In this document: positions 1 to 9,421 of the stretch, piece after piece
How positions within the stretch are numbered: position 1 is the stretch's first letter
Layout of the letters: each line of letters starts with the position of its first letter
IMG/VR virus record: IMGVR_UViG_2648501400_000007
From: a virus
Taxonomy: Duplodnaviria > Heunggongvirae > Uroviricota > Caudoviricetes
Length of the DNA: 9,421 bases
Reading direction: 5' to 3' (one strand)
The notes under the pieces: model-generated
Databases searched by the model: none
What the model was told of the DNA's origin: nothing
What the model saw: only the letters and a program-made list of their open reading frames with translations
Position numbers and translations under genes: made by a program

Positions 1-504
1 CGGGTGAGTGTGGCTGACGGGCGCCTTGCCGGCTGCAAGGTCGTATGCAGCCTTGACCGCCTTCGGCGTGGCAGCCTCAGTTTCTGATTGACTGTCCGTG
101 GCGCTGCTCAGTTGTACGGTGCCTTTTGCCGTCAGCGAGGCAGCAGGCACTCCCGTTATCTGACTCCACGGGTGAGTGTGGCTGACGGGCGCCTTGCCGG
201 CTGCAAGGTCGTATGCAGCCTTGACCGCCTTCGGCGTGGCAGCCTCAGTTTCTGATTGACTGTCCGTGACGCTGCTCAGTTGTACGGTGCCTTTTGCCGT
301 CAGCGAGGCAGCAGGCACTCCCGTTATCTGACTCCACGGGTGAGTGTGGCTGACGGGCGCCTTGCCGGCAGCCAGGTCATATGCAGCCTTGACGGCCTTT
401 GGTGTGGCGGCCTGCGTTTCAGAGGTGCTGTTGGTGGCACTGCTCAGTTGGGTGAACCCCTTAGCTGTCAGTGTCGCGTCCGGGTGGTTACGGGAACGTA
501 CGTG
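1..504. repeat. 168-bp (56-codon) in-frame tandem repeat inside the tail fiber gene: units 1-168 and 169-336 differ at one base, third unit 337-504 is diverged after about 32 nt
   Basis: Direct comparison of the sequence: 'cgggtgagtgtggctgacgggcgccttgccgg...' begins at 1, 169 and 337. The period is a multiple of 3 and the frame stays open. The array may continue beyond the window start. Confidence 0.9.
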
Positions 505-678
505 TTCAGCCAGTGACTGTGCGGCTTCCTCCGTTTTTTTCTTCAGCCATTTCGTCCTGTTTGCCAGTTGCCGGGGGGCTCGATTTGATATCCCGTCAGC
601 ACCACCCAGAACCGGATCTGATGTCTCCAGTTGATAGATATTTTCTTCCCACTTTTCTGTTTCATTCAGGTTTCCCAT
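1..678 (-). CDS. Tail fiber protein, N-terminal part (ATG at 678..676; 226 codons with no stop, continues beyond window start)
   Basis: My own translation of the minus strand from ATG 678..676 gives MGNLNETEKWEENIYQLETSDPVLGG...RSRNHPDATLTAKGFTQLSSATNSTSETQAATPKAVKAAYDLAAGKAPVSHTHPWSQITGVP..., with repeated 'TAKGxxQLSSxTxSxSETxAATPKAVKAAYDLAAGK' units typical of phage tail fiber repeats (P2 gpH / lambda Stf type). Starts 2 nt after the gpI-like stop. Absent from the ORF track, which appears to list only ORFs complete within the window. Confidence 0.85.
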   Translation of the reverse strand, partial: MGNLNETEKWEENIYQLETSDPVLGGADGISNRAPRQLANRTKWLKKKTEEAAQSLAEHVRSRNHPDATLTAKGFTQLSSATNSTSETQAATPKAVKAAYDLAAGKAPVSHTHPWSQITGVPAASLTAKGTVQLSSVTDSQSETEAATPKAVKAAYDLAAGKAPVSHTHPWSQITGVPAASLTAKGTVQLSSATDSQSETEAATPKAVKAAYDLAAGKAPVSHTHP

Positions 679-680
679 AA

Positions 681-1259
681 TCAACTGCTCCCGTGGTTAT
701 AACTGCCATCATGGATGGCGGTATTGTTATAGCGAATGGCCACAGACTGATACTCCAGGCTGGCCAGATGGCAGCGGGCCGGTGCAAATGCAGCGAGCGT
801 CTGACGCAGCATCGCGGCCTGATCGTTAGTAATGGGCTGTTTCAGAATAACGCGATAAACCGCCCAGGCGGTTGCATCTCCATGAACAAACAGTCCGCTA
901 TAGCTGCGATTGCCGTCGTAACTGAGACGACCTGTGCCTTCAATCAGATCCACTTCACCAAAGCCAAAACGGCGGATAACTTCCCGGATTGACCACGGCG
1001 TCCCTTTATACCGGTGCAGTTCGATGGCTGCTTTTATAAGCATGCGGCGAACATCGTCCGATTCCGCCAGCTCCCAGCCATCGCCAGACAGTGAGAACTG
1101 CTCGCCCAGCCATGGCAGCGCAGAACTGTCGACGATATCGACGAGAAAGACCATCAGTACGCTCAGGTCGATGTTATCCAGCCGCCCTGCCAGTCTTCCC
1201 AGCGTCCTGAGACTGATATCACCCTCAAGCGGTGGCGGGAGTTGTAATGGCTCAGTCAT
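681..1259 (-). CDS. Baseplate assembly protein, P2 gpI-like
   Basis: Track ORF 681..1271 (GTG start). I place the start at ATG 1259..1257, which overlaps the upstream gene stop as ATGACTGA (translational coupling). Position directly after the J-like gene and before the tail fiber matches P2/Mu baseplate order; size about 192 aa. Confidence 0.75.
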   Translation of the reverse strand: MTEPLQLPPPLEGDISLRTLGRLAGRLDNIDLSVLMVFLVDIVDSSALPWLGEQFSLSGDGWELAESDDVRRMLIKAAIELHRYKGTPWSIREVIRRFGFGEVDLIEGTGRLSYDGNRSYSGLFVHGDATAWAVYRVILKQPITNDQAAMLRQTLAAFAPARCHLASLEYQSVAIRYNNTAIHDGSYNHGSS

Positions 1260-2355
1260 CAGACACTCCACTCATGTTAAGTGTGATCGCCGTACAGTTT
1301 GCCCATTCGTTTTCTGCCACCACCCTCAGTGCCGGTGTCACCAGTTCAACCTGGTACACCCCGGAAACGGACAATGCACTGATAATCTGGCTGGGGACAA
1401 TATCACGCCCCAGCGTGGCGGCACGTGATGCCACCCAGTTCTGTATGGCGCTGTTAGCGGCATCTTTTACAGACCTGGCATCCTGATCACGATAGATCGT
1501 AATCCTGGCTTCAATGGTGTAATCCACCTTCACTGGTGTTTTAGCCCGCACTGTATCAGTGAGTGGCCTGACTTTCTCATCAGAGCAGAAACTCTCTACC
1601 AGCGTGAGAACACCGCCGTCCGGCAGACCGGTACTGAGCAGCGGATACAGATCTACGGTCCCGGGAACCGGGGAAAGCACAGCAACATCGACAATGTTGG
1701 GATGGGCCTGCATGGCATGAAAGCGGTATGCGCCACGGCTTCCGGCATTGGTGAATGACTCCGGGGCCAGCCTGATACGCTCCCGGAGCCTGTCATCGTC
1801 TTCCTGTTCTGAACCGCCGGAACTGGCCATCAGATTGCTCACCAGCAGGTTAACGTTATCAATCTCATCGAGTAACTGACTGACCTGCGCAGGTTGCCAG
1901 CCGTTACCAGCGGTACCGGGTTCGGTACAGGTGGCCGTGACATTGACCAGCAGCAATCCGGCCTTCAGTACCACATCTGTATCGGTGGCAAAAATAACGC
2001 TGTCGGAAGCGCTGACGCGGGTGCCTGCCGGGATCAGCACATCAATGGCCAGTGCCTCATCTACGGAGAACTGGAGCGTGGTGGTGGCAGGCTGCGCGGC
2101 AAGACGGTATACACCGACCAGTTCACCGAGGTAATCAATCATCGGCTCACGGGCAAAGGCGACCAGATTCTGCTTTGCTGCCTCCTGTACCGCAACCCTG
2201 ACCAGCATTTCGCGATAGGCCCACAGATCAATCAGCAGACGTTCTGCCTGTGCCGGGTACAGCGTTTTGCCGGTATCCGCTTCATACTTCGCAATCATTT
2301 CTGCCGTGATTTTGTCGGCATCGCGTTCAATAAAATCGGGTTCTGTCAGCGCCAT
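1252..2355 (-). CDS. Baseplate J-like protein (P2 gpJ family)
   Basis: 367-aa ORF with ATG at 2355..2353, overlapping the W-like stop by 10 nt. Size and position between the W-like and I-like genes match the baseplate wedge protein J of P2/Mu-type tails. Confidence 0.8.
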   Translation of the reverse strand: MALTEPDFIERDADKITAEMIAKYEADTGKTLYPAQAERLLIDLWAYREMLVRVAVQEAAKQNLVAFAREPMIDYLGELVGVYRLAAQPATTTLQFSVDEALAIDVLIPAGTRVSASDSVIFATDTDVVLKAGLLLVNVTATCTEPGTAGNGWQPAQVSQLLDEIDNVNLLVSNLMASSGGSEQEDDDRLRERIRLAPESFTNAGSRGAYRFHAMQAHPNIVDVAVLSPVPGTVDLYPLLSTGLPDGGVLTLVESFCSDEKVRPLTDTVRAKTPVKVDYTIEARITIYRDQDARSVKDAANSAIQNWVASRAATLGRDIVPSQIISALSVSGVYQVELVTPALRVVAENEWANCTAITLNMSGVSDD

Positions 2356-2693
2356 AGCAGCTCCTGAGTCCGGGTCTGTCCGTCTGAGCCTTTCCAGCTC
2401 ACCCGGAGCGTAAGATGTTCGCCGTCGACGGCGGGTTTAACTGACATAAGCTGGCAGCGGGGCTCCCAGCGCCGGATGGCATCGACGGATTCGCGCACCA
2501 CATGCGGAATGGCCCGGTCTACAGGCCAGTCGATATAAAGATGCAGATTGCTGCCGAACTCCGGGCGATGCGGGTCGCTGCCGCGGGGAGTCCGCAGGAT
2601 AATTTGAATCGCCTGCCGGATATCATCCAGCCCCCGGACAATTTCGCCGGGAGCCTGCAGGGCTGGTTGCCAGAATACTGAGGTTGTTTTCAT
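2346..2693 (-). CDS. Baseplate wedge protein, gpW/gp25-like
   Basis: 115-aa ORF, ATG at 2693..2691. Contains ...IxQxIxIILRTPxGSxPxRPEFGSxL...WEPR...SV..., resembling the P2 gpW / T4 gp25 family as I recall it; same length as P2 gpW. Confidence 0.8.
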   Translation of the reverse strand: MKTTSVFWQPALQAPGEIVRGLDDIRQAIQIILRTPRGSDPHRPEFGSNLHLYIDWPVDRAIPHVVRESVDAIRRWEPRCQLMSVKPAVDGEHLTLRVSWKGSDGQTRTQELLWR

Positions 2694-2711
2694 GGGGGCA
2701 GTATTGCCCCC
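2694..2711 (-). promoter_or_regulatory. Perfect 7-bp-stem hairpin (GGGGGCA-gtat-TGCCCCC) immediately 5' of the W-like start codon, within the only sizeable intergenic gap (54 nt) in the operon
   Basis: Seen directly in sequence at 2694-2711. No U-tract follows on either strand, so it is not a canonical intrinsic terminator; it could sequester a GGGGG Shine-Dalgarno-like element. Confidence 0.3.
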
Positions 2712-2747
2712 GTGCGGGAACGCTGATATTAAAGGCGTTTAAAAAGC

Positions 2748-3344
2748 TCAGTGGGAGTGGTGGCTGGAGTTTTCGCCATCAGACAACATACTGCCCGTGG
2801 CATGGGCATTCCCTTTAATCTCGATATTGCCATGGATGGTCGCGGTAACACCTTCACCACCAGAACCCGCCATGCCTCCTTCGTAAATCAGCTTACCCCT
2901 GACACGCAGATCTCCGGTAAGTTCGGTTTCCGGTGCGTCAATCGTGGCTTTCTGTGTTTTCAATACCACATCAGCACCACACTCAATGACAATATGCTCA
3001 ATGCCGCCCCGGATGATCAGAGTGTGCGTCTTCCGGTTGTAGCTGTACTCTGCACCATCAGCAAACCGGGTTCCCCGGATATTTTTGTCACTGAACGGTG
3101 GTTTATCGACGTCTGAATACACCGCGCCCAGAATAACACCATCCTCGCCGTTGGCATCGAGCAGCACCTCAACCTGCTCCCCCACGTCAGGGAGCCAGTA
3201 ATCTTTGTTATCCTGGGTATTGCGCTGCAGCACGTTAAGCCAGTTTGTGCGCAGGTTATCGCATTCAGGCAGACGAACGCGGGCCTGAACCCTGTCGGCA
3301 TCAACGGCACTGACCGTACCGACCTGACGAGTGACACCAGTCAT
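2748..3344 (-). CDS. Baseplate central spike protein, gpV-like
   Basis: 198-aa ORF, ATG at 3344..3342 overlapping the D-like stop (ATGA), preceded by AAGGAG. N-terminal part has W.PDVGEQVEVL similar to P2 gpV; C-terminus ends ...SSHHSH. Located between the hub and W-like genes. Confidence 0.8.
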   Translation of the reverse strand: MTGVTRQVGTVSAVDADRVQARVRLPECDNLRTNWLNVLQRNTQDNKDYWLPDVGEQVEVLLDANGEDGVILGAVYSDVDKPPFSDKNIRGTRFADGAEYSYNRKTHTLIIRGGIEHIVIECGADVVLKTQKATIDAPETELTGDLRVRGKLIYEGGMAGSGGEGVTATIHGNIEIKGNAHATGSMLSDGENSSHHSH

Positions 3345-4495
3345 TTTTTCTTCTCCTTAATCACCGTCGATGTACTGCCATCCGGGTGATAAACCGTGAG
3401 TTTCTGAGTTTTTTGTTTTTTCCCTCTTGTGACTGGCCCCCGTGCCACTTCCAGCTCTGTGGTGTAGCCGCTGTTACGGTCAAACGCATGGCGGGCAGTG
3501 GTTATGAGCCATGGCCCGGATAACTGCCCAAAACTCACCAGTTCAATTTTGTTGCCTGCTGCCAGTTGAGGTGTTCCCGTCAGCGTCAGGGAGCCGTTCT
3601 GCTGGTATTCGTTATGTCTGGCCAGTGCTGAATCCGCTTTAATCCGGGCACTGTCCGGGTCGCTGACGCGGCTGTTAACTTTAAGTGAGTCAGCGCTGGT
3701 AACCTTACCACCTTTGAGCTTTTTGTCGCTTTCACGGGTACCACCATCAGCTTCGTAGACGATCAGTTTTTTACTGCTGCTTTTCTGGTGTTTTACCTTT
3801 GCAGATTTATAGACCCGGTTGATGGTGTCACGCAGGGAAAAGCGGGCCACATCCTGCGGTTTTAACTGCCTGACCGGCTCCTGACTGCGCAGTGTGGCCA
3901 GATGAGAAAAAATCAGCTGGTCACTGACCACTTTCACTGCATAACCATACTCGCTGGCCAGCCGGCGCAGAAAACCCACGTCGGTTTCAGCATACTGGGT
4001 CACCCGGTCGATTCTGATGGACTCAATGCTGCCCACCAGTTTCAGTCGGTGCTTTCTGGCAATCCGCCCCGCAACAGCTGCCAGCGTGGTGTTCTCAAAA
4101 CCACGACTGATTTTAGTCCGCAGGGCACTGTTAACCGAGGTGGCCACCCCACGGATAGAAACAACGGAAGCGGGCGAACTCACTTCGATCTCGTCTATAG
4201 AGAACGTACCGCAGGACAGCAGCTTCTCGCCCTGATAGCCCATTTTCAGCGTCAGCGTGTCACCCTTGCCCGGATACCACTTATCCAGCCAGCGGCCATC
4301 GGTGTCGTCCAGCTCCACCTCAATGGTATCGGACTCATTTTTGATGTTATCGCTCCAGGTCACACGGGTGACATAAGGCGCGATATCAGAGGTGATGTTT
4401 TTCTGCAGATACCACAGAGTGAACACCGGTGTCAGCACATCGCTGACGCCGGTTAACGCTGATGTGACTTGCGCAGTGCTGTTTATCTCAGCCAT
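3341..4495 (-). CDS. Baseplate hub protein, P2 gpD-like (phage late control D family)
   Basis: 384-aa ORF (P2 gpD is of similar size), ATG at 4495..4493 overlapping the X-like stop by 13 nt. Position after U/X and before the spike gene. Confidence 0.8.
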   Translation of the reverse strand: MAEINSTAQVTSALTGVSDVLTPVFTLWYLQKNITSDIAPYVTRVTWSDNIKNESDTIEVELDDTDGRWLDKWYPGKGDTLTLKMGYQGEKLLSCGTFSIDEIEVSSPASVVSIRGVATSVNSALRTKISRGFENTTLAAVAGRIARKHRLKLVGSIESIRIDRVTQYAETDVGFLRRLASEYGYAVKVVSDQLIFSHLATLRSQEPVRQLKPQDVARFSLRDTINRVYKSAKVKHQKSSSKKLIVYEADGGTRESDKKLKGGKVTSADSLKVNSRVSDPDSARIKADSALARHNEYQQNGSLTLTGTPQLAAGNKIELVSFGQLSGPWLITTARHAFDRNSGYTTELEVARGPVTRGKKQKTQKLTVYHPDGSTSTVIKEKKK

Positions 4496-4695
4496 GGGGC
4501 AATATCCTCTTCTGTACGGGCTTCTTCAGCCTCAATCACCGGGATCAGTAACAACAGCCCGGAGGGCAGCACCGGCGTGATGGCCACGTGCGGATTGGCG
4601 GCAATAATCCGGGGATAGCCCAGCGGGTCACCGTAGTACTGCCATGCCAGCGAATCCCAGCGCTCTCCGTCACGGGTAACATGTTCAAGAAACAT
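4483..4695 (-). CDS. Tail protein X-like (LysM-type)
   Basis: 70 aa from ATG 4695..4693 (the track's 4698 start is a GTG one codon upstream). The ATG overlaps the upstream stop as TGATG. Sequence ...WDSLAWQYYGDP...IIAANP...LPSGLLLLIP matches the pattern I recall for P2 gpX (...YYG...LAANP...LP.G...LP). Confidence 0.75.
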   Translation of the reverse strand: MFLEHVTRDGERWDSLAWQYYGDPLGYPRIIAANPHVAITPVLPSGLLLLIPVIEAEEARTEEDIAPWLR

Positions 4696-5579
4696 CACAC
4701 ACTCCTCGTCAGTATTCTGGCGGCCATTGCACTTAATCCCGGAGACATGCGGTTGAATGCTGTGCCGGCGGCGTTAAGCTGCCCGGAAACGGTATCCAGA
4801 GCACCTGCAATATTTCTTTTGTCCACACCACTCAGCGCAGACTGTGCCTGCTGTACATACGTGGCTGCTTCGCTGGCTGTTCTGGCCAGACTGATGGCAT
4901 CGGGCATGGATTCAGAGAGTGCGTTAAACGCCGGAACACTTTTCCCCAGAGCCCCGGAGATATTACCCAGTCCGCTCATCAGCCCCGGCACACGGGTCAG
5001 TGCGACAACGGGGTTATCCTTCATTTTCTGTGTCACCCGAACGGCGCTGATAGTGGTCTGGAGTACAGACTGCGCCTGTTTCGCATAGTTGACGCCGTTG
5101 CGGATGAACTGCGCCACCCCGGAAGGTGAAGGAATGGCACCGGAGACCGCCCCGACACCCGGGAGCTTCGTGCGTATTGCCGGTGGTTGCAGAGGATTTT
5201 TCGGATCACCGGTGTATTCCCGGAGAGACACGGTGGCACTGACAGCCAGCACGTTACCGGTGCTGTCTGTCTGCTCGCTGGTTGCGGTCACATCGGTAAT
5301 CACGAACCAGCCACGATAGTCACCGTTGCCGAAGACCAGCGCCAGTGCCTGATGGGCTTTCATGGTTGTTCGCAGTCTCGCCAGCTCCACATCGGGTACA
5401 CAATAATGCTGATGGAAGACCAGACTGATCTGGATTTCGTCCAGCCTGTCGCCGACGAACTGCAGGCCAGGCTTACCCCCGATGCGGGCATGCTCCGCAT
5501 AATCGACGCCGAACGTGGCCTCGAAGCCGTCCCAGTAGGTAATCAGCTCAAACTCAATATCACCCAGTACGGCAAACAT
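4695..5579 (-). CDS. gpU-like tail protein (tail terminator / DNA-circulation-N-like N-terminal domain) with a long Ala/Ser/Gly-rich C-terminal extension
   Basis: 294-aa ORF, ATG at 5579..5577 overlapping the tape measure stop (TGATG). N-terminus MFAVLGDIEFELIT... resembles the gpU-family N-terminus as I recall it; position immediately after the tape measure gene. The family assignment is less certain than for neighbouring genes. Confidence 0.55.
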   Translation of the reverse strand: MFAVLGDIEFELITYWDGFEATFGVDYAEHARIGGKPGLQFVGDRLDEIQISLVFHQHYCVPDVELARLRTTMKAHQALALVFGNGDYRGWFVITDVTATSEQTDSTGNVLAVSATVSLREYTGDPKNPLQPPAIRTKLPGVGAVSGAIPSPSGVAQFIRNGVNYAKQAQSVLQTTISAVRVTQKMKDNPVVALTRVPGLMSGLGNISGALGKSVPAFNALSESMPDAISLARTASEAATYVQQAQSALSGVDKRNIAGALDTVSGQLNAAGTAFNRMSPGLSAMAARILTRSV

Positions 5580-8530
5580 CAGCGGTACTCCTTACGTTGT
5601 TTCTGAGCCAGCAGACGCTCCAGCATTTTTTCCAGCTCATGCAGACTCATATTCAGGGCACCAGTCAGTCCTGCAGGCGCTGTGGTTTCTCTGCCATTGA
5701 GGAAAAACTGAGGATTAAAGCTGACCTGGATACCACCAGACGTTCCACCGCCGGTTGCAACTGCACCACGGCCTGAATATCCGGCAGCCAGGATTTCAGG
5801 CGAGGGGATACGGGGAACATCCGGTGTCATCTCATTTGCCAGACGTTGCCCTGGTAAAATCGATGCCCGGGTGGAGAGCGGGATAGCGGGCATGGAAGAC
5901 AAACTATTGATTACGGCTCCGATCGCATTTTTAGCAGACGACATAAACCCGTTGATATCGGGCAACGGCATACTGAAGCGAACACCTGAAGTGTTATCCC
6001 GTATTTCTGGCCCCTGAATGCTCACGGGCATTCTGGGGAGCAGTTCACTGGCCATTCGCTGCCCGGCCAGAGCTGCAAGCGGAGTGGTCCGCTGCAGGCC
6101 AATGGCGGCCCCCTGCGCGATATTGTCACCAAAGCCCATAAACACGCGGCTCGGCGAATGAATACCCAGCTTTTCACTGAACCAGCCACTGATGCTGTCA
6201 CCCATTCCGGTTACACTGGATTTGAGCGACTCCCATTTGTTTTTGATACCGTTAATCAGACCGTCGACAAGATGGCCACCGAAGTCGGTGAACTTTGCCG
6301 GCAGATCAACACCAAGATATTTCAGCGCAGCTGCAAAGGCTTTATAGAGCAGACCTGCCGGCGACCAGTTAATCAGCAGCTTACCAGTTCCCGCGATACC
6401 GCCGTTAAAGGCTTCCTGAATGTCAGCCCAGCACTGTTTAAACCAGCTACTGATGCTGTCACCCATTCCGGTTACACTGGATTTGAGCGACCCCCATTTG
6501 TTTTTGATACCGTTAATCAGACCGTCGATAAGATGGCCACCGAAGTCGGTGAACTTTGCCGGCAGAGCAACGCCGAAATATTTCAGCGCAGCCGCAAAGG
6601 CTTTATAGAGCAGGCCTGCCGGCGACCAGTTAATCAGTAACTTACCAATTCCCACAATGCCGCCGTTAAAGGCTTCCTGAATGTCTGCCCAGCGCTGTTT
6701 AAACCAGCCACTGACTGCCCCCCAGTTGCGGTAGATAAGGTAAGCTGCTGCCGCGACAGCGGTGATAACGAGACCGATGGGATTCATCATCAGCGCACGT
6801 CCAATCCAGAGAACAGCACGTCCGGCGAGCATAATTCCGCGAACCAGCCCCCCGGAGAGCACGCCACTCAGTGTTCTGGCTCCTCTGGCGACGGCGCTAA
6901 ATCCGGTCACCAGCCAGCGGAGCTTACCGCCTTGCCCCAGTGCGAGCGACAGACGAAGCCAGTTGGCCCGAAGTAAAACAGCATTTTTCCAGACACTTAC
7001 AAAGGGGGAAATAAGGAGATTCAGCCCCAGTTTGAGACCAACAGTCGCTATCTTAATCGCAAGGAGCGCACTGATGAGCTTAAAAGCCCCACTGACAAAT
7101 TGCGGGTGAGTCGCTACCCAGTGTTTTGCCCCCTGAATGAGTGGAAGCAGTTCCTGAGTCAAAGAAATAAAAGATGGAGCTAATTGATCGCCCAGCGTAA
7201 TTGCCAGATCGCGACTGCTGACCATAAGTGTTTTAGTGGCTTCAAGGGGAGATTTCAGCCGCTGATCATAAGCACTGGCAAGCAAATCGTTATCCGCAGC
7301 CCTGAGAGCACCGGCACGGATCTCTCGATATCTGTCCATGTTGGCCAGCATCGGGCGGATAAATGCCATGACCTGCATATCCGCGAACATATCGCCCAGA
7401 CCAAAGTTTTTCGCCAGAGCCTGAAGTGCCTCATCTCTTGCCGTATCATTCTTTATTTTCATGGCTGATTTGAAGCCGGCCAGCGCTTCGGGGCTTTTGG
7501 CATTGAGGTAACGTTCTATAACACTCAACATCCCTTCAATCGGAGAGATCCCCGCAGCTTTATAACTCGCAATAGATCCCTGCAAATCAATACCCAGATC
7601 AGCAAACTGTTTCTGAGTATCGCGGGCAAAAATTTTGGTAAGAAAGTTTTTAAAATTATTGGCTGCTTCGTCGGTGGAACCTGCACCGATTTTTGCTATC
7701 TGGAGACTGGCCCCGATTTCAGCAACAACCTCTTTTCCACTGGCAATACCCGCCATCATTGGGGCCAGGGACTGCATCCACTTGACCTGATCCGGGATTT
7801 CAAATGACCCCTGGTCACCGGCATAAGCCATAATATTCTGAACGGCACCAAAATCTCTGGCCGCACCTTTCAGGGAGTTTTGCCAGACTGCGGCCACTTT
7901 TGCCCAGTCCTGAGCAGACGTGCGTGTTGCCGTTGCCGCGCGGGCAATATCCGGCATCAGAAAACCGATATCTGACACATTATCAATATTGTCGCTGATG
8001 AGTGAACCCACCGCCTCCTGCAGCTCATCCTGATACTGATTGTATTTAAGCGCCCAGCCTTTTATCTGTCCGGCAAGTCCATCCCGCGTTTTATTGTCAT
8101 ATTTTGCGGTGATCGACATATCAATCATTTTGTCCTGAAAAGACATGGACTGCTGAACGGCAGGGGAAACCGTATGATAAACAGTCTGTGCCATGCCATA
8201 CGCTTCAATCCCCTGACCATACAGCGCCATGCGGTTAGCTTTCAGCGCATCACTGGTAGCGGATGCCGCTGACAGACGGCGCTGCTGGCGCTCAATTTGC
8301 TCCATGGTGCGGCTTACCCGCAGCAGCTCGCTGTTGAGATGCTGCATCCGGGAAGAACCCAGTTGACCATAACGTTCTGTTGCACGGGTTAAAGCGTTCT
8401 GACGTTCCTGCAGGCGGCGTGAGGTATCGCTCAGGGAATCAAGCGCACGGCGGGTACCGCTCATTGCAGAACGGAATGTGCTGCCAATCATCCCGCCGAT
8501 AACAACGCCGACTGAAAACTGTCCCGACAT
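5579..8530 (-). CDS. Tail tape measure protein
   Basis: 983-aa ORF, ATG at 8530..8528 preceded by GGAGG. Has a coiled-coil-like N-terminal region, a hydrophobic/glycine-rich central region, and an internal tandem repeat; located directly downstream of the chaperone E/E' pair. Size and composition are typical of myovirus tape measure proteins. Confidence 0.9.
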   Translation of the reverse strand: MSGQFSVGVVIGGMIGSTFRSAMSGTRRALDSLSDTSRRLQERQNALTRATERYGQLGSSRMQHLNSELLRVSRTMEQIERQQRRLSAASATSDALKANRMALYGQGIEAYGMAQTVYHTVSPAVQQSMSFQDKMIDMSITAKYDNKTRDGLAGQIKGWALKYNQYQDELQEAVGSLISDNIDNVSDIGFLMPDIARAATATRTSAQDWAKVAAVWQNSLKGAARDFGAVQNIMAYAGDQGSFEIPDQVKWMQSLAPMMAGIASGKEVVAEIGASLQIAKIGAGSTDEAANNFKNFLTKIFARDTQKQFADLGIDLQGSIASYKAAGISPIEGMLSVIERYLNAKSPEALAGFKSAMKIKNDTARDEALQALAKNFGLGDMFADMQVMAFIRPMLANMDRYREIRAGALRAADNDLLASAYDQRLKSPLEATKTLMVSSRDLAITLGDQLAPSFISLTQELLPLIQGAKHWVATHPQFVSGAFKLISALLAIKIATVGLKLGLNLLISPFVSVWKNAVLLRANWLRLSLALGQGGKLRWLVTGFSAVARGARTLSGVLSGGLVRGIMLAGRAVLWIGRALMMNPIGLVITAVAAAAYLIYRNWGAVSGWFKQRWADIQEAFNGGIVGIGKLLINWSPAGLLYKAFAAALKYFGVALPAKFTDFGGHLIDGLINGIKNKWGSLKSSVTGMGDSISSWFKQCWADIQEAFNGGIAGTGKLLINWSPAGLLYKAFAAALKYLGVDLPAKFTDFGGHLVDGLINGIKNKWESLKSSVTGMGDSISGWFSEKLGIHSPSRVFMGFGDNIAQGAAIGLQRTTPLAALAGQRMASELLPRMPVSIQGPEIRDNTSGVRFSMPLPDINGFMSSAKNAIGAVINSLSSMPAIPLSTRASILPGQRLANEMTPDVPRIPSPEILAAGYSGRGAVATGGGTSGGIQVSFNPQFFLNGRETTAPAGLTGALNMSLHELEKMLERLLAQKQRKEYR
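6181..6717. repeat. 261-bp (87-codon) in-frame tandem duplication inside the tape measure gene: two full units (6181-6441, 6442-6702), roughly 90% identical by eye, plus the first ~15 nt of a third
   Basis: Direct sequence comparison: 'accagc(c/t)actgatgctgtcacccattccggttacactggatttgagcgac...' recurs with period 261. At protein level the block WFKQ(R/C)WADIQEAFNGGI...GMGDSIS is duplicated. Confidence 0.9.
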
Positions 8531-8605
8531 AGTGGTTAACCTCCGGGGAAGGTGAAAAGACGTGAGGGGATAACGCAGAACAGCCGCTACTGGCGGCTGT
8601 CTGTA

Positions 8606-9023
8606 CTATGATTTGTCGCCGTACTCGCTTTTTATTTGCTCTTCAGCCTGCTCCAGCCACATCTCCAGATCGTCAGTATCGAGGGCATCAATCTCCCCCG
8701 GCTGAAACCGGAACCATCTCGCCAGCAGCCCCTGCGCCTGCGTCAGCGCCCTGGTTGCTCTCACCCATCCCCGTGATGAGCTGAAATCGTTTCTGTAACT
8801 GCAGGTAATCAGCCAGATCCATATTGTCGAGATCTTCCGGGAGAAGACCAGTACTGCGGGCAATCAGCGGTTCGTCCCAGTCTGCCGGGTTTTTGCTGAT
8901 TTTGCGCACCTGCTTCAGGTCTTTTACCGTCAGGCGTTTCAGTTCAACCAGCTCAATTCTGGTGCCTGCAGCAGTGGTGAAGGGATAAGACAATTTAAAA
9001 GTATCGGATGGGGTCTGTGACAT
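8606..9023 (-). CDS. Predicted frameshift fusion product of the chaperone (E+E'-like); the E' frame is +1 (equivalently -2) relative to E and is open from 8863 to the stop at 8608..8606
   Basis: Second ORF (track 8606..8863, TTG-initiated, no Shine-Dalgarno) overlaps the last 176 nt of E in another frame and ends 75 nt before the tape measure start. My codon-by-codon comparison shows E' codons begin 1 nt 3' of E codons. Candidate shift site is the G-run in GCC-GGG-GGA (minus strand 8702..8694), three codons before the E stop. Confidence 0.5.
8688..9023 (-). CDS. Tail assembly chaperone (P2 gpE / lambda gpG analogue)
   Basis: 111-aa ORF, ATG at 9023..9021 preceded by AGGAG. Small acidic protein immediately upstream of the tape measure gene with an overlapping second frame, the conserved arrangement of tail chaperone pairs. 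Confidence 0.75.
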   Translation of the reverse strand: MSQTPSDTFKLSYPFTTAAGTRIELVELKRLTVKDLKQVRKISKNPADWDEPLIARSTGLLPEDLDNMDLADYLQLQKRFQLITGMGESNQGADAGAGAAGEMVPVSAGGD

Positions 9024-9091
9024 GATTGTGCTCCTGTGTAAGTTCAGGGCAGTATGTCGGGAGAAGCGCGTGACGGATATTAAAGGAGATT

Positions 9092-9113
9092 AAGAAGAAG
9101 GGGCCGGAGCCCC
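9092..9113 (-). terminator. Candidate intrinsic terminator on the minus strand (GGGGC-tccg-GCCCC followed by TTCTTCTT) between the upstream ORF remnant and the chaperone gene
   Basis: Seen in sequence: GC-rich 5-bp stem at 9100-9113 with a T-rich 3' tail at 9092-9099 (minus-strand sense), 7 nt after the remnant ORF stop codon. The stem is short and the tail is interrupted by C, so it is weak or partial. Confidence 0.3.
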
Positions 9114-9120
9114 TGTGATG

Positions 9121-9324
9121 TCAGCAAGTGCGAAACCCCTTGCAGTTACGCAGGAAAGCGATGAGAAGCGTCTTTCCCTCAGATTTGCCGATGCCGGAGA
9201 ACCAGTGGTCGGGAGGCTCCCATGCTTCAATCAAATCCGCCAGTTTGCGGGCCTTTGAACGTGTGCAGTCAATCGGGTCATTGGTTTTACGGGTATTAAA
9301 AAGGGTTTCCCCCCCCGGAATATC
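9121..9324 (-). pseudogene. 3' remnant (67 codons plus stop) of a gene apparently truncated by the adjacent IS insertion; product unknown (tail tube expected by position but not recognised by sequence)
   Basis: The minus-strand frame is open from the first base outside the IS end (9324) to TGA at 9123..9121, with no in-frame ATG/GTG and only a late TTG: DIPGGETLFNTRKTNDPIDCTRSKARKLADLIEAWEPPDHWFSGIGKSEGKTLLIAFLRNCKGFRTC*. Confidence 0.4.
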
Positions 9325-9421
9325 CTGTCTCTTGATCAGATCTCCTGATCAAGAGACTTCATCACCAGGTAACCCTCAACCATATCCTGAAGTCTGAACC
9401 AGCCATCCCACATGACTACCC
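9325..9421. mobile_element. Terminus of an IS50-family (IS4 family) insertion sequence; element body extends to the right beyond the window
   Basis: 9325-9343 reads CTGTCTCTTGATCAGATCT, which is the 19-bp IS50 inside-end sequence as I remember it, including its two GATC sites. A transposase-like ORF on the minus strand terminates inside this repeat, as in IS50. Sequence diverges from IS50 immediately inside the 19 bp, so it is a relative rather than IS50 itself. Confidence 0.7.
9336..9421 (-). CDS. Transposase, C-terminal 27 codons (IS50/Tn5 Tnp-like), partial; 5' end beyond window
   Basis: Minus-strand translation ...VVMWDGWFRLQDMVEGYLVMKSLDQEI* with stop TGA at 9338..9336 inside the terminal repeat. 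Aligns with the Tn5 transposase C-terminus as I recall it (...WEGWEALQSKLDGFLAAKDLMAQGIKI): W.GW..LQ....G.L..K.L pattern. Confidence 0.6.
   Translation of the reverse strand, partial: VVMWDGWFRLQDMVEGYLVMKSLDQEI

Follow-up and report, generated by a model that had tools for sequence, protein, structure and literature searches.

Does the in-frame tandem repeat found in a phage tape measure gene represent genuine length variation, and, if so, what would the number of its units mean for the tail? The question is raised by a 9,421-nt stretch of DNA (hereafter, the window) from a virus of the class Caudoviricetes. The repeat is located in the gene encoding the tape measure protein of the tail (TMP; positions 5579..8530, minus strand, 983 aa), which is the only long ORF across the array. 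This assignment, made in the original prediction, was supported by matches of the product to Pfam PF10145 PhageMin_Tail (E = 1.6e-20, 74.3 bits, cut-off 33.2), TIGR01760 tape_meas_TP901 (E = 2.1e-15, 56.6 bits, cut-off 28.8) and PHROG 28 "tail length tape measure protein" (E = 1.2e-133), and by the position of the gene between those of a tail assembly chaperone and gpU/X/D; the same span of 2952 nt bears the annotation "phage tail tape measure protein" in complete genomes of E. coli.

The gpE-like chaperone gene lies directly upstream (8688..9023, minus strand; Pfam PF10109 Phage_TAC_7, E = 5.5e-21) and is overlapped by an ORF (8606-8863) equivalent to the frameshift product that is labelled "GpE family" in relatives (annotation of L004). 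Directly downstream of the TMP gene, Pfam matches identify a gpU-like tail protein gene (4695..5579, minus strand), followed by those of gpX (4483-4698), gpD (3341-4495), spike (2748-3344), gp25 (2346-2693), J (1252-2355) and I (681-1271). The same order of tail genes, with the sheath and tube genes upstream, was observed in the loci L001-L004, and, as judged from gene content and order, the TMP gene is set in a contractile-tail module of the P2/BcepMu type. The element itself is a common BcepMu-like E. coli prophage (Mu-type head, P2-type contractile tail), present in ∼634 of 5,426 complete genomes.

Tandem Repeats Finder reported a single array at positions 6180-6714 (period 261, 2.0 copies, 93% matches, 0 indels, score 951), and a direct-repeat search paired 6180-6440 with 6441-6701 at 93%. 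The array spans TMP residues 606-784, in good agreement with the predicted location at about residues 605-784. Since 261 is a multiple of three (3 × 87), the repeat is in frame, and the two in-frame 261-bp units proposed for this gene are indeed present. In protein register, both units together occupy positions 6185-6706 of the minus strand, corresponding to residues 609-782 of the protein: unit 1 (6446..6706, minus strand; aa 609-695) reads WFKQRWADIQ...GDSISS, and unit 2 (6185..6445, minus strand; aa 696-782) reads WFKQCWADIQ...GDSISG. The units are identical at 244 of 261 positions, which is far above chance; the earlier figure of roughly 90% has to be corrected to 93.5%. The remaining 17 nt affect 7 codons synonymously and 8 non-synonymously, resulting in 8 differences per 87 aa, and the identical tracts common to both units are up to 43 nt long.

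A common boundary sequence, CAGT(G/A)GC followed by TGGTT and encoding S-G/S-W-F, is found at every unit boundary. Its upstream copy (6702..6714, minus strand), consisting of TCAGTGGC and the adjoining TGGTT, is 13 nt long and in register with the downstream copy (6180..6192, minus strand), which comprises the same 13 nt, whereas the internal boundary (6441-6453) reads TCAGTAGC and TGGTT. What had been taken for the beginning of a third unit proved to be no more than this 13-nt sequence, as the similarity to the unit ends ∼5 nt into the downstream flank.

Within the TMP, the repeat is placed just past hydrophobic, membrane-like segments and ahead of a conserved C-terminal GIHSPSRVF motif. A Pfam scan of the whole protein gave a single match, PF10145 at residues 159-340, outside the units; searched in isolation, the unit matched only TMP families in PHROG and no family in NCBIfam. 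A single-sequence AlphaFold model, in which nearly everything up to ∼residue 810, both units included, is helix, weakly supports the helicity of the unit, its mean pLDDT being only 41.

Repeats of 261 nt that are 93% identical are hard for short reads, and the duplication could in principle be a product of collapse or expansion during assembly. The risk, pointed out in the original prediction, is illustrated by the record of phage PhiKM, in which the TMP is broken by a 100-N gap exactly in the repeat, with both contig ends inside units. In the case of the window, however, such an artefact is very improbable: its two-unit gene is matched in one piece over 2952 nt at 99.9% by a complete genome, two units are carried by ∼65% of a 60-genome sample drawn from the 634 matching complete genomes, the 17 fixed differences between the units argue against a duplicated read pile, and the unit-1/unit-2 pattern is kept across diverged backbones. 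"Partial" database proteins were also considered as a sign of contig breaks at the repeat, but those retrieved were truncated at the N-terminus and not in the repeat. As the repeat breaks short-read assemblies and misleads automatic annotation, the TMP lengths that draft assemblies of this prophage give cannot be relied on.

Complete E. coli genomes contain intact TMP ORFs with one, two, three and four units, encoding proteins of 896, 983, 1070 and 1157 aa, respectively, so the suggestion that the repeat may vary between related elements was correct. One unit is present in L002, L008 and L009, three in L003, L004, L010 and L011, and four in L012, while the window holds the two-unit allele of this copy-number-variable, in-frame 87-residue TMP module. 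When copy number was read from the record spans of 60 evenly spaced genomes out of the 634, 39 had two units, 14 three, 5 one and 1 four, with 1 partial match; an independent whole-gene sample yielded 40 two-, 11 three- and 7 one-unit genes together with 2 partial matches. The three-unit region was matched in one piece at no less than 99.4% by ∼59 genomes, and the L002-type one-unit allele was present in 13. A census based on at least 80% coverage by copy-number-specific queries was discarded, because offset pieces were joined and the counts did not discriminate. The four-unit allele was encountered in strain LR-31 by way of the evenly spaced sample, no 1157-aa protein having appeared at the head of the protein search. 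Complete-genome strains with the other alleles include F1140 and TUM14759 (one unit), S21EC (two units), and 10034292-3 and SCU-105 (three units). It can also be mentioned that in one genome an intact three-unit ORF is annotated as two pseudogene pieces.

The TMP ORF is intact in all ten complete-genome E. coli alleles examined, as well as in phage KP12. The genes next to the four-unit locus bear no pseudogene flags. At the L002 locus, a neighbouring gene is frameshifted and the chaperone gene has an internal stop, which means that some carriers may be defective prophages and that expression in a virion cannot be assumed for each of the alleles.

The flanks of the alleles carrying one to four units are at least 98.3% identical. 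Upstream of the repeat, L002 has 2 differences from the window in 1824 nt and L003/L004 have 7; in the 606 nt downstream, the differences number 7 and 10, respectively. The units of the variant alleles, with junctions mapped at 17 diagnostic unit-1/unit-2 sites, are chimeric. The one-unit alleles switch from unit 1 to unit 2 at columns 93-112 (L002), 215-257 (L008) or 13-19 (L009); the middle unit of the three-unit alleles L003/L004 switches from unit 2 to unit 1 at columns 59-65, that of L010/L011 is a copy of unit 1 with 1 nt different, and the four-unit L012 is a mosaic at the diagnostic sites. In all, no fewer than three distinct junctions of contraction and two of expansion can be told apart, and database proteins with lengths of 896, 983 and 1070 aa show many more signatures of this kind. 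Since the chimeric one-unit proteins of draft genomes could have arisen by collapse during assembly, the claim of recurrence is based on complete genomes. Near-identical flanks combined with chimeric units of differing switch points indicate that the copy number was changed repeatedly by homologous out-of-register exchange; on the strength of these genome comparisons, the repeat is a real length variant that has been gained and lost repeatedly in this lineage.

The exchange may have taken the form of unequal crossing-over, with a sister or a co-resident copy as partner, or of replication slippage, and the data fit both routes. Unequal recombination had been put forward as the origin of the duplication. 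The chimeric units and their junctions support it as far as the changes in copy number are concerned, while for the first duplication we can only infer an event via the short sequence common to both unit boundaries, a microhomology of 13 nt in the lineage of the window and of 6-8 nt in single-unit relatives. We regard one-unit alleles, L002 among them, as contractions and not as ancestral survivors, mainly on account of the near-identical flanks; at the 17 sites, the single-unit outgroups L005-L007 exhibit a mixture of unit-1 and unit-2 states. Nor is the duplication brand-new, as was rightly anticipated: the units are 17 nt apart, and the distinction between them is kept in alleles whose repeat regions are ∼94-98% identical.

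How old two-unit architectures can be is evident from distant TMPs. Among 97 distant representatives of at least 700 aa, a single full unit is present in 74, while 21 contain two, 1 contains three and 1 contains four. The repeat periods in this set are 76, 87 and ∼114 aa, and those of half-units 42-50 aa. The 76-aa period is common in the old two-unit architectures, and in only 4 of the 23 multi-unit representatives are the protein's own units more alike than they are to the units of other proteins. These figures could be taken to mean that two units are an ancient, fixed architecture of the TMP family, yet there is next to no probability that this accounts for the repeat described here. In this lineage, one to four units segregate on the near-identical flanks given above, with several independent junctions, and one expansion has units that are a single nucleotide apart; the count of units in homologues, proposed as a check, did not return a uniform two, and a fixed feature is thereby refuted for the lineage. 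Taken as a set, the representatives show that changes in the copy number of the module are tolerated throughout the TMP family, in which the stretch linking the hydrophobic segments to the conserved C-terminal motif has undergone many duplications in differing registers.

If the TMP is stretched out, largely as helix, along the inside of the tail tube and brings the polymerisation of tube and sheath to an end, each unit should lengthen the tail. At ∼0.15 nm per residue, 87 aa would add ∼13 nm, or roughly three tube/sheath rings, and tails of ∼134, 147, 160 and 174 nm are predicted for one, two, three and four units, respectively. The value of ∼13 nm per unit is derived from ruler experiments in other phages. 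In TP901-1, deletions in the TMP, including that of the hydrophobic region, shorten the tail proportionally, in agreement with Katsura's 0.15 nm per residue, and an engineered duplication results in a longer tail (PMC5099701); for contractile tails, a 2026 survey (PMC13585406) cites T4 gp29. The rule may be ∼10% or more off, as in the case of Cyrano, with 230 nm predicted and 259 nm measured (PMC9928086). Probably, then, the number of units changes the length of the tail in steps of ∼13 nm. A literature search on the tails of PhiKM or E. coli Bcepmuviruses returned nothing relevant, no publication dealing with this lineage of phages came to light, and a paper on LF82 prophages contained no measured member of this phage family.

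The polymorphism might also be real and yet have no effect, or no selected effect, on tail length. The module could fold back, it could lie outside the measuring part of the protein (serving, for example, in the cell envelope after ejection), or the variation could build up neutrally where prophages are seldom, if ever, induced. The unit is situated between the hydrophobic segments and the GIHSPSRVF motif, in a region that has been tied elsewhere to genome delivery as well as to length (PMC5099701); the damaged neighbours of L002 and the uninformative structure model are also compatible with a lack of effect. On the other hand, deletion of the hydrophobic region of TP901-1, which adjoins the position of the repeats, did shorten the tail (107.6 versus 118 nm; PMC5099701). 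Moreover, the ORF is kept intact in ten of ten E. coli alleles and in KP12, the neighbours of the four-unit locus are unflagged, and PhiKM, though a partial genome, was submitted as a phage whose host is a uropathogenic E. coli. On balance, absence of an effect seems unlikely. We consider it highly plausible that the locus is a copy-number-variable 87-residue TMP module, changed by out-of-register exchange, with a predicted gain in tail length of ∼13 nm per unit.

It would be going considerably further to propose that one very common E. coli prophage lineage keeps a natural four-state polymorphism of tail length, at the lengths predicted above, which is recurrently generated by the 261-nt repeat and whose states are held by selection. 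Selection may, for example, fit the contractile tail to the depth of the layers on the host's surface (O-antigen, capsule), which it must span, and co-resident prophages with different copy numbers may act as recombination partners; as a whole, this proposal appears quite improbable. If true, it would provide a natural and genetically simple system for the effect of tail length on the fitness of contractile-tailed phages. Direct tests of the ruler rule in P2/Mu-type contractile tails are, to our knowledge, few, and the natural series of one- to four-unit alleles, available on near-identical backgrounds in publicly sequenced strains, lends itself to such a test and to one of tail length against host range or efficiency.

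Tandem repeats are well known from the TMPs of siphophages, including TP901-1 and staphylococcal phages (Belcaid et al. 2011, PMC3271669; Mahony et al. 2016, PMC5099701). There, too, the repeats are in frame and their number varies between related phages; they have been proposed to ease duplication and deletion, hence changes in tail length, and their removal shortens the tail proportionally. The siphophage units, however, are 11 or 18 aa long, have aromatic residues as their markers, often share little sequence similarity and are associated with non-contractile tails, whereas the repeat of the window's lineage is 87 aa (261 nt) long, 93-99.6% identical at the DNA level, present in 1-4 copies and found in a contractile-tail prophage. 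The pattern described by Belcaid et al. consists of [FW] markers every 11 (or 11-11-18) residues in at least seven repeats (PMC3271669). By eye, the aromatic residues of the 87-residue unit (positions 0, 1, 5, 12, 26, 33, 36, 42, 43, 51, 54 and 70) have no obvious 11-residue spacing, and on that visual judgement the repeat is not assigned to this family. Myovirus-type TMPs are typically without tandem repeats, according to the 2026 survey (PMC13585406).

In lambda gpH and T4 gp29, segments have been deleted or duplicated in frame by engineering (Katsura and Hendrix 1984; Abuladze et al. 1994; as cited in PMC5099701 and PMC13585406). These cases are similar in that TMP length is altered by an internal in-frame segment, with the proportional change of the tail that is expected (∼0.15 nm per residue), and T4 shows that the rule is valid for a contractile tail. 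Those, however, are laboratory constructs with measured tails, while the E. coli alleles are natural, segregating and known from their sequences. The cultured relatives of the element are BcepMu-type phages. PhiKM, classified as a Bcepmuvirus, has a matching order of tail genes, and BcepMu gp44 and phiE255 gp18 are TMP homologues with 31-33% identity over residues 1-697, their tblastn similarity stopping near residue 697, within the repeat region. Bacterial coding VNTRs share with the module the head-to-tail arrangement, a unit that is a multiple of three, copy numbers varying among close relatives and chimeric units from out-of-register exchange; compared with them, the TMP unit is long and its copy number (1-4) low, and, as the TMP is a molecular ruler, copy number is expected here, unlike in bacterial VNTRs, to map onto a dimension of the virion.

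The ORF enclosing the repeat (5579..8530, minus strand, 983 aa) passes the curated cut-offs of both Pfam PF10145 and TIGR01760, and PHROG 28 ('tail length tape measure protein') also matches it, in agreement with the original prediction that it encodes the tape measure protein (TMP). It is preceded by a gene for a gpE-type tail assembly chaperone and followed, in order, by gpU, gpX, gpD, spike, gp25, J, I and the tail-fibre gene; the tail genes around the TMP are a P2-type contractile-tail module. Of the deposited phages, Escherichia phage PhiKM, classified as Bcepmuvirus, is the closest (96.5% nucleotide identity); BcepMu and phiE255 are remoter cultured relatives (31-33% protein identity).

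Tandem Repeats Finder located an array at 6180-6714 (period 261, 2.0 copies, 93% matches, zero indels), and a direct-repeat search of the window returned these two copies as well, confirming the reported 87-residue tandem duplication. On the minus strand, unit 1 occupies nt 6446-6706 (TMP residues 609-695) and unit 2 nt 6185-6445 (residues 696-782). The two differ at 17 of 261 nt, corresponding to 7 synonymous and 8 non-synonymous codons, and their longest identical tract is 43 nt. A short sequence, TCAGT[G/A]GC|TGGTT, encoding S-G/S-W-F, is found at every unit boundary. The supposed start of a third unit turned out to be this boundary sequence, since the downstream flank resembles a unit for ∼5 nt only.

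The TMP gene was matched in 636 of 5,426 complete E. coli genomes. As the best match covers all 2952 nt in a single piece at 99.9%, finished assemblies made independently show the two units just as the window does. Copy number was screened by the spans recorded in an evenly spaced sample of genomes, from which representatives were then fetched and translated. The spans differ by exactly 261 nt, and the ORFs of all fetched representatives, carrying 1 to 4 units, are intact; the anticipated variability between related elements is thus borne out. One-unit TMPs are 896 aa long (loci L002, L008 and L009), or 821 or 825 aa where a 71-aa block further downstream is missing as well (L005, L006 and L007). 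The two-unit TMP of the window has 983 aa, three-unit TMPs have 1070 aa (L003, L004, L010 and L011), and the four-unit TMP of strain LR-31 (L012) has 1157 aa. A region-specific sample of 60 of 634 genomes, evenly spaced, comprised 39 two-unit, 14 three-unit, 5 one-unit and 1 four-unit alleles and 1 partial match, and a whole-gene sample 40 two-unit, 11 three-unit and 7 one-unit alleles and 2 partial matches; the three-unit region was matched in one piece at ≥99.4% by ∼59 genomes and the L002-type one-unit allele occurs in 13, all these counts being of genomes, many of them clonal (e.g. ST131), and not of independent events.

The warning that internal repeats may disturb assembly also proved justified. 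In the PhiKM record (PQ738613), a scaffold gap of 100 Ns (7915-8014) falls inside the TMP repeat; the contig ends on either side both lie within units and have overlapping sequence, and the TMP, annotated as 'disrupted by sequencing gap', was deposited as two CDS. In L003 (E. coli A1.S1.65, 2501-5713) the three-unit ORF of 3213 nt has zero internal stops and is split by PGAP into two 'incomplete' pseudogene pieces, whereas that of L004, also of 1070 aa, is annotated as a single intact gene. The repeat appears to confuse protein-alignment-based annotation.

Upstream of the repeat, 2 of 1824 nt differ from the window in L002 and 7 of 1824 in L003/L004; downstream, the differences number 7 of 606 and 10 of 606, respectively. 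Since the flanks are near-identical and the units 6.5% apart, the copy-number changes must be much younger than the split between units 1 and 2, consistent with the earlier view that the duplication is not brand-new. Alleles were typed for chimerism at the 17 sites that differ between the two units. In L002 the single unit resembles unit 1 as far as column 92 and unit 2 from column 113 on; the switch lies between columns 214 and 258 in L008 and between columns 12 and 20 in L009. In L003/L004 the middle unit resembles unit 2 as far as column 58 and unit 1 from column 66 on, in L010/L011 it copies unit 1 with one nucleotide different, and the units of L012 are mosaic. Judged from these patterns, finished genomes record no fewer than three contractions and two expansions, and every one of them bears the marks of homologous exchange out of register. 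Such exchange between units, via crossing-over or replication slippage, would alter the copy number, and the differing switch columns support the unequal recombination originally proposed, as far as copy-number changes are concerned. Many more chimeric signatures occur among database proteins of 896, 983 and 1070 aa; these count for less, since a repeat collapsed in a draft assembly could look like a contraction. Where there is a single unit, its two ends have 13 nt in common, in register, within this lineage and 6-8 nt in the remoter L005-L007, which suggests that the first duplication may have arisen by microhomology. E. coli R3 (NZ_CP107184.1) carries two prophages of this family, a two-unit one near 3.25 Mb and a three-unit one near 4.29 Mb (genome-search matches H140 and H227), and several genomes contain as many as 9-12 matching places. 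Co-resident prophage copies could exchange units. In one-unit L002 (E. coli MLI121, 628-1343), the annotation records a frameshift in the small gene that precedes the chaperone gene and a stop codon within the chaperone gene itself; the prophage may be in decay.

The 71-aa block (TMP residues ∼823-893; window ∼5852-6064) is a second length polymorphism of the same TMP: the window and the alleles of 896-1157 aa have it, and those of 821/825 aa (L005, L006, Klebsiella phage KP12) lack it. It is bounded on each side by a GQR[ML]A.E..P..P....PEI-like motif and is non-helical in a low-confidence AlphaFold model. Another in-frame tandem repeat, of 168 nt (56 aa) in at least 3 copies, lies at 1-504 (minus strand) within the N-terminal portion of the tail-fibre gene; this gene begins at 678 and is cut off by the left end of the window. 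Copies 1 and 2 are 99% identical, copy 3 69%, and Pfam already lists the repeat as 'Phage tail fibre repeat', PF03406 (three matches, E 3.4e-56). Because PhiKM holds 2.5 copies at 84%, the fibre repeat, too, may differ from one relative to another.

With one unit as query, 755 clusters were matched at E ≤ 0.001 among 1.84 billion representative proteins. Of the best 150, 97 are ≥700 aa long, and of these 74 contain a single full unit, 21 contain two, one has three and one has four. The commonest period in distant TMPs is 76 aa, 87 and ∼114 aa also occur, and half-units recur every 42-50 aa. Most of these duplications are evidently old, as a protein's own units are more alike than those of other proteins in only 4 of 23 multi-unit proteins. 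The stretch that separates the hydrophobic segments of TMPs from the conserved GIHSPSRVF motif has undergone repeated duplication, which is evidently tolerated. P0018, a 1084-aa E. coli TMP, has a separate 101-aa tandem duplication in a different register (residues ∼546-649), covering the end of the hydrophobic region together with ∼23 residues at the start of unit 1; known from one 22.8-kb contig, it is either real or a misassembly.

At 0.15 nm per residue, each 87-aa unit would probably add ∼13 nm of tail, and the 1- to 4-unit alleles would span tails of ∼134 to 174 nm. If the ring rise is the 3.8-4.1 nm of other contractile tails, as is assumed here, one unit would correspond to about three tube/sheath rings. 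Both units are helical in the AlphaFold model, albeit with low confidence (mean pLDDT 41). In TP901-1, tails become shorter when residues are deleted from the repeat region or from the neighbouring hydrophobic region, in proportion to the number lost and in line with Katsura's estimate of 0.15 nm per residue, and an engineered duplication makes them longer (PMC5099701). For contractile tails, T4 gp29 is the precedent cited (PMC13585406). The rule is approximate, with 230 nm predicted and 259 nm observed for phage Cyrano (PMC9928086).

A literature search of incomplete coverage found no publication on this 1-4-unit polymorphism. According to a 2026 survey, myovirus-type TMPs are typically without tandem repeats (PMC13585406). 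In siphophages, 11/18-residue TMP repeats vary in number, and a role in tail-length evolution has been suggested (PMC3271669; PMC5099701). Unlike these, the units of the window lineage are 87 aa long, near-identical in DNA and present in four natural copy-number states within a single prophage lineage; moreover, the tail is contractile, whereas the 11/18-residue repeats are established in siphophages. Variable TMP tandem repeats were known before, and the window lineage adds an unusually well-documented case.

Follow-up and report, generated by a model that had tools for sequence, protein, structure and literature searches.

Organization of the locus

The analysed window, i.e. the whole stretch of 9,421 nucleotides (IMG/VR record IMGVR_UViG_2648501400_000007), represents the P2-type tail module of a BcepMu-like prophage; this prophage occurs in 637 of the 5426 complete E. 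coli genomes (~12%), and the identical stretch is carried by hundreds of complete E. coli genomes. Many copies of the locus reside in prophages of unknown activity. The features described below are all on the minus strand. The tail tape measure gene (5579..8530) codes for a 983-residue protein and is followed on its 3' side by homologues of the P2-type gpU, gpD, gpV, gpW, gpJ and gpI. The tape measure gene and this downstream module have matches to Pfam families PF10145, PF06995, PF05954, PF04717, PF04965, PF04865 and PF09684. In phage PhiKM, which is 99.7% identical, the gene order is tail tube gene, a 93-residue ORF, E/E' and tape measure gene. Two overlapping ORFs thus lie between the tail tube and tape measure genes, as do the chaperone genes G/GT of lambda, and the tape measure protein would be the client of the E/E' chaperone pair.

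Gene E (8688..9023) is an ATG-initiated ORF coding for a tail assembly chaperone of 111 residues that ends in EMVPVSAGGD before the stop codon. Its residues 8-81 match Pfam family PF10109 (Phage_TAC_7; 5.5e-21), the domain that is also found in P2 E. The E' frame is open from 8863 to 8606 and reads ...ARWFRFQPGEIDALDTDDLEMWLEQAEEQIKSEYGDKS up to its stop. The segment of it that would be translated after the shift modelled below (8606..8782) has 58 codons (SSSRGWVRATRALTQAQGLLARWFRFQPGEIDALDTDDLEMWLEQAEEQIKSEYGDKS) and a stop at 8608..8606. It includes a putative GpE-like domain homologous to P2 E' (PF06528; 8627..8725, residues 100-132 of the modelled 138-residue fusion). The window's own E' scores 18.4 bits against PF06528 (Phage_P2_GpE), below the 23-bit cut-off; its motif also aligns with P2 E'. 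The same family is matched at E <= 0.01 by 13 of 20 fusion sequences (best value 1.2e-21) in an alignment named A4, composed of 18 fusions of the +1 clade, P2 E+E' and a Pasteurella product. NCBIfam gave no match to the modelled fusion or to E' alone.

The E' codons begin one nucleotide 3' of the E codons, an offset of +1 instead of the usual -1, and several stops along the overlap close the third (-1) frame. A preliminary description of this DNA had read the two ORFs, their coordinates and their frames in this way and assigned them to a tail chaperone pair; the PF10109 match in E and the location between tube and tape measure genes bear out a tail assembly chaperone pair whose second part is in the +1 frame. 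With E' in that frame, its joining to E needs a recoding event other than a -1 shift. The geometry is observed directly well beyond the window: it is kept in all 92 close homologous loci and recurs in distant relatives, both from phages of Burkholderia, Pseudomonas and Ralstonia and from collections of viral contigs.

Selection on the two frames

Up to about E codons 82-86 the homologues vary mostly at the third position of E codons, and from there on at that of +1 codons, so the position of the switch can be read directly from their sequences. Counted over E codons 86-111, alternative codon types in the E frame number 6 synonymous against 60 nonsynonymous. From codon 86 to the E stop they are 30 to 32 in the +1 frame, a ratio similar to that of the stretch coding for E' only (20:35). 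At codons 82-85 the E-frame constraint persists (4:4 in E versus 1:7 in the +1 frame). This codon comparison indicates that it is the +1 frame, and not E, that is under selection between codon 86 and the E stop, and that residues 86-111 are, as judged from sequence, a tail without protein-level constraint. The functional domain of E spans roughly residues 8-82. Starting with the TGG at 8767..8765, the protein sequence of the +1 frame is conserved while its codons vary synonymously; this Trp codon of E' is TGG in 52/52 sequences of the window clade, while the overlapping E codon varies.

The end of E varies. Its stop is a TAG at codon 105 in 33 of the 52 distinct homologues and lies at codon 110 in four more. 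An E. coli allele found in 914 contigs (P0026), the most widespread allele in the protein collection, stops E at codon 91 by a change that is silent in E' (ACC to ACT). In many relatives E stops 10-14 codons past the UUU described below. No conserved start codon was found in the +1 frame, the best column being ATG in 32/52 sequences and otherwise ACG, ATT or ACA. E' is therefore conserved as an extension of E, without a conserved start of its own, to within 3-6 codons of UUU_C.

A candidate shift site at CGA UUU C

The motif CGA UUU C (8783..8789), formed by E codons 79-80 and the first base of codon 81, lies about 85 bases upstream of the G-run that the preliminary description had proposed as shift site. 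Its conservation is a direct observation: CGA, TTT and the next base C are each present in 52/52 distinct close homologues, counts that, like the others given here, are not independent as the sequences are phylogenetically related. Among 78 distinct wider relatives, automatic picking of the junction codon gave TTT_C in 71. The seven others are three TTT_A loci without a +1 ORF (L230, L231, L235), P2, a Pasteurella phage whose -1 shift is located further 3', and two mis-picked Phe codons (L095, L259), the true junction of L095 being CGA TTT CTG. After correction of the mis-picks by hand, practically all sequences with the +1 offset have TTT_C; in one low-GC relative the motif is UUU_U. An Arg before the junction Phe is invariably encoded by CGA. 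Where the GC content of the locus is 58% or higher, TTT is the junction codon in 43 of 45 cases, both exceptions being the mis-picks, versus only 30% (310/1028) for the other Phe codons.

Tandem E-E chaperones provide what is, at the sequence level, an internal control for the putative CGA TTT Y signal. Their proximal domain has TTC AAT, AAA TTT AAA or CGG TTT GAG at the equivalent Phe, and CGA TTT C or CGA TTT T is found only at the distal domain, the one that precedes the +1 E' ORF.

Stops in the flanking sequence delimit the interval where ribosomes could change frame. Close homologues carry +1-frame stops at 8815 (nine sequences) and 8803 (one sequence), and in Pseudomonas and metagenomic relatives, as well as in L271 and L273, such stops lie only 3-4 codons before UUC. 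The conserved E' Trp codon is 3-6 codons past UUC. Because of the stops of both frames in distant relatives and of this Trp, the shift is confined to a few codons, and the sole conserved element in that interval is UUU followed by C (once by U). The allele with TAG at codon 91 is likewise compatible with a shift at codon 80 and not with one at codon 109. Fusions built at UUU_C from 18 diverse loci are colinear with P2 E+E' built from its annotated -1 site, the modelled junction falling at most about 4 residues from that of P2 in the alignment, and PF10109 is present in 20/20 aligned fusions, those of P2 and the Pasteurella phage included. We consider it probable, on these comparative grounds, that a +1 shift at CGA UUU C (8789..8783) yields a 138-residue E+E' product (80 + 58 residues). 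Shift sites could differ between clades.

Proposed mechanism

The codon of the shift is one that we infer from the comparisons above, as we do the way the shift would operate, how efficient it would be and what the two proteins would do. Most ribosomes would translate E (111 residues) to its own stop, and a minority, presumably a few percent by analogy to lambda and P2, would enter the +1 frame at CGA UUU C, the conserved Phe that closes the E domain, 32 codons ahead of the E stop. The resulting protein would consist of E residues 1-80 and 58 residues of the +1 frame including the GpE-like domain, with the junction ...LQLQKRFSSSRGW..., and would release the tryptic peptides FSSSR, GWVR, ALTQAQGLLAR, WFR and FQPGEIDALDTDDLEMWLEQAEEQIK. 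Most likely, the P-site tRNA-Phe (anticodon GAA) would slide one base 3', from UUU (8786..8784; G.U wobble) to UUC (8785..8783; G:C). In a sub-variant giving the same protein, peptidyl-tRNA-Arg on the rare CGA (I.A wobble) would favour out-of-frame entry of Phe-tRNA on UUC. By analogy to lambda G/GT and P2 E/E+E', binding of the tape measure protein would fall to the N-terminal domain that both products share, and recruitment of tail tube subunits to the E' domain.

Pairing of the P-site tRNA in the +1 frame is possible at UUU_C, or at UUU_U in one relative. Re-pairing two bases 5' was rejected for UUU_C: the GA, CC or GU that precedes it offers no pairing to tRNA-Phe, and only the rare T7C variants L197 and L246 would allow such a shift. 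A canonical +1 stimulator was looked for without success: the codon in the 0-frame A site is CAG (CGC, CGG, CAA or CTG elsewhere), neither rare nor a stop, and no Shine-Dalgarno-like sequence is conserved upstream of UUU_C. A hairpin predicted at 8783..8730 by single-sequence folding (z = -2.5) was discarded as 3' RNA stimulator, being predicted in the window only and not conserved among homologues; RNAalifold detected no conserved 3' structure in 52 homologues (consensus -1.9 kcal/mol versus a single-sequence mean of -23). It is tempting, if still speculative, to view CGA UUU Y as an undescribed class of bacterial +1 signal in a large proteobacterial clade of BcepMu-like and P2-type myophages and prophages, among them the prophage of about 12% of the complete E. 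coli genomes. Such a signal may need neither a stop or hungry codon nor a Shine-Dalgarno-like element or 3' structure, and the rare CGA (I.A wobble), in the E or P site, might be its stimulator.

Alternative explanations

The shift had originally been placed on the G-run CC GGG GGA G (8693..8701), which lies three codons ahead of the E stop; tRNA-Gly would slip by +1, or there would be a Mu-like -2 re-pairing, at GCC GGG GGA G. The product would be near full-length E plus the last 29 residues of E', with the junction VPVSAGGEIDALD (-2) or VPVSAGEIDALD (+1). Perfect re-pairing is indeed possible on the run of the window, which is present in 42/52 distinct homologues and resembles the verified -2 site of Mu (CGG GGG CGA, just before the gp41 stop). 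Nevertheless E ends upstream of the run in the 33 of 52 homologues with TAG at codon 105 and in the codon-91 allele, so that a conserved G-run before the 0-frame stop, as for the Mu-type shift, is not found in this clade. The run itself varies as CCT GGG, CCA GGG, CCT GTG or CCG AGT, changes that are silent or conservative in E' (P-G/V/S-E), and is wholly absent in distant relatives. The +1 frame is under protein-level selection for ~23 codons upstream of the run, where E' codons are invariant for the protein while using several synonymous codons (AGA, AGG, CGG or CGC for Arg), and the match to P2 GpE begins about 8 residues before the proposed junction. The G-run consists of the ordinary E' codons CCG GGG GAG (P-G-E) and is not the conserved shift site; a shift there is very improbable. 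Another run, GGGG at 8732..8729 (GCA GGG GCT), was also dismissed: its fourth base varies between C, T and A without altering the E' protein.

A more serious competitor, unlikely as we judge it, is a +1 shift in the enteric clade five codons after UUU, at GGG N (E codon 85, 8771..8768), with tRNA-Gly moving from GGG to GGN. GGG is present in 51/52 sequences immediately before the conserved E' Trp codon, constraint is on the E frame up to codon 85 and on the +1 frame from the next codon, and the enteric clade taken alone is fitted equally well by this site. However, the next base is C, A, T or G, leaving mostly a wobble mismatch for tRNA-Gly(CCC) on the shifted codon, and one clade member (L177) has GGC. 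Moreover, BcepMu and the Pseudomonas, Ralstonia and metagenomic relatives have the same geometry without a GGG between UUU_C and the Trp codon.

E' could also be a small gene with its own initiation and no E+E' fusion. GenBank lists BcepMu gp42 as a CDS of its own, with gp43 made from it by a further -1 shift, gene callers often predict short E' ORFs (33-73 residues), and PGAP called one of them a 'GpE family phage tail protein'. Independent initiation is quite improbable all the same, given the lack of a conserved +1-frame start noted above, the +1-frame protein conservation that reaches upstream of any candidate start as far as the Trp codon, and the homologous P2 E', which is in GenBank a part of the -1 fusion gpE+E'.

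Least credible of all is the absence of recoding, with the +1 frame as a relic, a chance ORF or the outcome of a 1-nt sequencing error in a defective prophage. Some assemblies do carry 1-nt indels that fuse the frames, and the activity of many of these prophages is unknown. A sequencing error, which the preliminary description had kept in mind as a cause of the geometry, is contradicted by the offset in 92/92 close loci, in distant relatives of several genera and in 637 complete E. coli genomes. Purifying selection is also seen on the +1 frame. The fused 138-residue proteins found in Logan contigs (P0007, P0008, P0009; G5 to G4) were rejected as evidence for slippage at the G-run: the tape measure genes of the same contigs are fragmented too, so homopolymer read errors are the likely cause of the fusions. 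In an exhaustive HMMER search of 1.84 billion representative proteins, the best 150 of 199 matches include no distant natural in-frame E-E' fusion, and E' appears only as short separate ORFs. One match spanning both parts (P0041) resembles the indel-fused assemblies. Matches in two stretches turned out to be tandem E-E duplications and were discarded as guides to the junction.

Comparison with known systems

Programmed frameshifting of tail chaperones is among the most conserved recoding events of phages, and the characterised shifts are almost all -1, the exceptions being Mu (-2) and a few predicted +1 cases (PMC5009743). Like the window, phage P2 has PF10109 in E, has E/E' flanked by FII (tail tube) and T (tape measure) and shares the downstream U, D, V, W, J, I module. 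Its alternative frame codes for the PF06528 GpE domain, of which the window's E' has a putative counterpart scoring below the cut-off. The P2 junction is also at a Phe codon, within about 4 residues of that modelled here, and its fusion is 142 residues long versus 138. P2 shifts by -1 at GGT TTT TTG, whereas the window has CGA TTT CAG, no T6G/T7G and E' in the +1 frame; its 0-frame E runs 31 codons past the shift versus about 7 in P2. Identity to P2 is very low, BLASTP aligning only the E' motif (E = 0.03).

Burkholderia phage BcepMu (GenBank AY539836) has a true homologue of the locus, with the same +1 geometry and the junction TCC TTT CGC, whose modelled fusion is colinear with that of the window (1e-13). 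Its record presents gp42, the +1 ORF, as an independent 'lambda G' gene that shifts by -1 into gp43, and not as the E' of a gp41 fusion; the comparative sequence data favour instead gp41 and gp42 being joined by a +1 shift. The description of family PF10109 mentions gp41 of phage Mu ('E, or 41 or 14'). In gp41/gp41-42 of Mu the extension is likewise in the +1 frame and the chaperones precede the tape measure gene. The -2 shift mentioned for Mu in the preliminary description is real: GenBank AF083977 annotates a verified one at GAA CGG GGG CGA. The G-run of Mu lies a few codons before the 0-frame stop and allows perfect -2 re-pairing, while that of the window lacks conservation and is in most homologues located past the E stop.

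As described by Atkins et al. 2016 (PMC5009743), lambda gpG/gpGT are two chaperones with a shared N-terminus, made in a set ratio and encoded before the tape measure gene. The window pair has the same position and logic and, by analogy, may also be made in a set ratio. Lambda uses the -1 heptamer G GGA AAG and no sequence similarity to it was detected. A canonical -1 slippery heptamer X XXY YYZ does not apply to the window, its -1 frame being interrupted by stops and all homologues having E' in the +1 frame. The +1 sites CUU_UGA_C of prfB and CCC_UGA of Listeria phage PSA act by re-pairing of the P-site tRNA one base 3' (PMC5009743, PMC10274946). They differ by a stop or slow A-site codon and, in prfB, by an upstream Shine-Dalgarno-like stimulator, none of which is present or conserved in the window clade.

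Significance

The window pair is an unannotated variant of a known frameshift strategy of phages. A search of the literature on BcepMu and frameshifting, which was not exhaustive, retrieved no description of a +1 shift between E and E'. The E+E' fusion is annotated in no public record examined, E being the sole product called by RefSeq PGAP. If the proposed shift is correct, an essential E+E' product is absent from every public annotation examined, the BcepMu GenBank record splitting the locus into gp41, gp42 and gp43, and annotation pipelines or frameshift predictors tuned to sites close to the 0-frame stop would overlook it. The signal CGA UUU C would be short enough for a mutagenesis test in E. 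coli. The last ~26 residues of E would be a by-product of the overlapping E' frame and not a functional tail, and the whole clade would have retained the homologous P2-type E and E' domains with E' moved to the +1 frame.

Identity of the locus and its neighbourhood

Pfam matches, gene order, identity to phages PhiKM and KP12 and the annotation of E. coli genomes identify the locus, by homology, as the E/E' tail assembly chaperones of a BcepMu-like prophage whose tail is of the P2 type. The E protein hits Pfam profile PF10109 ('Phage tail assembly chaperone proteins, E, or 41 or 14'; 5.5e-21). The pair is followed on its 3' side by a gene for a 983-aa tape measure protein and then by homologues of P2 gpU, gpD, gpV, gpW, gpJ and gpI (Pfam). 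The window stretch shares 99.7% identity with Escherichia phage PhiKM, classified as Bcepmuvirus, and ~83% with Klebsiella phage KP12, and is carried by 637 of 5426 complete E. coli genomes. In those genomes E alone is annotated by RefSeq, as 'phage tail assembly protein'; PGAP gives the name 'GpE family phage tail protein' to the E' ORF in one genome where the 5' part of E is deleted.

Two hairpins flank the pair on the minus strand. A terminator-like hairpin at 9114..9099 (AGGGGCTCCGGCCCCT then TCTTCTTAAT), upstream of the E start, lies between E and a 93-aa ORF that follows the tube gene. The stem-loop at 8599..8581 (CAGCCGC-CAGTA-GCGGCTG then TTCTGCGTT) is found between the E' stop (8606) and the tape measure start (8530). 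It is kept in nearly all homologues, with covarying arms in some (e.g. AGCAGCCGG...GGCTGCT), and was not called by a simple terminator scan because its T-run is too short. This element, in the gap between chaperone and tape measure genes, may act as a partial terminator or stabilise the mRNA.

Frame relationship of E and E'

E (9023..8688, minus strand) starts at ATG and encodes 111 aa ending in GEMVPVSAGGD. The E' frame is open from 8863 to its stop at 8608..8606, has codons starting one base 3' of the E codons, and ends in LLARWFRFQPGEIDALDTDDLEMWLEQAEEQIKSEYGDKS. The third (-1) frame has several stops within the overlap. Re-reading the sequence showed all these factual elements of the preliminary description to be correct, including the G-run at 8701..8693. 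The close set comprises 92 loci, the window and 91 from phage records, one-per-species genomes and IMG/VR, among which two are truncated (L027, L091) and two (L010, L086) have frame-fusing 1-nt deletions. At all interpretable loci E' occupies the +1 frame, reaching 27-34 codons past the E stop, and the -1 frame is closed. The same geometry is found in BcepMu, Ralstonia phage YO107_2, Pseudomonas phage Komp_PAO1_1, a Salmonella Infantis prophage and ~70 further distinct viral contigs; the homologous E' of P2 and of a Pasteurella phage sits in the -1 frame. A sequencing error or a chance ORF behind the +1 offset is excluded, the offset being common to close loci and distant relatives. The earlier proposal of a non -1 frame relationship demanding non -1 recoding is upheld by this conservation.

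Selection was measured per frame as the ratio of synonymous to nonsynonymous alternative codon types. The E N-terminal domain gives 106 : 122 in the E frame and 27 : 221 in the +1 frame, E codons 86-111 give 6 : 60 and 30 : 32, and the E'-only stretch 6 : 49 and 20 : 35, respectively. The phase of nucleotide variability switches frame at E codons ~82-86. Synonymous variation is lower in E' than in the E N-terminal domain, even where a single frame is coded, with a third-position entropy of ~4-5 per 10 codons in the E'-only part (8606..8690) versus 8-12 in the E domain. Possible explanations are recent recombination and an additional constraint at the nucleotide level.

Probable position of the shift

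The shift must fall between the last +1-frame stop and the first E' residue that is conserved. Among close homologues the +1 frame is stopped at 8815 in nine sequences and at 8803 in one. Pseudomonas-type and metagenomic relatives, as well as loci L271 and L273, have such a stop just 3-4 codons ahead of the junction Phe. On the other side, E stops as near as 10-14 codons past this Phe in many relatives, and a +1-frame Trp codon is conserved 3-6 codons past it (TGG in 52/52 of the window's clade, the overlapping E codon varying between CTG, ATG, TTG and GTG). Across these few codons nothing is conserved except a TTT with a C after it. In the alignment of 52 distinct E..E' sequences, CGA, TTT and the next base C are each present in 52/52. 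Automatic picking of the Phe in wider relatives retrieved TTT_C in 71 of 78 distinct sequences, the exceptions being three TTT ACG sequences, P2, the Pasteurella phage and two mis-picks (L095, which reads CGA TTT CTG at its true junction, and L259). The three TTT ACG sequences have no +1 ORF and may use a -1 shift at the candidate G GGA AAG instead. One low-GC relative has TTT T at the junction. At loci of at least 58% GC, TTT occupies the junction in 43/45 (both exceptions are mis-picks) and makes up 30% of the other Phe codons (310/1028). The preceding Arg, where present, is always CGA, high-GC relatives included.

An internal control comes from four distant proteins (L270-L273; P0125, P0129, P0131, P0137) in which a single ORF encodes two PF10109 domains in tandem and a +1-frame E' is still present after the second. 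Their proximal domain has TTC AAT, AAA TTT AAA, CGG TTT GAG or no Phe at the equivalent position; the distal domain, which is the one followed by the +1 E' ORF, reads CGA TTT C or CGA TTT T in every case. Our best model from these comparisons is that the +1 shift probably takes place at CGA UUU C, 8789..8783.

The preliminary description placed the shift on the G-run CC GGG GGA G (8701..8693), yielding E plus 29 residues. This site is rejected: E ends upstream of it in 33/52 sequences (TAG at codon 105, window 8711; the stop is at codon 110 in four), and the run itself varies (CCT GGG, CCA GGG, CCT GTG and CCG AGT, read in E' as P-G-E, P-V-E or P-S-E). The +1-frame peptide Q-G-L-L-A-R-W-F-R-F-Q-P encoded upstream of the run is the same in all 52 sequences and uses several synonymous codons, an Arg being AGA in 28, AGG in 12, CGG in 11 and CGC in 1. 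The Pfam GpE (P2 E') match also starts earlier, at residue 100 of the modelled fusion, ~8 residues before a G-run junction. The frame relationship and the need for non -1 recoding thus stand, but the G-run site and its product do not.

A CAG to TAG change at codon 91 (window 8751..8753; L030, L031; P0026) truncates E to 90 aa and is silent in E' (ACC to ACT). Since this allele is the most widespread in the protein collection (914 contigs versus 487 for the 111-aa P0005), the C-terminal tail of E appears dispensable. Single-nucleotide deletions in or next to the G5 run fuse E and E' in frame into 138 aa (P0007, P0008, P0009, P0011; L262-L269), those of L010 and L086 lying near the run. The fused proteins of Logan assemblies result from G5 becoming G4, and likely reflect homopolymer sequencing error rather than phase variation because tape measure genes are fragmented on the same contigs.

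The modelled E+E' product

Joining the frames at UUU_C gives a modelled 138-aa protein: residues 1-80 of E, then SSSRGWVRATRALTQAQGLLARWFRFQPGEIDALDTDDLEMWLEQAEEQIKSEYGDKS. It matches PF10109 over residues 8-82 and PF06528 (GpE) over residues 100-132, the latter with 18.4 bits, under the 23-bit cut-off. The equivalent BcepMu fusion is colinear with it across the junction (1e-13). Fusions from 18 diverse loci are colinear with the Pasteurella -1 product and with P2 E+E', built from the annotated -1 site, and the modelled junction is ~4 residues or less from that of P2. PF10109 is detected in all 20 aligned sequences and PF06528 in 13 of the 20 (best E-value 1.2e-21). Searched exhaustively, 1.84 billion representative proteins gave matches to the E part or to short E' ORFs. 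Among the best 150 of 199 matches, none was a distant fusion of E and E' in one frame; P0041, the only one of these 150 covering both parts, resembles the indel-fused assemblies. The need for recoding therefore appears, from such matches, general across the clade.

Proposed mechanism and comparison with known systems

The GAA anticodon of tRNA-Phe pairs with UUU through a G.U wobble and with UUC through a G:C pair, so that movement of the tRNA one base 3', from UUU to UUC, would be favourable. Re-pairing at -2 on UUU_C is prevented by the upstream bases GA, CC or GU and is possible solely in rare T7C variants. That the rare codon CGA is invariant suggests that its inosine-adenosine wobble pair contributes. 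This I.A pair could give a weak E-site duplex or, by analogy with yeast Ty3, a P-site defect favouring out-of-frame entry of Phe-tRNA on UUC; both routes lead to an identical protein. Folding of homologues found no conserved RNA structure downstream of the site, and neither a Shine-Dalgarno-like element nor a slow A-site codon was found at the junction among relatives. A low shift efficiency would suit a chaperone pair, by analogy with the lambda ratio of ~1:30 (PMC5009743).

Frameshifts of all three kinds, -1, -2 and +1, have been recorded for tail chaperones (PMC5009743). P2 uses a -1 shift at GGT TTT TTG, and Mu a verified -2 shift at GAA CGG GGG CGA (PMC5009743; GenBank AF083977), in line with the Mu -2 case named in the preliminary description. 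A non -1 geometry is not new in itself, since the Mu shift and recorded +1 chaperone shifts precede it. What appears undescribed in the resources searched is the joining of P2 E/E' homologues in the BcepMu-like clade by a +1 shift at CGA UUU C: the literature searched yielded no description of it, and no phage or RefSeq record examined annotates a joined E+E' product. The BcepMu record (GenBank AY539836) differs: it gives the +1 ORF as a gene in its own right, gp42, whose -1 product is gp43. There, at 4603..5364, gp42/gp43 are annotated as a lambda G/T-like pair with a -1 shift, and gp41 stands apart as a conserved protein. Our comparison suggests that gp41 and gp42 are the BcepMu E and E', respectively, linked by a +1 shift at TCC TTT CGC. 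If gp41/gp42 are the E/E' pair of BcepMu, gp43 may be no real product.

Follow-up and report, generated by a model that had tools for sequence, protein, structure and literature searches.

The right-hand edge of this stretch of DNA, where what resembles one terminus of an insertion sequence (IS) abuts an open frame without a start codon in a phage tail gene cluster, raises the question of whether a tail-cluster gene has been disrupted, by which element, and with what effect on the genes downstream. The stretch analysed (the window, 9,421 bp; Table 1) is the whole of draft contig JHSW01000071.1 (assembly GCA_001266175.1) in reverse orientation, one of three contigs returned by an exact look-up of the tape measure protein. 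It belongs to a prophage of the PhiKM type (genus Bcepmuvirus, BcepMu-like), with 98.2% nucleotide identity to PhiKM across window positions 34-9324. At the right end the sequence reads ...ccccccccggaatatc followed directly by CTGTCTCTTGATCAGATCTCCTGATCAAGAGACTTCATC..., the boundary between prophage and IS lying at 9324/9325.

The contig breaks on the right 97 bp into a multi-copy IS and on the left inside a 168 bp tandem repeat of the tail fibre gene, both of which are typical short-read assembly breaks. Because the contig ends inside the IS, the window does not extend to the other IS end, to the target duplication or to codons 1-26 of the interrupted gene. The first-pass annotation had placed the element at the upstream edge of the tail operon, a description that does not stand: the sheath and tube genes are found upstream of the insertion point in relatives, hence the insertion lies midway along a string of tail genes, and the apparent operon edge is the contig edge.

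Table 1. Coordinates of the features at and around the prophage-IS boundary of the window
Feature	Position	Strand	Remarks
Tape measure gene, 983 aa, intact	5579..8530	-	Protein identical in two assemblies without the IS
Tail assembly chaperone gene (E-type), 111 aa, PF10109	8688..9023	-	First intact gene downstream of the insertion
Terminator-like hairpin AGGGGCTCCGGCCCCT then TCTTCTTAAT	9099..9114	-	Consensus match only
Remnant of the 93-aa gene, codons 27-93 plus stop	9121..9324	-	Colinear with the intact allele
Predicted left target-duplication copy	9317..9324		8-bp case, GGAATATC; 9-bp case, CGGAATATC, starting at 9316
ISEc13 inside-end-like terminus, 97 bp	9325..9421	-	Agrees with annotated ISEc13 copies at 97/97 bases
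19-bp terminal inverted repeat CTGTCTCTTGATCAGATCT	9325..9343		Identical to the IS50 inside end
Subterminal palindrome, 13-bp arms (9327-9339 and 9345-9357), 5-nt loop	9327..9357		Folding
Transposase tail, last 27 codons plus stop: VVMWDGWFRLQDMVEGYLVMKSLDQEI, ending ...WDGWFRLQDMVEGYLVMKSLDQEI	9336..9419	-	Translation

Identity of the inserted element

The 19 bp adjoining the boundary had been annotated as the inside end of IS50, and comparison with the Tn5 copy of plasmid pSTM6-275 confirmed this. In that plasmid the reverse complement of 9325-9343, AGATCTGATCAAGAGACAG, abuts the aph(3')-IIa leader and is preceded by the 3' end of the IS50 transposase gene (...AAKDLMAQGIKI and stop), the stop codon of which lies within the 19-mer; the 19-mer is therefore the IS50 inside end. 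The repeat contains two GATC (Dam) sites, a third being found at 9347-9350. It also fits the end consensus of the IS50 subgroup of the IS4 family at C1, T2, T9, C13, A14, A16 and T19, the subgroup comprising elements of 1350-1550 bp that have ends of the form CW------Y---CA-A--W-, possess the YREK motif and generate direct repeats of 8-9 bp (PMC2266710). The frame resembling a transposase (Tnp) C-terminus, previously noted as ending inside the terminus, does so, with its TGA at 9336-9338 within the terminal repeat, and its 27 codons align to the C-terminal dimerisation region of Tn5 Tnp (...WEGWEALQSKLDGFLAAKDL).

The homology search of the IS that the first-pass annotation had proposed as a check matched all 97 of the IS bases present in the window to annotated ISEc13: 9325-9421 is 100% identical to copies labelled 'IS4-like element ISEc13 family transposase' that occur on numerous E. 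coli chromosomes and plasmids, and identity of this extent places the terminus far beyond chance. Copies of the 97 bp occur at 30 places in EPEC E2348/69, and at up to 30-32 per genome. Judged by its sequence, the element is ISEc13, a catalogued E. coli IS of the IS4 family and IS50 subgroup, and not IS50 itself; the original assignment to the IS50 family holds at the level of the subgroup but not for the element, the transposase of which is 39% identical to Tn5 Tnp.

A full ISEc13 copy, read at L002:2501-4050, is 1550 bp long and has one inside-end (IE)-like terminus, as in the window, and one outside-end (OE)-like terminus, CTGTCTCTTATACACAAAT, which differs at two positions from the IS50 outside end. 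Its 457 aa transposase matches Tn5 Tnp, the structure of which has been solved, with E = 7e-83 across the same 39% identity, and has retained both the DDE residues (D in EDTT, D in CDREAD) and, when aligned to Tn5 Tnp, a complete YREK motif (Y-x2-R-x3-E-x6-K in YERRWLIEEYHKAWK, Y..RW.IEE..KAWK). Pfam assigns it the Tnp_DNA_bind and DDE_Tnp_1 domains, with the Tn5 dimerisation domain scoring slightly below threshold. The 27 transposase codons in the window, a part that excludes the catalytic region, are identical to those of this copy.

The split gene and its neighbourhood

On the prophage side, the start-less frame was found as first described: 67 codons on the minus strand, running from 9324, the first base outside the IS, to 9124, with a TGA at 9121-9123. 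Followed upstream, the same frame reaches a stop nine codons away inside the IS, with no ATG, GTG or TTG between. The homology search suggested for this remnant proved informative, as the remnant is colinear with a conserved 93-aa gene belonging to phrog_1239. In strain 510016 the homologous stretch runs on into an intact gene of this kind (WP_000110114.1), which has a GTG start and reads VSVELTDKGGRCAALGMSNGTWFTLL then DIPGVETLF..., and the remnant corresponds exactly to its codons 27-93. Intact 93-aa genes are present in L001, L003 and L004, three loci carrying related prophages, and in phage PhiKM. The earlier proposal that the IS split a gene of the tail cluster was borne out by this correspondence and by the near-identical prophages, described below, in which the gene is uninterrupted. 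The remnant lacks the ribosome-binding site, the GTG start and the first 26 codons, and the allele is null, because the start codon has gone and residues 1-26, to which the predicted fold assigns two strands and a helix, are missing.

Two other identities for the remnant were rejected. It is not a fragment of the tube gene, the tube being encoded by a separate upstream gene of 174 aa (PF04985, E = 3e-53), a family to which the intact 93-aa protein shows no match; that the remnant was not initially recognised as a tube protein was correct, as the tube gene is the next one upstream in intact relatives. Nor is it a complete small gene with an odd start, a reading raised at the outset, since the 3' two-thirds of a conserved gene of 93 aa are colinear with it and an empty site exists. 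In strain 510016 the products of the genes to either side of the 93-aa gene are annotated as 'phage major tail tube protein' and 'phage tail assembly protein', with the sheath gene further upstream.

The intact allele matches phrog_1239, a family of unknown function, across residues 1-93 of 93 (E = 4.7e-48). The Pfam model DUF7739 (PF24881) scores 24.7 bits on the intact protein, relative to a gathering cut-off of 27 bits, and is listed in precomputed tables for two close homologues (P0001 and P0002). All 33 homologues retrieved from sequence databases are labelled 'hypothetical', PADLOC defence models returned nothing for the gene, and a sequence-profile search of the PDB found nothing credible (E = 0.83). 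A confident AlphaFold2 model built from 15 homologues (pLDDT 88.7) has the order strand-strand-helix, helix, helix, strand; Foldseek retrieved no match for it below E = 0.08 in the PDB, and only uncharacterised phage proteins in BFVD.

Homologues of about 42% identity are found in the P22-like phages Sf6 (gene 22, encoding gp22), HK75 and CUS-3, in the early-left accessory region, Sf6 gene 22 being situated between an Ea22-like gene and DUF2737, near abc2 and a Lar-like gene. A homologue of similar identity, in Edwardsiella phage EPP-1, adjoins rdgC near the integrase gene, and further ones occur in phages of about 92-100 kb. The location of homologues in P22-like early regions makes it probable that the split gene is a portable accessory one which is carried in the tail operon, and that it does not belong to the core tail components. 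In one of the phages of about 92-100 kb, Yersinia phage fHe-Yen8-01, a distant homologue (L066:2001-2309, 39% identical) bears the annotation 'particle associated protein', and only a few genes separate it from a large gene for a particle-associated ADP-ribosyltransferase toxin, which constitutes the only functional hint for the family; on the basis of that single annotation, a virion role for the 93-aa protein is possible.

Further features of the surrounding sequence were noted. The split gene contains a run of eight C at 9309-9316 (eight G in the sense of the gene), created by a Val31-to-Gly change, which is common to L003 and L004 and absent from strain 510016; in the protein database, several variants of the gene (P0019, P0021 and P0023) have an N-terminal portion that is out of frame until roughly this run, which suggests that the region may be prone to slippage. 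Positions 1-450 hold 2.7 copies (93% matches) of the 168 bp tandem repeat of the tail fibre gene, of which L003 has more copies, while a 261 bp tandem duplication within the tape measure gene (6180-6714; 2.0 copies, 93% matches) was also identified. The tape measure protein has 983 aa here and 1070 aa in strain 510016, and size variation of this kind among relatives would change tail length. The split gene is followed, seven bases beyond its stop codon and ahead of the chaperone gene, by the terminator-like hairpin of 9099-9114, with six pairs of which five are G-C. The hairpin is also found in the intact relative L001, sits within what is presumed to be a single tail operon, and could be either a moron terminator or an attenuator setting the ratio of tube to chaperone expression.

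Insertion and its alternatives

Taken together, ISEc13 very probably inserted between 9324 and 9325, after codon 26 of the 93-aa gene of a BcepMu-like E. coli prophage. The transposase gene and the tail genes read in the same direction, right to left, and it is the inside-end-like terminus that abuts the 3' two-thirds of the split gene. Two assemblies supply near-identical prophages for comparison: L003 (GCA_047714965.1) has three mismatches against window positions 1-9324 (9324 bp) and L004 (GCA_015138655.1) two mismatches in 8954 bp, both having an intact 93-aa gene and no IS, and both encoding a tape measure protein identical to that of the window. The empty site, ...ccccggaatatc^aaggagggtaaacc, is present in L001, L003 and L004, the latter two reading without interruption ...ccccccccggaatatc^aaggagggtaaacc.... 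The other genes of the window have the same lengths as in these empty-site relatives, and the earlier suggestion of an inactivated or decaying prophage finds no sign of decay to support it, the other tail genes being two to three bases from those relatives.

The junction was sought widely. At least 80% of the window is contained in 452 of 5,426 complete E. coli genomes, none of the 5,426 has a match crossing 9324/9325, and the best matches to 8500-9421 end at base 9324. Contigs representing one genome per species gave no exact match to the junction, and JGI metagenomes matched neither the observed junction nor the predicted other junction, with 0-2 extra bases allowed. A 72-aa ORF called across the junction from a CTG in the terminal repeat (9121-9339, minus strand; M-IKRQ and then the 67 remnant residues) is a chimeric annotation artefact of five IS-derived and 67 remnant codons; among 153 billion gene positions it occurs only in contig JHSW01000071.1, the look-up finding nothing with a leucine start and the source contig alone with M as the first residue. 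As near-identical prophages have an empty site and the junction is absent from the other genomes and metagenomes searched, we infer from these sequence comparisons that the insertion is recent and essentially private to the isolate.

The event envisaged is a cut-and-paste DDE transposition of the Tn5 type, with a staggered target cut of 8-9 bp at (C)GGAATATC. The full element, its OE-like terminus, the second target copy and the first 26 codons would then be on another contig of the same draft assembly, separated from the window by the break 97 bp into a multi-copy repeat. The other junction is predicted to read ...GTGTATAAGAGACAG then (C)GGAATATC-AAGGAGGGTAAACC; that is, GTGTATAAGAGACAG would be followed by GGAATATC or CGGAATATC and then by AAGGAGGGTAAACCACG.

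The flanks of ISEc13 at two independent chromosomal sites have 8 bp duplications, CCGCTCGG and CCGGGCGG (comparing L002:2492-2500 with 4051-4059, and L061:1593-1600 with 3151-3158). Four further loci represent one ancestral site between ybaZ and ybaY, hence only two independent sites were available for comparison. In both, the element lies in the loop of a GC-rich palindromic terminator, in one case downstream of satP and in the other between ybaZ and ybaY. By contrast, the target proposed here is coding sequence and weakly palindromic, a difference that counts against a simple insertion. The copy between ybaZ and ybaY is the same in all four of the unrelated strains sampled and looks old and widespread, and relatives of ISEc13 in other genera also lie within palindromes, with 8-10 matching flank bases.

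An unlikely but more serious competitor than the others is that the junction arose through an IS-mediated rearrangement, such as an adjacent deletion, an inversion or recombination between two ISEc13 copies, whereby the first 26 codons and the tube, sheath and head genes would have been deleted or moved and the prophage truncated. Only a single junction is visible, the contig ends in the IS, and an element present at up to 30-32 places per genome would favour IS-IS recombination; however, a short-read assembly of a simple insertion would also break 97 bp into the repeat, the junction falls exactly on the terminal base of the IS, and the 9.3 kb of flanking sequence, at 99.97% identity to intact prophages, shows no other damage. 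It is considerably less credible that the 97 bp are a dead fragment consisting of a truncated or solo end of ISEc13. IS fragments are common in E. coli and 97 bp at most can be seen in the window, yet these bases are 100% identical to full copies that look active, and an assembly break within the IS implies that it continues as a repeat common to other loci. Least probable of all is an assembly chimera joining the prophage contig to unrelated IS read-through, for although the junction is at the end of a draft contig whose left end is also in a repeat, a join exactly on base 1 of the terminal inverted repeat would not be expected, and two samples are recorded with the contig.

Subterminal palindromes and the consequences of insertion

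The 13 bp inverted copy of the terminal repeat reported in the first-pass annotation is present, the arms GTCTCTTGATCAG (9327-9339) and CTGATCAAGAGAC (9345-9357) being perfect reverse complements, but it is not the unusual feature it was held to be, the palindrome recurring in every ISEc13 copy examined and in related elements. One arm corresponds to positions 3-15 of the terminal repeat and the other codes for transposase residues (K)SLDQ; folded as RNA, the palindrome has energies of -21.3 kcal/mol on the plus strand and -21.6 kcal/mol on the minus strand (z = -4.4 and -3.7 relative to shuffles). A survey of 53 loci with transposase relatives found stems of 12-13 bp in an enterobacterial group of 70-99% amino acid identity (Escherichia, Scandinavium, Pantoea, Buttiauxella, Klebsiella and Phytobacter), and of 6-11 bp in an Alteromonadales-type group with about 49% amino acid identity to the transposase. 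The loci concerned are window positions 9327-9357 and the transposase 3' ends of L006, L008, L013-L017, L023-L025, L037, L041, L044, L049 and L052; no inside-end palindrome was found in the remaining relative groups among the 53.

Across 15 distinct elements, the serine codon of the coding arm is TCT in every case and the leucine codon CTT in 14, the gene-wide shares in those elements being 6-23% of serine codons for TCT and 5-28% of leucine codons for CTT; a control leucine four codons upstream of the coding arm is encoded by CTG, CTT, CTA, CTC or TTA. So fixed a choice argues for a nucleotide-level constraint and suggests that selection may act on the DNA or RNA structure of the palindrome as well as on the protein.

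The outside end of relatives carries CTGTCTCTTATACACAAATCCC, a variable stem-loop and then GGGGATTTTTTTGAAC, together resembling an inward-facing intrinsic terminator. The hairpin overlaps the last bases of the repeat and has 6-7 T after it, just ahead of the transposase gene (first ~50 bases of the outside-end-like terminus in L008, L013, L015, L017, L023, L025, L041 and L053), and five of 12 pairs show compensatory changes on both sides. ISEc13 has an altered hairpin at its outside end (L002:4013-4050), CACAAATCCCC-ACCC-GGGGATTTGTG, without the T run, and its leader is 63 nt longer than in the relatives with the outside-end hairpin. An Rfam search with the hairpins gave no match. It can be proposed tentatively, and with less than even confidence, that the subterminal palindromes of ISEc13-type elements are functional, selected structures rather than accidents of sequence. 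Our best guess is that they might insulate the element against outside transcription or modulate transposase binding at its ends: the hairpins may form inward transcription barriers against read-through from host or phage, or serve as decoy transposase-binding half-sites that tune end usage. If the palindromes are functional, the orientation of an insertion would set the strength of its polarity on the downstream tail genes.

In the orientation observed, late phage transcripts would enter ISEc13 at the OE-like terminus, run in the transposase sense, leave through 9325 and go on to the remnant and chaperone gene. On the transposase-sense strand of ISEc13 a simple scan found no terminator-like site, and on the antisense strand (L002:2965-3382) it found five, where 1.2 would be expected from shuffles; these antisense sites could stop transcripts entering from the inside end. 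Because element and operon are co-oriented and the sense strand has no terminator-like site, the polarity exerted on the genes for chaperone, tape measure and baseplate may be partial. The insertion may lower the expression of downstream tail genes in an otherwise intact BcepMu-like prophage and, if the split gene is accessory, phage viability would hinge mainly on late read-through of the 1.55 kb IS.

A known IS, here in an ordinary copy, occupies a new and strain-specific site in a prophage that is common; the insertion of ISEc13 is a single private event that inactivates a small phage gene, and it matters little beyond the strain. The junction is usable as a strain marker, and the isolate represents a natural null mutant of the phrog_1239 gene; the prophage, if inducible, would show whether tails can be assembled without that gene. 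For the regulation of Tn5-like elements, the hairpins conserved near the ends in the ISEc13 lineage offer a minor lead.

Compared with known systems, PhiKM and related E. coli prophages have the same order of sheath, tube, 93-aa gene, chaperone and tape measure, and the cluster occurs without the IS in PhiKM and in at least 452 complete E. coli genomes. Proteins of the phrog_1239/DUF7739-like type, such as Sf6 gp22, are otherwise encoded in early accessory regions, whereas here the gene is in the tail operon. IS50/Tn5 and ISEc13 have in common the 19 bp inside end with a stop codon in it, an OE-like terminus, the DDE and YREK residues, an N-terminal DNA-binding domain and a C-terminal dimerisation region. 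They differ in their transposases, which are only 39% identical, and in the target duplication, which is 9 bp for IS50 and 8 bp at the two ISEc13 sites; furthermore, IS50 lacks the 13 bp subterminal palindrome and carries instead a 5 bp version, GATCA/TGATC. With respect to ISEc13 itself, the visible 97 bp, the terminal repeat, the transposase C-terminus and the subterminal palindrome are all the same, and the insertion site alone is new.
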